64,000 nt of DNA, from the IMG/VR virus record IMGVR_UViG_3300033121_000983, positions 1-64,000 of that record. One strand, given 5' to 3'. Made by a program: the position numbers and the translations under genes. Position 1 is the first letter of the stretch, and every line of letters starts with the position of its first letter. The stretch comes from a virus. Lineage: Duplodnaviria; Caudoviricetes. The notes under the pieces were generated by a model, which did not search any database, was not told where the DNA came from, and saw only the letters and a program-made list of their open reading frames with translations. Shown here piece by piece: positions 1 to 64,000 of this stretch.

Positions 1-606
1 AAATTCACGCAGCTGCGTGAGTGCGCCAATCGAACCGCGCATCGCTGTCGTCATGTTACCGAAGTAAACCATGACGCAAGTTGTAGCCTGCAGACGCTGC
101 CCGTCGGTCACCAACGGCCATTCGCTGTCCCACCGCACATAGGTGGCGCCGACAGTGACAGGCTCGCGGCGTAAGCGTAACTCAGCCGCTTCGTACACGT
201 CACGGCGCGTGCAGACGACGTGCGAGTAGTGCCGCGGCCACGCCGGGAATGCGGCAAAATTGTCGGGAGTCAGAACCAATGTGTGACGTTGCGACGGCGC
301 AAGCTCGCGCAGCAGCTGTAGCCGGCGCGGATTAACGTCAAACCAAATGACGTTTTCCGGCTTAGTCTCCAGGCGGTGTAGCGTGATCGCACGCGAACTG
401 CGGCTGTAAGGCGCCGAGGGCGTTGGTCGAATCACGTCGCGATCGACCATGAAGTGCACGTCACGCACAGCGGCATCGGAAGTGACATATGCCACTTTGT
501 AGCCGATGCGCCGCAGAGTCTGCGCGAGTATGCACGCCGCATAGGTTTCGTCAGTAAACCCGTACGGACCATGAATCGTGACCGACTTCTTGCACAGCTG
601 CGGCAT
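1..606 (-). CDS. Partial CDS running off the window; possibly a GT-B glycosyltransferase-like N-terminus
   Basis: Manual translation from ATG 606 is open to base 1 (MPQLCKKSVTIHGPYGFTDETYAACILAQTLRRIGYKVAYV...). It starts 4 nt after the portal stop. The beta-Gly-helix 'LAQTLRRIGYKV' pattern resembles GT4 N-termini; the function call is weak. Confidence 0.5.
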   Translation of the reverse strand, partial: MPQLCKKSVTIHGPYGFTDETYAACILAQTLRRIGYKVAYVTSDAAVRDVHFMVDRDVIRPTPSAPYSRSSRAITLHRLETKPENVIWFDVNPRRLQLLRELAPSQRHTLVLTPDNFAAFPAWPRHYSHVVCTRRDVYEAAELRLRREPVTVGATYVRWDSEWPLVTDGQRLQATTCVMVYFGNMTTAMRGSIGALTQLREF

Positions 607-610
607 TTTG

Positions 611-2479
611 CTAGCCCATACCTCCGCTCTGCTGGCGCATCATCTCTCCACCAGCCATACGAGCCTGATTTCGTAGCTTTTCGAGCGCGTCTTTCGTCGC
701 GCGATGTAGCACTTCGTTCTTCTGCGCCAGTTGGCGCAGTTCGCTGTCTTTCTGCGCTTCTGGCATCTGCCAGAGCTGCTGCGCCAGCGACTGCGCTTGT
801 TGCTGGATTTCGACGGGGCTCACGGGGATGTTCGGATCCATCGCCGGCACGGCGCCTACACCACCAGCTGCGGCCTGGTTCGGGTCCTGCGGGGCGCCAC
901 CCTGCGGGGCACCCTGCTGCATCCCACCCTGCTGCATCCCGCCCATAAGCTGCCCGTTCGAGATCTGCTGACCGAACGCGGTCTGCTCCATCTCGCGCTG
1001 CATCTTTTCCTGCTGCCGCATTTCGTTCTGCGTTTCTTCCGTAATCTGCCGGCTCTCGGACCGCGCGTCGATGCCCAGCGTCTTGAAGAAGGTATCCTTC
1101 GAGACCTGCTGCTGCATCATGAGCTGCGCCATCATCATCGAGACGTTGAAGTCGTCGGCGTAAGTCACACGCTTCATTGACAGCCGCATGGCGTCCCAGT
1201 TGAAGCGTGATTCAAGCCGCTTTGCCAGCCAACGCAGGAATGCGTTATTGGCGTGCACGAGCGAGTAGTTATTCGCTTCGAACAGCCGTAGACCGACCAT
1301 AGCGGTCTCGAGCCGCAACGTGCCGCGGTAAAGCTCAACTGGCGTACCCGTCGCGTTTAACAACGACTCGGTCGCCTGGTCATAGAGTTCGTGCGGGATC
1401 AACTGCTGCGCGTCGCCGCCCAGCAGCATCGAGCGCATCGGAAATGGCACGAAGTTCCACGTGGCTGGGTCCAGCCGCTTGTTGCGGAACATGTTCGACA
1501 TCTGTACGACATTCATGCCCATGTTGGCGGACATGAACGGGTCTGTACTGCGGCCTCCGGTCATACCGCCACCGCCCGTGCGAACATCCGGACAGACGAT
1601 ACGCAGCGGTGTCACAAAGTCGACAGCGAAAGACTCGATCTGGCAGCGCAGCAGCTGCGTAAACCAGATCTCGCGGTAGTTGGCGAACACGCGGCTGATG
1701 CCCCAGCCGTTGTTACGAATGCCGCTGAGCGTCGGCTCTTTTTGGTGAAAGATCACGCCAGGCGCAAACTCGAACAACTTACAGTTATTGGCAACGGCGG
1801 AGATCAACTCCATGTTGGCGCCGCGCAACTCGTTCAGCGATCCCTTCAACAGTTTCTGACGGTAGTCCTGCGGAATACGCCAGTAGTAGGTGCTGTCGCC
1901 GCTGATCAGATCCGACGCGATTTCGATTTCCTTGGGGCTCCACAGCTTAAGTTTGCACTTAGCCGGGTCTTTCTCTGGGATATCGATGACGAACGCTGCG
2001 CCGCGTGTGTCGCACTTAGGGCAAGTCATGTGGAACTTGCACTCGGTAAAAGCGAACGCAAATGCAGAGTTGCGCCACACTTCTTCCAGCTTGTACTGCG
2101 TGCGACATTTTTTGCAGGACAGCAGTCGCGTAAACGGTTCGTACAGCGAAATGAAGCCGTTGCCATATGCGGCGACGTCGCGGTTTAACCCGCGAATGGC
2201 GTCCAACGTGTTCAGGTCCTCGCGCAATAGCCGCAGTCGACTTTCGCGGTCATCGTCGCCGAGGCTCGTACGGTCGGTATCGACCGCGTTGATTTCGATA
2301 TCGGTCAGGAAGTAGCTAATCCGACGTTCCTGTGCTTCGCGGAACGTCGGATGCTGCATGTAGATGTACTCAGACCACGCGAGCGCGTCACGATGCCCAG
2401 CCGGCATAGCTGCCGTCGCCAGGTCTAACCAAGGCGAGGGTAGGTTGCGGAAGCTTCGTCCTGAACTTGTGAGCTGCAT
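611..2479 (-). CDS. Putative portal protein with Zn-ribbon insertion and Gln/Gly-rich C-terminus
   Basis: ~620 aa; portal-like 'DVAAYGNGFI', 'WSPKEIEI' and 'HQKEPTLSG..GWGIS'; two CxxC motifs; ATG 2479 is preceded by GGTGGAAG. Confidence 0.65.
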   Translation of the reverse strand: MQLTSSGRSFRNLPSPWLDLATAAMPAGHRDALAWSEYIYMQHPTFREAQERRISYFLTDIEINAVDTDRTSLGDDDRESRLRLLREDLNTLDAIRGLNRDVAAYGNGFISLYEPFTRLLSCKKCRTQYKLEEVWRNSAFAFAFTECKFHMTCPKCDTRGAAFVIDIPEKDPAKCKLKLWSPKEIEIASDLISGDSTYYWRIPQDYRQKLLKGSLNELRGANMELISAVANNCKLFEFAPGVIFHQKEPTLSGIRNNGWGISRVFANYREIWFTQLLRCQIESFAVDFVTPLRIVCPDVRTGGGGMTGGRSTDPFMSANMGMNVVQMSNMFRNKRLDPATWNFVPFPMRSMLLGGDAQQLIPHELYDQATESLLNATGTPVELYRGTLRLETAMVGLRLFEANNYSLVHANNAFLRWLAKRLESRFNWDAMRLSMKRVTYADDFNVSMMMAQLMMQQQVSKDTFFKTLGIDARSESRQITEETQNEMRQQEKMQREMEQTAFGQQISNGQLMGGMQQGGMQQGAPQGGAPQDPNQAAAGGVGAVPAMDPNIPVSPVEIQQQAQSLAQQLWQMPEAQKDSELRQLAQKNEVLHRATKDALEKLRNQARMAGGEMMRQQSGGMG

Positions 2480-2568
2480 AGCGCGCACTTCCACCTAGCT
2501 ATTGACGACCACAATCACGCGACGATCATCGCAAATTATGGCCGACAAAACTACTTGACTTTTGGTAG

Positions 2569-3432
2569 TTACGCGTCAATCGGCTGCAAGCCAACGACAA
2601 GCAAGTTCACGATCCGGACACAGCCAAGCTGCGTGTTGAGCTCCGGGTGCACAAGACAGACGTACTGCTTTTCGAGCGCATCGACCGTAACCGTGATCGG
2701 CGCTTCATCTTGACCAGCAAGCTGTGTTGCCGGCGGCACGAAATCTTCGTCGTCGTACCGCGTGTCGTAACAAAGTGAGAGCAGCGTACCGGCGAACATC
2801 GCATGGTGGTAGCGCTTGCGATGTACACCGCCGGGGCCAAGATTAAACGTCACCCGCTGTTGCGGTTTTGACGGCACCGTCGTGAGGAAGTCGAGGCCAC
2901 ACTCGTGCGTACGCGCGTACTGCGCGGACGCGTCCACGGCTTGGGGCATCTGCATCGGCATCTGTGCCGGCATCGGCGGCGGTACAGCGCCTAGCGCGGC
3001 CAACGCGGCTGCGATGGTGTCGATGGACAACTGAGGCGCCGCGGGTGGCGGCGCCATCTGATATGCTGCCGGCCCTGGCGCGCTAGGCGCAACAAAACCA
3101 CCGCCAGTCTGTGCGTGCATAATTTGTCGCCTGAATTCGGCCGCGGACATTTCCTGTTCACCGTGACCGTCGCTGTTGTTCGGGTTAATCACCACGCGAA
3201 TCTGTGAAGGATTGTGATCCAGCGGGACGCCGTCGGCGTCGGAAGCCGCTGTACGTAGCGAGCCATTAACGATCGCCCGTGTCGGCGGATCCACGAACTG
3301 AATTTCACTGGTAGAGGCGGCGCCAGACTGCAGTGAGTTCAGCAGTTGCTGTGGGTCCGTAGGTGCAGCCACGTATGCCTGCGGCGTCATGAACAGCGCG
3401 CCGCTTACAACGCCTGGGAGAGGTTCGCTCAC
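2569..3432 (-). CDS. Hypothetical protein with Pro/Ala-rich linker
   Basis: GTG start preceded by AGGAG; co-oriented with neighbours. Confidence 0.75.
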   Translation of the reverse strand: MSEPLPGVVSGALFMTPQAYVAAPTDPQQLLNSLQSGAASTSEIQFVDPPTRAIVNGSLRTAASDADGVPLDHNPSQIRVVINPNNSDGHGEQEMSAAEFRRQIMHAQTGGGFVAPSAPGPAAYQMAPPPAAPQLSIDTIAAALAALGAVPPPMPAQMPMQMPQAVDASAQYARTHECGLDFLTTVPSKPQQRVTFNLGPGGVHRKRYHHAMFAGTLLSLCYDTRYDDEDFVPPATQLAGQDEAPITVTVDALEKQYVCLVHPELNTQLGCVRIVNLLVVGLQPIDA

Positions 3433-3472
3433 AGTTAACTCCTGCCGCCCGCCCAAAGCGGGTGTGATAGCT

Positions 3473-3504
3473 AAAAAACGGCGGCCGGCGTACGCCGGCC
3501 GCCG
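3473..3504 (-). terminator. Intrinsic terminator
   Basis: Perfect 26-bp palindrome CGGCGGCCGGCGTACGCCGGCCGCCG followed by T6 on the - strand. Confidence 0.8.
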
Positions 3505-3524
3505 CTATACTGCGCTAACCGACG

Positions 3525-5180
3525 TTAGTCCAACCGAACCTGCACAGGCCCCACGCCGCGTACCAGCGAAGACCCTGGCGACACCACCATCGGTGATGCC
3601 AACCAATTGCGGACGTTGCTAGCGTAACGCCGCGCACCCGCAAAATCCAGCGCCAGGTACTCGTAGTCGACACCTGCGGACAACCAACCGTAGGGCACGT
3701 AAGTGCCGCCGTCGCGACACAGGCAGCGGTACGTGAAGAAATCCCGGCAGATTTGCGACAGGTGAATGCCGCAGAACGACGTCAGCGCCGACCAGTCTTG
3801 GACGACCCGATCACCCCACGTCGCCACCACGCGACCAGCCGTAACCGCGTCACCCGGCGCGCACTGCATGAACGGCGCACAAACTGACGGCACGGTGAAC
3901 GTGGTGCCGGCAACCGAGTAACGATTGAACCACGGCTGCTGCTCAACGAGCAGCAGTTCGCCGGTACGGGGTGCACGGATAGCGAAATCACCGTCAGGGC
4001 CCACTGCCGAAAGGAGTGCGGCCTGAAACGCCGGGCGTGACATCAGCAGATTATCCGGGTCCGTAACGTACAGGTCAGACGCGTCCTGCGACAGCGCCGC
4101 GACCATCGCGGGAACCGGCAGCGGCAAAGCTGGGGCGCTTTCCCGACCAGACCGCAACTCCACCAACTGCTGGAGCCAGTGCGTCATTACCTCCAGCAGC
4201 ATCGGCCGACTTGCGTCGAGACGACGCGCGTCCGGCACCCGCCGCGAAAGCACGCGCCGGTCGTAAACGGCCACGAGCACCGTATTGCGCGGCGCTGAGA
4301 ACAGCACCGCACCGTCGCGTACGTGCTGTCCGGTCTGCGCGCAGATTGTCGCCTGCGTAGCGTCTTTGATCACGTAGATCAGCTGCCCATCCACGTAAAG
4401 TTCGCGCAGGTTGTTCTCCGCGTAGATGGTGAGCTTGCCGTAGCGCGGCGTACTGAATTCCGTGGGGATCGGTTCAGTCGCTGGCTGGTGCACGTAGATT
4501 GGCGTCAACGCCGCCCCGGCTTCCGGCGAGTAGCGGTACGTGTACTGCGGCTTGTCGCGCTCATGGCGCGGCCAAACGCGCCCGAACTCAACGCACTCGT
4601 CGGTCACGAACGGCATGCTTTCGCTGAGCGTCAGCACGCCGTCCGACTCGCAACGCAGCGTCAAGCAGCGTACCGAGTCCACCGGAACCGGCACATCCGC
4701 CAGGAAGCCTGCGTGCCGGTCATGTGCCACGGTACCAGGGGACAAGGTCTGCGGAAGGTTCACTGACCACCAGCCCATGCCCAATAAGGGGGCCTGCGCG
4801 GTCTGATGCGACAGCTGCTTGTAGGCGTGCAAAGCGTCGTTGAACGCCGCCACGCCATCGCAGGCCACACCCGACGTGGGTTCGTACGTCACCCAGCCGC
4901 GACGCGGTTCACGTTGCTCACGCAGCTTCGGCTTGGATGGCTTTCGCGGCTGCGGCGGCTGCACGCGAGCAGCCGGCGGTGGCTGCGGCACGGGTAGTGC
5001 TGCGATCTCGCTGCCAACCGCCGGCTGCTGAGTCAGCGCACGCTTGCGCCGCTTGCGTGCGCGATTACCGCGCGGATGCTCTGGATTCACTGGCGTCACG
5101 CCGACCGAGCTTTCCACAACTGCCGTCACTGCGGCCGCAGTGACAACAGCCAGTTGACCCGGTTCTTGAATTGCCGACAT
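3525..5180 (-). CDS. Hypothetical protein with two sandwich-barrel-hybrid (RNAP beta'-like) repeats
   Basis: 'ICAQTGQHVRDGAVLF' and 'FTVPSVCAPFMQCAPGDAVTAGRVVATW' fit the GxxVxxGxxLxxW SBHM pattern; basic N-terminus. Confidence 0.55.
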   Translation of the reverse strand: MSAIQEPGQLAVVTAAAVTAVVESSVGVTPVNPEHPRGNRARKRRKRALTQQPAVGSEIAALPVPQPPPAARVQPPQPRKPSKPKLREQREPRRGWVTYEPTSGVACDGVAAFNDALHAYKQLSHQTAQAPLLGMGWWSVNLPQTLSPGTVAHDRHAGFLADVPVPVDSVRCLTLRCESDGVLTLSESMPFVTDECVEFGRVWPRHERDKPQYTYRYSPEAGAALTPIYVHQPATEPIPTEFSTPRYGKLTIYAENNLRELYVDGQLIYVIKDATQATICAQTGQHVRDGAVLFSAPRNTVLVAVYDRRVLSRRVPDARRLDASRPMLLEVMTHWLQQLVELRSGRESAPALPLPVPAMVAALSQDASDLYVTDPDNLLMSRPAFQAALLSAVGPDGDFAIRAPRTGELLLVEQQPWFNRYSVAGTTFTVPSVCAPFMQCAPGDAVTAGRVVATWGDRVVQDWSALTSFCGIHLSQICRDFFTYRCLCRDGGTYVPYGWLSAGVDYEYLALDFAGARRYASNVRNWLASPMVVSPGSSLVRGVGPVQVRLD

Positions 5181-5253
5181 GGTGATCCCCTGCGCGACGC
5201 CAGCATGTTCTACGTAGCCGCAACGCGGCAACTCGAATGGGCTGCCGTCGCTG

Positions 5254-5445
5254 TTACTTTGGTTTATCGTTAATCGAAACTGTCACCTGAGCCTGGTATG
5301 CCGCTAGCGACATTTTAACCCAGGTCGGCGCGCAATTATGCGCGCGCGTTTTCACTAAGATCTGCTCTTCAGATCCAGACGGTGGGGCTTTCTTCGTACG
5401 AAGAATCTCCACCGTGTCCGTGCCGCATTGCATAAATCGTTTCAC
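5254..5445 (-). CDS. Small hypothetical protein
   Basis: 63-aa ORF filling a gap; start codon uncertain. Confidence 0.3.
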   Translation of the reverse strand: MKRFMQCGTDTVEILRTKKAPPSGSEEQILVKTRAHNCAPTWVKMSLAAYQAQVTVSINDKPK

Positions 5446-5479
5446 GTGTTGTTCATGTAGACATCTCCTTTGCGCCCTG

Positions 5480-5580
5480 GAAACGAGAAGACGCCGGGAA
5501 CCATTCCCGACGTCTTAAGCAACCCCGCGTGCACACTCACGCGGCCATGTGGCTAGCTCCGCCTAGTTGCGGGCTAAAAC
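5480..5580 (-). ncRNA. Candidate ~100-nt sRNA or structured leader
   Basis: Three hairpins (5554-5576, 5525-5544, 5488-5516). The last is terminator-like, with a G.U pair only on the - strand. It lies directly downstream of a repeated promoter-like motif. Confidence 0.35.
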
Positions 5581-5582
5581 CG

Positions 5583-5617
5583 TACGATATTTATGACGCA
5601 AATTGTCCGCCAATTTA
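5583..5617 (-). promoter_or_regulatory. Bipartite promoter-like motif TAAATT-N16-CATAA-NAT-N2-GTA (copy 1)
   Basis: Same elements and spacing as 45194-45228; overlaps only the upstream stop codon. Confidence 0.5.
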
Positions 5618-6112
5618 TGCGTCGTCGTCCTCCTCACCGTCATCGTCGTCGTCGACGAACTCGAGCTCCTCCGCGCCTTCCGTCTCTTCGTCGCTCCATG
5701 CGGTACCGGCGTAATCAGTCGGACTCACGCGTAACGTGTCGACAGGTGGGCGTAGGCGGTACACGCTACCGTTGGGATGGATTACGCTGCGCGGCCACTC
5801 AGCGGTGAGCAGCGCGCGTACGCCGTAGAACACGTAGAGCCAGCACTCTGTCCCATCTCGTTCTGCCAGCAAGGCCCTGGCCTCGGCAAACGTACGGCGT
5901 TCGTGCAGCTGCGGTACGCCGTCTGCCGGGACTTCTAGTACGTACCAACGGCGCACTTTCTTAACACGCGCACAGCCGTAATGCTGCACGGTTGCGGCCG
6001 CGGACGGCGACAGCGTTTCCAGAAACTGACGATACGGATCGGCGGCGTCGCGCACAGTACGCGCGATTGCACGCCGGCGCTTACGCTCGGACGACTGCGG
6101 GTGGTCTGCCAC
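5615..6112 (-). CDS. Hypothetical protein with acidic tail
   Basis: GTG start with AGGAG RBS; operon-like packing. Confidence 0.7.
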   Translation of the reverse strand: MADHPQSSERKRRRAIARTVRDAADPYRQFLETLSPSAAATVQHYGCARVKKVRRWYVLEVPADGVPQLHERRTFAEARALLAERDGTECWLYVFYGVRALLTAEWPRSVIHPNGSVYRLRPPVDTLRVSPTDYAGTAWSDEETEGAEELEFVDDDDDGEEDDDA

Positions 6113-6126
6113 GTCGCTGCTCCTAC

Positions 6127-6408
6127 TTACTCGGCGGCGTTTGTGCCGTTCAGTGCGACCAGGCGCAACGCGCCTTTGGTGTTCGACTGCAGCAGATAGC
6201 GGGTGATTGTGCCGTCCGCAGCCGTCCGCTCGATGTAGAGCAGTGTCTGCGCTACATGTGCTAACGCTGGTACGAATTCCACGTGCTGCGGTTGCTCCAG
6301 CGTGTCGCCGTCTTTAGTCAAGACAGTTGTATCGCCGCCGAACCCCTGGATCGGGAAACGGTAGCACAATTTATCGCCCGGTGCTTCTGACGCCTTGTCG
6401 TTACCCAT
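6127..6408 (-). CDS. Hypothetical protein
   Basis: ATG 6408 after AAGGAG; overlaps the upstream stop. Confidence 0.7.
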   Translation of the reverse strand: MGNDKASEAPGDKLCYRFPIQGFGGDTTVLTKDGDTLEQPQHVEFVPALAHVAQTLLYIERTAADGTITRYLLQSNTKGALRLVALNGTNAAE

Positions 6409-7183
6409 GTTGCTCTCCTTCGTTTTGACTCTGCTCGGCCTGCGGCAGTTTGTCCAGGAAATCCTGCCGAGCCTCACTCATTAGATCCTGCAACCACGGC
6501 GCCGTTACGGCGCGATTATATCGCTGCTCGTCTGGCGTTACACCTGTTGTGTTCTCGACAGCGCGTTCGACGGCTGCATACGGGTTATCGCGCTCGGCCA
6601 ACCAAGCGGCAGCGAACAGCTGCGTATCTGCGTATGTGCGCGCTTCCGCGAAGAACGTACGCCCGCGTAAATAAGCAGTGAACTGTGTGGCTTCGACACA
6701 CAGCACGTGAATCGGAACCTGCGGCCAACCGCGCTCAGGCAGGTGCGTAGCGCGAGCCGCTACTAACGCGTCATCTACGGTAGCGGCCTGCCAGCGCGTG
6801 CGGTAGAAACTACCCGTCGCGGCATCCGAGAACGCAGCACGTCCGAAGAACTGATAGAAATCGTTCCAAGCCGCGCGGGGTACCAATCCGATGCGATGGT
6901 TCCAGCTGGTGTGGGGCCCTGTCAGACCGTCGAAAAGCGGCAACGGAGAGACTAGCCACGACAGCGTAACCGGCTGCGCAGTCATTGCGACGTAGTCGGC
7001 CAGCGGATCGCGCATACCCAGCGGAACCAAGGCGTACAACAGCGCAGGCGTGAATAACGCGTATTCGTCCGTCAGCCGCGCAAGTGTCTGTGCGGACGAT
7101 ACGCGCTGCTCGACCGGCGACGGCGCCGACGCTAGCGACAATTTGTCTTGGACGATGCCAGCATCGCGAATGCGTGTGTCCAT
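6401..7183 (-). CDS. Hypothetical protein
   Basis: 260-aa ORF in a co-oriented array. Confidence 0.75.
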   Translation of the reverse strand: MDTRIRDAGIVQDKLSLASAPSPVEQRVSSAQTLARLTDEYALFTPALLYALVPLGMRDPLADYVAMTAQPVTLSWLVSPLPLFDGLTGPHTSWNHRIGLVPRAAWNDFYQFFGRAAFSDAATGSFYRTRWQAATVDDALVAARATHLPERGWPQVPIHVLCVEATQFTAYLRGRTFFAEARTYADTQLFAAAWLAERDNPYAAVERAVENTTGVTPDEQRYNRAVTAPWLQDLMSEARQDFLDKLPQAEQSQNEGEQHG

Positions 7184-7204
7184 CTACCTAATCCGCTGAA
7201 GGCT

Positions 7205-7238
7205 AAAAACTAGCGGTGCCCAATGTGGGCACCGCTAG
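7205..7238 (-). terminator. Intrinsic terminator
   Basis: 13-bp stem CTAGCGGTGCCCA/TGGGCACCGCTAG plus T5 on the - strand. Confidence 0.8.
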
Positions 7239-7243
7239 CGTGA

Positions 7244-7942
7244 CTATGGTTGCGTTGTCGGAGCAACTGCTTTTTTGCGTTTGCTCGCGCGCGCTTCCTG
7301 ATTTTTCATGCGCGGTTCCGCTGCCAGCGGAGCCAGGCCGTAGCGTGTCATCAGTTCGATCGTCAATCGCACGTCTGCCTGCGGATCTGCGCCGATATCT
7401 ACCGGCGTAAGTCCGGAGAACTTGCAGAAGCTCGCGAACGGGAACGCTTCCCGGCGATCAGACTCGACCAACATCTCGTAAGGCGAGTAACACTCGCCGT
7501 TTCCATACCACAGCGACAACGGGACTGGCACACCGCAACGTGCACAGTCGGGACCAATCGCGCTGATAACATCAGCAGCGTTCAGTCCGTAGAACACGGC
7601 CGGCAGCGGCTGTCCGCTACGCGGGTAATCTGGGTACTGCAACCCCTGGTCGTTAATCAGCCAGCTCGTCAGCGCCACGACCGGAGGGACCTCCGATTCG
7701 GCAACATCCGCGCTGAACGTGGCCCGCGTAGTCAAGTTGACCGCGTAGATGCGCTCCAGCGTAGTCATCAAGCGCATCGTCGCGACTTTCTGACGCGCGA
7801 GAATAGCGTACTCGGCCATTGACTCCTGGATCTTTGCCGTGTCTTTGTACCGGCGATCGTAACCTGAAATCACCAGCGGGGTCAGGTCTTCGCTCGACAC
7901 GAGCTGACCCAACTCGGCGCCGATGGCGATAATGTGCTTCAC
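7244..7942 (-). CDS. Hypothetical protein, possibly a degenerate 3'-5' exonuclease fold
   Basis: GTG start with GAGGAGG. 'AVFYGLNAADV' and 'DPQADVRLT' echo ExoII/III, but the ExoI acidic residues are absent. Confidence 0.55.
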   Translation of the reverse strand: MKHIIAIGAELGQLVSSEDLTPLVISGYDRRYKDTAKIQESMAEYAILARQKVATMRLMTTLERIYAVNLTTRATFSADVAESEVPPVVALTSWLINDQGLQYPDYPRSGQPLPAVFYGLNAADVISAIGPDCARCGVPVPLSLWYGNGECYSPYEMLVESDRREAFPFASFCKFSGLTPVDIGADPQADVRLTIELMTRYGLAPLAAEPRMKNQEARASKRKKAVAPTTQP

Positions 7943-7952
7943 TGTGCCTCCT

Positions 7953-9140
7953 CTATACATGCAACTGCGGATCACTGTAGGCGCGTGGTTCAAGTTCCAG
8001 CGCCGTTTGTTCTGTCTCGTACGGCAGGAAGCGTGCGTGCAGCGCCATGTGGTGCGCTTCGCCGTGCGCGTACACTTGCTCGGCGCGGTAATACGTCGCC
8101 GAGCGCCCTGCGCCGAGAATGAATTTCTTCATGTAGGCCTGCGCGGCTTCAGCTTCAGCTGGGCCAGTCACGCAGACCACGATCACTGCGCCACGCTGCT
8201 GCGCCAGTCGCAACAGCGCGCGCAGCTGCTCGTGATGCGGCAGCGCCTGACTTGCGTCAGGCACCGCGCGCATCGCTGCGTAATTTTCCAGCACCACGGC
8301 ATCGTACGCTTTACCGTGCAGCCGCGAAGCAGCTGCATCGATAACGCGCGCAAGCCCGGCGCCTGTGTTAATCTTGGTCCATGCGTTTGCAGGTACAATT
8401 GCCAACTTACCGTCGTGCGCCCGTACCGCACTGTAATCATCGCCGAGCAGCGCATCACGCGTGCGCAGGAACACCGTGCGCGCTTCGCCCGTGTAACGTA
8501 ACCACGTATTCACGCATGCGTACGCCAGAGCCGTTGTCGTTGCATCGCAGTCGCCCGCGAGCACAACAACGCTGCCGCGCTCTACCAACGTACTTAGCGT
8601 AGACAGAGCGTCCGAGGATGTCGGCACGCTCATCGGTAACGGACGCTGCTGTTGCTGCTGTTGTCGTTCTTTAGCTTCGACAGCAGCTGCTGCAGCCTGC
8701 TGGTCGCGTTCCAGTTGCGTCTCTGCCGCGACGAACGGAAGCACCCAGCGCGTCACTCGATTCAGCAGCTCTTCACGGTCGAACGGCTTCATGCTGTCGG
8801 CCGCAACTGCTGCGCGCAGCACGTGCTCGACCACGCAACTTGGGTCGCCATCGGCGGCCACTCGCTGCGTTTCGTCAGACAGCACGGTTGCCGCATATGC
8901 GTGAAGCTGACGCGCGCAGATCATCGCGCCGAGGGCGGCACGCAACCGCCCGTTATCGGGCAGCGCTAGGAGCGCGTCGGCTTCTTTTGTAGCCCGTTCC
9001 CTTTCCGCGGTACTGTACTTGCCCTGCGGCCACTTGTCGGCGAAGACGCGCGGCGACTTGCGGGGACTTTCTTGACTGCTTTCCGACGCTTGCGCGGCGG
9101 TCGATCCATCGTGAGCTGTGCTTCCGGGCTGCGCGGCCAT
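7953..9140 (-). CDS. Protein with degenerate DnaB/RecA-fold C-terminal domain
   Basis: 'RGSVVVLAGDCDATTTAL' (Walker A lacking GK), 'DAVVLENY' (DY-like) and 'LLRLAQQRGAVIVV'. Confidence 0.55.
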   Translation of the reverse strand: MAAQPGSTAHDGSTAAQASESSQESPRKSPRVFADKWPQGKYSTAERERATKEADALLALPDNGRLRAALGAMICARQLHAYAATVLSDETQRVAADGDPSCVVEHVLRAAVAADSMKPFDREELLNRVTRWVLPFVAAETQLERDQQAAAAAVEAKERQQQQQQRPLPMSVPTSSDALSTLSTLVERGSVVVLAGDCDATTTALAYACVNTWLRYTGEARTVFLRTRDALLGDDYSAVRAHDGKLAIVPANAWTKINTGAGLARVIDAAASRLHGKAYDAVVLENYAAMRAVPDASQALPHHEQLRALLRLAQQRGAVIVVCVTGPAEAEAAQAYMKKFILGAGRSATYYRAEQVYAHGEAHHMALHARFLPYETEQTALELEPRAYSDPQLHV

Positions 9141-9703
9141 GTCCGTCGTCGCTCCAACATAATGTCCAGGTGTTGCAGCGCGTAGGTGGCGATCAATGCC
9201 GCCTCAGCCAGCGCTTCACTCTTCTTCAGCGAAAAATCGTAATGCGGGTACAACTTATGTGCGCGTCGAATTGACGCGGACTTTTCTTTGGCCGTGCCGA
9301 CCATGGCAGGACGCCACACACTCGGCACGACCAGCGCGGGTTTCACGCCGTTACCGGCGGCGACCACGCCCATCAGCACGGCTGCGCTTGCGTATCCAAA
9401 GGAAAATGCCTGCACAATTCCGTCACCGAACTTAGCGCCTACGGCTTCAACGACAAACAGAATGTCGTCGGCCGTGTCCACCTCACGGCGCAGCGAACGC
9501 AATAGCGTACGCAGCGCAATCAGGTCGATCGTCGGACGTCGGTCACGCACGCTAAGCGCACGATTGCGCTTTACAGCGGCCGGTACATGCGTTACCGGCA
9601 TGTACCAGCAGCGTAGTTCGTTCGTACGCGGGGCTAGCACGGCGATACCGCCTTTGCTGCCGGGGTCGATGCCGACGATCAATTTAACAGCGGGCGTTAC
9701 CAC
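8966..9703 (-). CDS. ruvC: RuvC-like Holliday junction resolvase
   Basis: 'IVGIDPGSKGGIA', 'VVEAV', 'FSFG', 'PSVWR', 'AEAALIA'; start approximate. Confidence 0.85.
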   Translation of the reverse strand: MVTPAVKLIVGIDPGSKGGIAVLAPRTNELRCWYMPVTHVPAAVKRNRALSVRDRRPTIDLIALRTLLRSLRREVDTADDILFVVEAVGAKFGDGIVQAFSFGYASAAVLMGVVAAGNGVKPALVVPSVWRPAMVGTAKEKSASIRRAHKLYPHYDFSLKKSEALAEAALIATYALQHLDIMLERRRTWPRSPEAQLTMDRPPRKRRKAVKKVPASRRASSPTSGRRASTVPRKGNGLQKKPTRS

Positions 9704-10227
9704 GGGATCTCGATGTGCTGCATAGTCCAGTCGAAAAAGCGCCGCCACCGGTACAGCCAGCGCTGGATGCGTGACATACTGGCGTAGTTCATCATCTCGG
9801 TTGATGCCGCCAACATGTCGCGCATCGGCGACGGTGACGGTTCTCCCTGTTTTGTGGCCTCGCGCACCGACTGCCAGTACACGAACGTCAGCGTCTGCGC
9901 GATCGCCGCGAGCACAGCGGCCTGTGCGGCAGGGTGCGCGTCGCTCCAGCCGGAAGCTTTCAACCCGTCGTAGATTTTCACGCCACCGGCTTCTGTTGGC
10001 GCGGTTTCGACGAACTCCACGTACGAGTTGTACGCAATTGCCAGTTGCTCTTCCGTAATGTTCTCACGCGCTAACCAGGCGGCAATTCCTGGACAGTGTC
10101 GGTCGCGTTCCTGCAGCTGCATCGGTACTTTTGCCGTCAGTAACGGCATCAAGTACAAAATGTCGCGCGCAGGTGCGTACATCGGCATGCCGCGCGCAGC
10201 ATGCGATTCGTGCCGGTATTGAAGCAT
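9697..10227 (-). CDS. Hypothetical protein
   Basis: ATG with GAGGA RBS; 176 aa. Confidence 0.7.
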   Translation of the reverse strand: MLQYRHESHAARGMPMYAPARDILYLMPLLTAKVPMQLQERDRHCPGIAAWLARENITEEQLAIAYNSYVEFVETAPTEAGGVKIYDGLKASGWSDAHPAAQAAVLAAIAQTLTFVYWQSVREATKQGEPSPSPMRDMLAASTEMMNYASMSRIQRWLYRWRRFFDWTMQHIEIPW

Positions 10228-10236
10228 CTCCGTTCC

Positions 10237-11004
10237 TCAGCTGGTATGTGCGCGCATGACGGTTTGCGACCACGGTTCAAGCACATCATAGTACTTGGAC
10301 TGAATTTCGTCACGCGTAGCGAAACTGCCGTCGCCGCACTCAGTCTGGATGGTTGTCGCTAACCCATCCGGAAGGTATTCCCACAGCTGCGCGGACAGCC
10401 GCACATGCAGGTGAAAGCCAAGGTGCACGCTGCCAACCGCGTCACTGCGCTGATCAATAATACCCAGCAGCGATGCCGCTTCGCTAGCGTCAGCCCAGCC
10501 ACGGGTTGCGGCATCGGCAGCCGCCCACATCCATTCCGGCAGCTCCTCGAATAGCTCGCGCAGCGCTGCGGCGGTCACGCTTTCGTAGATCGAGGCCAGG
10601 GCGCCTGCGCCGGCCGCTTCGTTTAACTGCGTAACGTCACGCAGGTTGACATGGCCGCCGATACCCACGGAGTAACGCCCCGACAACCGTCGCTCCGCAC
10701 CCTGGGTGCGCTGATAGAGCAGATAGGTGTCGGCCATCGGTCGGTTATCTGGTAGCCGCGGTTGCAGCGTGATGTAGGGCACGAGTTGGCGATACTGCGG
10801 GTCCGTCTCGCATAAGCCTCGCGGCAATGCGAGCAGCGGCAGATCTGCAGCGTCCGGCCAGCCGCCGACAATGCGCGGAACGCAGTAGTCAGCGCAGCGC
10901 ACGCTCGTGATGAGGTTTGACGCGTCGAGCTGCCGCTGCCAGTCTTCCTGGCGCACACACAGCACAAGCTCACGGTCTTTAGTTGTATTCGGAATAGGGG
11001 CCAT
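10237..11004 (-). CDS. NUDIX-family hydrolase (predicted phosphoesterase type)
   Basis: 'ETDPQYRQLVPY', 'ERRL..RYSVGIGGHVN', 'ALRELFEEL', 'VGSVHLG'. Confidence 0.85.
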   Translation of the reverse strand: MAPIPNTTKDRELVLCVRQEDWQRQLDASNLITSVRCADYCVPRIVGGWPDAADLPLLALPRGLCETDPQYRQLVPYITLQPRLPDNRPMADTYLLYQRTQGAERRLSGRYSVGIGGHVNLRDVTQLNEAAGAGALASIYESVTAAALRELFEELPEWMWAAADAATRGWADASEAASLLGIIDQRSDAVGSVHLGFHLHVRLSAQLWEYLPDGLATTIQTECGDGSFATRDEIQSKYYDVLEPWSQTVMRAHTS

Positions 11005-11847
11005 TCAGTCTTGTTCCTCGTCCTTATGTCGGCGGCATTCCACGCACATTGCGCGAAACCCTGGATCGAACCACGTATCGCGTCCACAGTGTCGACAGTG
11101 GTTACGCTTGTACGTCTTCATGTGCGTAGACACCGGGCAGTTATCGATGCCCACAGGACACACGCAACACTGGTGCTCGTACCCGTACGGGCACGTAAAC
11201 TTAACGCGCGCCCGGCGCAGCGTTAACGCGCGGTTATAACGCAATAACACAGGGGTCTCGCGTAACTGGCGAAATTGCGGCGTAGTGGTGCACAGTTCTG
11301 GCGTCAGTAGCGCCTCGAACCGCATCTGCGTCAACTCCGACCAGTGATTGAACGGGTAGCGAAACGGCGGCTTACGGGAAAACCCTAGCCGTGTGCGCAC
11401 CAACCCGAAGAACGACTGCGGCCAGTACGTTTCCAATCGCATCGGACAACACGAGCCCGTCATAGTCAGGCAACGCACGTTATAGCCGAGCTTGCCCGCG
11501 CCGCGACGCACGCGTCGAATGTCCTCGATTTCGCAGACCACCCACTCGTCGAACATCTGCCGCGTCCATGGTAATGCTGGACGTCCGGCGCGTAGTCGAG
11601 ATAGGTTACCCGCCAACCGCCAAGCCACGGGGTACCACAACGGCTTGCGCAGGACTTCGCCGCGAATGTCTTCAAGAGACGATCGGATCGTCAAATCGTC
11701 GCAGCCTTTAATCACCTCGGCAACCGCGCTGGCAAACTCAACATAGAGCTGCTCATTCAGCCGGCAACCCATGAACGCCAGCACCGACTGAGCCGTCGTC
11801 AGACGATTCAGCAGCTGCAGCGTTCGCGCAAGCACAGCCGAGCTCAT
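11005..11847 (-). CDS. Hypothetical protein with Cys-rich (Zn-finger) C-terminus
   Basis: CPYGYEHQCCVCP..C..H, CRHC and CVEC motifs. Confidence 0.7.
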   Translation of the reverse strand: MSSAVLARTLQLLNRLTTAQSVLAFMGCRLNEQLYVEFASAVAEVIKGCDDLTIRSSLEDIRGEVLRKPLWYPVAWRLAGNLSRLRAGRPALPWTRQMFDEWVVCEIEDIRRVRRGAGKLGYNVRCLTMTGSCCPMRLETYWPQSFFGLVRTRLGFSRKPPFRYPFNHWSELTQMRFEALLTPELCTTTPQFRQLRETPVLLRYNRALTLRRARVKFTCPYGYEHQCCVCPVGIDNCPVSTHMKTYKRNHCRHCGRDTWFDPGFRAMCVECRRHKDEEQD

Positions 11848-12269
11848 GTGGGCGTCGCAGCGCGAGCTGCGCTCGTCATGGCGTCAAGATAGCGCTGCAT
11901 ATCGCGCAAGCAGCGTTCGTGTTCCAGTCGTGTCCACTGCACGATCAGTAGCATAGTTTGCTGCAGCGCTGCTTTAGCAGCTTCCGGCGACGGCGAACTT
12001 TGCCGCGCTGCGTCAAGAATCGGGATTGCCACGTCGTAGGCTTTGTCGGGCTCGAGTGCGTCAGGCACTGTGATCCGCAGCATCACTGCGGCTTCGCGCA
12101 TCTCGATCACGTTGCGCACGTAGCTGCTGGCAGAGACCACGCGACGCAGCCTGTCGGCCGTCGTTAACATGCCGGCATAGGCGGTGTCATAGGCCATCGG
12201 CAGCGGCGTCGGAGCGTTGACGTCCGGTGCCGCGTTTGCGGGGTCATTGTGTTGCTGCACTCCGGTCAT
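11844..12269 (-). CDS. Hypothetical protein
   Basis: ATGA-coupled to the next gene; AAGGA upstream. Confidence 0.7.
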   Translation of the reverse strand: MTGVQQHNDPANAAPDVNAPTPLPMAYDTAYAGMLTTADRLRRVVSASSYVRNVIEMREAAVMLRITVPDALEPDKAYDVAIPILDAARQSSPSPEAAKAALQQTMLLIVQWTRLEHERCLRDMQRYLDAMTSAARAATPT

Positions 12270-12271
12270 CC

Positions 12272-12679
12272 TTACTTACCTTCCGTGATGAAAGCTCCCA
12301 CCCACCAGGTGGAATCGTGTGAACATTTGAGAATCGTAATTCCGCCAGCAACGATACCGTGCGCCGTTGCGTATTGCTGGCACCGGCGAGCCGCTGCACT
12401 TACCAGCAACTCGGTATCGGCATCGGGCATCGGCGTAGCTGTGCGCTGATCGACGTAGCGATACACCGGAACGGTGTATCGCCGCGCAGCAGCAGGTGTT
12501 GCGCCTTTACCGCCGTTCGTGCTCCAGCGCTCAGGGGTCTTATCGAGCGCCGTCAGTAGAATGTGTCGCTTTTTCCAGTCCCCCGGGTCGCGGTCAAAGA
12601 CGATGGCTGCTGGGACCATTAGATCCCCGGGGGCGAACTCTTTGACTTCAATCGGTAAAGCATTGTTGCCGTTCGGCAT
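12272..12679 (-). CDS. Hypothetical protein
   Basis: ATG 12679 after AGGAG. Confidence 0.7.
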   Translation of the reverse strand: MPNGNNALPIEVKEFAPGDLMVPAAIVFDRDPGDWKKRHILLTALDKTPERWSTNGGKGATPAAARRYTVPVYRYVDQRTATPMPDADTELLVSAAARRCQQYATAHGIVAGGITILKCSHDSTWWVGAFITEGK

Positions 12680-13484
12680 GTGTTGCTCCTGTGATAAGCG
12701 TATGTCGCGTGTCGAACGTATGGTCCGGCACGATAATCGGCTGTGTCGGATACCCATAGCCTAGCGGACGCGTATCCAAACCGCGACGCTGCGACCGGTC
12801 TTCACGTCCATCAAGACTGCAGTTCACGCGCACACCACGCGAAAACGCTCCCAGTTTGCCGCCGGCGTGCAACACACGTAGACCAAGCAGCGAGTCGCCG
12901 CCGTTGTGGTACAGCTCGGGGATCGGCCAATCCAGTTCCAGTAAGTACTGAAGTTCGGCTGTCCAGAACGAGCCCTGGACAAACTTTACAACGTCACGCC
13001 GATTATGCAGCGTGGCTGGTAGCTCGTCTCGATACCACGGCTGCGCGCGATACCACTCACGCTGTCCTGGCTGCACGTACCAATGATAGATCTTGCCGAC
13101 GACGTCTGCTTGCTGGCACGCAGCTGCCCAGGCTTCCCACCAACCCGGTGTGGCCTGCACGTAAGCATCGTCGTCAAACCAGATTGCTTTAACGTTTATC
13201 GAATGTGGCGCAGCTGCAGGCAGCCGCAGCAGGCGACGCATCATCGGGTACTTCCCGACATTGTCGGCCTGCAGCAACTGCACCGGCAGAGACGCGCGCA
13301 ACGCCCACGCATGCACTAGGTCACGCGTGGGCGTTGTCGCGGCGTTCAAACCACAACGGATCTCGACAATGCGATTACCGTCAGCGGCGAGTAGGTCAGA
13401 TAGCGATTGCAGTAAGCGTGCGGCGAGGGCTGTGTGATCACCGTACAGCAGGCAGACTGCAATCGCGTCAGGTGACGTGCTCAA
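12648..13484 (-). CDS. GT-A (GT2-like) glycosyltransferase
   Basis: 'GKYPMMR', 'IWFDDDAYV' (DxD), 'HNGGD'; clear paralog of the C-terminal domain of 46008-47846. Start (TTG 13484) is inferred. Confidence 0.75.
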   Translation of the reverse strand: MSTSPDAIAVCLLYGDHTALAARLLQSLSDLLAADGNRIVEIRCGLNAATTPTRDLVHAWALRASLPVQLLQADNVGKYPMMRRLLRLPAAAPHSINVKAIWFDDDAYVQATPGWWEAWAAACQQADVVGKIYHWYVQPGQREWYRAQPWYRDELPATLHNRRDVVKFVQGSFWTAELQYLLELDWPIPELYHNGGDSLLGLRVLHAGGKLGAFSRGVRVNCSLDGREDRSQRRGLDTRPLGYGYPTQPIIVPDHTFDTRHTLITGATHAERQQCFTD

Positions 13485-13485
13485 G

Positions 13486-14472
13486 TTAGGCGGGAACTCG
13501 GCTGCGCTTCTTGCGCGCCTTCTTCGGCTTCGATTTCGCTTTCTGTGCCTTGGGTGCTGGCACTTCGTCGAGATCTTCGGCGTCATCGGCGTCGTCAGCG
13601 TCGAGTTCGTCGCCGTCGTCATCTTCCGCTTCTTCGTCTTCCGACGCCTCGGCATCCAGCGCTTCGTCGCCGTCGGACGTGCCTTCGCCGCGCGCTTCCA
13701 GGACTTCGCTGGCCTTTTCGATCAGCGAAGCCAGGCTCTCCCCGTAAGTCTGCAGCAGTGTGACAACTTCGTCGAGCGCTGAGTACGTGGTCTGCATGAT
13801 CTCCGCCAGCTCCGGCGTCACAGCATCTTCTTCCACTTCGGCCAGCGGGTTGAGCACGTAATCGGTGACGATCGCTTCCCGGCTCTGAATCTGTCGCAAC
13901 TGTTGCGTCAGCTGCTGCAGCCCTGCAATCGGCGATCGCGGCGGCGCAGCGCTACGTCCGCCGTTGCTCTGCTTACCGCCGCCCAGCGCACGTGCGACTT
14001 CGCGGGTCAGCTCGCGCACGCCCAGCCCGTCGACGACGACGGCGTTTTCCAGTGCCGCACGCTTCTTCAGCAGCCGCGCGTTACCGCTCAGCCGTGCCAG
14101 CTGTCGGACGTGGTTGAACGTCAGCCGCACGGTGTTACCGGCCGTCTTCAGCAACCCGGCCAGGTGCTTGCGTTCGTAGGACGCGGCGATGAAGCGGCAG
14201 TGCTGCAGATCCTGCTCGCACGACGGATTGCCGTACCAGACGATTGCGAGCTGACGCACGGCAGCAGTGCCGTAGCGACGCTCGTTGTTGGTCGCCTGCA
14301 TCACCAATGCGCCAATGTCGTACTTGTCGAGAACGGCGTCGGCTTCTTTCTTGACCAGCGCCATGCCCTTATCGGCGAGCTGTTGCAGCTCGACCGGCAT
14401 CGCTTCCCTGGTTTCAGCGACCAACGAGGCAGCTTCAGCTGCCGTACTACCAGACTTCGCTTTCTTAACCAT
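13486..14472 (-). CDS. DUF1016-N/YhcG-N-like helical DNA-binding protein with acidic+basic tail
   Basis: 'YDIG...RYG..AVRQLA', 'LTFNHVRQL', 'GVRELTREV'; GGAAGGA RBS. Confidence 0.6.
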   Translation of the reverse strand: MVKKAKSGSTAAEAASLVAETREAMPVELQQLADKGMALVKKEADAVLDKYDIGALVMQATNNERRYGTAAVRQLAIVWYGNPSCEQDLQHCRFIAASYERKHLAGLLKTAGNTVRLTFNHVRQLARLSGNARLLKKRAALENAVVVDGLGVRELTREVARALGGGKQSNGGRSAAPPRSPIAGLQQLTQQLRQIQSREAIVTDYVLNPLAEVEEDAVTPELAEIMQTTYSALDEVVTLLQTYGESLASLIEKASEVLEARGEGTSDGDEALDAEASEDEEAEDDDGDELDADDADDAEDLDEVPAPKAQKAKSKPKKARKKRSRVPA

Positions 14473-15595
14473 GTTTGTTGTTCCTTCCAGAAAACAGAAC
14501 TTGATTCGATCCCAGCAGCATTGCGTTGGCAGCATACGCCAGCCGCCAACGATAGGTGTCGCAACACTGCCGGCCCTGCACACGTAGCAGAGCGTTTAAC
14601 AAGTCGAAGCGTCGTGTTCCGGCCACAGCCGGCCACTGCGCCGTAGACGTAACGGGAAGCTTCCGCAGATGCGCGGGAGCGTTTGTATCGAGCTGCCGTA
14701 GTAAGCTGCGCTCTAGTAACTCGGTCACAAGCGTTTCCGGCAGTTTCGTGCGTAATTGGTAGGCTAGGCGTCGCGCGCGCTGCGAATATTCTCGCGGCGT
14801 ACCAACACCCGCGAACAGCGGTGTTGTTGCTAGTCGAGCCAGCGTGACGTTGATTCGCCGCGGGTCCCGATCTTCCATCTGACGTAGCGCGCGTAAGGCA
14901 ATTTTCACGTATTCGTTTGCGGTGTGCTGTCTCGGCTGCGCGTCAGTCAACGCAGTCAATCCGTACGCCGCAAATCCCAGCGATGTTGGTGACGCTCGCA
15001 GTATAGCGGTGCCACCGCGCGTGTAGTAGTGTCCGCAGTCGCTGACGCGAAAAATTCTACCAGCTACCAGTCGGTGCGTGCGTCCACGCACGTCACGGAC
15101 TTCGTAAGTTGGCGAACGACGGCGCGTAAACCACAGCGTAAGCTCGCGCGCGCCGTAGGTGGCGAAACGCAGTTCCCAGCTTTTGACCGCTAACGCGGCG
15201 GCGAGATTTGCCGCAAATGGGTAGTCGACCAACGGTTGCCGGCGCCAGCCGACGATTTGCTCAGTCTGGCTGTCAATCAGCAGCGAGCGGCCACGGAACC
15301 TGCTGAAACTGGCCGACACCGCCAGGTTGAAAATGCGCGAAGCCAGCCGCGCGCCTTCGACGAGATCCTTATGCGTGCGCAGACTGCTTACAAGTGTGCC
15401 CAGCCCGCCGCAGGTCTCGCGACACACCGTTTGTAGGGCTTCGCGCGAATAACTCAACTGCTCCGGCGTCCGCCACTGCGTGTCTACCAGCAACTGTTCG
15501 ACACGCAGCAGCGGCTGCGTGCGCAGCGGCGCAATATCAGCGAGCCGCGCTTGCAGCTCTTCGATATCCGCCGCTGCGTACAGCCTCAACGCCAC
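14465..15595 (-). CDS. Hypothetical protein (weak DUF932-like)
   Basis: 376 aa; 'AGRIFRVSDCG...ILR' loosely resembles DUF932. Confidence 0.55.
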   Translation of the reverse strand: MALRLYAAADIEELQARLADIAPLRTQPLLRVEQLLVDTQWRTPEQLSYSREALQTVCRETCGGLGTLVSSLRTHKDLVEGARLASRIFNLAVSASFSRFRGRSLLIDSQTEQIVGWRRQPLVDYPFAANLAAALAVKSWELRFATYGARELTLWFTRRRSPTYEVRDVRGRTHRLVAGRIFRVSDCGHYYTRGGTAILRASPTSLGFAAYGLTALTDAQPRQHTANEYVKIALRALRQMEDRDPRRINVTLARLATTPLFAGVGTPREYSQRARRLAYQLRTKLPETLVTELLERSLLRQLDTNAPAHLRKLPVTSTAQWPAVAGTRRFDLLNALLRVQGRQCCDTYRWRLAYAANAMLLGSNQVLFSGRNNKHG

Positions 15596-16248
15596 GCCTG
15601 ATCTCCATACTGCGCAATCAGGCGCTCTGTGAAACTCGCGTACGACTCCAACACCAGACAGGGTGGGTCCAATTTTACGTGCGGCGGTAACTGCGAATCG
15701 TCGGCACGCCAGATAATGCGCGTGCCGGGCGTCTCGTCATCACCGTAGGTCATGGCATGCAGCACGCAGGCACGGACAGAGTTCGCGCGGCGCGCCTTGG
15801 AGATTGCGTCAACCTCGGTTGCCAGATCCGGCATCGAGAAAACCAACGCAAGTTCGTAGCCTTCGTCGACCATGTGTTGATAGTCGTGCAGGAATCGGTA
15901 GTAGCGACGCGCGACGGGTGTTTGCCCGAAACGCGTCAACAGTTTGGCTGCCGTCAGCTTCTTGCGTGCGTTCGGCAGCCGGTACACCTCGAAGATCACT
16001 GGAAAGCGCGGATAGCGCTGGTGGAACGCGCTGAACATCAGCTGATTCTGCTCAACGGCGTGGGACATTTCCCGCACCGCCGCCTTATCTGCGTTCAAGC
16101 GCAGCCGCGTCATCAGCCGATCAACTGCTTGGTGTTCGAGCGCGTTTTCGGCGTACAGTTCCTGCTGGCTTTGCACCAGCCGCACTGCGGCTAGCGCGTG
16201 GTCCAGCACTGGATCCGACTTCGACTTCCTGGGTTTCGATGGCGGCAT
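15586..16248 (-). CDS. Hypothetical protein
   Basis: ATG with GGAG RBS; overlaps the 3' end of recA. Confidence 0.7.
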   Translation of the reverse strand: MPPSKPRKSKSDPVLDHALAAVRLVQSQQELYAENALEHQAVDRLMTRLRLNADKAAVREMSHAVEQNQLMFSAFHQRYPRFPVIFEVYRLPNARKKLTAAKLLTRFGQTPVARRYYRFLHDYQHMVDEGYELALVFSMPDLATEVDAISKARRANSVRACVLHAMTYGDDETPGTRIIWRADDSQLPPHVKLDPPCLVLESYASFTERLIAQYGDQAWR

Positions 16249-17506
16249 CCGTTTTCTCCAGTTCCTCGTCGATCAACGCCCGGGCAGTTGCCTGTTGTTT
16301 CGCGTAGCCGATGCGCGAATCCAACACTGGGCGCATTTTAATGCCGAACACCTGCCGCAACTCGCGCAGCACTTCCGTGTTACGCTGGATGGCTTTGCCG
16401 AAGGCCTGCGCGGACACAGGTGCGTCCTTCGAAATACGTAACCGCTTCGACCAGAATTTGCCGCCTTTCGCCGTACGCACGTCGATCACCTCGCGCACAG
16501 CGGTGCGCCGCACCAGCTTGTCGTTAATCAGCAGTTTGGTCGTGGCTGTATACCAGTCCCATACCGTGCGCTGTCGCGACACCGGCTTTTTGCCGGCTTG
16601 CGCGTCGATAGCCGGGGCAGTCCACCATCGAATAGGCGCGACGATCGAACGATCAGGACTTCCGAGCGCGTTCTTCCGCACGCGAAGCTTGACGTCCAGA
16701 CCTTCCTTGTCGACCTGCTCGACGTGACCAATGCGCGTAAACTCGATCTCCAGCGACTCCTGGAACGCCACGTGTTTACCGCCGGGCGTGTGTCGAATCG
16801 GCTGCGGTCCGTTAGGATTTTCCTGCAATTTCAGATGGTTGATAATCACCATCGAAATTGGATAGTGGTCCAGTACGCGCTGCAGCCGCTTCATGAACTT
16901 CGTAATCGAGCCCGCCTCGGCAGGGTGGGCTGCGCTGGCGAAACCAGCTTTGTCGATCCGATCGTCGCTAGCGGTCAGATTTTTAGCCGTCAGCGAGTCG
17001 ATCACTTCTAACACCGGCCAGGTGCGACCAGTGCCACGTTCGCGTTTACCTTTGCCGTCCATGATTTCCCGGATTGTGCGCAACGTCAGCGTTACGTGCT
17101 GCTGCCACGCATCCATGGAATCACACGGATCGCGCACGAACGCCGTATCTGCGCCCCAGCCGATCACGGAGCGACAGAGCGTTTCCGAGAACTTGCCTTC
17201 GACTTCGTGATACCACGTAGCGCCCGAGTGCTCGCGAAAAATTCGCGACAACTCGAACGCGAACGCGGATTTCATCGACGACTGCAGCCCGTTCAACTGC
17301 ACCACGCGGCCGAGCGGCCAGATGTTAGTGTCGAGCAAGTACTCGAGACTGAGCGCTGGTAGCGCCACGCCGATGCACGCACCGCCGTGCTCAATCGTGT
17401 TAATGCGCCGGTCATCGAAGTGCGTCTGAAACAGCTGCACTGACTGGCGCACAGCCGCGCTGACTGTGTCACGCAGCGGTTCGATAGATGCTTGACGCCT
17501 TGGCAT
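16121..17506 (-). CDS. recA: RecA/UvsX-like recombinase
   Basis: 'WPLGRVVQLNGLQSSMKS', 'EVEG', 'VIDSL', 'IINHLK', 'TPGG', 'VRKN'. Confidence 0.9.
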   Translation of the reverse strand: MPRRQASIEPLRDTVSAAVRQSVQLFQTHFDDRRINTIEHGGACIGVALPALSLEYLLDTNIWPLGRVVQLNGLQSSMKSAFAFELSRIFREHSGATWYHEVEGKFSETLCRSVIGWGADTAFVRDPCDSMDAWQQHVTLTLRTIREIMDGKGKRERGTGRTWPVLEVIDSLTAKNLTASDDRIDKAGFASAAHPAEAGSITKFMKRLQRVLDHYPISMVIINHLKLQENPNGPQPIRHTPGGKHVAFQESLEIEFTRIGHVEQVDKEGLDVKLRVRKNALGSPDRSIVAPIRWWTAPAIDAQAGKKPVSRQRTVWDWYTATTKLLINDKLVRRTAVREVIDVRTAKGGKFWSKRLRISKDAPVSAQAFGKAIQRNTEVLRELRQVFGIKMRPVLDSRIGYAKQQATARALIDEELEKTDAAIETQEVEVGSSAGPRASRSAAGAKPAGTVRRKRARTPSS

Positions 17507-17523
17507 GCTTATCCCTATCAAGA

Positions 17524-17562
17524 CTGCGCGAGAGGTAGCGAAAATCACTACCTCTCGCGCAG
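17524..17562. terminator. Strong hairpin between the SSB-like gene and recA
   Basis: 15-bp stem CTGCGCGAGAGGTAG/CTACCTCTCGCGCAG; weak U tract. Confidence 0.55.
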
Positions 17563-17594
17563 CGGTTAGAACTCAGTACCGCCTGCGGGCGTTA

Positions 17595-19742
17595 CTACTT
17601 CTTGCCGGGCTTGCGCTTCTTGGCAGGCGCCGGCTTGCGCTGTGCGCTTCGGGCGTTTGCCGCAGCGACTGCGGGGTTAGCCTTCGGCAACTTCGCGGCT
17701 TCGTGCGCGGGCGGTCCCTTCTTACCCAACTTTTTGCTGGGCTTCTTCGGGGCCGGCGCTTCTTCTTCGTCTTCGTCGTCATCGTCTTCTTCGACGGGCG
17801 GCGCCTTCTTACCAGGCTTCTTCACCGGCGTCTGACCCAGCTTTTTGCCGGGCTTCTTAGGCGCGGGTGCCTCTTCTTCTTCATCCTCCTCGTCGTCTTC
17901 TTCGACGGGCGGCGCCTTCTTGCCCGGCTTCTTCACCGGCTTCTTGCCCGGCTTCTTGCTGGGCTTCTTCGGAGCCGGCTCTTCTTCTTCGTCGTCTTCC
18001 TCTTCTTCTTCATCCTCCTCGTCGTCTTCTTCGACGGGCGGCTTTTTGCCCGGCTTCTTCACCGGCTTCCTGGGCGCGGGTTCTTCTTCGCCGCCTTCTT
18101 CGTAGTCGTCGTCTTCGTCGACCTCGGCATCATCGTCGTCTTCGTCTTCGCCGTCGTCGTCTTCGGCGTCATCGTCATCGTCTTCGCCGTCGTCGTCTTC
18201 GTAGTCGTCTTCGTCGTCGTCTTCGGCGTCGTCATCTTCAACACCGTCGTCGTCTTCGTCGTAGTCGTCGTCATCGTCTTCTTCGACGGGCGGCGCCTTC
18301 TTGCCGGGCTTCTTACCGGACTTCTTCTTCGGTGGAGCGGCGTCTTCGTCGTCCTCTTCTTCAACGTCGGCCGCATCGAGCAGATCGTCGTCGTCGAGAT
18401 CTTCATCCACCACCGCGCGCCCCTGCTTCTTCGCCATGTCTGCCGTTCCTCGAATCGTCTTGTTCTTGCGCGACGCTGAACCACTCAGCGCCGAATCAGC
18501 CCACTCTTCCAACTCTGCGTTCATGTCGTCACCGCGTTCGACGTCCGCGGGCACAGCCAGCGACTTCGCTTTAACGAAGATCTTGCGAACTTCCTTTGTG
18601 TAGTACTCAGGATGATCGCGCCACGCCCACTTAACGGCGTCACCGTGATGCGGGAAAGCACGCGCAATCCACGCGCACAATTCCTCATGTTCGGGCACGC
18701 GCAGCAACCGATTGAACGGCTGAATGCGTGCCATAATGCCTGCGCGCTGTTCTTCCGGAATTTCCGGCGAATAACGCGCTGACTCCTTACCGGTCGCGTC
18801 TGGCAGACCTTTTGTGATGATCGGCTGGTAAGACATACCGCCGCCACCACCGCCAGTCGACGCTTTTGCATCGACCCGCTGCGTTGGCTTCGTATTCCAC
18901 GACACCCCGGCGGTGTCGTCGTCATCATTGGCTGCGGCTGCGCCTTCGTTTGCCTTGGGGCTAATGAAGGTGAAGAACCGGCCAGCTTTCAACGACGTCG
19001 GGTCGCCGTACTTCATCGACTTGCTGAACTTCATCGGATCACCGGTGTAATCCTCTGTCTGCTCGTCGAGCAGTTTAATCAGCGCGCGCATCGGCATTGT
19101 GCCGCAGTAGAACAGCGGGATTCCGCTGTCGGGATCGGCTCCCATTGGCGGCATGCCGCGGCGCACGTTCTGCTTGTCACCATCGCGGTAACACAGCGCG
19201 CGCATAAACAGCAGCTCTTCCTCGCGTTTCATCCGCCCGTTTTCGAGCAGATAGTACCACGAGGCGTTCGGCCACGTATTGTCCTTCTTGCCCAGGTACA
19301 ACTGTGCCTGCAGCAAGACGTATGGGTTGAGATCGTGCTGATAGTCGTTTCCGACCAAGCTGCGATCGTACAGGATGCACGTCAACGGCGTGCAGTCGGG
19401 ATCGTGATCCCCGTTCGGTGCGGCCGCGTATGCCACGCCGGGATAGGAACGTAGCCAATCTGTAAAGTCGCCAGCTGCAGTGCTGTAGCGCCCGGGCAGC
19501 ACGCGGCCCGGCCGCTCAGGGTCTGGCGCTGGCAGCGGGCGAATAGTCACAGGACTATCGCCGTGCTTCCACTTCGGTCGCACAATCTGGACGCCGGTCA
19601 CTTCCGGCAGCAGCAGGTACTTCGCCGGTCCGCGCGACTCGCGCCCTGACGCACGTCCGTGCGTCCGGAACGAGTAACTGGACCCCCGCGTGACGCCTGT
19701 TGAGCCATCTCCGCGGATTGTTCGATCACTGCTCATGCTCAT
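17595..19742 (-). CDS. Putative ssDNA-binding protein with very long acidic/Lys-Pro tail
   Basis: Located between pol and recA; gp32-like 'TIRPLP'; acidic C-terminal region. Confidence 0.5.
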   Translation of the reverse strand: MSMSSDRTIRGDGSTGVTRGSSYSFRTHGRASGRESRGPAKYLLLPEVTGVQIVRPKWKHGDSPVTIRPLPAPDPERPGRVLPGRYSTAAGDFTDWLRSYPGVAYAAAPNGDHDPDCTPLTCILYDRSLVGNDYQHDLNPYVLLQAQLYLGKKDNTWPNASWYYLLENGRMKREEELLFMRALCYRDGDKQNVRRGMPPMGADPDSGIPLFYCGTMPMRALIKLLDEQTEDYTGDPMKFSKSMKYGDPTSLKAGRFFTFISPKANEGAAAANDDDDTAGVSWNTKPTQRVDAKASTGGGGGGMSYQPIITKGLPDATGKESARYSPEIPEEQRAGIMARIQPFNRLLRVPEHEELCAWIARAFPHHGDAVKWAWRDHPEYYTKEVRKIFVKAKSLAVPADVERGDDMNAELEEWADSALSGSASRKNKTIRGTADMAKKQGRAVVDEDLDDDDLLDAADVEEEDDEDAAPPKKKSGKKPGKKAPPVEEDDDDDYDEDDDGVEDDDAEDDDEDDYEDDDGEDDDDDAEDDDGEDEDDDDAEVDEDDDYEEGGEEEPAPRKPVKKPGKKPPVEEDDEEDEEEEEDDEEEEPAPKKPSKKPGKKPVKKPGKKAPPVEEDDEEDEEEEAPAPKKPGKKLGQTPVKKPGKKAPPVEEDDDDEDEEEAPAPKKPSKKLGKKGPPAHEAAKLPKANPAVAAANARSAQRKPAPAKKRKPGKK
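17730..18400 (-). repeat. Degenerate coding repeats (KKPGKKAPPVEEDDEEDEEEE) and D/E tract
   Basis: Four PPVEEDD units alternating with KKPxKK units. Confidence 0.9.
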
Positions 19743-19834
19743 CTTTCTGCCGCATAGCGGCGTTACTGTCCGTCAGTTGTCAGCACGAACCCTACCGTGT
19801 GCACGTGCTGATTTTCAAGTCAGCGAAACATCAA

Positions 19835-22800
19835 CTACGCTGCAACTAACGGAACCCATTTACCGGCATGCCACTTACTGCCGGCCTTCATTTCTTTGTG
19901 CACCCACCCTTCGCCGTCGGGCGCCGGATGGAAGCCTGCGTACTTGGGATCGATTCCCAATTCTTCGCACTGATCGGGCATCAAATTCTCACCCCAGTGC
20001 ACGTACACGTTCGTATCAACGCCCATGTGATAGGGCGTGTTATCGGCCGGCATACCGTCCAGGTACGTACGGTAGATCGGCACACCTTTGCACATGGCGC
20101 GCGGCAGGATTTTATCCACAACAGTTGCCACGTGGCGCGCAGGCACCAGCAGCAACACAGCGTCGTGGATCTGCAGCACGATGCGGAACAGCTTATCACC
20201 GAGCGGATGACGACGCCGAATTTCCAGCAAGTTATCCAGCGCCTGCGACATGGCGGCAGCGACCATCGACTGCATCGGAAAATTCATCGCCTGTCGCTCG
20301 AAATCGCCGACTTGCTTTTCCTCGCGTACCGTTGGAAATCGCCGGAACTGTCCGAAGCAGTTACACAGCCAACCAGGATCAACTGCCCGCGCACGGCATT
20401 CGGCGAAGAACGGGCCGAGATCCGGGTACATCTCGAAAATCGTATCGATAATCTTCTGCGCTTCTTCGCGCGTCAGCGGGATCCGTTCTTCCTGCGCTTG
20501 GACGGCAATCGCTTTCGCGCCGCGTCCGTACATCAGTCCGAAAATTACCGCTTTCGCTACGATACGCAGATTGGACTTACCGATGCTGTCCAGCCCGGCT
20601 TTCGTAGGCGGGCACTGCAACCGAAAGGCACGGATCGCGACATGCGAGTGAATGTCGTAGTAATCCGGGTGCGATTCCGGAAGCTGATTACGTCGGCAGT
20701 GTTCGATCATTGCCGCATCGCCGGACATGATCGCGGCGCCCAACAACTCGGCACCGATGAAGTCCGCTTCGATCAGCACATAACCTTTTGGCGCGCGAAA
20801 GATCGTACGAATCGGCCAGCGATATTTATCGCCAAGGATGCGTTTGTAGTCTTTCTCGCGCCGCTTACTGACGTTTGTCAGGTTCGGTCGACTGCTAGCC
20901 CAGCGGCATGTTTCCAGCGTGGGGTAGATGTGCGTCCGCAGCCGATTGTCGTCGCAAATCAGCGATGGCAATCCGGCCTCGTAGGTGTAGTCGCCGTTAT
21001 CGTCTTCTACGTAGTCGCCGTCGTCGTCGCGCGCCGGAGGGCGCAGTGTCAACTTCAGCACTTGCGAGATGAATCGATACTCGCGCAATACGGCGATTTG
21101 GTCGCTGTAGTCAACGGTCACCGCCCTACGCCTACCTGTTCGCTTATCGCGGCGGTAGCGTACGACATGCGTAGAGTTCTGCTGCAGCAGCGAAAGGATC
21201 TGACCTTTCGTACCGGGCGTCTTTGATTTCTCGAGTCCGCGCTCGATTACATCATCCCACAGCATCGGCCGTTTATCGTTCGTCATGATCGGCGTCAGGT
21301 ACAGTGACTTTGCCTTCTTGGGGCGCATCCGTACCGGCACTTCAGGGTCCGTGCGTTTCTTGCCGTTATACTTCTCGCCGTAGAGCCATTCACGAACCGC
21401 GAACGGCGACTCCAGGTTGAAGGTCGGCCAACGACTCTGCTTCTGCATACGCTGCCGTAACTCCGCTTTCGCGTTAACATACAGCTCGGACAGTGCGTCC
21501 AATCGTCGGCGGTCAACTTCGATACCGGTCATGTTGATTTCCATGACCGCTTGGTAAGCGCGCATGTTGCGCCAGAACGCTTCCCAGCAGCAGTTGCCGA
21601 AACGGTCTGCGTCCAGTCGCGCGAGCTGCGCCAGCGCAATTCGGCGCGTAACGTCGGCGTCGTAGTTGCCGTAAGGCTCAAGCACTTTCGAGGGGCACAT
21701 ACCGTACCCTTCGAGATCTTTGTCTTTCATCTTGTGCTTGAGGCAGTACTTGTGTTTCCACTTCTCCAGTGCAATGTCGTAACGCGGCGCCGACGTGTGT
21801 CGCATTGTCAGCGCGTTCAGGCCGAAGTCAGCGGTTTCGTCGTGTGCGTGCTCCGCCAGGCCGGTATCAAATCCAGATGGCTTACCGGAGTAGACAGCTT
21901 CACGGAACTCTTGCCATGTCGCCGGCACTCGATAGTGCTCGCGGATGTCGACACCGAACGGAATCAACCACTCAGCGTCCGCTGCCAGATACTGTCCGAC
22001 AACGATCCGTCCCCGCAGGATCTGATTGAGGATGCGCGCAACGGCTTTGTACGAGCCCTTGAAACGTCGCTTTCCCCCGGGATGCGTCAGCGCAATACAA
22101 GCCGCAGTCTTATCGCGCCAACTTAGCTGGATCGTCCGCAGGTAGCTTCCTTCGTTCTGCGGATGCTCTCCATGCCATTCGGCATCGATACTGACCATGT
22201 TCCGCTCGCACGTCTGCCGGATTTCCCGTGCCAGCGCTTTGAGCTCGGGCAACGTGTCGATCGTACGGTGATCGATATCATCTTCAGCTCGATCCCAGCG
22301 CATACCGCGGATCAGCTGCCCGAACCGTGCGATTGAGCCGTCGAGCTTTTCCAGCGTCTCGGGCATGCGCAGCACGGCCGATGGGTTTACACAGCCCATC
22401 AACTTAGCCGCGCGGTACTGCGGCTCACTGTCCAGATCGTGGTGTTTGTCGACACAGTAACGATAGTCGATTACACGTCCTTCGACGTTCTTCAACTGCC
22501 CGTCGGTCTTGCCTAGCAACGCCTGACAGACGTCCGCGCCTAGCGCCAGGATGTACTTCGGGCGCACCAGCCGAATTTCCTGGTGCAGTAACGGCAGCCA
22601 GTCCTTTACCCAGTTCACAGACCAGCCGTTACCGCCGTCGGGGTGCTCGGTTTTCACAAGATTGGTGACGTAGAACTTGTCGCTCTCGAGTCCGTGCTTA
22701 TCGCACAGCTCGCGCAGTAACTTGGCGCTAGTTTCGCAGAATACGGTGGCGTTGTTGCGTGCCTCTTCGCCGTGTACCTTGCCGATCAGCATAACGTCGG

Positions 22801-23134
22801 CGCGCTCCGGGCCGTGCCCGTCGCGACTGCCCCAGATATGCCCGCTCAATACGTTCAGCGCGCGGCGTCGACCTTGCTTAACCAGCACGGGCATCATCAA
22901 CTCGCCGCGGCTGTAGAGACACTGCCGCATCAGCTTTTCTAATGCTTCTCCGTAAACGATCGGTTCAGCGCTGGCGACCTTAGCGCCGCGCAACGCTTTC
23001 TGCTGCTTTTCCGTCAGCTTCAGATCGCCGGTGCGCACCGCATAGTCGATAAACGACGGGCCGGGGCGAGCGATACCCGGCGCATCTAGCGGGTACATAC
23101 GCTGCTGTTCGGCTTGTTCAGCTTTCCAGGCCAT
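19835..23134 (-). CDS. polA: Family A DNA polymerase with N-terminal UDG-like domain and 3'-5' exonuclease
   Basis: Exo motifs 'IDAEW' and 'YGNYDAD'; motif A 'EADFIGAEL', B 'RIVAKAVIFGLMYG', C 'QIHDA'; UDG-like 'YVTNLVK', 'EIRLVRPKYILALG'. Confidence 0.95.
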   Translation of the reverse strand: MAWKAEQAEQQRMYPLDAPGIARPGPSFIDYAVRTGDLKLTEKQQKALRGAKVASAEPIVYGEALEKLMRQCLYSRGELMMPVLVKQGRRRALNVLSGHIWGSRDGHGPERADVMLIGKVHGEEARNNATVFCETSAKLLRELCDKHGLESDKFYVTNLVKTEHPDGGNGWSVNWVKDWLPLLHQEIRLVRPKYILALGADVCQALLGKTDGQLKNVEGRVIDYRYCVDKHHDLDSEPQYRAAKLMGCVNPSAVLRMPETLEKLDGSIARFGQLIRGMRWDRAEDDIDHRTIDTLPELKALAREIRQTCERNMVSIDAEWHGEHPQNEGSYLRTIQLSWRDKTAACIALTHPGGKRRFKGSYKAVARILNQILRGRIVVGQYLAADAEWLIPFGVDIREHYRVPATWQEFREAVYSGKPSGFDTGLAEHAHDETADFGLNALTMRHTSAPRYDIALEKWKHKYCLKHKMKDKDLEGYGMCPSKVLEPYGNYDADVTRRIALAQLARLDADRFGNCCWEAFWRNMRAYQAVMEINMTGIEVDRRRLDALSELYVNAKAELRQRMQKQSRWPTFNLESPFAVREWLYGEKYNGKKRTDPEVPVRMRPKKAKSLYLTPIMTNDKRPMLWDDVIERGLEKSKTPGTKGQILSLLQQNSTHVVRYRRDKRTGRRRAVTVDYSDQIAVLREYRFISQVLKLTLRPPARDDDGDYVEDDNGDYTYEAGLPSLICDDNRLRTHIYPTLETCRWASSRPNLTNVSKRREKDYKRILGDKYRWPIRTIFRAPKGYVLIEADFIGAELLGAAIMSGDAAMIEHCRRNQLPESHPDYYDIHSHVAIRAFRLQCPPTKAGLDSIGKSNLRIVAKAVIFGLMYGRGAKAIAVQAQEERIPLTREEAQKIIDTIFEMYPDLGPFFAECRARAVDPGWLCNCFGQFRRFPTVREEKQVGDFERQAMNFPMQSMVAAAMSQALDNLLEIRRRHPLGDKLFRIVLQIHDAVLLLVPARHVATVVDKILPRAMCKGVPIYRTYLDGMPADNTPYHMGVDTNVYVHWGENLMPDQCEELGIDPKYAGFHPAPDGEGWVHKEMKAGSKWHAGKWVPLVAA

Positions 23135-23152
23135 CAAGTGATTCCTACGTCG

Positions 23153-24319
23153 TTACAGTCGTACAGGGTCAGGGTCCAGTAGCCGGATCTCGCTGATGCC
23201 TGCTTCATGCGCCGCGCGTTCAATTGCGTTGCGCTGCAATACAGGATCTAGCGAGCCAGGGTCTCCGCCCGGCAGGTAAACCGGCAGCACAGCTTCGGCG
23301 TCGGTGTAGTCCATTAGCCGTGCGCGCGCGCGTTCGATCTGGTGCGGCTGTCGCCGTCCGCCAGCCGTGCGTACCGCGCCTTCCCGCGCAGGGTCGTAGA
23401 GCACGACAAACCTTGCGCGTTTCTTGTGACGTTTGCGCCAGGCTTTAACGATCAACTCGGCCTGCGTGTGGCTCAGCTTACAGCCGAACGTTGCCACCGA
23501 CTGACGTCCGAAGCCCCACACGTCGATTGCGCCTTCCACAAGCACACAGGTTGGATACTCCAACGCCTGCTCGAAATTGTAAACATGCGCGGTCTTGCGA
23601 TACCCCGGCATGGTGTAGTACTTCGGAACGTGCGCTTTGCTAAACGGCACGCCGTCGACATCGTCGCCCACGTAGCGGGCCTGCCACCCGCACAATACGC
23701 CATCTTCCGTGATCGGAATGTAGATGCGGTTGTTGGCGTAGCGATCCCGACACTCGTAGCAAAAACCGATGTTGTAAAGTCGTGACAACGCGACCGGGTC
23801 ATACCCGCGCGAACGCAGATAAGCCAAAGCGGCATGCTCGTACTTCACTTTTGCCAGCCGCGACAGCGTCACGACTTTGCCGGGCGGCTCCGGATCGTGA
23901 TATTCGTCATCCGCTTCGCGTTCGCTCACTGTCGGCATGCGTACGCGCGAACTGCCAAACGTGCCCAGTAGCGTGTGATAAAACTCACGCTGCCGTTGCG
24001 GCTCGTCGAGACAACGCGTTTCGTTCCAGCACTGTGCAAGCCAAATCATAGGTTGCTGCGTATCCGGGTCGAGCGTGCCAAAATTGTGGTTGATCATCAG
24101 ACGTCCGCGCTGATCACCGCAGTACGGACAGTTGATGATGTACTCTTCGCCGGATTCCAGCACGCGGCGTGTGTGCTGGACACGCGCGGCAACGCGCGTT
24201 TTCACGCGCTGCCAGTCTGTTCGTTGTCCGGCGTGAGCGACTCGCACACGGTCGGCACCGCCTGCGAATCGACACACGCGCTGGTAAAGGGCCGGGTTAA
24301 GAACTCGCCGCGGCTCCAT
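23153..24319 (-). CDS. dnaG: DnaG-type DNA primase
   Basis: CPYC Zn finger, 'RIYIPI', 'WQAR', 'PKYY', TOPRIM 'LVEGAID', 'DPGSL'. Confidence 0.9.
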   Translation of the reverse strand: MEPRRVLNPALYQRVCRFAGGADRVRVAHAGQRTDWQRVKTRVAARVQHTRRVLESGEEYIINCPYCGDQRGRLMINHNFGTLDPDTQQPMIWLAQCWNETRCLDEPQRQREFYHTLLGTFGSSRVRMPTVSEREADDEYHDPEPPGKVVTLSRLAKVKYEHAALAYLRSRGYDPVALSRLYNIGFCYECRDRYANNRIYIPITEDGVLCGWQARYVGDDVDGVPFSKAHVPKYYTMPGYRKTAHVYNFEQALEYPTCVLVEGAIDVWGFGRQSVATFGCKLSHTQAELIVKAWRKRHKKRARFVVLYDPAREGAVRTAGGRRQPHQIERARARLMDYTDAEAVLPVYLPGGDPGSLDPVLQRNAIERAAHEAGISEIRLLDPDPVRL

Positions 24320-24320
24320 G

Positions 24321-25964
24321 TTAGTTAAGCCCTAACAGCTGCCGATCAAAGCCAGTTGACGAGCTCTTACGCACGACTGGGATCGCCGTGTCTGCCAGCC
24401 GTTCGCGGTCCGTTGTTTTCACGAACCGGTTAGTAGTTGGATCAATCATGTAGCCCTTTGCCTGTTGAACCGTGTTGAGGTTGCCGAGAATCTGCACGAC
24501 TTCCGGCGGACGTCGGCGCTCGCGCCGCTGTTTGTCGGTGCCGAAGGCCACGAGATTGTTCTGGTCGGGGTTACCGACCATGAAGCAGAAATCGAGGTTT
24601 TCGGCGAACATGCGGTTATCTTTTGAATCCGTACGCTTAGGCAGCCGGCCGGGTACGAGCGAGTTCGCGTCGCCGTTCAGCTGCTGCATCAACCAGACAC
24701 GCGCATTGAGCGCCGTCGCGAGTTCGTTTTTCGCCGTACTGACGTAGCGCCCGATCGCGCGCCGCATGGCACGGTCGGGATCTTCCTGCCGCCCCGCGCT
24801 AGCCATCGTGGCACGCTCGCACGCTAGTGAGACGTAGTCGACCACGACCACGCCGCAGCGCGTTTCGCACTGACGCTCAGCGCTGACCCGGGCGAGATCG
24901 CGGCGAACAATCGCCACAATCTCGCTAATCATGCCAGTGCCGCGCCCAGGAAAACGTGTGTCGTTACCTGACATATCCACGCAGCGCCAGTTACGGTTGA
25001 GCTGTTTCTTCGCGCGCTCGTACCGCGTACGCTCCGGCAACAAGCTGCCGAGCTTCACTGAAGATTTCAGTAGATCAAGCTCGTAAGGCCGGTAAACGCC
25101 TTGCTTACGCTGCAGCTGTTGCTCGAAATCTTCCATTGCCAGAATGTCTTTGTCGATCAGTGCAGTGCAGCATAGCGCACGCATCTTGATGACATCGATC
25201 GGACCTTCGTAGTTGAAGTGGTACGACACTTTTAGCGGCGTCTTACCTTCACCAGCCAGCCACTCGGCGTAGTCGCGCGCGGCCCCCAGCGTCGACAGCT
25301 GCACCGCCAATGTGGTTTTGCAGCTGCCGACGGGGCCGAGCAAGCCGTAGACTTCGCCCTCGACGTCACCGCCGCCCAGGTAATAGTCGATGAACGGCAA
25401 GCCGGTACTGGTTTTCTTGACCGCTTGCGGGCGCCAGTCGCCAGCAAACGGCGCGTCGATATCGGCACTGTCAACAGCGCCAATAGCGTCTGCCTGATCT
25501 TTCGCTGCAGCAAGTACACCAGCGACATCGACAGGCGCGTCGTCACTGGCCAGCTTACGTCGCAGCTCGCGTAGTAGCGATTCTTCCAGCAAGCTGCGCA
25601 GGTAGGTCGTGGCGATCGACGTCGGTAAGTCAGCTTTCTTACTGCCGAACGCTACGGAGACGATCTTGTTGAGTTGACCAACCTGATCGTCGTCGAGATC
25701 GTCGTTGTTATCGACGAGCAACTGCACCGCACTGACCATCGGTGCCTTACGCGGCATCTCCTTGTGCCGGGTGACATAGTCACACAGCACGTCCCAGTAC
25801 AGCTGGAAGTGTCGATCGTCGTTGCCGAACAACTCAGCCGAGTCGCGTTCGGCTACCGATTTGAGTAGATCCTCGTGCCGCGTGAACGTCGCCAGCATGG
25901 TGATCTTGTCATGATCGGACAGACGATCGCGCCGCTGCAGTAGTTCGAAATCGGGTTTAGCCAC
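24321..25964 (-). CDS. dnaB: DnaB-like replicative helicase
   Basis: Walker A 'GPVGSCKTT', 'NYE', 'VVVDYV', 'QQLN'; adjacent to the primase. Confidence 0.8.
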   Translation of the reverse strand: MAKPDFELLQRRDRLSDHDKITMLATFTRHEDLLKSVAERDSAELFGNDDRHFQLYWDVLCDYVTRHKEMPRKAPMVSAVQLLVDNNDDLDDDQVGQLNKIVSVAFGSKKADLPTSIATTYLRSLLEESLLRELRRKLASDDAPVDVAGVLAAAKDQADAIGAVDSADIDAPFAGDWRPQAVKKTSTGLPFIDYYLGGGDVEGEVYGLLGPVGSCKTTLAVQLSTLGAARDYAEWLAGEGKTPLKVSYHFNYEGPIDVIKMRALCCTALIDKDILAMEDFEQQLQRKQGVYRPYELDLLKSSVKLGSLLPERTRYERAKKQLNRNWRCVDMSGNDTRFPGRGTGMISEIVAIVRRDLARVSAERQCETRCGVVVVDYVSLACERATMASAGRQEDPDRAMRRAIGRYVSTAKNELATALNARVWLMQQLNGDANSLVPGRLPKRTDSKDNRMFAENLDFCFMVGNPDQNNLVAFGTDKQRRERRRPPEVVQILGNLNTVQQAKGYMIDPTTNRFVKTTDRERLADTAIPVVRKSSSTGFDRQLLGLN

Positions 25965-26637
25965 TATGAGCCTCGCTTCCGTATTGTGCCGCCATCACGA
26001 CCGAGTGCCGTTTTGCCAGCAGAGGCAGCCAAGCTGTCTCTAAATAAGCCGGCGGGAAGCCGATAAACTGTGCGTCTGCTTCCGCCCGCACTTCGCGCGC
26101 AAGCTCAACAAGCTGTAGCTGTCGCGCGACAGAATATCGAAACAGCGGACTAAGCTGCGACACGTCGTTAGCCAGCACCTCTTGCGCGAGCTGCATCTCG
26201 CTGCGCGGTCGAGGTCGTTGCACTTCGTAAGCACGCGCCAGTTGCATTTGCTGCTCGTACGTACGTCGATCGGTGTTGAGCTGAATCTGAGCGACTTCGA
26301 TAGCTGCCGCGCGAAAGTCTGGCAAATGCACCAGTACATCGTGCGACATTGCGTGATGTGGGCGCGGCGGTTCGCGTCCACTCCAATGTGCGAACAGGAC
26401 TGCGATCAGTACCTGCGTCGACGTATGCTGCCGCTGTGCTAGTTGTGCTAGCGTAACCCAGATCGTGTTGCCGTCGCTGCGCCGGCGATGCTCGTATTTC
26501 GGCGGGTCGTCGGCGACAACGCCGCGCAGGACCATGTGGCGGTGGTAAAGTACGTCGTAGTAGCGGTGCGCTTGCTCGGCCTGCATAGCAAGCCAACGCT
26601 CGTTACTACGCCGCGATGGTTTGACAAGTCGAGGCAC
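25957..26637 (-). CDS. Hypothetical protein
   Basis: GTG start after AAGGA; in the replication operon. Confidence 0.7.
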   Translation of the reverse strand: MPRLVKPSRRSNERWLAMQAEQAHRYYDVLYHRHMVLRGVVADDPPKYEHRRRSDGNTIWVTLAQLAQRQHTSTQVLIAVLFAHWSGREPPRPHHAMSHDVLVHLPDFRAAAIEVAQIQLNTDRRTYEQQMQLARAYEVQRPRPRSEMQLAQEVLANDVSQLSPLFRYSVARQLQLVELAREVRAEADAQFIGFPPAYLETAWLPLLAKRHSVVMAAQYGSEAHSG

Positions 26638-26642
26638 GTGCG

Positions 26643-26660
26643 AGTTTCCTTTAACGTTTA
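26643..26660. promoter_or_regulatory. Repeated operator-like motif (copy 1)
   Basis: AGTTTCCTTTAACGTTTA; near-identical copies at 34106 and 43189. Confidence 0.6.
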
Positions 26661-28240
26661 TCGGATTTGAGCAAGGAGCCGAGGCGCTTATTCGGCCGCG
26701 ACGGCGCCTTCGGCGCAGCCGGTGCCGATACCTGACTCAGCGTGCGGCGCTGGCTGGACTTACCGTCGATCAGCTGCATGCCGATCTGTGTCCAGCCGTG
26801 ACGTGCGTAACAGCGACGACGTTGAGCTGACCGCTGCGCGAAACTTTCGTCGAAAACATCGACGAAGTCGATCACGATGCCGGTCTTAACTTTGCCGTCT
26901 TTGCGTGTACGCGACACGCGGCCCGGGATCTGCGTATCCGCGATCCGGGAGTTTTTCCCGTCGGCGCGGATAAGCACGGATAGGTTGCGAAAGTCAACGC
27001 CGCGATTCCACACGCCGGTTGCGATGACTTTCTTCAAGCGCCCGTCTTCGAAGCGTCGTTTAATTCGCTGTCGGCGGACAGCGTCCATCATTGGTTCGTG
27101 CACGCCGATGCATCCGGTACGTTCGTACGTTTTGCGATCTTCGCGCGACAAGCCTTGTCCGTAACACAGCGTGAACTCAGGTAGCAGCTTCTTAAGCTGC
27201 ATCGCGTGCTCGATCGTGTCGACCACGATCAATACCTGGTCATCATCTGTAAACTCTTGCGCAATCTGCTGAATCATGCGATTGCGTTTGCCGTTGCGCC
27301 AGAAACCGCGGCGCTTTTTAGCGACGCCGTTTGTCACGCCCTCGCACGGGTTTTGCGACATCACGCAGCTATACCAACGGACTTCCATCGGTACGACCAT
27401 CTTGTGTTTGACCGCATCGGCGTACGAGATCACAGACAACTCACGGCCGGCGGTGCCGATCAGCTCGAAGTCTGCCCCATCAGAGCGATCACCGACAGGG
27501 TTTGCCGAGAACAAGAACGTCTTCGCGTAGCGATAACGCGACAACCGTTCTTGCGCGTCATCTGTGGCCCATTCGTGGGCTTCGTCAACAAGCAGAAAGT
27601 CTGCGTTACCGTCCATGTGGTGAAGCGATTTACCGCTGACGCAGTTAATTCGGCTGGGCCGCATGCGCGGACCACTGCCGGTAATCAGCGCGACGCGTGT
27701 GCACGCTTTGGACACGTTTCGGTACAAGTCCGTAATGACGTCCAGCGAGTTTGTCGTAATGTCGATACGCGCGTTCGGATACTGCTTACAGAGCTGAGAA
27801 ATCAGGAATGATTTCCCGGCGCCGGTAGGCCACCGAATACGCCCCATGACGTTCGTAGCGATCGCTTCCAGGGTTTCACGCTGCTGATAGCGCCATTCCA
27901 CCCCTTCTACTCGCGACCAGTCTGGTTTGTAGACGTCCATGTTCTTGGGCCACGGACGATCACGCACGGCTAGTTTGTAGCCGAACGCGCGTAACTGTTC
28001 TGCCAGGTGCCACAAGTAACCCGCCGGAGTCACCAGCTGCGGTGGACTCGTGTCGGTTGCGCTGTACTCAGCGTAGCACTGCACTGGGATGCGCTGCATC
28101 TGCATGTCGCGCGTACGCGGTGAGCGTGCGTACGACGTGCGCCAGTACGTCAGTAGGTTGTGTAGAATTCGCCGCAGACGCGGAGAGGGCTGTCGGAAAA
28201 ACAGCAGATTGCCGTCGCGGGTCGCGACCAGTTTTTTCAT
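26651..28240 (-). CDS. SF2 DEAH helicase (UvsW-like)
   Basis: 'PTGAGKS', 'LVDEAH', 'FSAN', 'GVDF', 'QIPGRVSR'. Confidence 0.9.
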   Translation of the reverse strand: MKKLVATRDGNLLFFRQPSPRLRRILHNLLTYWRTSYARSPRTRDMQMQRIPVQCYAEYSATDTSPPQLVTPAGYLWHLAEQLRAFGYKLAVRDRPWPKNMDVYKPDWSRVEGVEWRYQQRETLEAIATNVMGRIRWPTGAGKSFLISQLCKQYPNARIDITTNSLDVITDLYRNVSKACTRVALITGSGPRMRPSRINCVSGKSLHHMDGNADFLLVDEAHEWATDDAQERLSRYRYAKTFLFSANPVGDRSDGADFELIGTAGRELSVISYADAVKHKMVVPMEVRWYSCVMSQNPCEGVTNGVAKKRRGFWRNGKRNRMIQQIAQEFTDDDQVLIVVDTIEHAMQLKKLLPEFTLCYGQGLSREDRKTYERTGCIGVHEPMMDAVRRQRIKRRFEDGRLKKVIATGVWNRGVDFRNLSVLIRADGKNSRIADTQIPGRVSRTRKDGKVKTGIVIDFVDVFDESFAQRSAQRRRCYARHGWTQIGMQLIDGKSSQRRTLSQVSAPAAPKAPSRPNKRLGSLLKSDKR

Positions 28241-28245
28241 AGGTT

Positions 28246-29340
28246 TCACTCGACGACGGCACGGCACGCAGCGACGTGGGCGTTCCACGCTGCCAGCGCA
28301 GTGTCGTCACTAAAGTAATGAGCCGGTACGAAAAGCTGCCGACGGCGTTGCCCGCTCGTCAGACCAGCACCTGAATCGTCGTTCGCCGTGCGTGATGCGG
28401 CTGACCGCACTAACGCAAGTTCCGCTAAAGTGAGATCGCTATCGAGCCAGACGTCGCGAGCGAACCTCAAATATAGTTGGGCGCCACCCAACCACCAGCG
28501 GCACAACTCGGTCGAGTTTTGACCGAGCCGTTGAATTGTGTCGGATCCGTGGCGTTTACGCAAGTCGCAGACCCTGGACCACAACAAAACGTTATCAGCG
28601 GCTGTCACGTCTACTAGATCTTGTGGTTTGGTTAACCAGCGCGAGCCGGCAAACAGCCGCCCCACGCAATCCAGTAGGCGCGCGGCCGCTGTGTCTTCGC
28701 CGCGCCGCAACTGCCACATTGCGGCCGGCGTCACACGATAATGGCGACGCAGCGCTGCCATCCTGTCTGGCTTGTTGATATCCACGTAATTCCGCGGATC
28801 GAGCATGCGCATCGTAAACACACGCTGCCGCGTGCTGGCTTCCGGCGACGTATCGCGAGCCAGACATAATGCTGGCCACGCCGGGTGAGTCTGCAGCAGT
28901 GCCCTGGTTCCAGTCTGCGTGCGCGTTTCATACAGCTGGTAGGCCACCAGTTCGCCGAGCGACAGCGCGCGCAGTCCACCGGTGCTCGGCGGGTTTTGTG
29001 CGCGGCTGATACCGATGAGCGCGTCGTAGAACAGCCCAGATGACGGTTGAGTCGCCTCACCGGCAGGTTGGGCCATGTACACCGCGAACAAACGCGGGCT
29101 GCAGACATAGATCGGCAACGACGTCACCAATGACAAGCGATGCAAGCCGCCGTGCGAGAGTGACACGATGCCGTCACAACCGGCTTCGCGCCACTTGGCT
29201 ACTTGTGCACGCCAATGTAGCGTGTCTGGGGCTGCCACCTGTCCCGATACATAACCATCACCGTGCTGGTGGCGCCAGCGGCATTGCGCAGTCGCGGTGG
29301 TGCCTGAAAACAACAAGCACACAGGTCGTGACAATGTCAT
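28246..29340 (-). CDS. Hypothetical protein with degenerate IS110 (Transposase_20)-like segment
   Basis: 'HPAWPAL...MLDPRNYVD..PDRMAALRRHYRVTP'; ATGA-coupled to sbcC. Confidence 0.55.
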   Translation of the reverse strand: MTLSRPVCLLFSGTTATAQCRWRHQHGDGYVSGQVAAPDTLHWRAQVAKWREAGCDGIVSLSHGGLHRLSLVTSLPIYVCSPRLFAVYMAQPAGEATQPSSGLFYDALIGISRAQNPPSTGGLRALSLGELVAYQLYETRTQTGTRALLQTHPAWPALCLARDTSPEASTRQRVFTMRMLDPRNYVDINKPDRMAALRRHYRVTPAAMWQLRRGEDTAAARLLDCVGRLFAGSRWLTKPQDLVDVTAADNVLLWSRVCDLRKRHGSDTIQRLGQNSTELCRWWLGGAQLYLRFARDVWLDSDLTLAELALVRSAASRTANDDSGAGLTSGQRRRQLFVPAHYFSDDTALAAWNAHVAACRAVVE

Positions 29341-31499
29341 ACCGTTTCCAGCACCTGGTCGAACACGCGGCGCAGGCGCTCACTGTGTGTTACGACAATA
29401 ATTTGTTGATTGAGCTTTGCGGCACGGCGTCGCAAACGCATCATGACGTCAATCAGACAATCCATACGTCGCGTGTCGAGCCACGCGGTTGGTTCGTCTA
29501 GCACCAGCATGTCGAAGTGCCGCGCGAACAACTCTTTTACCGCCAGTCGATACGCGATCGACAGCGACACAGTCTGTCCGCCCGACAGCGCTTCCGTGGG
29601 GAACGTTTCGCCGTCTTGCATCACGGCGAGCAGGCGCGCAGATTGTGGGTCCGCGGTCACCTCGAACGGCGCATCCAGCGACGCGAGGAGCGGATTGATC
29701 CGCTTCTCGAGCAGCTGCAGTGCCGCAGTATGTACACGCGACGGCAGGCCGTCGCGATGTGCGTAAGTGCGACAAGCTGACAATTTGTCAATACACTGCT
29801 GCAGCTGCACACGGAGTTTACGTGTGCGCGCATCACGAGCGTGCGCGTCTTTTGCTGCGCGGTACACCGCTTTAGCTCCTACGTACGTTTCTCGCACAGC
29901 AGCCGCGGCGCGTCGGCGCGTCTGGGCGAGCTGCGTCAGCTCACGCGCCGCCACCAGTGTAGCCTTGGGCTGCTTCGGCGGTAACGCCTGTTGCCGTTCC
30001 GTTAGCTGCGCTTGCTGCTGCTTGCGTGTCGCCAGGGCTGCGCGCGCGAGCTGTTCAAGCCGCCGGCAGCGCCTGCTCAGATCCACTGCCCGCTGGCGCT
30101 GCTGGTTGTACTGCGTCACAACAGTGTGTGCGTGCGTACGCGCATCGGCAAGTTCTGGCAATTTGCGCTTTTTAGGCGCTCGGCGTTCCAGCGCCTGCAG
30201 TGCCTCGCTATGCGTGGCGAGCGTCGCCTTGGCCGCGTGCTGCGCCGCGTTAAACGCCGACAACGCTTGGTTGTAGGCTTGCTGCCCTTGCAGGTATTTC
30301 TCAATATCACGCAGCTTTTGACGCAGCTCAGTCGCCTTTGTACCGGCGGCTTCGATCGACGCCGCCAGCGTTTTCACCGGCGTACCGCACGTCGTGCAGA
30401 CCGGTTTGCCCGTCAGTGTGAGTAGCGAGTCGGCCTGCGCTAACTCTACAACGGCTTTATCGCGCGCTTTCTGCGCTTGCGCCGTAGTTTCATACGCGGC
30501 GTGCTTTGGCGGCTTAGGTGCAGTCAACTCGTCCAGCTGTCGCTGGGCCAGTTTCATGCGTTTACGCGCTGCGCTGCGTCGTGCAGCGTAGCGTGCTACC
30601 TCGCGACAAGCCTGCAGCGTACGCTGTGCGGCCAGTGCGGTTTCCTTCTGCGTACGCGCGGCCGCGCACGCTTGCTGGAACTCCGCCACGTGCGTGTGGT
30701 ATGTGCCGCGTGCAGCAATCCACGTGGCGTCAGACTCGTCGAGTTTACCCCGGAGCTCTTCGATTGCTTGCCGACCGCGTCGGCGTAGCTCTGCGTCGGC
30801 GAGCTGCGCCAGCGCTTTGGCAAGCTTCGCTTTGTCGGGAATCTCTGCGCGTGCCTGCTGATACGCCGCGCGCGCTTTTTGGTAGGCTTTCCGTGCACCT
30901 GCCATTGCGTTCGCCGTGTCGTCTTGGCCGAGCGCTAGACCCTGCGCAGTTGCAGTCAAGGTAGTCAGACGTTCGCCCAGCGCGCGGTACACCAACTCCG
31001 CCCTATCAGTTCCGCACAGTCGGCCGAGTGCTTTAATACGCTCGGCCGACGTCTGCGCGATTAGATCGTTGAGAGCCCGCTGGCGAACCAGCACGTACTC
31101 GTCAATCACAGCTGCGTCGAGTTTGTAAACCGACTGCAGCGTTTCGTAGACCTGCGTGGCTCCGACAATTTGCTTGCTGTCGGGCAGCGTCAGCGTGATC
31201 TCGCTAGCGACTTCGTCTTTGCGTCCGCGTGTCAAAGCGACACGCAAAATGATTGGCTGACCCGCGCACTCAATGGTCAGTTCAATGTGGCCGTCGCGAG
31301 TACCGCGCTTCAGTAGACCGTTCTTGCCTTCCGGATGTCGATCGTAGCGCCCCGTCAGTGCGACGTACGGGGCAGTAAGCGTAGCGTTGCTCTTACCGCT
31401 GCCGACCGGACCGTAGACGCCGATCAGGCCACTGCGGAAGTCCCATTCCAGTGACGACAGCTGGCAGATGTTGCGCAGCGATTGGTGGATAAAACGCAT
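29337..31499 (-). CDS. sbcC: SbcC/Rad50-like ATPase
   Basis: 'GPVGSGKS', coiled coils, Zn hook 'CTTCG', 'LSGGQ', 'LDEP', 'VTH'. Confidence 0.93.
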   Translation of the reverse strand: MRFIHQSLRNICQLSSLEWDFRSGLIGVYGPVGSGKSNATLTAPYVALTGRYDRHPEGKNGLLKRGTRDGHIELTIECAGQPIILRVALTRGRKDEVASEITLTLPDSKQIVGATQVYETLQSVYKLDAAVIDEYVLVRQRALNDLIAQTSAERIKALGRLCGTDRAELVYRALGERLTTLTATAQGLALGQDDTANAMAGARKAYQKARAAYQQARAEIPDKAKLAKALAQLADAELRRRGRQAIEELRGKLDESDATWIAARGTYHTHVAEFQQACAAARTQKETALAAQRTLQACREVARYAARRSAARKRMKLAQRQLDELTAPKPPKHAAYETTAQAQKARDKAVVELAQADSLLTLTGKPVCTTCGTPVKTLAASIEAAGTKATELRQKLRDIEKYLQGQQAYNQALSAFNAAQHAAKATLATHSEALQALERRAPKKRKLPELADARTHAHTVVTQYNQQRQRAVDLSRRCRRLEQLARAALATRKQQQAQLTERQQALPPKQPKATLVAARELTQLAQTRRRAAAAVRETYVGAKAVYRAAKDAHARDARTRKLRVQLQQCIDKLSACRTYAHRDGLPSRVHTAALQLLEKRINPLLASLDAPFEVTADPQSARLLAVMQDGETFPTEALSGGQTVSLSIAYRLAVKELFARHFDMLVLDEPTAWLDTRRMDCLIDVMMRLRRRAAKLNQQIIVVTHSERLRRVFDQVLETV

Positions 31500-31510
31500 G
31501 TTACCTTTCG

Positions 31511-32716
31511 TTATTCAGTTGCCAGCGCGGTGAGCGCCTGCAATTCTTTAGCGGGGTTAGGGGACTGCCACAGACGTAGCAGCAACTCGCGCTGCTCGCT
31601 GTCTGTGACATACTGTCGAATCGCGGCCGGCATACCGCCGGAAACAACGTCCAAGCAGGTGGCGTCGTCAATCACCGCGGCTTCTGTGGTCTCGCCGTCA
31701 ACGTAGCTTTCGCGCCACAGCCGAAACACTTCGGCGCGTGAATCGACAGCGCGCAAAATTCGGCGCCAGTTCGGCGCTTGGCGTCGATCGACTTCTACCG
31801 CAATCAGCGGGTAGTCTGCGATCTCTGCCGGCGCGACGCCTTGCAGCTTTTCAATGGCTGCGGCAATGTCAGCGCCAACGCAGCCGACAACGCGTTCAAC
31901 GTCATCTTCGTCGTACACCGTATAGCGCAGCGTAACGCGCTGTCGCAGCATGCACGCTTTGACGCGCAGAGTACCGTCGGTCAGACGTTCGAGCAGATAC
32001 ACGGATTTCTCGTCCGCTTCGTCGATCGACTGCTTGCACGGGCTACCGGGGCTGACGACCGACAGCGTCTGTCCGCTGGCGCCGGTACACGACAGCAGCT
32101 TGGTTTTATGAATGTCGCCGATCAACAGCATCGGCACGTGCGGCACCTGCGCGGCAGTCAGCTCACCGACGTACAAACCGCCGGTCAGCTCTTCGAGCGT
32201 TTGATGCATCACCAGCACACTAGCTGCTGAGCTGACGCGCGTCAGCGCGGTCTGGAGTTCGTCCGCAGCTTGCCAGTCGAAGCCTTGGAAGTTGACGCCG
32301 TTGATATTCGTAACGTCGTACGCAGGCAGGTGCTTGATTGTGGGCAGCGTAGGTAGCAGCACAGAGAGCCATGGCTTGTCGAGTCGGTCGTGGTCACCCT
32401 GGACGTAATAGAAATCCACGTCGGAGCCCAGTTCCGCAAACAGCTCCTGCAGATCGGACGGCGTGCTGGTGTCGTGACGCTTCGCGTCCAGCACGTCGCC
32501 CGCTGCAATGATTGGCACGTCATACTGGCGGGCCAGCGCGACGATCTGGCGAAACGCCCAGTAGGCATCGCCTTGAACGCGCCGACGATCCGCCCAGGCC
32601 CGGGGCTGCAGATGCAGGTCAGCGGTCAGCAGCGCGACGGGCGTGCCGGCTGGTTGACGGTTGGCGTGTTTAGTAGCAGCAGTCTTCTTCGTCGTCGAAG
32701 TCTTGGTCTTTGGCAT
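31511..32716 (-). CDS. sbcD: SbcD/Mre11-like nuclease
   Basis: 'ADLH', 'AGD', 'GDHD', 'MHQ', 'GDIH', 'PGS'. Confidence 0.92.
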   Translation of the reverse strand: MPKTKTSTTKKTAATKHANRQPAGTPVALLTADLHLQPRAWADRRRVQGDAYWAFRQIVALARQYDVPIIAAGDVLDAKRHDTSTPSDLQELFAELGSDVDFYYVQGDHDRLDKPWLSVLLPTLPTIKHLPAYDVTNINGVNFQGFDWQAADELQTALTRVSSAASVLVMHQTLEELTGGLYVGELTAAQVPHVPMLLIGDIHKTKLLSCTGASGQTLSVVSPGSPCKQSIDEADEKSVYLLERLTDGTLRVKACMLRQRVTLRYTVYDEDDVERVVGCVGADIAAAIEKLQGVAPAEIADYPLIAVEVDRRQAPNWRRILRAVDSRAEVFRLWRESYVDGETTEAAVIDDATCLDVVSGGMPAAIRQYVTDSEQRELLLRLWQSPNPAKELQALTALATE

Positions 32717-33929
32717 ACTGGCGGACTTTCTGTCGATAGGCTTTGTGGATCTGGTCGATTTTGCCGCGGGAGGTGTAGAGCTCGAATCCGTACCGAGTCC
32801 CATGCGGCCACAGCGTGTAGGCGTCGAGTAATTGGCGCACCCGGGCCGTATCGGCGAGCAGTAGCGCGGCGGGGTAATTGAAGTTCCGGGCGAGTTGGGT
32901 GGTCAGATGCTTCAGCGTCGGCGTCTGCGAGTAGGATTGGTTGCACACGTCGTAGCAGTCATCCGGGTACCCAAACTGGGGCATCGATTCATGACACACC
33001 AGCACAGCCCGCCGCTGCAGTAACCACGGCTTGTTGACCCGTACGGGCGGTTCGATGTAGTGCAGCTGCACCATTGCGATCACCTTGGCCCGCGAACTGG
33101 GTGTTTCACGATAGAGTTGTGCCTTACGTGACTGCAGATCCGCGAGCATCTCGAAGGGGTGGGTGTCGTAAGGGTACGACCACGTCTGGCGGACACAGAC
33201 GAGGCGACAGTCTTTACGCGGCACAAATTTCTTGCGAATTTCAATGCTGCCCGGCTGCGCCAGCACAGCGCGGAGACGAAAGAACGGTTCGACCACGTAG
33301 GCCTGCGTCCAGCAGAAAGGGCACATACGCCGCAGGCCACAGTGCGCAAAGCTTTGGGTGCGGACGCCCGTGACGGGATGTTCCAGATAAGGTGAGTAGG
33401 TTCCGCTTGGGGGGCAGTACAGTGCCTGAGCGTACTGCTCAACAGTCCGAAGCATCATGCAGCTGGCTTCGCGTAACTTACGCAGTCGCGCGACATACAG
33501 CTTCGCCAAGCAGCAGAGCCGTTCCCAGTGCACGTTATTGCGCAGCTGCAGCGGGTCACCAGGCTCCATCGAAGTGGCTGGCAGTGTCATCGCGAAGGCG
33601 ATATGTCGCAGCCGCTCGAGGCCAGCACAACGCGCTCGCATGCGATATTGGATGGGCGGACGAATCAGCTTACCGTGCTGATCAAAACCCCTGCGCTTAT
33701 CAGTGCCGATGACATCTGGATCGCAGTACGCTCGACACAGAAGCGGCGGGTGCTTTTTCAGTCGCACAGTGTCACGCTTGGCGATTTTACGAACAGGAAA
33801 GCGCGAAACCGTAATCGTTTGGCGTTCAGCCTGTCGCTCAGCCAACTGCCGGCGTAGATTTTTGCGCAGAAACACGTTGTCGTACTGCGACGCAATACCA
33901 GCAGACAAACGAGAGGCAGTGAATAACAT
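32670..33929 (-). CDS. Hypothetical protein, possibly an inactivated HUH Rep-like protein
   Basis: GGAG RBS; 'CGLRRMCPFCW' Zn motif followed by Rep-like motif order without HUH. Confidence 0.55.
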   Translation of the reverse strand: MLFTASRLSAGIASQYDNVFLRKNLRRQLAERQAERQTITVSRFPVRKIAKRDTVRLKKHPPLLCRAYCDPDVIGTDKRRGFDQHGKLIRPPIQYRMRARCAGLERLRHIAFAMTLPATSMEPGDPLQLRNNVHWERLCCLAKLYVARLRKLREASCMMLRTVEQYAQALYCPPSGTYSPYLEHPVTGVRTQSFAHCGLRRMCPFCWTQAYVVEPFFRLRAVLAQPGSIEIRKKFVPRKDCRLVCVRQTWSYPYDTHPFEMLADLQSRKAQLYRETPSSRAKVIAMVQLHYIEPPVRVNKPWLLQRRAVLVCHESMPQFGYPDDCYDVCNQSYSQTPTLKHLTTQLARNFNYPAALLLADTARVRQLLDAYTLWPHGTRYGFELYTSRGKIDQIHKAYRQKVRQYAKDQDFDDEEDCCY

Positions 33930-34012
33930 TTGGATCTCCACGTCAGACGGTTCTGGATTTGAAGAATGAATTTCAGTCTGCGGCGACGCAGTCGCCGCAG
34001 GGTTACGAAAAC

Positions 34013-34046
34013 AAGGCCGGACGCGACAAGCGTCCGGCCTTTTTTT
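34013..34046. terminator. Probably bidirectional intrinsic terminator
   Basis: Stem AAGGCCGGACGC/GCGTCCGGCCTT, with a T-run on + and an A-rich left flank. Confidence 0.75.
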
Positions 34047-34106
34047 CGTGCGTATTGATGTATAATTCCTTCCTGGTAAGGAAGGTCTAGTGCCAGAATT
34101 GCAAAA

Positions 34107-34130
34107 GTTTCCTTTAACGTTAAACGAAAC
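34107..34130. promoter_or_regulatory. 24-bp near-perfect palindromic operator (full copy)
   Basis: GTTTCCTTTAAC|GTTAAACGAAAC, one mismatched pair. Confidence 0.65.
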
Positions 34131-34191
34131 GTGGTGCTGTTTCGCGACTGCTGGTCGCCGCGCACGTCTGCGTGCGCGTAGTTTTTGCGAC

Positions 34192-34788
34192 TTATTCTGG
34201 GTGGAATTTCGTGCAATTCTGGAGCGTAAGATTGCGCTGTTTTTTCGGTTTCAGAACCGTGTTGAGCGCGGTTTGCACTTCATTTTCGTCGTCAAGCGCC
34301 TTGCGCTGTGCGTTTGCCATCTCGTGACTGAGCTTGTTTAGTCGAATTTCGTCACGGCCCCACCAGTGCCAGCGCGTAAATATACCGAGGTGTTCTGCCG
34401 TGACGAACGGTGCCCACAGCACAGGCTGACCGCGACGCAGCGCTGGGTTGTTCCCGGCATCTGCGACGTGCTGGCAGTCCGTAATAATGTGCAGCCGTAA
34501 CGCCTGACTTGCGCCACCAGCTTTACGCCGGTGCTGTCGGCAGATATCCAGCAGCGGGTGCACGTAGGCCATCGTTTCCGCCACGATGTTAGAGCCGCCA
34601 AAATTCATGCGCCCGCCGTACCACTGGCGACGGTTGTGGCGATCAATCAGTACGCTGGCCCAGCCACATGCGCGTTCGCGGGTGGTGCCGCTGCCGTCGC
34701 CAATCAGCACGAAATCCCAGCGCACAATTTTCAGTTTGTCGAGCACGCGCTGCAGCGCGTTGTTACGGTAGTCTTTCTTTTCAGTCAC
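34192..34788 (-). CDS. RNase HI-like protein
   Basis: 'IGDGSG', 'GWA', 'AETMA', 'ITDC'; GTG start after AGGA. Confidence 0.8.
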   Translation of the reverse strand: MTEKKDYRNNALQRVLDKLKIVRWDFVLIGDGSGTTRERACGWASVLIDRHNRRQWYGGRMNFGGSNIVAETMAYVHPLLDICRQHRRKAGGASQALRLHIITDCQHVADAGNNPALRRGQPVLWAPFVTAEHLGIFTRWHWWGRDEIRLNKLSHEMANAQRKALDDENEVQTALNTVLKPKKQRNLTLQNCTKFHPE

Positions 34789-34807
34789 CTGGTGTCCTAG
34801 TAAAGCA

Positions 34808-34846
34808 AAACAGGCGTGGAGCAGCCTAGCCACTCCACGCCTGTTT
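34808..34846. terminator. Hairpin/terminator
   Basis: 14-bp stem AAACAGGCGTGGAG/CTCCACGCCTGTTT with T-rich flanks on both strands. Confidence 0.65.
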
Positions 34847-34857
34847 GTTTGTCGTGC

Positions 34858-35280
34858 TTACGCCGGTTCGTCGTGCGGCGTGTCGTCCGTAATTACTGAC
34901 CCGTACGTCCGCGGCGTCCGCAGGTACGCGTGCAGCGTATCGTTAATCAGGTTGGCAACTCGGCTGATCGCCAGTCCGTAGACGGGCAACAGCAGCCAAG
35001 GCGTGAATTGACCGGCGTGGTTTACCAGTTCGATGTAGCTAACTGCCGCCAATCCCAGCGGCACGCTGAAGCACCACGGACACATCCGCACTTTGTGCCA
35101 CCACCACTGCAGCTCCGCACTTAAGCGGAATGGTGCTGCCGTCTCCACAGTCGAGTGAGCATCCAGCCATTGCGTGATGCTTTCGCGTTTACGTTCGAAC
35201 AGCTCGCTGTGGTGCCAGACTTCCACTGTCTGATTCACCGCCAGCGCGCAAATTGCCAGATCCGTCAAATCCCAGTGCAC
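34858..35280 (-). CDS. DUF1360-like membrane protein
   Basis: 'CPWCFSV' plus hydrophobic helices. Confidence 0.65.
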   Translation of the reverse strand: MHWDLTDLAICALAVNQTVEVWHHSELFERKRESITQWLDAHSTVETAAPFRLSAELQWWWHKVRMCPWCFSVPLGLAAVSYIELVNHAGQFTPWLLLPVYGLAISRVANLINDTLHAYLRTPRTYGSVITDDTPHDEPA

Positions 35281-35287
35281 AGTTCAC

Positions 35288-35584
35288 CTAATCATGTGTC
35301 ATGAAGTCGAGTACGACCAGCGCGAGCAGCACGAGACCTGCTGACCAGGAGATGCAAGTAAGAATTGCCAGCATCGGGCCGAACAGTTCCAGTGCGCAGC
35401 GATTCAGCGTTCGCGTCAGCGCGTAGATCGCTGCCAGGCACGTAACAACGCGATTGCGCAGCACGTGCCCGCTAGTGCGCTGAGTCGGTATGTAGATACG
35501 ATTGCGGCTGTCGCGCAGCCGAGGCAGGCTGCATAGAAAATCAGCGTCGTGATCGTAGTCTTTGTGTGTTTCATCGTACGGCAT
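35288..35584 (-). CDS. Small membrane protein
   Basis: GAGG RBS; C-terminal hydrophobic segment. Confidence 0.55.
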   Translation of the reverse strand: MPYDETHKDYDHDADFLCSLPRLRDSRNRIYIPTQRTSGHVLRNRVVTCLAAIYALTRTLNRCALELFGPMLAILTCISWSAGLVLLALVVLDFMTHD

Positions 35585-35944
35585 AAGTACCTCGCAGCCG
35601 TCGGCTGCCTGTGGCTACCCGCGACTAACGTCGCGCCGCTTATCCGACGGCGCCGCCATACGGCCAGGCCCGCGTCACTCCTGTGAGTTGGTCTGGTTCT
35701 GGCGGCAGTTGATTGTTGATCTGAGGGTAAGGCCGCTGTGACGGAATTGAATGCACTCGCAACACGTTCGGTTGGATCACTGGCCAGACGCGTCGATGCG
35801 TCTGTATGATACTGTGCCGTTCGAGAAACGGGCGCGCTCCGTGACAACTAACGAAATCCGTGTTAGTCGCCACGTCCGGTCGCGCACAGCAGCTAGACAT
35901 TACGTAACCTCGTAGACACCGCGATCGCGCTGGAAACCGTCAAC

Positions 35945-38900
35945 ATGTTGTACATGCGAAAGCCGTCGCGCGCCGAACAGCGCCGACTCCACCAGCTTAC
36001 CGATCCTGGGCGTCGCCGAGAAGACGCGATTGCTGCAGCGCAGGCGCGACGCCAGCCTGCCGATATTGCGGCGCGTATCATCACGGAACACTTGAGCGCT
36101 GAACTGTCGTTAGAAACACAGGCACAGACAGCCATTGATCAGCTGCGCCACGCGCTTTCTGGTACACAGCGGACAGCGCCCGGTAGCCTTGTGAGCTTCT
36201 TGCCCGGTATCTTTCGGCTTAACGGGCAGCCCTATACACTTGACCGGCATTTTGTGTTTGAGCCGTTGTTCGAAACGCGGATGCCGTTGAGCATCACCGT
36301 TAAGAGCGGCCGCCAGGTCGGGAAATGTGTCCGCGTCTCCAGCGAACCAACAGTCTGGATGGCGGACGGTCGGCTCATCGGCACTGCCGATGTGCAGGCG
36401 GGCGACGCGCTACTCAGTTACGACGCGCACTTTCGGCCGGTTAAGGGCCGCGTGGTCAACATCTTCAATAGCGGCGTGAAACGCTGCTACCGCGTCACCA
36501 CGCGCTTGGGCGCCGAGCTGGAGATCACGAAACAGCACCGCATCCGGACGCTCTCTGGCTACAAGCGACTAGAGCAGCTACAGGTCGGCGATCGCATCTG
36601 TGCCGCCCGGCGTTCGGGTATTTTCGGCGCGCAGCGCGTGCCGGAAGCGCGCGTCGTGCTGACTGCATTACTGCTTGGAGATGGCAACTGCGGTACAGCG
36701 CGAACGTGTACGCTAACCAGTGAGACGGATGCCGTTATCACGGCAGCTCAGCAATGGCCTACGTTGGCGCCGGTCTGTATGGTTCGGCCGCGCGGCGGTG
36801 CAACGCGGGAAATTATCTTCTCGCGCGATGCGTGTTATCCGCTACGACAGTGGTTAAATGAGGATGGTCTGTGGGGTAAGTACTCCTATGAAAAGACAAT
36901 CCCAGCCTGGGTCTTCCGGTTGTCTCGCGTGCAGACGCGGCAGTTCATCTCATGGCTGTTCGCCACCGACGGCTCGCTCAAGGCGCCGCGTACGGTAGAG
37001 TATTACTCCACCAGCCGCACGCTAGCCCGACAGGTCCGCAGTCTGCTGGCGAAGTTCGGCATCCCTGCGAGTATCACGCCAAAGGCCGCTGGTTATCGCA
37101 CCGCAGACGGAACATACAAACGCTGCCGCGACACCTGGACTGTCCGCGTAGAGACGCGCAGCGGTCTGATGGCGTTCTTCGAGAACTTTGACGTGCCCGG
37201 TCGCCCGGCGTTTTCTTTGCGCGACGTCGTCGAAAACAATAATCGCGACACGCTCCCGCAGGCAGAAACTCAAGCGTTGATTGACCAGCTGGCCGTTGGG
37301 TTGCGCGGTAAGCACCGCACGTCATTTGCTACAAGCGGTCTGCGCCAGACGCTCAAGTACCCGCCACAGCGCGCGAAGGTGCGTGCATACTGCGGGCACT
37401 TCCGTAAACACGAAGCACCGACCCAGTTTATTGAGTCGCTAGAGACCGCGTGTTCTGAAGACGTCATCTGGGACGAGATTGTCAGCATCGTCGACATCGG
37501 CAAACACGAGACTGTCGACTTTGAAGTGGACGATGAACACAATTTCGTGCTCGACGGTATCGACGTTCACAACAGTCAGACGCAAGCCGCGCGTCTGATT
37601 GCCATGTGCGCGACGTTTGCAAACTTTCGCGTGCTTGTTGTCATGCCGCTGTTCGAATTGGTGCGTAAGTTCAGCTCCAATTACGTACGGCCGATGATCA
37701 CCACGTCGCCGTTGGCTTCACTGTGGCAGGATCCTACGAACGCAGGTAACGTCCTGCAGCGTAACTTCCGTCACAACGATTCTACGATTTTCTTCTCCTT
37801 CGCTTCGACGAGTGCGGATCGTACCCGCGGTGTGCCGGCAACTTGTCTGGCGATCGACGAGTTGCAGGATATCGACATTTCGTTCATCCCCATCATGCGC
37901 GAAACGATGTCGGGCTCTCCGTACCCGAACATCGAAATCAAGACTGGTACTCCCAAGACCTACGACAACACCATGCAGGTCGAATGGGAAGATACATCGG
38001 CCGCTGAATACATGGTGCGTTGCCGCGCGTGCAACAAGGAAAACTATCCGCGGGCTGACCTAGACCTCGAGGCCATGATGGGCCCCAGGATTGTCACGCG
38101 TCCGATTACTCCGCGCGAACCAGGAATTGTGTGCGCTAAGTGCGGCCGACCTATCAACCCACGCGCTGACGGACGTTGGATCCACACCAACCCCGAGCAA
38201 CGTGGACTGAACGACGGCCTGCATATTCCGCAGATCGTGGTTCCGCAGCACTACGAAAACGATACACGCTGGCGGTTGCTACAGGCGAAGCGTCGCGGCG
38301 AAATGAACACGCCGGCTTACGCGTTCTTTAACGAAGTTCTGGGTGAGAGCTACGACACCGGCTCGAAGCTGGTGACGATTGAGGATCTTCGTCGAATCGC
38401 CATCCTGCATGAAAACAAGTTGGCGACTGCGTTGACGCTCGACCCATCACGCTACATTCGCCGTGTGCTTGGAGTGGACTGGGGTGGCGGCGGTGAGGAC
38501 ATGATCAGCTATACCACCGTGGCTGTCGTCGGTATGCGCCCAGACGGCGTGCTGGAAGTTATTTACGGCTGGCGCTGTCCGAACATTCATGATCACAACT
38601 TGGAAGTGCGCACAATCCTGCGCCTGTTCTCGCTGTTCAAGTGCCACTTTATCGCACACGACTTCAACGGCATCGGTGACCTACAGGAAACGATGATGCA
38701 CAACGCAGGGTTCCCTGCAGAGCTCATTCATCCTGTGAGCTACATCGCACACGCAAACGGCGCAATGATGATCGAGGTCCCCGCTAACGAAGATACGCAC
38801 CAGCGCTGGCATTTCCGGCTCGTGAAATCGCGCAGCCTGACATTCCTGGCGCGCTTGATTCGTCAGCAGCGCGTGCTGACGTTCCAGTACGACTACAAGC

Positions 38901-39187
38901 ACCAAGGGGACCGCGGCTTGCTGCGCGACTTTACCACGCTGGTCCAGGACTTTCTGGATAGCCGCGCGGGACGCAATATCTACAACGTGCTGCACAATAA
39001 GAAGCTGGGGCCTGACGACTTTGCGCATGCCGTGAACTACGCGGCGTGTACGTTGTTTCATGATCGCGGCGTCTGGCCATCATTGCTGGAAACGACGTCA
39101 GAAGACGCGGAGTTCGAGATCGCTAACGTGCCATCATTGTCCAGCATCATGTCGAGCCCGTTCGACACGCGTGCTGAAATTTTCTAG
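35945..39187 (+). CDS. terL: Terminase large subunit (GpA-like) with intein
   Basis: Walker A 'KSGRQVGK|S', 'DRTRGV', 'IDELQD', 'GTPKT', two CxxC, nuclease 'GVDWGG', 'PDDFAHA'. Confidence 0.92.
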   Translation: MLYMRKPSRAEQRRLHQLTDPGRRREDAIAAAQARRQPADIAARIITEHLSAELSLETQAQTAIDQLRHALSGTQRTAPGSLVSFLPGIFRLNGQPYTLDRHFVFEPLFETRMPLSITVKSGRQVGKCVRVSSEPTVWMADGRLIGTADVQAGDALLSYDAHFRPVKGRVVNIFNSGVKRCYRVTTRLGAELEITKQHRIRTLSGYKRLEQLQVGDRICAARRSGIFGAQRVPEARVVLTALLLGDGNCGTARTCTLTSETDAVITAAQQWPTLAPVCMVRPRGGATREIIFSRDACYPLRQWLNEDGLWGKYSYEKTIPAWVFRLSRVQTRQFISWLFATDGSLKAPRTVEYYSTSRTLARQVRSLLAKFGIPASITPKAAGYRTADGTYKRCRDTWTVRVETRSGLMAFFENFDVPGRPAFSLRDVVENNNRDTLPQAETQALIDQLAVGLRGKHRTSFATSGLRQTLKYPPQRAKVRAYCGHFRKHEAPTQFIESLETACSEDVIWDEIVSIVDIGKHETVDFEVDDEHNFVLDGIDVHNSQTQAARLIAMCATFANFRVLVVMPLFELVRKFSSNYVRPMITTSPLASLWQDPTNAGNVLQRNFRHNDSTIFFSFASTSADRTRGVPATCLAIDELQDIDISFIPIMRETMSGSPYPNIEIKTGTPKTYDNTMQVEWEDTSAAEYMVRCRACNKENYPRADLDLEAMMGPRIVTRPITPREPGIVCAKCGRPINPRADGRWIHTNPEQRGLNDGLHIPQIVVPQHYENDTRWRLLQAKRRGEMNTPAYAFFNEVLGESYDTGSKLVTIEDLRRIAILHENKLATALTLDPSRYIRRVLGVDWGGGGEDMISYTTVAVVGMRPDGVLEVIYGWRCPNIHDHNLEVRTILRLFSLFKCHFIAHDFNGIGDLQETMMHNAGFPAELIHPVSYIAHANGAMMIEVPANEDTHQRWHFRLVKSRSLTFLARLIRQQRVLTFQYDYKHQGDRGLLRDFTTLVQDFLDSRAGRNIYNVLHNKKLGPDDFAHAVNYAACTLFHDRGVWPSLLETTSEDAEFEIANVPSLSSIMSSPFDTRAEIF
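36326..37573 (+). mobile_element. 416-aa intein with LAGLIDADG homing endonuclease
   Basis: Begins with Cys after GK; 'EITKQH' block B; 'LLLGDG' and 'LFATDG'; ends 'HNFVLDGIDVHN' followed by Ser+1. Confidence 0.95.
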
Positions 39188-39205
39188 TTTTACTGGGCAC
39201 GTTGC

Positions 39206-39234
39206 TTGTCGGTACTGTGCGGACCGTTTATGAT
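39206..39234 (+). promoter_or_regulatory. Sigma70-like promoter
   Basis: TTGTCG-N17-TATGAT. Confidence 0.55.
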
Positions 39235-39240
39235 ATGCGC

Positions 39241-39371
39241 AACGCCGGACACCTTATTCAGGTGCTCACGTCGTCGCCGTTCTGGGTCTCGCCAACCCTA
39301 CCCCGTCCGCAGTCACTGTGCCGACTGTGTACAAAGAAGCCTGCACCTCTCACTGTGTGCAGGCTTTTTTT
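39241..39371 (+). ncRNA. Candidate ~130-nt sRNA
   Basis: Bounded by a promoter and a terminator between convergent genes; three small hairpins. Confidence 0.4.
39337..39371 (+). terminator. Intrinsic terminator
   Basis: Stem AAGCCTGCAC/GTGCAGGCTT plus T-run. Confidence 0.8.
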
Positions 39372-42009
39372 ACGACGCGACTGGTCGCCGCCGTGTACGT
39401 CGGGTGGCAGCTTCAAACCACGGCAGATCGATAACCCAGCTGGCTTCGCGATCTTCTACCATAGCTTGCGCTGACGTTAGCGCTGCGCTGATCGAGAACG
39501 CGGACAGGGGGACTTCCCACAAGCTGTGCACCGCAGCCAGATACGCAGTCTTGGGGATTTCTAGTGTAGTCGGCGTAGCGATCAGCTTTACCCCGCCGCG
39601 CACGTCCCCGTCCACACTGGCAATGCCGCGCGCACGCAGCTTCACCAACGACTGCGCAAAACCGCGCGCGATCTGTACGGCGTCGCGTGTGCGCAGCAAC
39701 CCACCACTGCCGGTTAGCGCACCAATCGGTGTGCTAGGGCTGACGCGCTCAACAAACAGCTGCAGATCGTCCAGTACAGTCTCTACCCAGTCGACGTCGC
39801 CGCCTGGCAGTAGTTGTGACTGCAGCATATGCGCGATGTAGGCTGTCAACAGTTTCGCCATGCTGGCAGTCGCGGCGGTCGGCGGTCGTTGGGCCTTAGC
39901 GACATCCACGACGTACCACTGCTCAGTTAGATGCAGCGCATCCTGCGTATCGTCCGCGACTGTCGTGATTACGCCGTCAAAACCGCTACGCTCAGTCAGC
40001 CACCGAATGAAAGCCTTTGTGCGACAAAACGTCGTATCAATCGCTGTCGGCCAGGCATGCACACGCTGTGTATCGATGTGTTTGGTGCAGTCGGTGATGC
40101 GCGCGGGCCGGACTGACGTCAAACCGCAGCCCTGCGCTAGGCGCACCAGCAGTTCATCTGCACCGGCGCCATGTAGCAACAGGTTTGGCGGTGTAACACG
40201 CGCAAGGGGCGCAAGGACACCAGCGGCAACACAACCGACGAGCGCAATCAGCGCGCGACGAGTGTGCTCGTCGCCCAGATCCTCGATATCCTGCGACGTC
40301 ACGACATCAGGCGCAGGCAGTAGGTACCCGGGGGCGTCGGCTTGAAAACCGCCTTCATGTTGGCGTGCCACACCATTACTGCCGATCTCGAATTGCGGCA
40401 ATACTAGGCTGCCGCGGGTGTGATCCCAGCCGATGTGATCTGCGCCGCGCACCAAGGCAGGTGCGTGCAGCTGCATGGCGATCTGCGTGATGTAGCGACG
40501 CCAGGACGGGTTGGCGTACAGTACGCCACTGTTATGCCGCAGCAGCACTTGCTGCAGCCACTCTTGTGTATTGCGTTCGATCGTATCGCGCTCGTCGCAG
40601 AACGGGATCTCCTGTCCCTTGTAGATCACGCGTCCCTGGTACAGCGTGACATTCAGCCGTGGGCGGTGCACGACACGATCAATACGCAGGATCGCATTAA
40701 CGAGTAGCGTACCTGCACCGTACGTCGTACTCCCGAGCGGACTGGCGTACCAGGCGCCTTCACGTTCAACGACTACGAATCGACCAAGCTGTACGCTGCG
40801 CTGATCGTAGGCGTCGCCTAGCAGCTTAGCCGCACGTTTCTGTACATCGAGGCTGCACGCCGCCAGCAGTTGCGAAACCTCCACATTGCGGTCACCGATA
40901 GCACTCAGCAGCGCCAGCAGTTTCTCGTCGTTCAGTGAGCGCATCAGCTTTGAGGCAGCTTCGTGCCATGGCTGCGCACGCTCGATAACCCCGTCGATGA
41001 GCTCCTCGGGCGTCTCACCGCCCGGGCGCTGTAGCGACTTAAGTATCGCGTCGGTCGAGACTGTTGCGATTGGACTGTTTAATTGGTACGCCGTAGCAAT
41101 GCCGGCGTCCGACAGGTTCGGCTCCCAGAGGACGATGTCTGCGCCACGCAGGGCCTGCCAGGCTGTGGACAGTCGCGTCTGCTTGGCGGACCAATGCACT
41201 AGCGGGACAGTACGGCGCTCAGCAACCGCGCTGCGTAACTGCAGTTTCAGATAGAGCCCGAGGCGCGAGGTTGCCAATACTCGGCGGCGCCCGCGATTCG
41301 GCGGGTCCTGTAGCAGCTTTGGCGGTGTAGCCAGACCGTAATCGGCATCGAACATACAGTCGATGCGATCTCGTGTCATCTGCCAGCCGCGGCCGAGGAA
41401 CGTAAACCCGCTGTGCTGGCCTGGTAATCGCCAGCGCGGCACCACGAGCACGTCAGCCCAATTTGCGCCGCGGAAGAGTTTGTTGTGAGACGCGGTGCCG
41501 CCATAGATCTGTTCCACGGTTTCGTACGGCGCAACGCCGCAGATATCGCGCAATCGTTCGCGCAGTTCGTTATGGCTTGTCGGCAGCGCGCGGCAGAGTT
41601 GCGACAGCTTTGCGCGAAAATCGACTTCAGGTTTCGCTAAATTTTGCTGCGCGTCGCGCCAGAATCGACTCGCCGTGCGCGCCGGTCGATGGTATTTTGC
41701 ACGGTAGAGGGGCAGGGTCGAACGGGTGCTGACAACAGGGATCCCGTGCTGCCGCAAGCGCTGCACGGTCTCTTCGATGTTAGTGCGCCAGAGCTTGCCC
41801 GACAGGTAGAGCAGGTTTCCAGCCACGTGGCAATTGCGGCACGCCGCCCATTGGCCGTAGCCAATAACGTCAGCGTAGATTACCATAGTACCGTTGTGGC
41901 AAAACGGACACGTTGTCCGCGCCGGTAACGCAGCGGTTGGTGACGGCAGCTGAAACAGCCGTAGCCAGGCTTGCCAGTCGATCGAGGCGTGAATTGCGCC
42001 AGGAGTCAT
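39370..42009 (-). CDS. Degenerate primase Zn-finger/TOPRIM/DUF927-like protein
   Basis: N-terminal CPFC..CRNC, 'GNLLYL..KL', 'VVPRW'; 'HIGWD..LVLP'; no intact TOPRIM or Walker motifs seen. Confidence 0.6.
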   Translation of the reverse strand: MTPGAIHASIDWQAWLRLFQLPSPTAALPARTTCPFCHNGTMVIYADVIGYGQWAACRNCHVAGNLLYLSGKLWRTNIEETVQRLRQHGIPVVSTRSTLPLYRAKYHRPARTASRFWRDAQQNLAKPEVDFRAKLSQLCRALPTSHNELRERLRDICGVAPYETVEQIYGGTASHNKLFRGANWADVLVVPRWRLPGQHSGFTFLGRGWQMTRDRIDCMFDADYGLATPPKLLQDPPNRGRRRVLATSRLGLYLKLQLRSAVAERRTVPLVHWSAKQTRLSTAWQALRGADIVLWEPNLSDAGIATAYQLNSPIATVSTDAILKSLQRPGGETPEELIDGVIERAQPWHEAASKLMRSLNDEKLLALLSAIGDRNVEVSQLLAACSLDVQKRAAKLLGDAYDQRSVQLGRFVVVEREGAWYASPLGSTTYGAGTLLVNAILRIDRVVHRPRLNVTLYQGRVIYKGQEIPFCDERDTIERNTQEWLQQVLLRHNSGVLYANPSWRRYITQIAMQLHAPALVRGADHIGWDHTRGSLVLPQFEIGSNGVARQHEGGFQADAPGYLLPAPDVVTSQDIEDLGDEHTRRALIALVGCVAAGVLAPLARVTPPNLLLHGAGADELLVRLAQGCGLTSVRPARITDCTKHIDTQRVHAWPTAIDTTFCRTKAFIRWLTERSGFDGVITTVADDTQDALHLTEQWYVVDVAKAQRPPTAATASMAKLLTAYIAHMLQSQLLPGGDVDWVETVLDDLQLFVERVSPSTPIGALTGSGGLLRTRDAVQIARGFAQSLVKLRARGIASVDGDVRGGVKLIATPTTLEIPKTAYLAAVHSLWEVPLSAFSISAALTSAQAMVEDREASWVIDLPWFEAATRRTRRRPVAS

Positions 42010-42011
42010 CA

Positions 42012-43190
42012 ATGCAATCCATTTTTCGTAACGGCGATCAGCTCAACGAACAAGCTGTAAGTCGTGTCGCGCAGCTCTACGACTTGCCGGACTACGTGAA
42101 AACCGCCGACGTCGATGATGCTTTTCCGTCGCAGACACGTCAATTGCCGGCTACGGTCTTTGGTGATGCTCACACGCGATCCTTCGCTGTACACACTAAG
42201 GCGGCGTGCTGGTTAGCCGCTGTGGACTTCGAAGAGCAGCGTGCACGGTTCTCTGCGAAGTACGCGGCCCGGGTGGAAGCGGCAATCACGAAAGCCGCAT
42301 CCGCATGGGGTATTCTGCCAGACGTTGAGCGCGTCCGCAACGCGGCTACGGCGATGCGGCAAACTTCACTGGAAAAACTGGCCGATTCCGAGTTCGCGCT
42401 GGTGCGTCAGCTTGGCAACCAGGTTGAGCGTCAGTACCCGCTGCGCAACGCCGCTGAAGTGGCCGCGGCTGCTGCGTGGCTGCACAAGTACGCAGCTGAG
42501 TTTCCTCGACGCGATCGCCAGAAAATCGCGCAGCGCATCGTGGATCGTTGCGACGACACCGGAGCGGCAATTGATAGCGCTACCCGGGAATTCCTCGACA
42601 AGGTCGCCGGTTACGGCGTCCCGGATTGCCGACAGTTTGGCGCTGCCATTGTGCAGCGCAGCAACATGATCGGTAACCCTACGCTGGCGCGCGAGTTGCT
42701 GAAAGTCGCGGGACTGCTGCACTCCGCTGTCGACGGTCAACCGCTGTCGCCGGACGTGTTGGACGGCATGCTCGACAACCTCGACGTGCTTGATCGCAAC
42801 TACAAGTTCACCGCACGTTACGGACGAGATCTGACGCTGCCGGAAGAAGCGTGTTACGCCGTCGGGCTGCACAAAGCGGCAGAGACGCTGCGCGACGTCG
42901 TGCAGCTTACGTCAGGGCATGTCTACACGAAGGACGCGCTGGCAGAACTGCCGTTGTCGAGCGTGACGGATGTGTTCGGAGAGGACATCGCCGCGCAGTG
43001 CTCCAGCGATGGGCTGTTCGTTGACCGCGAAAAACTCGCAGAAGTTGCCGCTGTCTTGCCTCGCCCAGATGCGATGACACTGCACTCGTTGCTGCAGCGG
43101 CACGGCGTGCAGGAACTCGTCGACAAGACTGCGGCAACGGCGGCTCCGCGGCTGACACACGACGACTGGATCGCGCTTGTCCCGGCGTAG
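42012..43190 (+). CDS. Putative virion/head protein with tandem DUF6582-like repeats
   Basis: AGGAG RBS; repeats 'LPATVFG..RSFAVHT' and 'LADSEFAL..RQYPLRN'; many K-x-A motifs. Confidence 0.65.
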   Translation: MQSIFRNGDQLNEQAVSRVAQLYDLPDYVKTADVDDAFPSQTRQLPATVFGDAHTRSFAVHTKAACWLAAVDFEEQRARFSAKYAARVEAAITKAASAWGILPDVERVRNAATAMRQTSLEKLADSEFALVRQLGNQVERQYPLRNAAEVAAAAAWLHKYAAEFPRRDRQKIAQRIVDRCDDTGAAIDSATREFLDKVAGYGVPDCRQFGAAIVQRSNMIGNPTLARELLKVAGLLHSAVDGQPLSPDVLDGMLDNLDVLDRNYKFTARYGRDLTLPEEACYAVGLHKAAETLRDVVQLTSGHVYTKDALAELPLSSVTDVFGEDIAAQCSSDGLFVDREKLAEVAAVLPRPDAMTLHSLLQRHGVQELVDKTAATAAPRLTHDDWIALVPA

Positions 43191-43207
43191 TTTCCTTTGA
43201 CGTTAAA
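43189..43207. promoter_or_regulatory. Repeated operator-like motif (copy 3)
   Basis: AGTTTCCTTTGACGTTAAA between convergent stop codons. Confidence 0.6.
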
Positions 43208-43919
43208 TCAAAGTCATCGCGTCGCCGTTCTCGAGCGGCAGCTGCTGTAGCTGTGCCATAAGCTGCCGCAGCAGGAGCTGCGTGTCGTCGGCCATGTCAT
43301 CGGCGTCATCTTGTTTGGCGCCGAGAACGCCTGTGGCTTCGGTCGGATTACCCAGCGCTAGCGAATCGTAGTCTGGCTGGAAATAGCTGCCAGCGGCCAC
43401 GCGTAGCACGTTAGGCGGGCTGTAAAGACCTTCCTCGCGCAACAGCTTGCCAATGAAAGCGGAGATCTCAGGCACGAACAGTTGTTCCGTGCCGTACTCC
43501 TCATCCGGCAGCAGCAGCATCGCTTCCGTAATCGCCCAGGCGCATTCTCGCGTGTCCGGCAGTGCTACGATATCGAACCGTAGACCGTTGCCGCAGAGCG
43601 CCTCAGTAAGCGTGCAGAACATCGGCTGCCGCTGAAAGAAGTCGTCAGTCTGCACGATGCTCATCGCAGCCATGAGCTTGCCGAAGTTGAACTTGTCCAG
43701 ACGGATTCGGTAATCTTCGGCAAGCTCATGCTGCAAGGTAGACGGGGTCCAGTCCAGGCATTCGAGCCCGAACCGATCAACACAGAACGTCAACAGCGTT
43801 GTGCCAAATACGTCGTCGCCGTGAAACAGCCGTAACAACTCCGGCTCTGTCAGCTTGCGGCGGACATTAACCGGCGTGTCGTTGTCCGACAACAGTACAG
43901 AGTTGGCAGCTGCCGACAT
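43203..43919 (-). CDS. Hypothetical protein
   Basis: 238-aa ORF. Confidence 0.75.
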   Translation of the reverse strand: MSAAANSVLLSDNDTPVNVRRKLTEPELLRLFHGDDVFGTTLLTFCVDRFGLECLDWTPSTLQHELAEDYRIRLDKFNFGKLMAAMSIVQTDDFFQRQPMFCTLTEALCGNGLRFDIVALPDTRECAWAITEAMLLLPDEEYGTEQLFVPEISAFIGKLLREEGLYSPPNVLRVAAGSYFQPDYDSLALGNPTEATGVLGAKQDDADDMADDTQLLLRQLMAQLQQLPLENGDAMTLI

Positions 43920-43947
43920 CGTAGCGCATCCGTAACGAGTTGGCGGC

Positions 43948-44325
43948 CTAGAAGCGCAGGCCGGTCGCGTTCAGACGAATTTCCACGCGATAGGCGTGGA
44001 TACGCCCGGCGCCGACCAGCACGTTACCTTCACTATCGACGGCGTACGGCGCGTCGTTCAGCGCAGGCTGCGGATTGGCCAGGCCCATTTTCTGGGCGAC
44101 TTGCCGTGCAAAGTCGGTCGCTGCCTGGCTGCCAAGTTTTTCGATCGCGAATTGCATTCCGCGACGCATCAGAGCGGGAGACGCTTCAAGCGTCACCACT
44201 CCTTCCTGATCTCCGACGTATGTGGCGGCGCGCGTGCCGCCTTCTTTTGTGCGCTCCTGCTGCACGACGTTGAAATCAACGGCGGCGGCAGACGGTTGTG
44301 CGGTGTATGCGTCCGCTGCGAACAT
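43948..44325 (-). CDS. Hypothetical protein
   Basis: TAGGAG RBS and its own promoter. Confidence 0.75.
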   Translation of the reverse strand: MFAADAYTAQPSAAAVDFNVVQQERTKEGGTRAATYVGDQEGVVTLEASPALMRRGMQFAIEKLGSQAATDFARQVAQKMGLANPQPALNDAPYAVDSEGNVLVGAGRIHAYRVEIRLNATGLRF

Positions 44326-44368
44326 CTTTCAGACTCCTAATAGACTTGCGCAAATTGCGCTTAACCAC

Positions 44369-44397
44369 AGTGTAGCTGCCCGTACGAACAGCCGCAA
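44369..44397 (-). promoter_or_regulatory. Sigma70-like promoter
   Basis: TTGCGG-N17-TACACT. Confidence 0.55.
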
Positions 44398-44429
44398 CGG
44401 CCGATAGCTAAAGCGAAGGCCCCTGGTAA

Positions 44430-44678
44430 GAGAAAGCCGACGGCTAACCGTCCTGCTGAACGAAGCTGTAACGCGCTCATGCTTGAAGAATTAGCGCCGC
44501 GGTTAAGCGGAACTATTTCAACAAACATGAGCCACGTCAACAGCTTCGTCCAACAGGACGATAGCCAGAAACACGACGCAAGCCGGCACTTAGAAACACC
44601 TTCGCCGTATTCGGTGTATTCGGCGAAGCCCGCCCGCGAGCGGAGCCTTAGACACTGCCCCTAGGTGCCGGCGTTGCG
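44430..44678 (-). ncRNA. Candidate structured RNA (multibranch domain plus 125-nt rod)
   Basis: Long imperfect inverted repeats; several + strand A.C mismatches become G.U pairs on the - strand. Confidence 0.6.
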
Positions 44679-45140
44679 CTACTTGCCTGCGGCGTACTCA
44701 GCTTGCGCCTCCGCGGTGAGGCAAGCCGGGCATGCGTCGCATGTACACGCGGCGCCGACGCTATCGCTGTCATCGACAGCATCAGCGCCGCTCTGAAGCG
44801 AACTGTACAGTTCCTTCAGGAACGGGTTTGTGATTGGCGGGCTGGTGATCAGCTCGTCGCCGATCTCTTCCGCCAGCAGACGCTCCGGGTCGAACTCGTT
44901 GAGCAACTCTTCGAGTTCGAGCTCGTCGATTGCCACGCCCGCGAGGCCATCATCGAGCATGTCGTGCTGCGCGTCCAGCGCAGCTTGTCGGCGGTAGAGC
45001 TTGGCCAGCTCTCGGTCTTGCCGACGGTCGTCATCATCGCAGACTCGATCTTCGTCGTCGACGAGTGCCAGGTCGGCACGCCCCGAGAGGCGGCTGAACT
45101 GACGCAAGAGCATGGGTTCTACGGCAGATGCGATAAACAT
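44679..45140 (-). CDS. Small highly acidic hypothetical protein with C-terminal Cys cluster
   Basis: GAAAGG RBS; CTCDACPAC. Confidence 0.7.
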   Translation of the reverse strand: MFIASAVEPMLLRQFSRLSGRADLALVDDEDRVCDDDDRRQDRELAKLYRRQAALDAQHDMLDDGLAGVAIDELELEELLNEFDPERLLAEEIGDELITSPPITNPFLKELYSSLQSGADAVDDSDSVGAACTCDACPACLTAEAQAEYAAGK

Positions 45141-45193
45141 TGTGAAGCCTTTCACAAGTGTGAGCTGCTGTCGTTTGACAGTTACGACAGCGG

Positions 45194-45228
45194 TACACAT
45201 GTTATGCCCGTGAACCCGCGCGAATTTA
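45194..45228 (-). promoter_or_regulatory. Bipartite promoter-like motif (copy 2)
   Basis: TAAATT-N16-CATAACATGTGTA, matching 5583-5617. Confidence 0.5.
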
Positions 45229-45233
45229 GCTGC

Positions 45234-45572
45234 CTAGAACTTCATCGTGATCCGCTTACCGTTTTGCAGGTAATTCGGGATACGGACCTCGCGCGTCTGC
45301 AGCAGCGTCTTCAGGCGCAACTTACGCTCGGTCGGCAGCGCCATAATTTTGCGATGCAGCTCGTCGTAGTCGTACGACTTACGCGCCATGGCTTCGCGCA
45401 GCAACCGCTTACGCTGACACTCGCTGCAGTTCGCAGGGATCGCCTTCTGCGCTGAGGTTGTCGCGGCGCTGTAGACGTCAGCGAAAAACGGAAACTCACC
45501 GGTGAAGATGGAAGAGCGCATCATCGACAGCAACCGCGTCTGGCTGAGTTCTACCGATGCCTTGAGAGCCAT
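45234..45572 (-). CDS. Hypothetical basic protein (CxxC)
   Basis: AAGGAG RBS. Confidence 0.75.
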   Translation of the reverse strand: MALKASVELSQTRLLSMMRSSIFTGEFPFFADVYSAATTSAQKAIPANCSECQRKRLLREAMARKSYDYDELHRKIMALPTERKLRLKTLLQTREVRIPNYLQNGKRITMKF

Positions 45573-45582
45573 GACCTACTCC

Positions 45583-46011
45583 TTACACAGACTCGCTGTC
45601 AGCCAGGTCAGCGCCGATGCGCACGCTGTCGGTCACCGCGATACTGTCGAGTCGGTTTAGCTGCGTCACCAACCGACCGACACTGGCTTTGATGATTGTC
45701 CACATTTGATCGGCCGCGTCGAGGGACGGCACAAGCACGTCGATCTGCGACAGGCGAAAGAACGGCGGATCCTGACCAGTCGCCGGATCATCCGTGGGGT
45801 ACTCAACGATATCGACTGCCTGGACCACCGTGATCAGTTCGTCGCGCGTTGCTGTGTGTGCCGAATCCGTGTAGACGCGCTGAAACAGGAAGATTTCCGA
45901 CGGCATCAACACCGGATCTTCGGCGACAATCACCACGCGCCAGGTCGGGGCGTTCTCGCCTTCGATCCGCGTCGGCTCGCTGCGCGTCAGAGTCACTCCG
46001 CGATCACTCAT
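45583..46011 (-). CDS. Hypothetical protein
   Basis: ATGA overlap with the GT gene stop. Confidence 0.75.
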   Translation of the reverse strand: MSDRGVTLTRSEPTRIEGENAPTWRVVIVAEDPVLMPSEIFLFQRVYTDSAHTATRDELITVVQAVDIVEYPTDDPATGQDPPFFRLSQIDVLVPSLDAADQMWTIIKASVGRLVTQLNRLDSIAVTDSVRIGADLADSESV

Positions 46012-47846
46012 TGCCCTGGCTCCGGTAACAGCCACGGCGGAGATTCAACGTATCCGCGGCGGCTTTTTGGCGGCGTAAAAATGTGGCACTTACCGACGTT
46101 GAACGCAACGGTGCGATACCCGCCCTGGTGGAGCTGTTCGCCGATCGTCACGTCGCCGCCGTTATGGTTCAGGCGTTTGCACGGGATGTCGCAGGCCAGC
46201 AAGGCCGACGTGCGTGCACACCAGAACCAACCTACCGGAAAGTGTACACAGTTTCCGTTGGGCGCGCAGCTGCCGTGCGCTGTGCGGAACTGCCGTTGCC
46301 GGTACCACGGGGCGTCACGAAACCACTGCAGCTGATATGAACGCTGAATGCGGCTGAATAAGGGAATGCCGAAACAGCCCACGTCATCTGCGCAGTCGCG
46401 CTGTAACTGGCGTAAGCGCTGATACCAGCTCGTATCGATCACGTAGGTATCGTCGTCGAACCACAGCACCCAGGGCGTGGTGATCGGCGCACTTGGGTCG
46501 TGAAACATCTCGCGCATCGCCGGATACTTACGCCGGCTGTGCTCATCGACGTAAAGCCGCGTCGACGGCAGCGCCTCGCAGAGTTCCTGCAAGTACCCCA
46601 GCGTGTCAGCGCCGACCTGGTTGCATCCGATGCGGAATTCCAGCGCCCCTACTGGCGTGCTGGCGCGAATAGAGTCGAGACACCGCCTATGCATCTCAAA
46701 CTCGTGACGCTGTCGCCCGTGCATCAGAATGCAGCAGGTCATCTCGGCGACAGGAGCTACTTCAGGTCCAACGGCTTCTGTTCGTTTCTGCTGCACAGCT
46801 TGTGGTGTCTCCTTACCAACGGCGATCTGCGCGGGCATACGCACAACACTAGGCGGCGTCCATACGCTAGGCAGCGCATAGGTCGCCAACGCGTCCACGA
46901 CCATCTGCGGTTTAAGCATTTTCATGCAGCGCGCTACCGGCTGCGCGCCGACACTTTCCGGGTAGTCGCACAGTGATTTCTCATTCTTCTCCACGCCGTC
47001 ATACAGTTTCACGATGCGCTGCCGCCAGCAACCGCTGCGCTCGCAGCAACTGAGCTGGCCCATCGTATTGAGGTACGTGTGTGGAACACGCACGGGCTCA
47101 CAGGCGCCGCCAAATTGCTCAGGAAACAGGTTGGCGTACTGCTCCCAGTGCGGATCCTCGCGTCCACCAGCTAGCACCACGCAGGGCTTGTGTAGCGCGC
47201 CTGCGATGTGCATCGGCAGCGAGATTCCGCAGACCACGCCGTGCGAGTGGTAAATGTTGACGAATAGGTCGCGGATGTTCGTTTTGCCGACCATCGAAAG
47301 CGCGTCGGCGAGCGGCGGATGCACGTGACGCGGTTTAGCCGCGCCCTCCTGCACGAACTGCCAGCCGCGCTCCATGCCGAGCCGCACAACTTCCTGGTAG
47401 TACTCAGTCGGCCAGAACTTGACGGTGATGTCGAGTTTGCCGCCAGGCACGATCACCAGGTAGTCGCCGGCGATGATCGGGCGCGTGCGCTCTTGCTCGG
47501 TCAGGTGGATGTCGCCATGCGGTTTAGTCAACGTCACCGGCAGGCCCGTCTTCGCCGTAAAGTCGCGAAAATACGCCGTGAGGTAGTGCTGGCGCACTCC
47601 ATTGCGAGACTGTGTGATATAGGCCCGCTCTGATAACTGCACTTTTTGTGCGTCGCGGTCGCTATCAGCCAGCGACGTGAGATAAGGATTGTGCAGCCAG
47701 ATCGAGTCGGTGAAGTAAGAACGCACGTCAACAAGCACGTCGTCGCCATAACGCAGTTTAATGTCCCGCACGAGCGCGGTCAGCACGAGAGTGTCGCCAG
47801 GTGCACCCTGGTACTGCAGGATGAATTTTTTAGGTGTGCGCGCCAT
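46008..47846 (-). CDS. GT9 (heptosyltransferase-like) + GT-A glycosyltransferase fusion
   Basis: 'APGDTLVLT', 'HNPY', 'KFWP', 'MHIAGALHKP'; C-terminal 'LWFDDDTYV', 'HNGGD'. Confidence 0.85.
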   Translation of the reverse strand: MARTPKKFILQYQGAPGDTLVLTALVRDIKLRYGDDVLVDVRSYFTDSIWLHNPYLTSLADSDRDAQKVQLSERAYITQSRNGVRQHYLTAYFRDFTAKTGLPVTLTKPHGDIHLTEQERTRPIIAGDYLVIVPGGKLDITVKFWPTEYYQEVVRLGMERGWQFVQEGAAKPRHVHPPLADALSMVGKTNIRDLFVNIYHSHGVVCGISLPMHIAGALHKPCVVLAGGREDPHWEQYANLFPEQFGGACEPVRVPHTYLNTMGQLSCCERSGCWRQRIVKLYDGVEKNEKSLCDYPESVGAQPVARCMKMLKPQMVVDALATYALPSVWTPPSVVRMPAQIAVGKETPQAVQQKRTEAVGPEVAPVAEMTCCILMHGRQRHEFEMHRRCLDSIRASTPVGALEFRIGCNQVGADTLGYLQELCEALPSTRLYVDEHSRRKYPAMREMFHDPSAPITTPWVLWFDDDTYVIDTSWYQRLRQLQRDCADDVGCFGIPLFSRIQRSYQLQWFRDAPWYRQRQFRTAHGSCAPNGNCVHFPVGWFWCARTSALLACDIPCKRLNHNGGDVTIGEQLHQGGYRTVAFNVGKCHIFTPPKSRRGYVESPPWLLPEPGQ

Positions 47847-49045
47847 TAGTCACAGTCTGCCGCGTGGCAGGCCCCTTCTGGAAATTCTTCAGATCCGCAG
47901 ATCACGCCGAACGCCGCCGGGTTAATCGGGCGCTGGCCTTCAACACAGTTGCTGCCCAGGAAAACCCATCGACCCTGCTGGCAGTACCAGGCTCCGACGT
48001 TGCCAGGAATTAACAAATTCGATACAGCGCAGGCTTCTTCAATGGCCGCCGCTTCCGCGCACGCAATGCTGTCGGCAACTTCATCGTCGCTGATAACGTG
48101 GCAACCTGCCGATGATGAGACACCGACAGTAATGACCAATTTGTGCTCGTCGGGGCGCGCGTCGACGCGCACGCCGTCGCCGGCCTGAATCACGACGGAA
48201 CGCCCGGGTAACCCGTTAAAGCTACGCAGCACTTCGTTACAGCGCAGCCCGCCGTCCAGTGTATCGCGCTCAGCCGGCGGGATATCGCCGTCGTAGCGCG
48301 CAATCTCTTCGCAAGCTTCACCCGCGCCAGCGCCAACGCGCGCATTCAGCGTAATGCTGTTAGACGTTGCGTTAATGTCGACAGCCGCGTTATGTCCGTC
48401 TACAAACCGAATTGCCCCGTCCAGGCAATCAGCGGCTGTGTAGTAGGGTTGTTCCGGTACGAGCCACGTCAGGTCGTCACCGTTGTCAGCTGTCGCGCGT
48501 GTGCGTCCGGCGTTTGACAACGCCACCGCGCGTGAATAGTGCGCATAGAGACTCTGGATACATCCAGGTTCAATCGCTAGCTCATCCGGGTCGCTAATGA
48601 TGGTTTCGTCGGGCTCGATCCAGCTGTTGAGGCTTTCAGGCGTCATCGGGCCGAAGATCAGCTGCATTTCCCACGTTGTCGTTGTACCGCACGGCGATTC
48701 GTCCGTGATGGGGTTGATATCAGAACGGCTCTCCTGGATCGTGCCGTCAACCGTGATTGTGTTTACGACTTCGTACGCGTAGCCGCCCAGAATGTCCTCT
48801 GCCGGGGCGGTCACGCGCCACGTGAATGTCAGTTCGTCAGCGCCAACGCGTTCAACGCTGTAGAGCCACACTGTGTAAGTCGCGGCATCGTAGGCAAAAT
48901 CGACGCCAAAAATTACCTGTGCATCCAGCACGGTATCCAGCGGCATACGCGCGGCAAGGCTATGCACTGCCGGCGCGTCTAGCGCTGAACTCAAGAACGG
49001 ATACGCTCGCGCACCGTTGTCAACAAACCAATCGGTTGTAGCCAT
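47846..49045 (-). CDS. Putative tail/baseplate-associated protein (W-x3-N-x2-R-x-YP family)
   Basis: 'DWFVDNGARAYPF', 'RSFNGLPG'; Cys-rich C-terminus. Confidence 0.6.
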   Translation of the reverse strand: MATTDWFVDNGARAYPFLSSALDAPAVHSLAARMPLDTVLDAQVIFGVDFAYDAATYTVWLYSVERVGADELTFTWRVTAPAEDILGGYAYEVVNTITVDGTIQESRSDINPITDESPCGTTTTWEMQLIFGPMTPESLNSWIEPDETIISDPDELAIEPGCIQSLYAHYSRAVALSNAGRTRATADNGDDLTWLVPEQPYYTAADCLDGAIRFVDGHNAAVDINATSNSITLNARVGAGAGEACEEIARYDGDIPPAERDTLDGGLRCNEVLRSFNGLPGRSVVIQAGDGVRVDARPDEHKLVITVGVSSSAGCHVISDDEVADSIACAEAAAIEEACAVSNLLIPGNVGAWYCQQGRWVFLGSNCVEGQRPINPAAFGVICGSEEFPEGACHAADCD

Positions 49046-49046
49046 G

Positions 49047-49232
49047 TTACGGTGACGTACCTCGTAAGAACTGCGGAACCGGCGCCGGGAACGGCACCTC
49101 CGGGCAGTCGTGAATGGGATCCGGCGCGGCAGCGACAATACAGTCGTCGAGCTCGTCGAGGTACGGCCACTCGATCGCCTCGATCTCCGGCATGTCGCAG
49201 TCGTTAGGCGGGAACGCAGGTGTCGTCGCCAT
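49047..49232 (-). CDS. Small acidic/Pro-rich protein
   Basis: Fills the gap exactly; GAGG RBS. Confidence 0.5.
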   Translation of the reverse strand: MATTPAFPPNDCDMPEIEAIEWPYLDELDDCIVAAAPDPIHDCPEVPFPAPVPQFLRGTSP

Positions 49233-49234
49233 AA

Positions 49235-50080
49235 TCAACCCTCGCAGCCGCTAGCTGTTGTCAGCGCTAGCGTAACGGTACCGTCGGCACGCTCGAGTCG
49301 CAGAGAAGGGTCGTCGCTGAACTGCCGCGAGGCGGCGATGCGGATGTCGCCGCGGGCGTCCGGTGTTGCCAGGATCTCACGGCAACCTTGCTTGAACAGG
49401 ATTTGACGCACGAACTTAGGCGTTGTGAATTCGTCGCCCGCGCACGCAGCACGGCGGAAGAGCGCATCGCCGACGACGTTGACGGTGATTGTCGCGCAGG
49501 CCTTCGCAACCACCGCGCCCGTCACTTCGTCAACCGCCGGATAGGTCGATTCGCCGCCCGTCAGTACAATGCCGCGCTCGCCGACCATTAGAATCCGCCC
49601 GGTGAACACGCTGCCGTCATCAAGTACGAAGCCGCGAAACCCGACATCCGGCACGGTCACGCAGCAGGTCACGCAGAACTCCGTCGCGGCCGGCGAGAAG
49701 CTGCGCGTACCGTCCGACCATGTGCGCAGAAACGACAACCGCTCGCTCTCTGTGACCAGCGTTCCGGCGGCACGGCCGTAGTCGTCGTAGAACATCAACA
49801 CGTCTGGCAGGTCTGCCAAGTCAACAGTACAGCTTGCGCGCCGAACCACAGCCGCGTCGCCGATGACCAGCTCAGCCGTGTCGACACTCCGTGTGATCGA
49901 CGTTAGGCGCAACCGATCTGCCGCGCCAATGACGTGCAACGACGCGTCCAGGAACGCAGTCTCGGGGATAAAGTCACCGGTGTCGGCAGTCAGCGTCGCG
50001 TTGTCGACGAACGGATAGCGTGACAACGCGTGCTCGTCGCGCCACTCTGGTCGTCGTACGTCTGTAACGCTGGTGCCCAT
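49235..50080 (-). CDS. Putative tail-associated protein (same family)
   Basis: 'EWRDEHALSRYPF', 'TPDARGDI'. Confidence 0.6.
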   Translation of the reverse strand: MGTSVTDVRRPEWRDEHALSRYPFVDNATLTADTGDFIPETAFLDASLHVIGAADRLRLTSITRSVDTAELVIGDAAVVRRASCTVDLADLPDVLMFYDDYGRAAGTLVTESERLSFLRTWSDGTRSFSPAATEFCVTCCVTVPDVGFRGFVLDDGSVFTGRILMVGERGIVLTGGESTYPAVDEVTGAVVAKACATITVNVVGDALFRRAACAGDEFTTPKFVRQILFKQGCREILATPDARGDIRIAASRQFSDDPSLRLERADGTVTLALTTASGCEG

Positions 50081-50082
50081 GC

Positions 50083-50640
50083 TTATCCTCGGCGCATCTT
50101 ACGAAAGCGCTCACTGCGTGCAGCCGCGGCAGGCGCGGCATCGCGTAACGGATGGCCGAACTGCACGAAAGCATCCTCAATGAACAGTAGCTCGTTAGCA
50201 GCGAACTGCTGCCGCAGCTCACGTTTCGGCACCGCCAGCATTGCTGACAAGCACGTGTAGCGGCTGCCGTAGATCTTGTCACGCACCTGGCGCGGCAACC
50301 ACTCCATGAAGTCGTCCCACTGCTTATCCAGCTCGGGCAGTTCGACTGCGCGCAGCACGGGGCGCGGCGGCTTCGGGCGCAGCGGTCGGTTGATGATCTC
50401 TTCGTCCGACAGTGCGGGCGGCGGGACAGGCATCGCGTCGAACGCTGAATGCGCTTCCGTCGGCGTAAAAGACAACGTATCGACCGGGATCGGCGCGTTA
50501 ATGTCGACGATCTCTGTGGTCGGTTTTTGCGCCGCTTTCTGCAAGAAAGCTTCATCCACGACACGGACGCCGGCAGCGGGCGGTAAGTCTCCGGTCAACG
50601 TGGATAACGCAACGGCGCGGGAGCTGAGTTTTCGCGGCAC
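50083..50640 (-). CDS. Hypothetical protein with RNAP alpha-CTD-like C-terminus
   Basis: 'LPRQVRDKI..CLSAML..ELRQ..ELLFIEDAFVQFGHPL'; AAGGA RBS. Confidence 0.55.
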   Translation of the reverse strand: MPRKLSSRAVALSTLTGDLPPAAGVRVVDEAFLQKAAQKPTTEIVDINAPIPVDTLSFTPTEAHSAFDAMPVPPPALSDEEIINRPLRPKPPRPVLRAVELPELDKQWDDFMEWLPRQVRDKIYGSRYTCLSAMLAVPKRELRQQFAANELLFIEDAFVQFGHPLRDAAPAAAARSERFRKMRRG

Positions 50641-50651
50641 ATTGATTCCTT

Positions 50652-52433
50652 CTAAACACCAGGATATTCGATGGCGTCGATAGCGAACTCATAAAATACG
50701 GTATTGGGATACGCCGTGGCAACTCCGGCCGCGAGGCTCTCCGGCGATAGGCAGCGCGTCTCCCCGCCTTTACCGACGATCAGACCTGCCTGGCCCACGG
50801 CGCGCTGCTCCAGCACGGTCGTTGGGTCTTTTAACAGCTCTACGGTCGTGAAACAGAAGAAGCGGCGCTGTGAATCGTCGTCGACATCGGGATCAGGCCA
50901 AATTGACGCCGTCAGCCGCACCAGCGAGCCCGATACAAACGGAGCTTCCGTGAGCGGCGTGTGGCGTAGCACGTGATCGATGCCGTCTGTATCGCGGTAG
51001 CCGTACACGCAACCCGGCACATAGCCATCGGGCAGGCCTTGGTGCGACGGACCGCCGTCGAAGTACAGCTCGCAGTAATGGTAGTCGCCAGCGTCACCGA
51101 TGCCGAACATCAGACGCGCGTTACCGACGACGTAGCACACCGTGCTGAACTTGCGATAGTGTGGAATGGTCGGCACCGCATACACTGCGGTGACCTCGTC
51201 ATAATCAGTCGATTCAAGTGTGCTGGCGTTAATAGCCGGCTCACGTGCAAACGGATTAAACGTGCCGTCATCCCACGCGTTGACCGCCCATGTGCCCGCT
51301 AGTGTCCAGTCGTACGGGGTCGCGCTGCCCTCGAAGTATGAACGCGACGGCGTCAATGCACTGCGGTAAGTCGTGAACTCTGTGACGTCGAAGCGCGGCG
51401 CAATCCGCAATCGCGGCGGATCGCAGTCACCCGGGATAGACTCTTCGGGCAGCACGATCGAGCTGACTACGCACAGCTCTTCGAGTTCTGACGGCAACCG
51501 GCCATCACGACTCGGTAGAGCAGCCGCAGTGCCGCAGGTTTCCGTAAGCGCCAGTGGGCTGTCGACCAGCACGCCGACCGCCTCTGCGGAGCTCACAACC
51601 TCGCCAGTGTCGTCGAGCACGACTTCTTCCACAATTTCGGCCAACGCGGCAGCACCACGAAACTCAATCGTGACAATACCGTCGGCATCTGGGCCAACGC
51701 CGGAAATTGTTTCCACCGGTTGCGGATCCGCACAAGTGCCTGACTCCGGCCGCCGCCCGCATGGACCTACGTATTTCGCCAGTAAGTTTCGCGATTCCCG
51801 TGGGTCGCTTTTCAGTCGCACTACGACGCAGCGCACGGCTCCGGCATCGTCGCAGCGCGTCGTATCCGAACTCGATGAGAAACCGGTGATTTCGCGGCAT
51901 GCGCCGACAACCTCGATGTCTGCGCCGCCGCGTAATCGCACCAACCCAGTCAACGAGGCGTTATTGCCCAGTTTACCGACAGACGGGATGGGCATGTCGC
52001 GATAGTCGCGACACACGCGCCGCAACAAGCGCGACTGCGCTGGCGACGTAAACCGTCCGCGATAGTTCAGTGCATCGCGCAAGGCCGGCCCAAACACCAC
52101 CCACCCCGCCACGCCTGCTGCCATAGGCGTAACGGCGTACATGCGGCCCGCGGCAGCCGTGCGCGGCAACGTCAGCGCTGCCAGCGGCACGTAAGTGCTG
52201 GCGCTGTCAGGCGCGTCTGCGGCCAGGATCACGATCGATACCAGCTTGTCGGTTAGCGTCAGCCCGCCGAGAAATGCGTACTCGCCAAGGCTGCGCGGAA
52301 AATGCAAACGCGCGTCGATCAGCAGATGCGTTGGGACTGTTGTACCCTCATCGTCGCGACAAGACGCGAGCTCATCCAGCGGATAATGCCGGCCTGCGTT
52401 TTTGTCGTACCAGCCTTGGTTCGTGACTGACAT
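50652..52433 (-). CDS. Putative tail-associated protein (same family) with beta-rich C-domain
   Basis: 'GWYDKNAGRHYPL', 'TISGVGPDADG'. Confidence 0.6.
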   Translation of the reverse strand: MSVTNQGWYDKNAGRHYPLDELASCRDDEGTTVPTHLLIDARLHFPRSLGEYAFLGGLTLTDKLVSIVILAADAPDSASTYVPLAALTLPRTAAAGRMYAVTPMAAGVAGWVVFGPALRDALNYRGRFTSPAQSRLLRRVCRDYRDMPIPSVGKLGNNASLTGLVRLRGGADIEVVGACREITGFSSSSDTTRCDDAGAVRCVVVRLKSDPRESRNLLAKYVGPCGRRPESGTCADPQPVETISGVGPDADGIVTIEFRGAAALAEIVEEVVLDDTGEVVSSAEAVGVLVDSPLALTETCGTAAALPSRDGRLPSELEELCVVSSIVLPEESIPGDCDPPRLRIAPRFDVTEFTTYRSALTPSRSYFEGSATPYDWTLAGTWAVNAWDDGTFNPFAREPAINASTLESTDYDEVTAVYAVPTIPHYRKFSTVCYVVGNARLMFGIGDAGDYHYCELYFDGGPSHQGLPDGYVPGCVYGYRDTDGIDHVLRHTPLTEAPFVSGSLVRLTASIWPDPDVDDDSQRRFFCFTTVELLKDPTTVLEQRAVGQAGLIVGKGGETRCLSPESLAAGVATAYPNTVFYEFAIDAIEYPGV

Positions 52434-52450
52434 GAGTAGAGTACCATTGG

Positions 52451-53626
52451 TTAAGTGCCAGCGTGCCGTGCGCGCTCAATGGCTGTGCGCACCGTAGCTG
52501 GCTCGACCTGCAGCCAGCTCACCAGTGTATCAAAATTTGCGTCACAGCGCTGAGAGCCCCACAGGTTCATCAGGCGCAGGTATTTGCGCACCGTGGGAGT
52601 AACGCCGCCAGCCGTTTGCATTAACAGCCGTTCCAGTTCCACCCCCGGTCCCGGTTGATTTAGCGGATCAATAAGCGAAGCAGGCTCTGTCACCGCCGGC
52701 GTAGAGATAAGTAGATCACGAGCCGCCAGCCCGGCGTCTGTGCAGCCGACACGCCCAAGTAACAGATCCCACGTAGTCGCAGAGATACGTCCAGGTTGCA
52801 CGTGCGCGGCTTTGACTCCTGCATATGTCATGTAGGGGTTCGGCTGCAGATCGCGCACGTAGCGCAAGTAGTTCAAGCCTCGCGAGGTCCAGCGTGCGTC
52901 GTACGGCGTACGTACGCCGCGCGCAGTGTCGCCGTGCGGGCGAAAACAGTGATTCCAGCGCCACCAGGGGATAACCATCACCTTGCGCCGCATTTCTAGG
53001 TAACGCAGTGTCAACCAACCCTCGGCCCCGAAGCCCGCTTGTTCTGGATGAAAGCCGAGAAACGTTGATGTACGTGCTGCGAACAACCCGGCCCCGCTGT
53101 GTTGAATCTGCACCGGGCGAGGGCTGTTCATGATGTCTTGCGACACCTGCGATCGGCCAAACAGCCCGTCACGGCCGAACTCAGGTTTCCAGTGTGTCCA
53201 GACCGGCTTGATCTTTCCGTGTTTGTCGACAATCGAGTCGCTCAAACAGACGCCGAAGAACAGCTCATCGCCAGCGTTATCGAGCAGGTAATTCACCACA
53301 CGCGGCAGTTGGTCGTAGTCGTACTGCGTGACGTGCGAATCCATGACGATAGTGATCTCGCCCAGCGCCTCTTTCATAATCAGATTGCGCGGGGCGCCCG
53401 TGCTTGTCGGTTCTTTAAGCGGTAGGTAGCGTCCGAAGTAGTTACTACGCACGCGTTGTTCGATCCAACCGCCCGCGTAATCGGGCTGATTATCGCAGAC
53501 CACAAGTTCGACAAGCTCGTTGAGGTTGTTACGGACAATCGCCTTACGCAGGTCGACGAGCGTAGCCCACAGACCCGTGTAATCTTCGTACGTCGGGATG
53601 CCGATAGTTACGCGTGGTTTCGTCAC
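52451..53626 (-). CDS. GT-A glycosyltransferase resembling polypeptide GalNAc-transferase
   Basis: 'TIGIPTYED', 'VMDSHV' (DxH), 'GAGLFA', 'GFGAE', 'HCFRP..PY'. Confidence 0.8.
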   Translation of the reverse strand: MTKPRVTIGIPTYEDYTGLWATLVDLRKAIVRNNLNELVELVVCDNQPDYAGGWIEQRVRSNYFGRYLPLKEPTSTGAPRNLIMKEALGEITIVMDSHVTQYDYDQLPRVVNYLLDNAGDELFFGVCLSDSIVDKHGKIKPVWTHWKPEFGRDGLFGRSQVSQDIMNSPRPVQIQHSGAGLFAARTSTFLGFHPEQAGFGAEGWLTLRYLEMRRKVMVIPWWRWNHCFRPHGDTARGVRTPYDARWTSRGLNYLRYVRDLQPNPYMTYAGVKAAHVQPGRISATTWDLLLGRVGCTDAGLAARDLLISTPAVTEPASLIDPLNQPGPGVELERLLMQTAGGVTPTVRKYLRLMNLWGSQRCDANFDTLVSWLQVEPATVRTAIERARHAGT

Positions 53627-53635
53627 CGTCGTGGC

Positions 53636-54799
53636 CTAGAGCGGGGCGTCGTAAATGCAGATCCCGCCGCCGTCGCACGAGTTCATGCTGGGAATGATCG
53701 TGACGGGCAGCGCATCCCAGTAGACTAAAAATGAGCTACCATCGCAAACCACCACCGCGGCGTGGCCTGATCCGGCACCGGTCCACTGCACGCCGTCCCA
53801 AGTCGCTGCGACAACATCGGCGCCGTTATAGACGTAAATTACCGACCCCGCGTAGCAGCCATGGTCACCCGTAGAGCCGCCACCGCCGGTCGAGCCACCG
53901 CCACCGCCCGTGGTAGGCGGCATAGTAGAACCGCCGCCACCGGTCGTGGGTGGCATGGTCGTAGGCGCGATCGTGGTCGAACCGCCGCCCGTAGTGGGCG
54001 GCATAGTTGTCGGCGCAATCGTGGTAGAGCCGCCGCCGGTAGTACCAGCACTGGTCGTAGGCGCAGCTGTCGTCGTAGAACCACCGCCCGTCGTACCTGC
54101 GCTGGTGGTCGGCGCGGCTGTTGTAGTAGAACCAGGCCCAGTAGTTCCTGCGCTGGTGGTCGGCGCGGCTGTTGTCGTGGAGCCTGGGCCAGTCGTGCCC
54201 GCGCTTGTCGTAGGTGCGGCGGTTGTACCCATGCTGGTCGGTGGGCATACGCCAGGCCCGCACGCTGAGCTGACCAACTGCCAGACTTTAGTCATACCAG
54301 AGAGTACGACCTTGTAAGTGCAAGTGCCGCAGCAATCGGACGTCGGCGCGGACGTAGTCGTTGGCGCCGCTGTTGTCGAACCGCCCGTTCCGCCTGTCGG
54401 AGGGGACGACGAGCAGTCCTCTGCAGTGGATACCAGCTCAACCGTCGCAGGGATCGTGAGGTCTGGATCCGGCGGACTGGTTAGCGCGAACGTGACCGAG
54501 TCGCCGTACGTCGATGGCAGCGCACCAGTGTAGCCGTAGGTTGTACTTTTTGAGCAGCCGTCAACGTCGTTACGCACGGTAAACAGTAGCGTCCACGACC
54601 CCATAGATGACGTCAGCGTCATCGTAAGGTACGTGTTGTCGGCATCGAGCTCGGACGTACCGCCGCAGATGCTGCCGGAATCCGCTAGGTACACCCAGCG
54701 ACCAGGAATCGGATCACCTGAGCAAAACCCCGGCGTGGCGTTAGCGATGTCGGAAACGTAAACAGCGTAGCAGCTGCCGAAAATGCACGGTGATGGCAT
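53636..54799 (-). CDS. Mucin-like Thr/Gly/Pro-repeat, Cys-rich protein (putative virion appendage)
   Basis: TTTAAPTTSAGTTGxGS repeats between Cys-rich beta domains. Confidence 0.75.
   Translation of the reverse strand: MPSPCIFGSCYAVYVSDIANATPGFCSGDPIPGRWVYLADSGSICGGTSELDADNTYLTMTLTSSMGSWTLLFTVRNDVDGCSKSTTYGYTGALPSTYGDSVTFALTSPPDPDLTIPATVELVSTAEDCSSSPPTGGTGGSTTAAPTTTSAPTSDCCGTCTYKVVLSGMTKVWQLVSSACGPGVCPPTSMGTTAAPTTSAGTTGPGSTTTAAPTTSAGTTGPGSTTTAAPTTSAGTTGGGSTTTAAPTTSAGTTGGGSTTIAPTTMPPTTGGGSTTIAPTTMPPTTGGGGSTMPPTTGGGGGSTGGGGSTGDHGCYAGSVIYVYNGADVVAATWDGVQWTGAGSGHAAVVVCDGSSFLVYWDALPVTIIPSMNSCDGGGICIYDAPL
53870..54230 (-). repeat. Tandem 16-17-codon Thr-rich repeats
   Basis: 4x TTAAPTTSAGTTG(P/G)GS, 2x TTIAPTTMPPTTGGG, then partial units. 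Confidence 0.9.
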
Positions 54800-54816
54800 C
54801 GCAACCCCCCTCTACG

Positions 54817-57561
54817 CTACGGCGCCACGCAAGTTACCGAGATAGTAGCGGCCGTCGGGCCTGTGTAGGGGTCGCTGACACCGCCAGCTGGGCCGGCCAC
54901 GGCGCTGTCAAACGTGTAGGTCCCGACGCAGCTGTTACCGCCCGACTTAACGTACGTGGCGTAGATGTAGTAGTACAGCCAACCGGCGCCCTCGGTAAAT
55001 TGCGCCATGCCGATGGTAACAACAGCTTCCCATGTGCCTGGCGTCGCGCAAGACAATGTACCAGCCAGCCCGGCCACGGCTCCGCTGTAGTACAGCCTGT
55101 CGTCCGGTGCGTCGTACAGTGTGTATAGCCCGGTGCCGACGCCAGCGTAAGCTGCGTAACCGGTTTCTTCGTCGTCAAACTCGTCTGGTACAGTCACATA
55201 AGCCGGACCGTCGCAACACAAACAGCTCTCAGCAGAGGCCCCTGTCGTGGAACCATTCGCGTCTGATGTCGTGCTGCCGCCGGTCGTGCCGCCGCCGGTC
55301 GTACCGCTACCGGTCGTACTACCGCCGCCAGCCACACATGGGATTTCGATCGTGTCGTCGACCGCATACCCCGACGGATCTGGCAGCGCGGTTTCATCGC
55401 ACGCACATAGCGGCTCGTCGCAGCTCACCTCACTGGCGGCGATATTCGACGGCCAGTCTTCGAGCGCAATACCGGTGCCGGTGACAGATTCCGCAATCAG
55501 CGTATACGAGCCCGCGCATGTTGCCGACGAGTAGATGGCCGTAGACGGACAAAGGTTGAGATCCGTATCGGTAATTACGATGCTGAACCGCCACGTACCA
55601 TCCAGCTCGTGCGAAAGCGTCATCGTCATGTGCGGATCAGCGGCCGCAATTCCTGCGGAACTGCCGCAGTCGATCGCTAGTTCTTCCGCAGTTAGACGCC
55701 CGATGAACGGTCCGCGTGTTTGCGGCAATGCACCGCAGCCTGGGCCGCCGCCGAAGCTCACTTCCGGGAATAAGAATTCCAAGCAATTAACGACGGTACA
55801 AGCTTCGCAAGCAAGCGTACCGGTGGTGCCGGTGGTCCCTGTAGTCCCTGTCGTGCCAGTAGTGCCGGTAGTGGTGGGTACGATGCCGTCAACGCAGCCG
55901 CTCTTGAGTACGACGATCTTCTTTACCGGGCAGTCAATCAGACGATACTGCAGCGACTCTTCTGACGGTCCGCTGCCCGGCACGTAGCCCGGCACGGGCG
56001 AACCGTCGCCCGCGTCTTCGACAACCGGCAGTTCATAAGCGTCGGCAACCAGGCGCATTTTAGCGCCGGCTTCGCATTCTGCGTCGTCGATGTCCAGCGA
56101 GAATGAAATGTAACCCTGTCCGCGCGCGGGGATGTATGGCAGCATCCCCCAGTAGTGCGGGTAGGTACCGTGCATCTTGTAAACTTCGCGCGAAATCGGA
56201 CGGCGAATCGCGGGGTTGATGTACCCACCGCGGAACACGGAGTTACAGTTAACTGAAACTACGTCTGCGGTAGACGGGTGCGATGTCGCTGTGATGTTTC
56301 CGCAACCACCCTCCTCTACGCTGCCCGCATCTGCACTGGCGGAGTCGTCGTACTCGAAGCTGACGTGTACAACGACGTTATGCACACAGTCGTCGGACTG
56401 GTTACAGTACGCAACGGTCACACCAACTTGGCAAGGACTGTAAGAGGCCGTCGTTACCTGCAGCCGCGGCGCGTCTTCGCGGCACTGCTTTTGTTCGATA
56501 AATCGCTGGCGATTTTCGACGTACAATTCGCGCGTAGCAGTCAACTGCTGCCAAGCGGTGTTCGCGCGCTCGACCAGGCGTCGCAGCGCTTCATACACCG
56601 CTGCGTAGTCTTCGCAGCGACAGTTAGGCCCGCAGTTACCGAACAGGCGCAGCCCCTGCTGTACGCGAACCTTGCGCGCTTGAGTAACGCTTTCCTCGGC
56701 CATTACGCTAACCGTGTCGCGTTCCGCGGTGTAGCAACCGGTCGCGGTGATGCGCAGATCGCGCCGGGCGTCCGGCGCTACACCGGCGATGCGCCGAATC
56801 GCAGGTGCGACATCCGTACAATCTGCTGGCACGCGGCCTTCGCCTTTGCCCGGCGTGAAATCAAGTTTCAGCGACGTCTGTCGGCGTCGACGCGTCGTTT
56901 TGGTTGTTGATGTAATAGAGGTGTTGTAGCCGCTGATCAGTACGACTTGACCAGTCAGCGCGGGCTGTCCCTGCACGCGAATGCTGCGCATGCGCGGCGG
57001 CGTACGACAGTACGAACGAGGATCCAGGTAGGCGTCGACGGGCTCCAGGTAGTTCGGCTGCACGATCGGCGTGATGCTGTCCGCCCATGCCGTTGCATGT
57101 ACGACCTGCAGCGCCCAATCGGGCCCGATCCACTCGCAGATCAGCTGATGCTCAGTCCAAGCACGTTCGCGGTAGGTGACTGACTCGCCGCCGGTAGAGA
57201 TAACGACGTTATCGTCGGCGTCGACAATGCAGAGATCCCGATCGTGCGACACTTCCGAATCGTCCGGCACATCGACGTCGTAACAACCAAACCCATACAG
57301 CCACGCCAACCGTAACGGTTCCACGTAAGCTCGCCCATCATCCGCGTAAGTTAGCGCGAGATCGGCGATCATCGAGTGGACACTGTCCCCAGCGTCCGCA
57401 ATAAACGGATAAAGCGAACCACCCAGCGGCTGATTCACGCCGATTGGAATGTGACCGTACGGATGCGACTCGTGCTCGCACGTTACCGGCCCGGTGGCAG
57501 CCGCGCTGGCGAAGTATTTCGCCGCAAAGTACTGCCCAGCGTAATAGGGTGGCGTAAACAT
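54817..57561 (-). CDS. Large putative tail fibre/baseplate protein, Cys-rich with Thr-Thr-Gly tracts
   Basis: 'GSLYPF', 'RIAGVAPDARRD', 'CGPNCRCED' plus coiled coil; tandem TTG tripeptide repeats. Confidence 0.65.
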   Translation of the reverse strand: MFTPPYYAGQYFAAKYFASAAATGPVTCEHESHPYGHIPIGVNQPLGGSLYPFIADAGDSVHSMIADLALTYADDGRAYVEPLRLAWLYGFGCYDVDVPDDSEVSHDRDLCIVDADDNVVISTGGESVTYRERAWTEHQLICEWIGPDWALQVVHATAWADSITPIVQPNYLEPVDAYLDPRSYCRTPPRMRSIRVQGQPALTGQVVLISGYNTSITSTTKTTRRRRQTSLKLDFTPGKGEGRVPADCTDVAPAIRRIAGVAPDARRDLRITATGCYTAERDTVSVMAEESVTQARKVRVQQGLRLFGNCGPNCRCEDYAAVYEALRRLVERANTAWQQLTATRELYVENRQRFIEQKQCREDAPRLQVTTASYSPCQVGVTVAYCNQSDDCVHNVVVHVSFEYDDSASADAGSVEEGGCGNITATSHPSTADVVSVNCNSVFRGGYINPAIRRPISREVYKMHGTYPHYWGMLPYIPARGQGYISFSLDIDDAECEAGAKMRLVADAYELPVVEDAGDGSPVPGYVPGSGPSEESLQYRLIDCPVKKIVVLKSGCVDGIVPTTTGTTGTTGTTGTTGTTGTLACEACTVVNCLEFLFPEVSFGGGPGCGALPQTRGPFIGRLTAEELAIDCGSSAGIAAADPHMTMTLSHELDGTWRFSIVITDTDLNLCPSTAIYSSATCAGSYTLIAESVTGTGIALEDWPSNIAASEVSCDEPLCACDETALPDPSGYAVDDTIEIPCVAGGGSTTGSGTTGGGTTGGSTTSDANGSTTGASAESCLCCDGPAYVTVPDEFDDEETGYAAYAGVGTGLYTLYDAPDDRLYYSGAVAGLAGTLSCATPGTWEAVVTIGMAQFTEGAGWLYYYIYATYVKSGGNSCVGTYTFDSAVAGPAGGVSDPYTGPTAATISVTCVAP

Positions 57562-57564
57562 GGG

Positions 57565-58866
57565 TTATCCGCAGACCGTAATCGTAACGGAACCCGGCCA
57601 GCTGCGCGTACCAGTGCTGGCGCTTAACAGCAGCGACGTCGGCAAAGCGCTACCTGGCGTAGTCGCGTACGTCGCGGTATCGCCGTTCGCCGCCAGCACC
57701 TGAAGTGTGCCTAACTCGACGTCGTAGATCGCACTCGCATAGCTGGCGCCAGTACCGACAAAGTCGGCGCCGTCGCCGTACATGTCGATGGTTTCGGCTG
57801 CGTAGATAGAATCGTCGGTGTCGGACATCTCCGGCAACACCAGTCGGCCGCACATCGGTGCCATCATCGGCAGCGGCCCGCCTGACTCAGCCGTCGTTGC
57901 GGCTACTGTCGTACCCGTTAGTTCGGTTCCGCAATCGAAACATGGCCGATCACCGAGGCGACTGGCCAACACGCTCTGACCCATCTGTTCGGTGCGTTGA
58001 GATAGCTGCTGACTCAGCTGTTCGAGCGCCGCGACTTGTACGCGATAACGTTCAAGCTCGCGCGTAATTACCGCGAGTTCACTGCAGCCGCAGCACGGTT
58101 TTGAGCACTTATCGACTAGCTGTAACCCGCCGGCAACCGGTACCAGCTCCAGGCACTCACTACCGATCAGCGGGAAGTTGCCCGAAGTGTCCGGCCCGAG
58201 ACCGTTGACAGTGAGGATAGAGGGTCCCAGGGTTGCGTCATCGTCACAGTCACAGGGTTCGTTCAAGTTCTCGCCGGCCACGGCAGAGACTGTAATCTGA
58301 TTGCCCGACTGCGTTAGCCGAACGTTAGGCCCTTCCACGAGTACGATGTCACCGTAAATCGGTGCGCTGATGTCAGAACCTGACTGCAGTCGCAGCCCGC
58401 CGACGCCGCGCAGCACGGGACGGATGCAGTCGGGTTCGAGCCGTCCGCCTTCGACGTCGAATGTGAACCGACCGACTGGCTGCGCATCGAGTCCCGACAG
58501 CGAGCCGATCACTAGGTGCCCGGCTAGATCGTAGAACTGCCCGATACCGTTAATGCCGTAGACTTGGTTACGCGTGAAACTCGCACGCGCGATAGCCGTA
58601 CCCGCGGCGTCAAGCACGCCGTCGTCTGGGTCGTCGTAACCAACGATCAAGCTGATACCGACGCCAGAGATATCGATCGTACGCAAAAAGAACCGACTAG
58701 GTTCAATGTCGGCTGCCAGCGGCACGGCTAAGTAAAGCGAGACGAGAAAATCCGGCGGCAACTCAAATTCATCGGTCGTGTCGCGTGCGCTGGCGTCGCG
58801 CGTCAGCGGATAAGACCGCGACGCGTTGTGATCGAGCCACTCGAGGTTTTGGTAGAGGTTCGACAC
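57565..58866 (-). CDS. Putative tail-associated protein (same family)
   Basis: 'EWLDHNASRSYPL', 'TVNGLGPDTSGN', 'CSKPCCGCSEL' plus coiled coil. Confidence 0.65.
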   Translation of the reverse strand: MSNLYQNLEWLDHNASRSYPLTRDASARDTTDEFELPPDFLVSLYLAVPLAADIEPSRFFLRTIDISGVGISLIVGYDDPDDGVLDAAGTAIARASFTRNQVYGINGIGQFYDLAGHLVIGSLSGLDAQPVGRFTFDVEGGRLEPDCIRPVLRGVGGLRLQSGSDISAPIYGDIVLVEGPNVRLTQSGNQITVSAVAGENLNEPCDCDDDATLGPSILTVNGLGPDTSGNFPLIGSECLELVPVAGGLQLVDKCSKPCCGCSELAVITRELERYRVQVAALEQLSQQLSQRTEQMGQSVLASRLGDRPCFDCGTELTGTTVAATTAESGGPLPMMAPMCGRLVLPEMSDTDDSIYAAETIDMYGDGADFVGTGASYASAIYDVELGTLQVLAANGDTATYATTPGSALPTSLLLSASTGTRSWPGSVTITVCG

Positions 58867-58869
58867 GAA

Positions 58870-60687
58870 TTACTCCAGGCTGATCACGCCTGTGCGGCGA
58901 ATTAACAGCACGTCGCCGCTGTAACCATCGCTACCCACGCGCGTAAGCGTGAACAGCACGACATCGCCTGCCGCCACTTCAATAGGATCGGAGGTGACTT
59001 CGTAGTACGAATTAGCGCTTACCAGTGTTGCGCTCACGTCGAGCGGCAGCTCAGTGTCGTCTGTTGGTAGTGCTGTCGGCGTTTCCGGCCGCGCAAGCAC
59101 GCGGTATGTAGCGGTTAGCAGGTCGTCAGGCACGGTGCCGGCAGCGCGTCCCAACAGCCACAGGCGCAGCCGCAACATCGCACCATCAGACAGCGCGGCC
59201 TTCGTGGGTACACGAATCATGCCGCGGATACTGGCGTTGGCCCGCACAGTTGAGAAGTTTAACCCAAGCACGTTCTGATAAGGCTCGTCTGTCACGCCAA
59301 CAAGCCGCACGATTTCGACAGACAGTTCGGTGTCGTCGAGATCCGTCTCCACCGAGATCGTCAGCGGACCGACAGCGTAACTGTTACCGCTGATTGTGAC
59401 CGACTCGGCACCGGCGACAGTGACGTTGGATGTACCTGCGCGCACGCCCGACACAACCGGCCCGCGCTGCAGGGTGTTGTTCTCAGCCGTCTTGACGACC
59501 TGGTAACCGGCGGCATCGGTATCTTCAACCGTCGACGCTTGATCGAAGCCGATTTCCAGGTGCCCGGTGGTTGCGTCGTCAATCGAATCCGCGCAGCGTA
59601 CTGTCAACCCGCTGTCAGCTGCAGCGCGCAGACTCAGCACTGCCGTGCTGCCGCCGATAAACGACTGGCGGACAAAGTACAGTTTCATGCTCATCGGCAC
59701 GTCGCGGGCGCACTCGCCGACCGGAGCGGATGACGAATCCACGACGCTGGTATCGAGATCGGTAGGCCACGGCACATCGCCGTAGCAATCGCTCATCCAC
59801 CAGATGCCGTTCTTATCAACCACGCAAAGCTGATCGATACCGAGCGGTACCGTCACGCCCAGGCCAGCTGCGACGCTGTCTGACTTGACCATCTCGATGC
59901 AGACAGAAGTCAGCGGCACCGGAGGCCACAAGTGACGCAGTGACGACTGCGCCAGGTTGTAACCGAACTTGGCGCCTACCGGCGCAAGATCGTTAAAGCT
60001 GGCATCATCGGCCGGCAGCCAGCCTTCGACGTCAGCGTCGGCGGCGGTAATCGTGTGTGCTTCGTCCACAGCCGGCGGTGACGTATCACCGGCGGGGCTG
60101 CAGGTCAGCCCGTAACTGTAGTGCCGGTGCTGCGCCAGATAGTCGGCAAACTGCGGGTTTACGAACACGCGGTAAACGCCCGACTCAGTCTCCTCGCACA
60201 CCTGCAGCACGGGGACACCGACCGGCGGACGTTGTTCAACCAGCCGACCGGCCGTGCCGTTGGACAGATAGTACACCGCGCCGACCGTCGGGGTGCCAGA
60301 GATGACGTTCGACAGATCCAATTCGGCCGTGCCGCTCAGCAACAGATCGACGGTTCCAGCGGCGGAGCGCGCCGTCACAATGCCGCGCACATGCGATGTG
60401 TTCTTGGTCAGCAACTCACCCGTCGTGCTGTCGACAGTTGCGTCGCCGAGAGCCTGCTCGAACTGCAGCGTAGTCGCATTGAAGTACGCTGGTTGCCCAA
60501 CCAGCAACGTCGACGCAGCGCGAACTTCACGGGCGTAGACACCGTTGCCCGACGACAGCGCATCGATCTGCGCCTGCATCAGCGACAAGTTCGCGACGAT
60601 AGCGGCGATCGGCGGATTCGTGTAGCTGGCGTTAACCGGCACACCGTCAACGATGCGCGGAACTGGTCGCCACAGTGGATTTGACAT
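58870..60687 (-). CDS. Putative tail fibre/baseplate protein
   Basis: 'GAVYYLS...GRL' virion-protein motif; beta-rich. Confidence 0.6.
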   Translation of the reverse strand: MSNPLWRPVPRIVDGVPVNASYTNPPIAAIVANLSLMQAQIDALSSGNGVYAREVRAASTLLVGQPAYFNATTLQFEQALGDATVDSTTGELLTKNTSHVRGIVTARSAAGTVDLLLSGTAELDLSNVISGTPTVGAVYYLSNGTAGRLVEQRPPVGVPVLQVCEETESGVYRVFVNPQFADYLAQHRHYSYGLTCSPAGDTSPPAVDEAHTITAADADVEGWLPADDASFNDLAPVGAKFGYNLAQSSLRHLWPPVPLTSVCIEMVKSDSVAAGLGVTVPLGIDQLCVVDKNGIWWMSDCYGDVPWPTDLDTSVVDSSSAPVGECARDVPMSMKLYFVRQSFIGGSTAVLSLRAAADSGLTVRCADSIDDATTGHLEIGFDQASTVEDTDAAGYQVVKTAENNTLQRGPVVSGVRAGTSNVTVAGAESVTISGNSYAVGPLTISVETDLDDTELSVEIVRLVGVTDEPYQNVLGLNFSTVRANASIRGMIRVPTKAALSDGAMLRLRLWLLGRAAGTVPDDLLTATYRVLARPETPTALPTDDTELPLDVSATLVSANSYYEVTSDPIEVAAGDVVLFTLTRVGSDGYSGDVLLIRRTGVISLE

Positions 60688-60701
60688 GTAACACTCCGCG
60701 G

Positions 60702-61292
60702 CTAGCTAGCGGTAAGCTGCCAGTCGTAACCGATTTCACTGCCGACCAGTTTAACAAGCTGGGAGTCCGCCGATGACCAATAGAAGCGCGCGAAGATGCG
60801 ATCAAGCGTCGCGTCGCTTTCATCCGGCATAGCAATCAGCGCGCCGCCATACACGCGGGACTGCGCAGCGGCGGTAAAAGGGAGCCCATTCTGTCCGGCG
60901 ACGCCCGACGTGCGCGCCGTCAGCAACAGCACATTGTCGTACGGCAACGTCTCGTCGCTGCGACTGTAGGCTTTCGCCAGAATCGGGACACGCAGGTAAT
61001 CGCGCGTCGACGACAGCGCCAGATCTTCGTAGTACGCCGCGGCGTCGTCGTCGCGCGCGAATGTGGGCGGCGTTACTGCGCCGCCGCCGTCGTTTTCATA
61101 TTCGATGTACATGCCCGCCAGTCGATACTTCGACTGTTCGTCGCCGGCAAGCAACGGCAGCAGTGCGCCGGCCCAGCTAACGAGGACATTGTTGGGCGTC
61201 CACATGGTGTCGCTGAGGCGTGTGCCGTCGGCACGGCAGTGAAAACCGCGCACATTGCCGCGCAAATTCAGCGCGGATAGCTGACTGTGCAT
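60702..61292 (-). CDS. Putative baseplate/tail-collar-like protein
   Basis: Genomic context; 'TPNNV...RIFAR..Y.W.L' pattern. Confidence 0.5.
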   Translation of the reverse strand: MHSQLSALNLRGNVRGFHCRADGTRLSDTMWTPNNVLVSWAGALLPLLAGDEQSKYRLAGMYIEYENDGGGAVTPPTFARDDDAAAYYEDLALSSTRDYLRVPILAKAYSRSDETLPYDNVLLLTARTSGVAGQNGLPFTAAAQSRVYGGALIAMPDESDATLDRIFARFYWSSADSQLVKLVGSEIGYDWQLTAS

Positions 61293-61301
61293 GCTTTTGT
61301 C

Positions 61302-62804
61302 CTATAAACAGATGCCGTCAATGTACCGCGCGGTCAGTACATCCGGCAGCAACGTGACTGGGTCCAGCTCATCTTCTTGTGTATCGCCGTAGGAAATCGG
61401 CGTAATTGTATCAGTAATCGCGCTGGCGTCTAAGGTCGACGTCAGCGCAGTTGCCGTAAGTTCAATCAGAACCGTTGCGTGCGGCGGCAGCAGTCGGCGC
61501 AACAGGCGCAGTTTTGACAGCGAAAGCGCTGCCGGGCCCAGGCGATCAACAGCGATCCGCACCAGTACAGCGTTGTTGCGCAGCACATTCTCGGCGACAA
61601 ACTGCGCCGGATTGATTGTCGCAGGCAGGTTTGAAGCCACTGGCTGGCCGGTTTGGTTAGTGCGCCGATCCAAAAGCATCGCCAACGTCTGCCCGGCATC
61701 CCGACCCCGCTGCTGCATGGTATCGAAGAGCCAATCCACGTCAGCAGGCCAGCCGCCGACCTCGAAGCGCAAGTCGGTGTAACCTGCGTCGTCAGTCGTC
61801 ACGGTGACGGGCCGGTTGTCGTTGACGAAAAACAGACCGCCGAATGTGTCGTGGCTCAGCAGCGAGAGGTCGAGCGATAACCCCGTCAGATCGTAAGGCA
61901 GTTGTCCGTTGCCGAAAGAATCGATCTGCAGGGCGTCGGTCATCGTCTGGCCGGGTGTCAGCGTATCATCGACCAGTACGGTCGCAACCGCGTCGCTACT
62001 GTGATGATAGACGTGCTGGTCGGTCGCAATCCACTGATACCCGTCGCTCGTGAACAGGCTTTCGACGGTCTCCGCACTGAGCGCAATCGGCACGTCGCAC
62101 AGGGCACTCAGGAACTGGCGCAATCGCAGTTCGGACGCCCCTTCAACTGCGCTATCGAAGATCGCGTTAACGGCATCGCGGTAGTTACTGCCGTTGGTGT
62201 CGCGAAATTGCGCCGCGTAGCCCCACTGCTTATACACGTTGTCTTCGTCGAACCGCGGCTGGTGCAACCACAGCTCGATTTCGTAATCTGTTGCGGACTC
62301 GTTATCCGACGCGTACAACCCACGCAGCGGAATGGCCGCGACGTCGAACGGGTTTTGCGCGAATTCGATGTAGTTCTCGTCGAGGTTGAGGGTGTAGTCG
62401 ATGCCCTCTGTCCAGATCAGACTCGGATTGGCCGGCGCCGTCGCGATAAACGGCACGCTCACCAGCCCTGTTGGTAGCGAAAAACGGAAACCGTTAACCG
62501 CTCGGGTAGCTCCGTAGGAGATTCCGCTACCGTACGTGATGTCAGCGTCACCGAAGCGGTAGGCAACCAGCGAACCGTCGTTGAGTTTGGTTTGACGTAA
62601 AACCAAACTCTGCCAACGCGACGTACGGTAAATCGGCGTCGTGCGTCGATTGACGGCGGCAATTGCGTCCGTGAGCGCTGTGTCGACTTCGGCTTCGACC
62701 GCTGACAACCCGGCCAGGTAGGCTGCGAGTTGGCCTTCGTCCGAAAACACCGTGCGCCACACACTCCCCAGAAGCGGCAGAAGTGTTTGCGGAGTGACAG
62801 CCAT
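61302..62804 (-). CDS. Putative baseplate wedge-like protein
   Basis: 'LLGSVW', 'EGIDY', 'YRDAVNAI..G..LRQFL', 'LRRLLPPH'. Confidence 0.55.
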   Translation of the reverse strand: MAVTPQTLLPLLGSVWRTVFSDEGQLAAYLAGLSAVEAEVDTALTDAIAAVNRRTTPIYRTSRWQSLVLRQTKLNDGSLVAYRFGDADITYGSGISYGATRAVNGFRFSLPTGLVSVPFIATAPANPSLIWTEGIDYTLNLDENYIEFAQNPFDVAAIPLRGLYASDNESATDYEIELWLHQPRFDEDNVYKQWGYAAQFRDTNGSNYRDAVNAIFDSAVEGASELRLRQFLSALCDVPIALSAETVESLFTSDGYQWIATDQHVYHHSSDAVATVLVDDTLTPGQTMTDALQIDSFGNGQLPYDLTGLSLDLSLLSHDTFGGLFFVNDNRPVTVTTDDAGYTDLRFEVGGWPADVDWLFDTMQQRGRDAGQTLAMLLDRRTNQTGQPVASNLPATINPAQFVAENVLRNNAVLVRIAVDRLGPAALSLSKLRLLRRLLPPHATVLIELTATALTSTLDASAITDTITPISYGDTQEDELDPVTLLPDVLTARYIDGICL

Positions 62805-62807
62805 GCT

Positions 62808-63794
62808 CTACTCAGTTGTGTGGGTGTGTAGCCAACCGTGGATGTTGTTGAGCAGCTCCGGTCGCGCCGCGTAGGGCTTTAGTGCCGCGGGATCAACGCC
62901 GTGATCACGAATCAGGTGCTCGAGTGACGTATTGCGCAGCTGCCCACGTCCGTCTGACTCATACCACGCTGTCGTAAACTGCGCGGCACGGTGCAAATCG
63001 ACGCCGCCAGTACTGGCGCGGCGTTCGTCGGTACCAGCGCTTTTCTGCCACTTAGCCAGAAACGTCGCGAGATTAGCCCAGCCAACTTCGACATGCGTCG
63101 CACCTGTCGAAGTTTTCCAAGAGAAACACGGGAATTGTGTGGTTGGCGCGGGCTTATCCTTCGGATCCCAGATCACATCAAACGGCAGGTTAGCCGCCGC
63201 TTTAAGCGCAGCTTTAGCCGCTGCGCACGGACCGCAGTTGGCGGTCGACCAGGCGTACACAACGGGCCGCGCCGGCAGCTCGGCAATCACGGCAGGGGGA
63301 TCTGTGCCTGCCGCCGGCGCAGCCCACGCGAGCGTAAACTCGCGCGTCTGGCGTACGGGGCCGAGGGCCGCGGTCGCAGTGCCACGATTGTCTGCGTTCA
63401 ATTCCAGCCGCTCCAGTTTGGGAGAGACGCTGAAACCAAATACACGCGCACTGATCGTAGGCCGAGGCTCGGCAAAGGTAAATACGCCGTGATCTGGCGT
63501 TAACGTGTAATTTACGCTGGCGCCAGCCGGTACGACGATTGTCAGACCGGACTGGGCGACCTTCAGCGGTTTAGCGAGCGTTACAGTGTTGGTGTCACCA
63601 AGCCACTGATGAAGCGCCGCCACTGCTGATCCTGGGGCCTCGACACGGAGCGTTTGCAGCTCTGTGCCCTTTGCGCCTGACGGCGTGGAGAAATACGACG
63701 AGCGCTCGGGTGTCATCGGTGCAGCTGCGCCGGTTTGACAACCAAGCGTAGACACCGAAGATAACGCCGCCAGAATCAGCAGTGACGTACGCAT
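62808..63794 (-). CDS. Lipoprotein with thioredoxin-like CGPC domain and His-rich C-terminus
   Basis: Signal peptide ending in lipobox-like TLGC; 'WSTANCGPC', 'FPCF'; 'HLIRDHG..IHGWLH'. Confidence 0.7.
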   Translation of the reverse strand: MRTSLLILAALSSVSTLGCQTGAAAPMTPERSSYFSTPSGAKGTELQTLRVEAPGSAVAALHQWLGDTNTVTLAKPLKVAQSGLTIVVPAGASVNYTLTPDHGVFTFAEPRPTISARVFGFSVSPKLERLELNADNRGTATAALGPVRQTREFTLAWAAPAAGTDPPAVIAELPARPVVYAWSTANCGPCAAAKAALKAAANLPFDVIWDPKDKPAPTTQFPCFSWKTSTGATHVEVGWANLATFLAKWQKSAGTDERRASTGGVDLHRAAQFTTAWYESDGRGQLRNTSLEHLIRDHGVDPAALKPYAARPELLNNIHGWLHTHTTE

Positions 63795-63802
63795 GGGAAT
63801 AC

Positions 63803-64000
63803 CTACAGTTTGAACACAGGCGGGATGAAGTTGGCGGAGTCGATCCAGTCCCAGCCTCGCGGCTTGACCGGTTCCGCCAAGTTCATGTCACTAGCTAGAA
63901 GTAACCCGTAGCGCGTGGTACGGCAGATCTTGTCGATAACTGCCGGCGCCACAAAAATGCGCGTGTCCGCACCCCAGCCAGGATGGCTGTTGTACATCGC
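63803..64000 (-). CDS. 3' end of a gene entering the window (possibly papain-like peptidase)
   Basis: 'YNSHPGWG' resembles the C1 peptidase NSWG motif; partial. Confidence 0.4.
   Translation of the reverse strand, partial: AMYNSHPGWGADTRIFVAPAVIDKICRTTRYGLLLASDMNLAEPVKPRGWDWIDSANFIPPVFKL

Follow-up and report, generated by a model that had tools for sequence, protein, structure and literature searches.

What kind of element occupies the 353-nt gap at 44326-44678 of this phage genome, and on which strand does it act? An earlier note, made from the letters of the same DNA, had described a highly structured RNA at 44430-44678 that could not be assigned to a family, and had proposed several roles for it. 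Our analysis covers the window, which makes up the opening 64 kb of an IMG/VR virus record of 106 kb with an estimated completeness of ~52%, together with relatives among uncultivated viral contigs. Two corrections to the earlier note concern strand and extent. Since all genes flanking the gap are encoded on the minus strand, the structured RNA is minus-sense, and the structured gap reaches 44326, beyond the limits given before.

Genomic context of the gap

As had been noted, the structure starts right after the stop of a gene for an acidic protein with a C-terminal Cys cluster (44679..45140, minus strand). The protein has 153 aa on identical contigs; its ORF remains open to 45200, corresponding to 173 aa. 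No Pfam or PHROG match was obtained for it. The gene is the last in a long minus-strand block devoted to tail fibres and glycosyltransferases. Genes stay on the minus strand from past 64000 as far as 43203; the junction at 44.7 kb ends this block, and gene direction flips two genes further on.

Downstream of the gap lie, both on the minus strand, the gene for a conserved small alpha/beta protein of 125 aa (43948..44325) and a gene for a protein of 238 aa (43203-43919). The 125-aa protein gave a good structure model (pLDDT 82; best VIA-align Z 5.3), for which Foldseek returned no match at E<=0.001. The C-terminal ~30 residues of this protein (DAPYAVD...AYRVEIRLN) match 20 repeated stretches in P0005, a giant metagenomic protein of 5319 aa.

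On more than ten independent contigs, gene callers placed no small ORF in the gap, and neither a tRNA nor a tmRNA is present. The position of the gap between co-directional genes argues that it is transcribed, including the long hairpin described below.

Fold of the gap

The minus strand of the gap (44326-44678) folds with -174.1 kcal/mol and z = -7.75, and none of 100 shuffles was as good; the plus strand reaches -140.7 kcal/mol and z = -6.1. A comparison with shuffles was one of the checks suggested earlier, and the proposed structure thus passes it. The fold consists of a multibranch domain (44577-44678), a rod (44441-44567) and a weaker region containing the promoter and the leader of the downstream gene.

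The rod (44441..44567, minus strand) is a 127-nt hairpin of 54 bp with a 6-nt apical loop, and its largest internal loop is 2x2. Folded alone, it has -87.3 kcal/mol in the sense and -66.5 kcal/mol in the antisense orientation. All six complementary segments that had been picked out by eye (GGCTA/TAGCC to CCGC/GCGG) are located where they were said to be. The earlier note had also counted about five A.C mismatches on the plus strand that become G.U on the minus strand. The direction of this asymmetry is right, and the count was too low: on the minus strand, the rod contains seven G.U pairs and no A.C 1x1 mismatch. When both strands of the full 106-kb genome were ranked with a purpose-written dynamic-programming scan for hairpins, the rod came out as the strongest hairpin, with a score of 55 vs 32 for the runner-up.

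The 5' multibranch domain (44577..44678, minus strand) is defined by the MFE and centroid folds and by inverted repeats. Its 13-bp closing stem, GCCGGCAC/GTGCCGGC, was recovered as previously described and pairs 44666-44678 with 44577-44589; it encloses an 8-bp inner stem and three small hairpins. A GUGU/ACAC pseudoknot had been considered for this domain. We dropped it: in the close relative L011, ACAC is changed to ACAA, and no compensating change is found.

Comparison with known RNA families and repeats

The statement that the RNA cannot be assigned to a family holds. Rfam 15, applied at gathering thresholds to the whole window and six relatives, gave no match, and at E<=10 the region itself produced four chance-level matches only (two microRNA precursors, a CRISPR repeat and H19). 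Self-cleaving ribozymes (hammerhead, twister, pistol, hatchet, HDV-like) were not among the Rfam matches even at E<=10, and the ribozyme suggested earlier thus finds no support. We rejected the idea of a 6S-like decoy. The rod shares with 6S RNA a rod-like shape and a length of one to two hundred nucleotides, but it lacks a central bubble resembling an open promoter, lacks its own promoter and, even at E<=10, does not match RF00013.

A match to a MITE or REP-like element, or to an Rfam family, had been named as an outcome that would speak against a novel RNA; neither was found. The structure is present as a single copy in the genome, with no dispersed copies. A 27-nt pattern from the rod is absent from both the IMG/VR viral contigs and the prokaryote genomes, so the rod is not a repeat or MITE. 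The gap had no blastn match among INPHARED phages or PLSDB plasmids, nor did megablast of the surrounding 10 kb return one. The rod is a real, selected RNA structure outside any curated family, as the comparison with relatives documents.

Conservation and selection in close lineages

Relatives were found via the downstream 125-aa protein in protein collections and via the 238-aa protein, which is better conserved; scanning viral contigs with either flanking protein on its own yielded nothing. Five lineages (window/L008-L011; L002-L004; L007; L075; L012/L076-L078) have flanking proteins that are 50-98% identical. In all five, a gap of 285-387 nt harbours a rod of 108-127 nt at the same place, and variable small hairpins precede it. 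In the three relatives tested (L002, L007 and L012/L076), the whole gap folds with z values of -6.8 to -8.8. An extra structured 5' domain is found in every 60%-GC lineage. Its sequence and architecture differ among lineages, with variable hairpins at this place in L002, L007, L012 and L075.

Rod sequences are mostly unalignable between lineages. As MAFFT failed to align the L007 and L012 rods with the rest, covariation counts are limited to three close sequences, complemented by independent folds. In the alignment of window, L011 and L002, 95% of cells are paired, with eight pairs changed on both sides, 12 changed on one side and five broken. Controls in which the partners were slid by 1-3 columns had 34-49% paired cells and 0-3 double changes. 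A direct comparison of the window with L002 yields seven double changes, 12 single changes and six broken pairs. A covariance model built from the three close sequences also recognises the L012, L076 and L007 rods, with E 1e-6 to 1e-4; all of these hits lie at the syntenic position, and none is on the antisense strand.

The strand under selection can be read from two further observations. The sense fold of the rod beats the antisense fold by 20-27 kcal/mol in three lineages, and the rods of 16 lineages, each counted once, contain ~50 G.U pairs vs five A.C 1x1 mismatches. This asymmetry shows that the selected molecule is the gene-sense strand, most simply RNA. Together with the compensatory pair changes, the G.U excess on the minus strand bears out the earlier view that RNA structure is under selection here: the rod is genuine, and it is as minus-strand RNA that it has been selected. 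Loops and bulges have no sequence that is shared among lineages, and every apical loop is different.

Between the near-identical phages of the window and L011 (44326-44685, minus strand, vs L011:1-336), the 3' 190 nt of the gap, i.e. the 3' arm of the rod through the start codon, are 100% identical, with ~22 substitutions in the 5' arm of the rod and the multibranch domain. This pattern in the two sequences suggests a recombination breakpoint near the apex of the rod.

A junction hairpin throughout the clade

Members of the 238-aa protein family are frequent among uncultivated viral contigs of 180-235 kb; among cultured phages, the family has no relative. Using it as a guide, we found in ~20 lineages with GC contents of 40-67% a hairpin of 15-55 bp just upstream of the gene for a distant homolog (94-125 aa) of the 125-aa protein. 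Nearly all of these junction hairpins have at least 17 bp, and they are kept although flanking proteins fall to ~25-30% identity (~27-35% for the 238-aa proteins). In a 190-kb relative (G001), the junction hairpin is the sole hairpin above threshold; in a 235-kb relative (G003), it ranks third to fourth in strength. The lineage of the window carries the most expanded version of this clade hairpin.

Template switching during replication is able to create and mend hairpins without selection. The rod could then be a functionless palindrome that is kept perfect in this way, its G.U excess stemming from strand-biased C-to-T mutation, and the sense strand of the gap is indeed rich in G and T (G 108, T 95, C 92, A 65). 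We regard this as highly improbable, given that the hairpin is retained at one syntenic junction in ~20 lineages across the protein divergence described above, and that nothing comparable occurs elsewhere in genomes of 106-235 kb.

The earlier note had favoured a novel phage ncRNA. A selected RNA structure that lacks an Rfam match is what we see; the free-standing ncRNA is not borne out, as no promoter was found upstream of the structure. A trans-acting role would have to be filled by a stable RNA of ~240 nt, comprising multibranch domain and rod, that is released from the 3'-UTR or made from an unrecognised promoter. It would pair up with a phage protein or serve as a dsRNA decoy or sponge, with RNase III or a host defence that senses dsRNA as examples of its target. 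Such an RNA would account for the maintenance of all 54 bp by compensatory change, a surplus for a mere barrier, for the extra structured 5' domain in the 60%-GC lineages, for the position as strongest hairpin in two genomes and for the failure to match known families. Beyond the missing promoter-like site, it sits badly with the unconserved loops and bulges, with a length that ranges from 15 to 55 bp across the clade and with a 5' domain whose architecture is not conserved. A ribonucleoprotein with the upstream protein, another of the roles suggested, is unlikely since this protein is acidic and poorly conserved across lineages that retain the hairpin. Overall, we consider a trans-acting ncRNA unlikely.

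The hairpin-plus-motif cassette

The rod is followed by a 28-nt spacer, UCGGCUUUCUCUUACCAGGGGCCUUCGC (44413..44440, minus strand), and by TTTAGCTATCGG (44401..44412, minus strand), a copy of a clade-wide motif with the consensus TTTAGCTATYRG. In the relatives, the motif lies 7-36 nt downstream of the junction hairpin. Allowing one mismatch, we counted 3-19 copies of it in each of five relative genomes and 0-2 in controls; the copies are strand-biased in three of the five genomes. A hairpin precedes all 18 copies inspected (including G001, G002 and G004 copies in L057-L074). In the 16 of these copies that lie away from the junction, it is an 8-13 bp GC stem abutting a T-run of ~7-9 that merges into the motif. 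Two ordinary cassettes of this type occur in the window, with the motif at 3464-3475 and 7196-7207 on the minus strand.

Immediately after some copies of TTTAGCTATYRG come a Shine-Dalgarno sequence and a start codon; after others, a -10-like GCGTCATAAT appears ~40 nt away. The motif thus has the appearance of a signal for starting or one associated with promoters; judged from this arrangement, it probably is the promoter or start signal of these phages, and the hairpins look like the stops of the units before them. Searching the literature for the motif string brought up unrelated papers only. At 34005-34049, the window contains a perfect bidirectional intrinsic terminator (A-run, 20-nt arms that are 95% complementary, T-run) without the motif, so stop signals and motif are separable modules.

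Comparative data place the rod within this clade-wide hairpin-plus-motif cassette at operon boundaries. The order of hairpin, motif and next gene, all in the same orientation, is the same as in the canonical terminators of the clade. The junction hairpin differs from the ordinary cassettes in two respects: it is longer in every genome (15-55 vs 8-13 bp), and it does not abut the T-run, the distance being 4-36 nt. This punctuation cassette of an uncultivated large-phage clade is previously undescribed.

Beyond the motif, the downstream gene has its own sigma70-like promoter, TTGCGG-N17-TACACT (44369..44397, minus strand), in agreement with the earlier reading. TTGC-N17-TA(C/G)ACT is conserved in five 60%-GC lineages, in which the hexamers and the 17-nt spacing are kept and the spacer diverges. 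The leader that follows (44326..44368, minus strand) contains a hairpin, GCGCAAATTGCGC, at 44348-44360 and the Shine-Dalgarno sequence AGGAG at 44334-44338.

Four relatives encode an RNA polymerase beta homolog (PF00562, E ~1e-52, in ORFs of 1057-1500 aa; matches at G001:65064-66107, G002:143300-144343, G003:68785-69780 and G004:167577-168554); none was found on the window's own record, which is 52% complete. On the strength of these homologs, the clade probably has its own multisubunit RNA polymerase. Searches of five genomes detected no sigma70 region 2, and a T7-type RNA polymerase was matched neither in five genomes nor in the control genomes.

With a conserved DNA motif always adjoining the hairpin and a polymerase gene in relatives, one may ask if the element acts as DNA, i.e. 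as a cruciform or single-strand hairpin that serves replication, packaging or recombination, or as a structural part of a promoter for the multisubunit RNA polymerase of the clade. G.T wobbles are tolerated in single-stranded DNA as well, and the locus is ~5 kb from the terminase gene. Yet the strong G.U bias falls on the transcribed sense strand, the ordinary copies with their GC stem and ~7-9 T have the look of intrinsic terminators, the element sits between co-directional genes, and neither iterons nor an AT-rich unwinding region were found. A DNA-level role thus appears improbable to us.

Proposed function at the operon end

The explanation that we prefer, and to which we give about an even chance of being right, is that the rod is a cis-acting RNA hairpin at the end of an operon that insulates the next gene, stabilises the 3' end of the upstream mRNA and is probably cut by RNase III. 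It would mark the 3' boundary of the minus-strand late block, which spans >20 kb and codes for tail fibres and glycosyltransferases. As polymerase passes from 44567 to 44441, the nascent RNA would zip into the 54-bp helix behind the branched 100-nt domain. In the manner of extra-long-stem end-of-operon terminators, the helix could keep arriving elongation complexes away from the promoter cassette of the next gene, made up of TTTAGCTATCGG and TTGCGG-17-TACACT, and it would give the upstream mRNA a 3' end that is impassable to exonucleases. In read-through RNA, the rod would form several turns of near-perfect dsRNA to be cut by host RNase III, the presence of which we assume, and such a cut would uncouple the 125-aa gene from the upstream message.

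How would such a barrier relate to known terminators? The rod supplies the stable GC-rich hairpin of an intrinsic terminator, placed at the end of the minus-strand block. A U-tract would have to start 0-2 nt after the stem; the stem of the rod is followed by UCGGCUUUCUCUU, in which the first U-run begins 5 nt out and is interrupted. The sole terminator-like prediction nearby is an alternative 5-bp hairpin. With no adjacent U-tract, the rod is not a canonical terminator, and as the junction hairpins of the relatives also have no U-tract directly after them, canonical intrinsic termination is not expected at this junction.

Terminator stems average 7-9 bp, and in the case of TerR, at the end of an operon of plasmid pLS20, resistance to processive antitermination comes with a stem of more than 14 bp (PMC10325885). 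The rod is similar in that a hairpin well over the 7-9 bp norm, with 54 bp also over the 14-bp mark, stands at the end of a very long operon, and in that length matters, sequence is irrelevant and imperfections of the stem are tolerated (PMC10325885). In contrast to the rod, with its 54 bp and branched 5' domain, TerR has a 15-bp stem, and its 10-U tract is required. In the absence of a functional U-tract next to it, we file the rod neither as a canonical intrinsic nor as a TerR-type terminator. That the published long-stem terminator still needed its U-tract (PMC10325885) counts against our preferred reading. So do the dimensions of the structure, as 54 bp and a 100-nt branched domain far exceed what insulation, an exonuclease block or RNase III would need.

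The earlier note had listed an RNase III substrate among its options, and for a 54-bp helix this is plausible. With only small interruptions, the rod is well beyond the roughly 20 bp of dsRNA that make an RNase III site. In phages, RNase III hairpins such as the T7 R0.3-R18.5 sites and the lambda sib retroregulator are likewise intergenic or 3'-terminal dsRNA elements of polycistronic mRNAs, where they uncouple neighbouring genes and set mRNA stability. Their stems have ~20 bp, in T7 with a characteristic internal loop, whereas the rod is a nearly uninterrupted 54-bp helix for which cleavage is a prediction. Neither RNase III nor a dsRBD is encoded in the five genomes searched, a further point against our preferred reading.

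Could processing be the whole function? The rod would then be a pure RNase III site in a read-through polycistronic mRNA, comparable to the T7 R sites and without a role in termination, which separates the downstream message and sets the stability of both halves. The junction hairpins stand apart from the U-run, which canonical terminators in these genomes do not, and this fits the proposal, as does their length, nearly all of them (>=17 bp) being near or above the roughly two helical turns that RNase III prefers. However, a conserved internal loop like that of the T7 sites is missing, and the downstream gene already has a conserved promoter cassette, so that processing is not needed for its expression. 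We therefore judge a site for processing alone to be distinctly unlikely.

A bolder reading is that the rod represents a new RNA family, specific to this uncultivated clade of 180-235 kb phages with their own multisubunit polymerase. It would be either a stop signal for the phage polymerase that depends on hairpin length and is independent of a U-tract, or a dsRNA released from the 3'-UTR that titrates a host dsRNA-recognising factor late in infection; this factor would be RNase III or a defence sensor. We think of this reading as rather unlikely.

For a deep, wholly uncultivated clade without known transcription signals, the analysis defines a conserved, selected RNA and an operon-punctuation cassette. 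If the rod is a dedicated stop or processing signal, it offers a way into the question of how late transcription units are delimited in these phages, and it would extend the principle of a terminator hierarchy based on stem length from a plasmid to phages. If it is released as dsRNA, it would represent a novel type of RNA effector in phages.

Further features of the window

The gene for the terminase large subunit (35945-39187, plus strand) is split by an intein with a LAGLIDADG homing-endonuclease domain (Pfam matches: Intein_splicing, LAGLIDADG_3 and GpA_ATPase). The L002 lineage shows this arrangement as well. Identity of the intein-bearing terminase to that of any cultured phage is only ~23%.

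The 12-nt string GCGCAACGCCGG occurs at 39237-39248 (plus strand) and at 44670-44681 (minus strand), the latter at the start of the structured gap. The former copy is part of a short non-coding unit after the terminase gene, just downstream of the promoter-like TTGTCG-17-TATGAT and upstream of an intrinsic terminator at ~39340-39370. Sharing of this string as a chance 12-mer match is unlikely (roughly 0.01).
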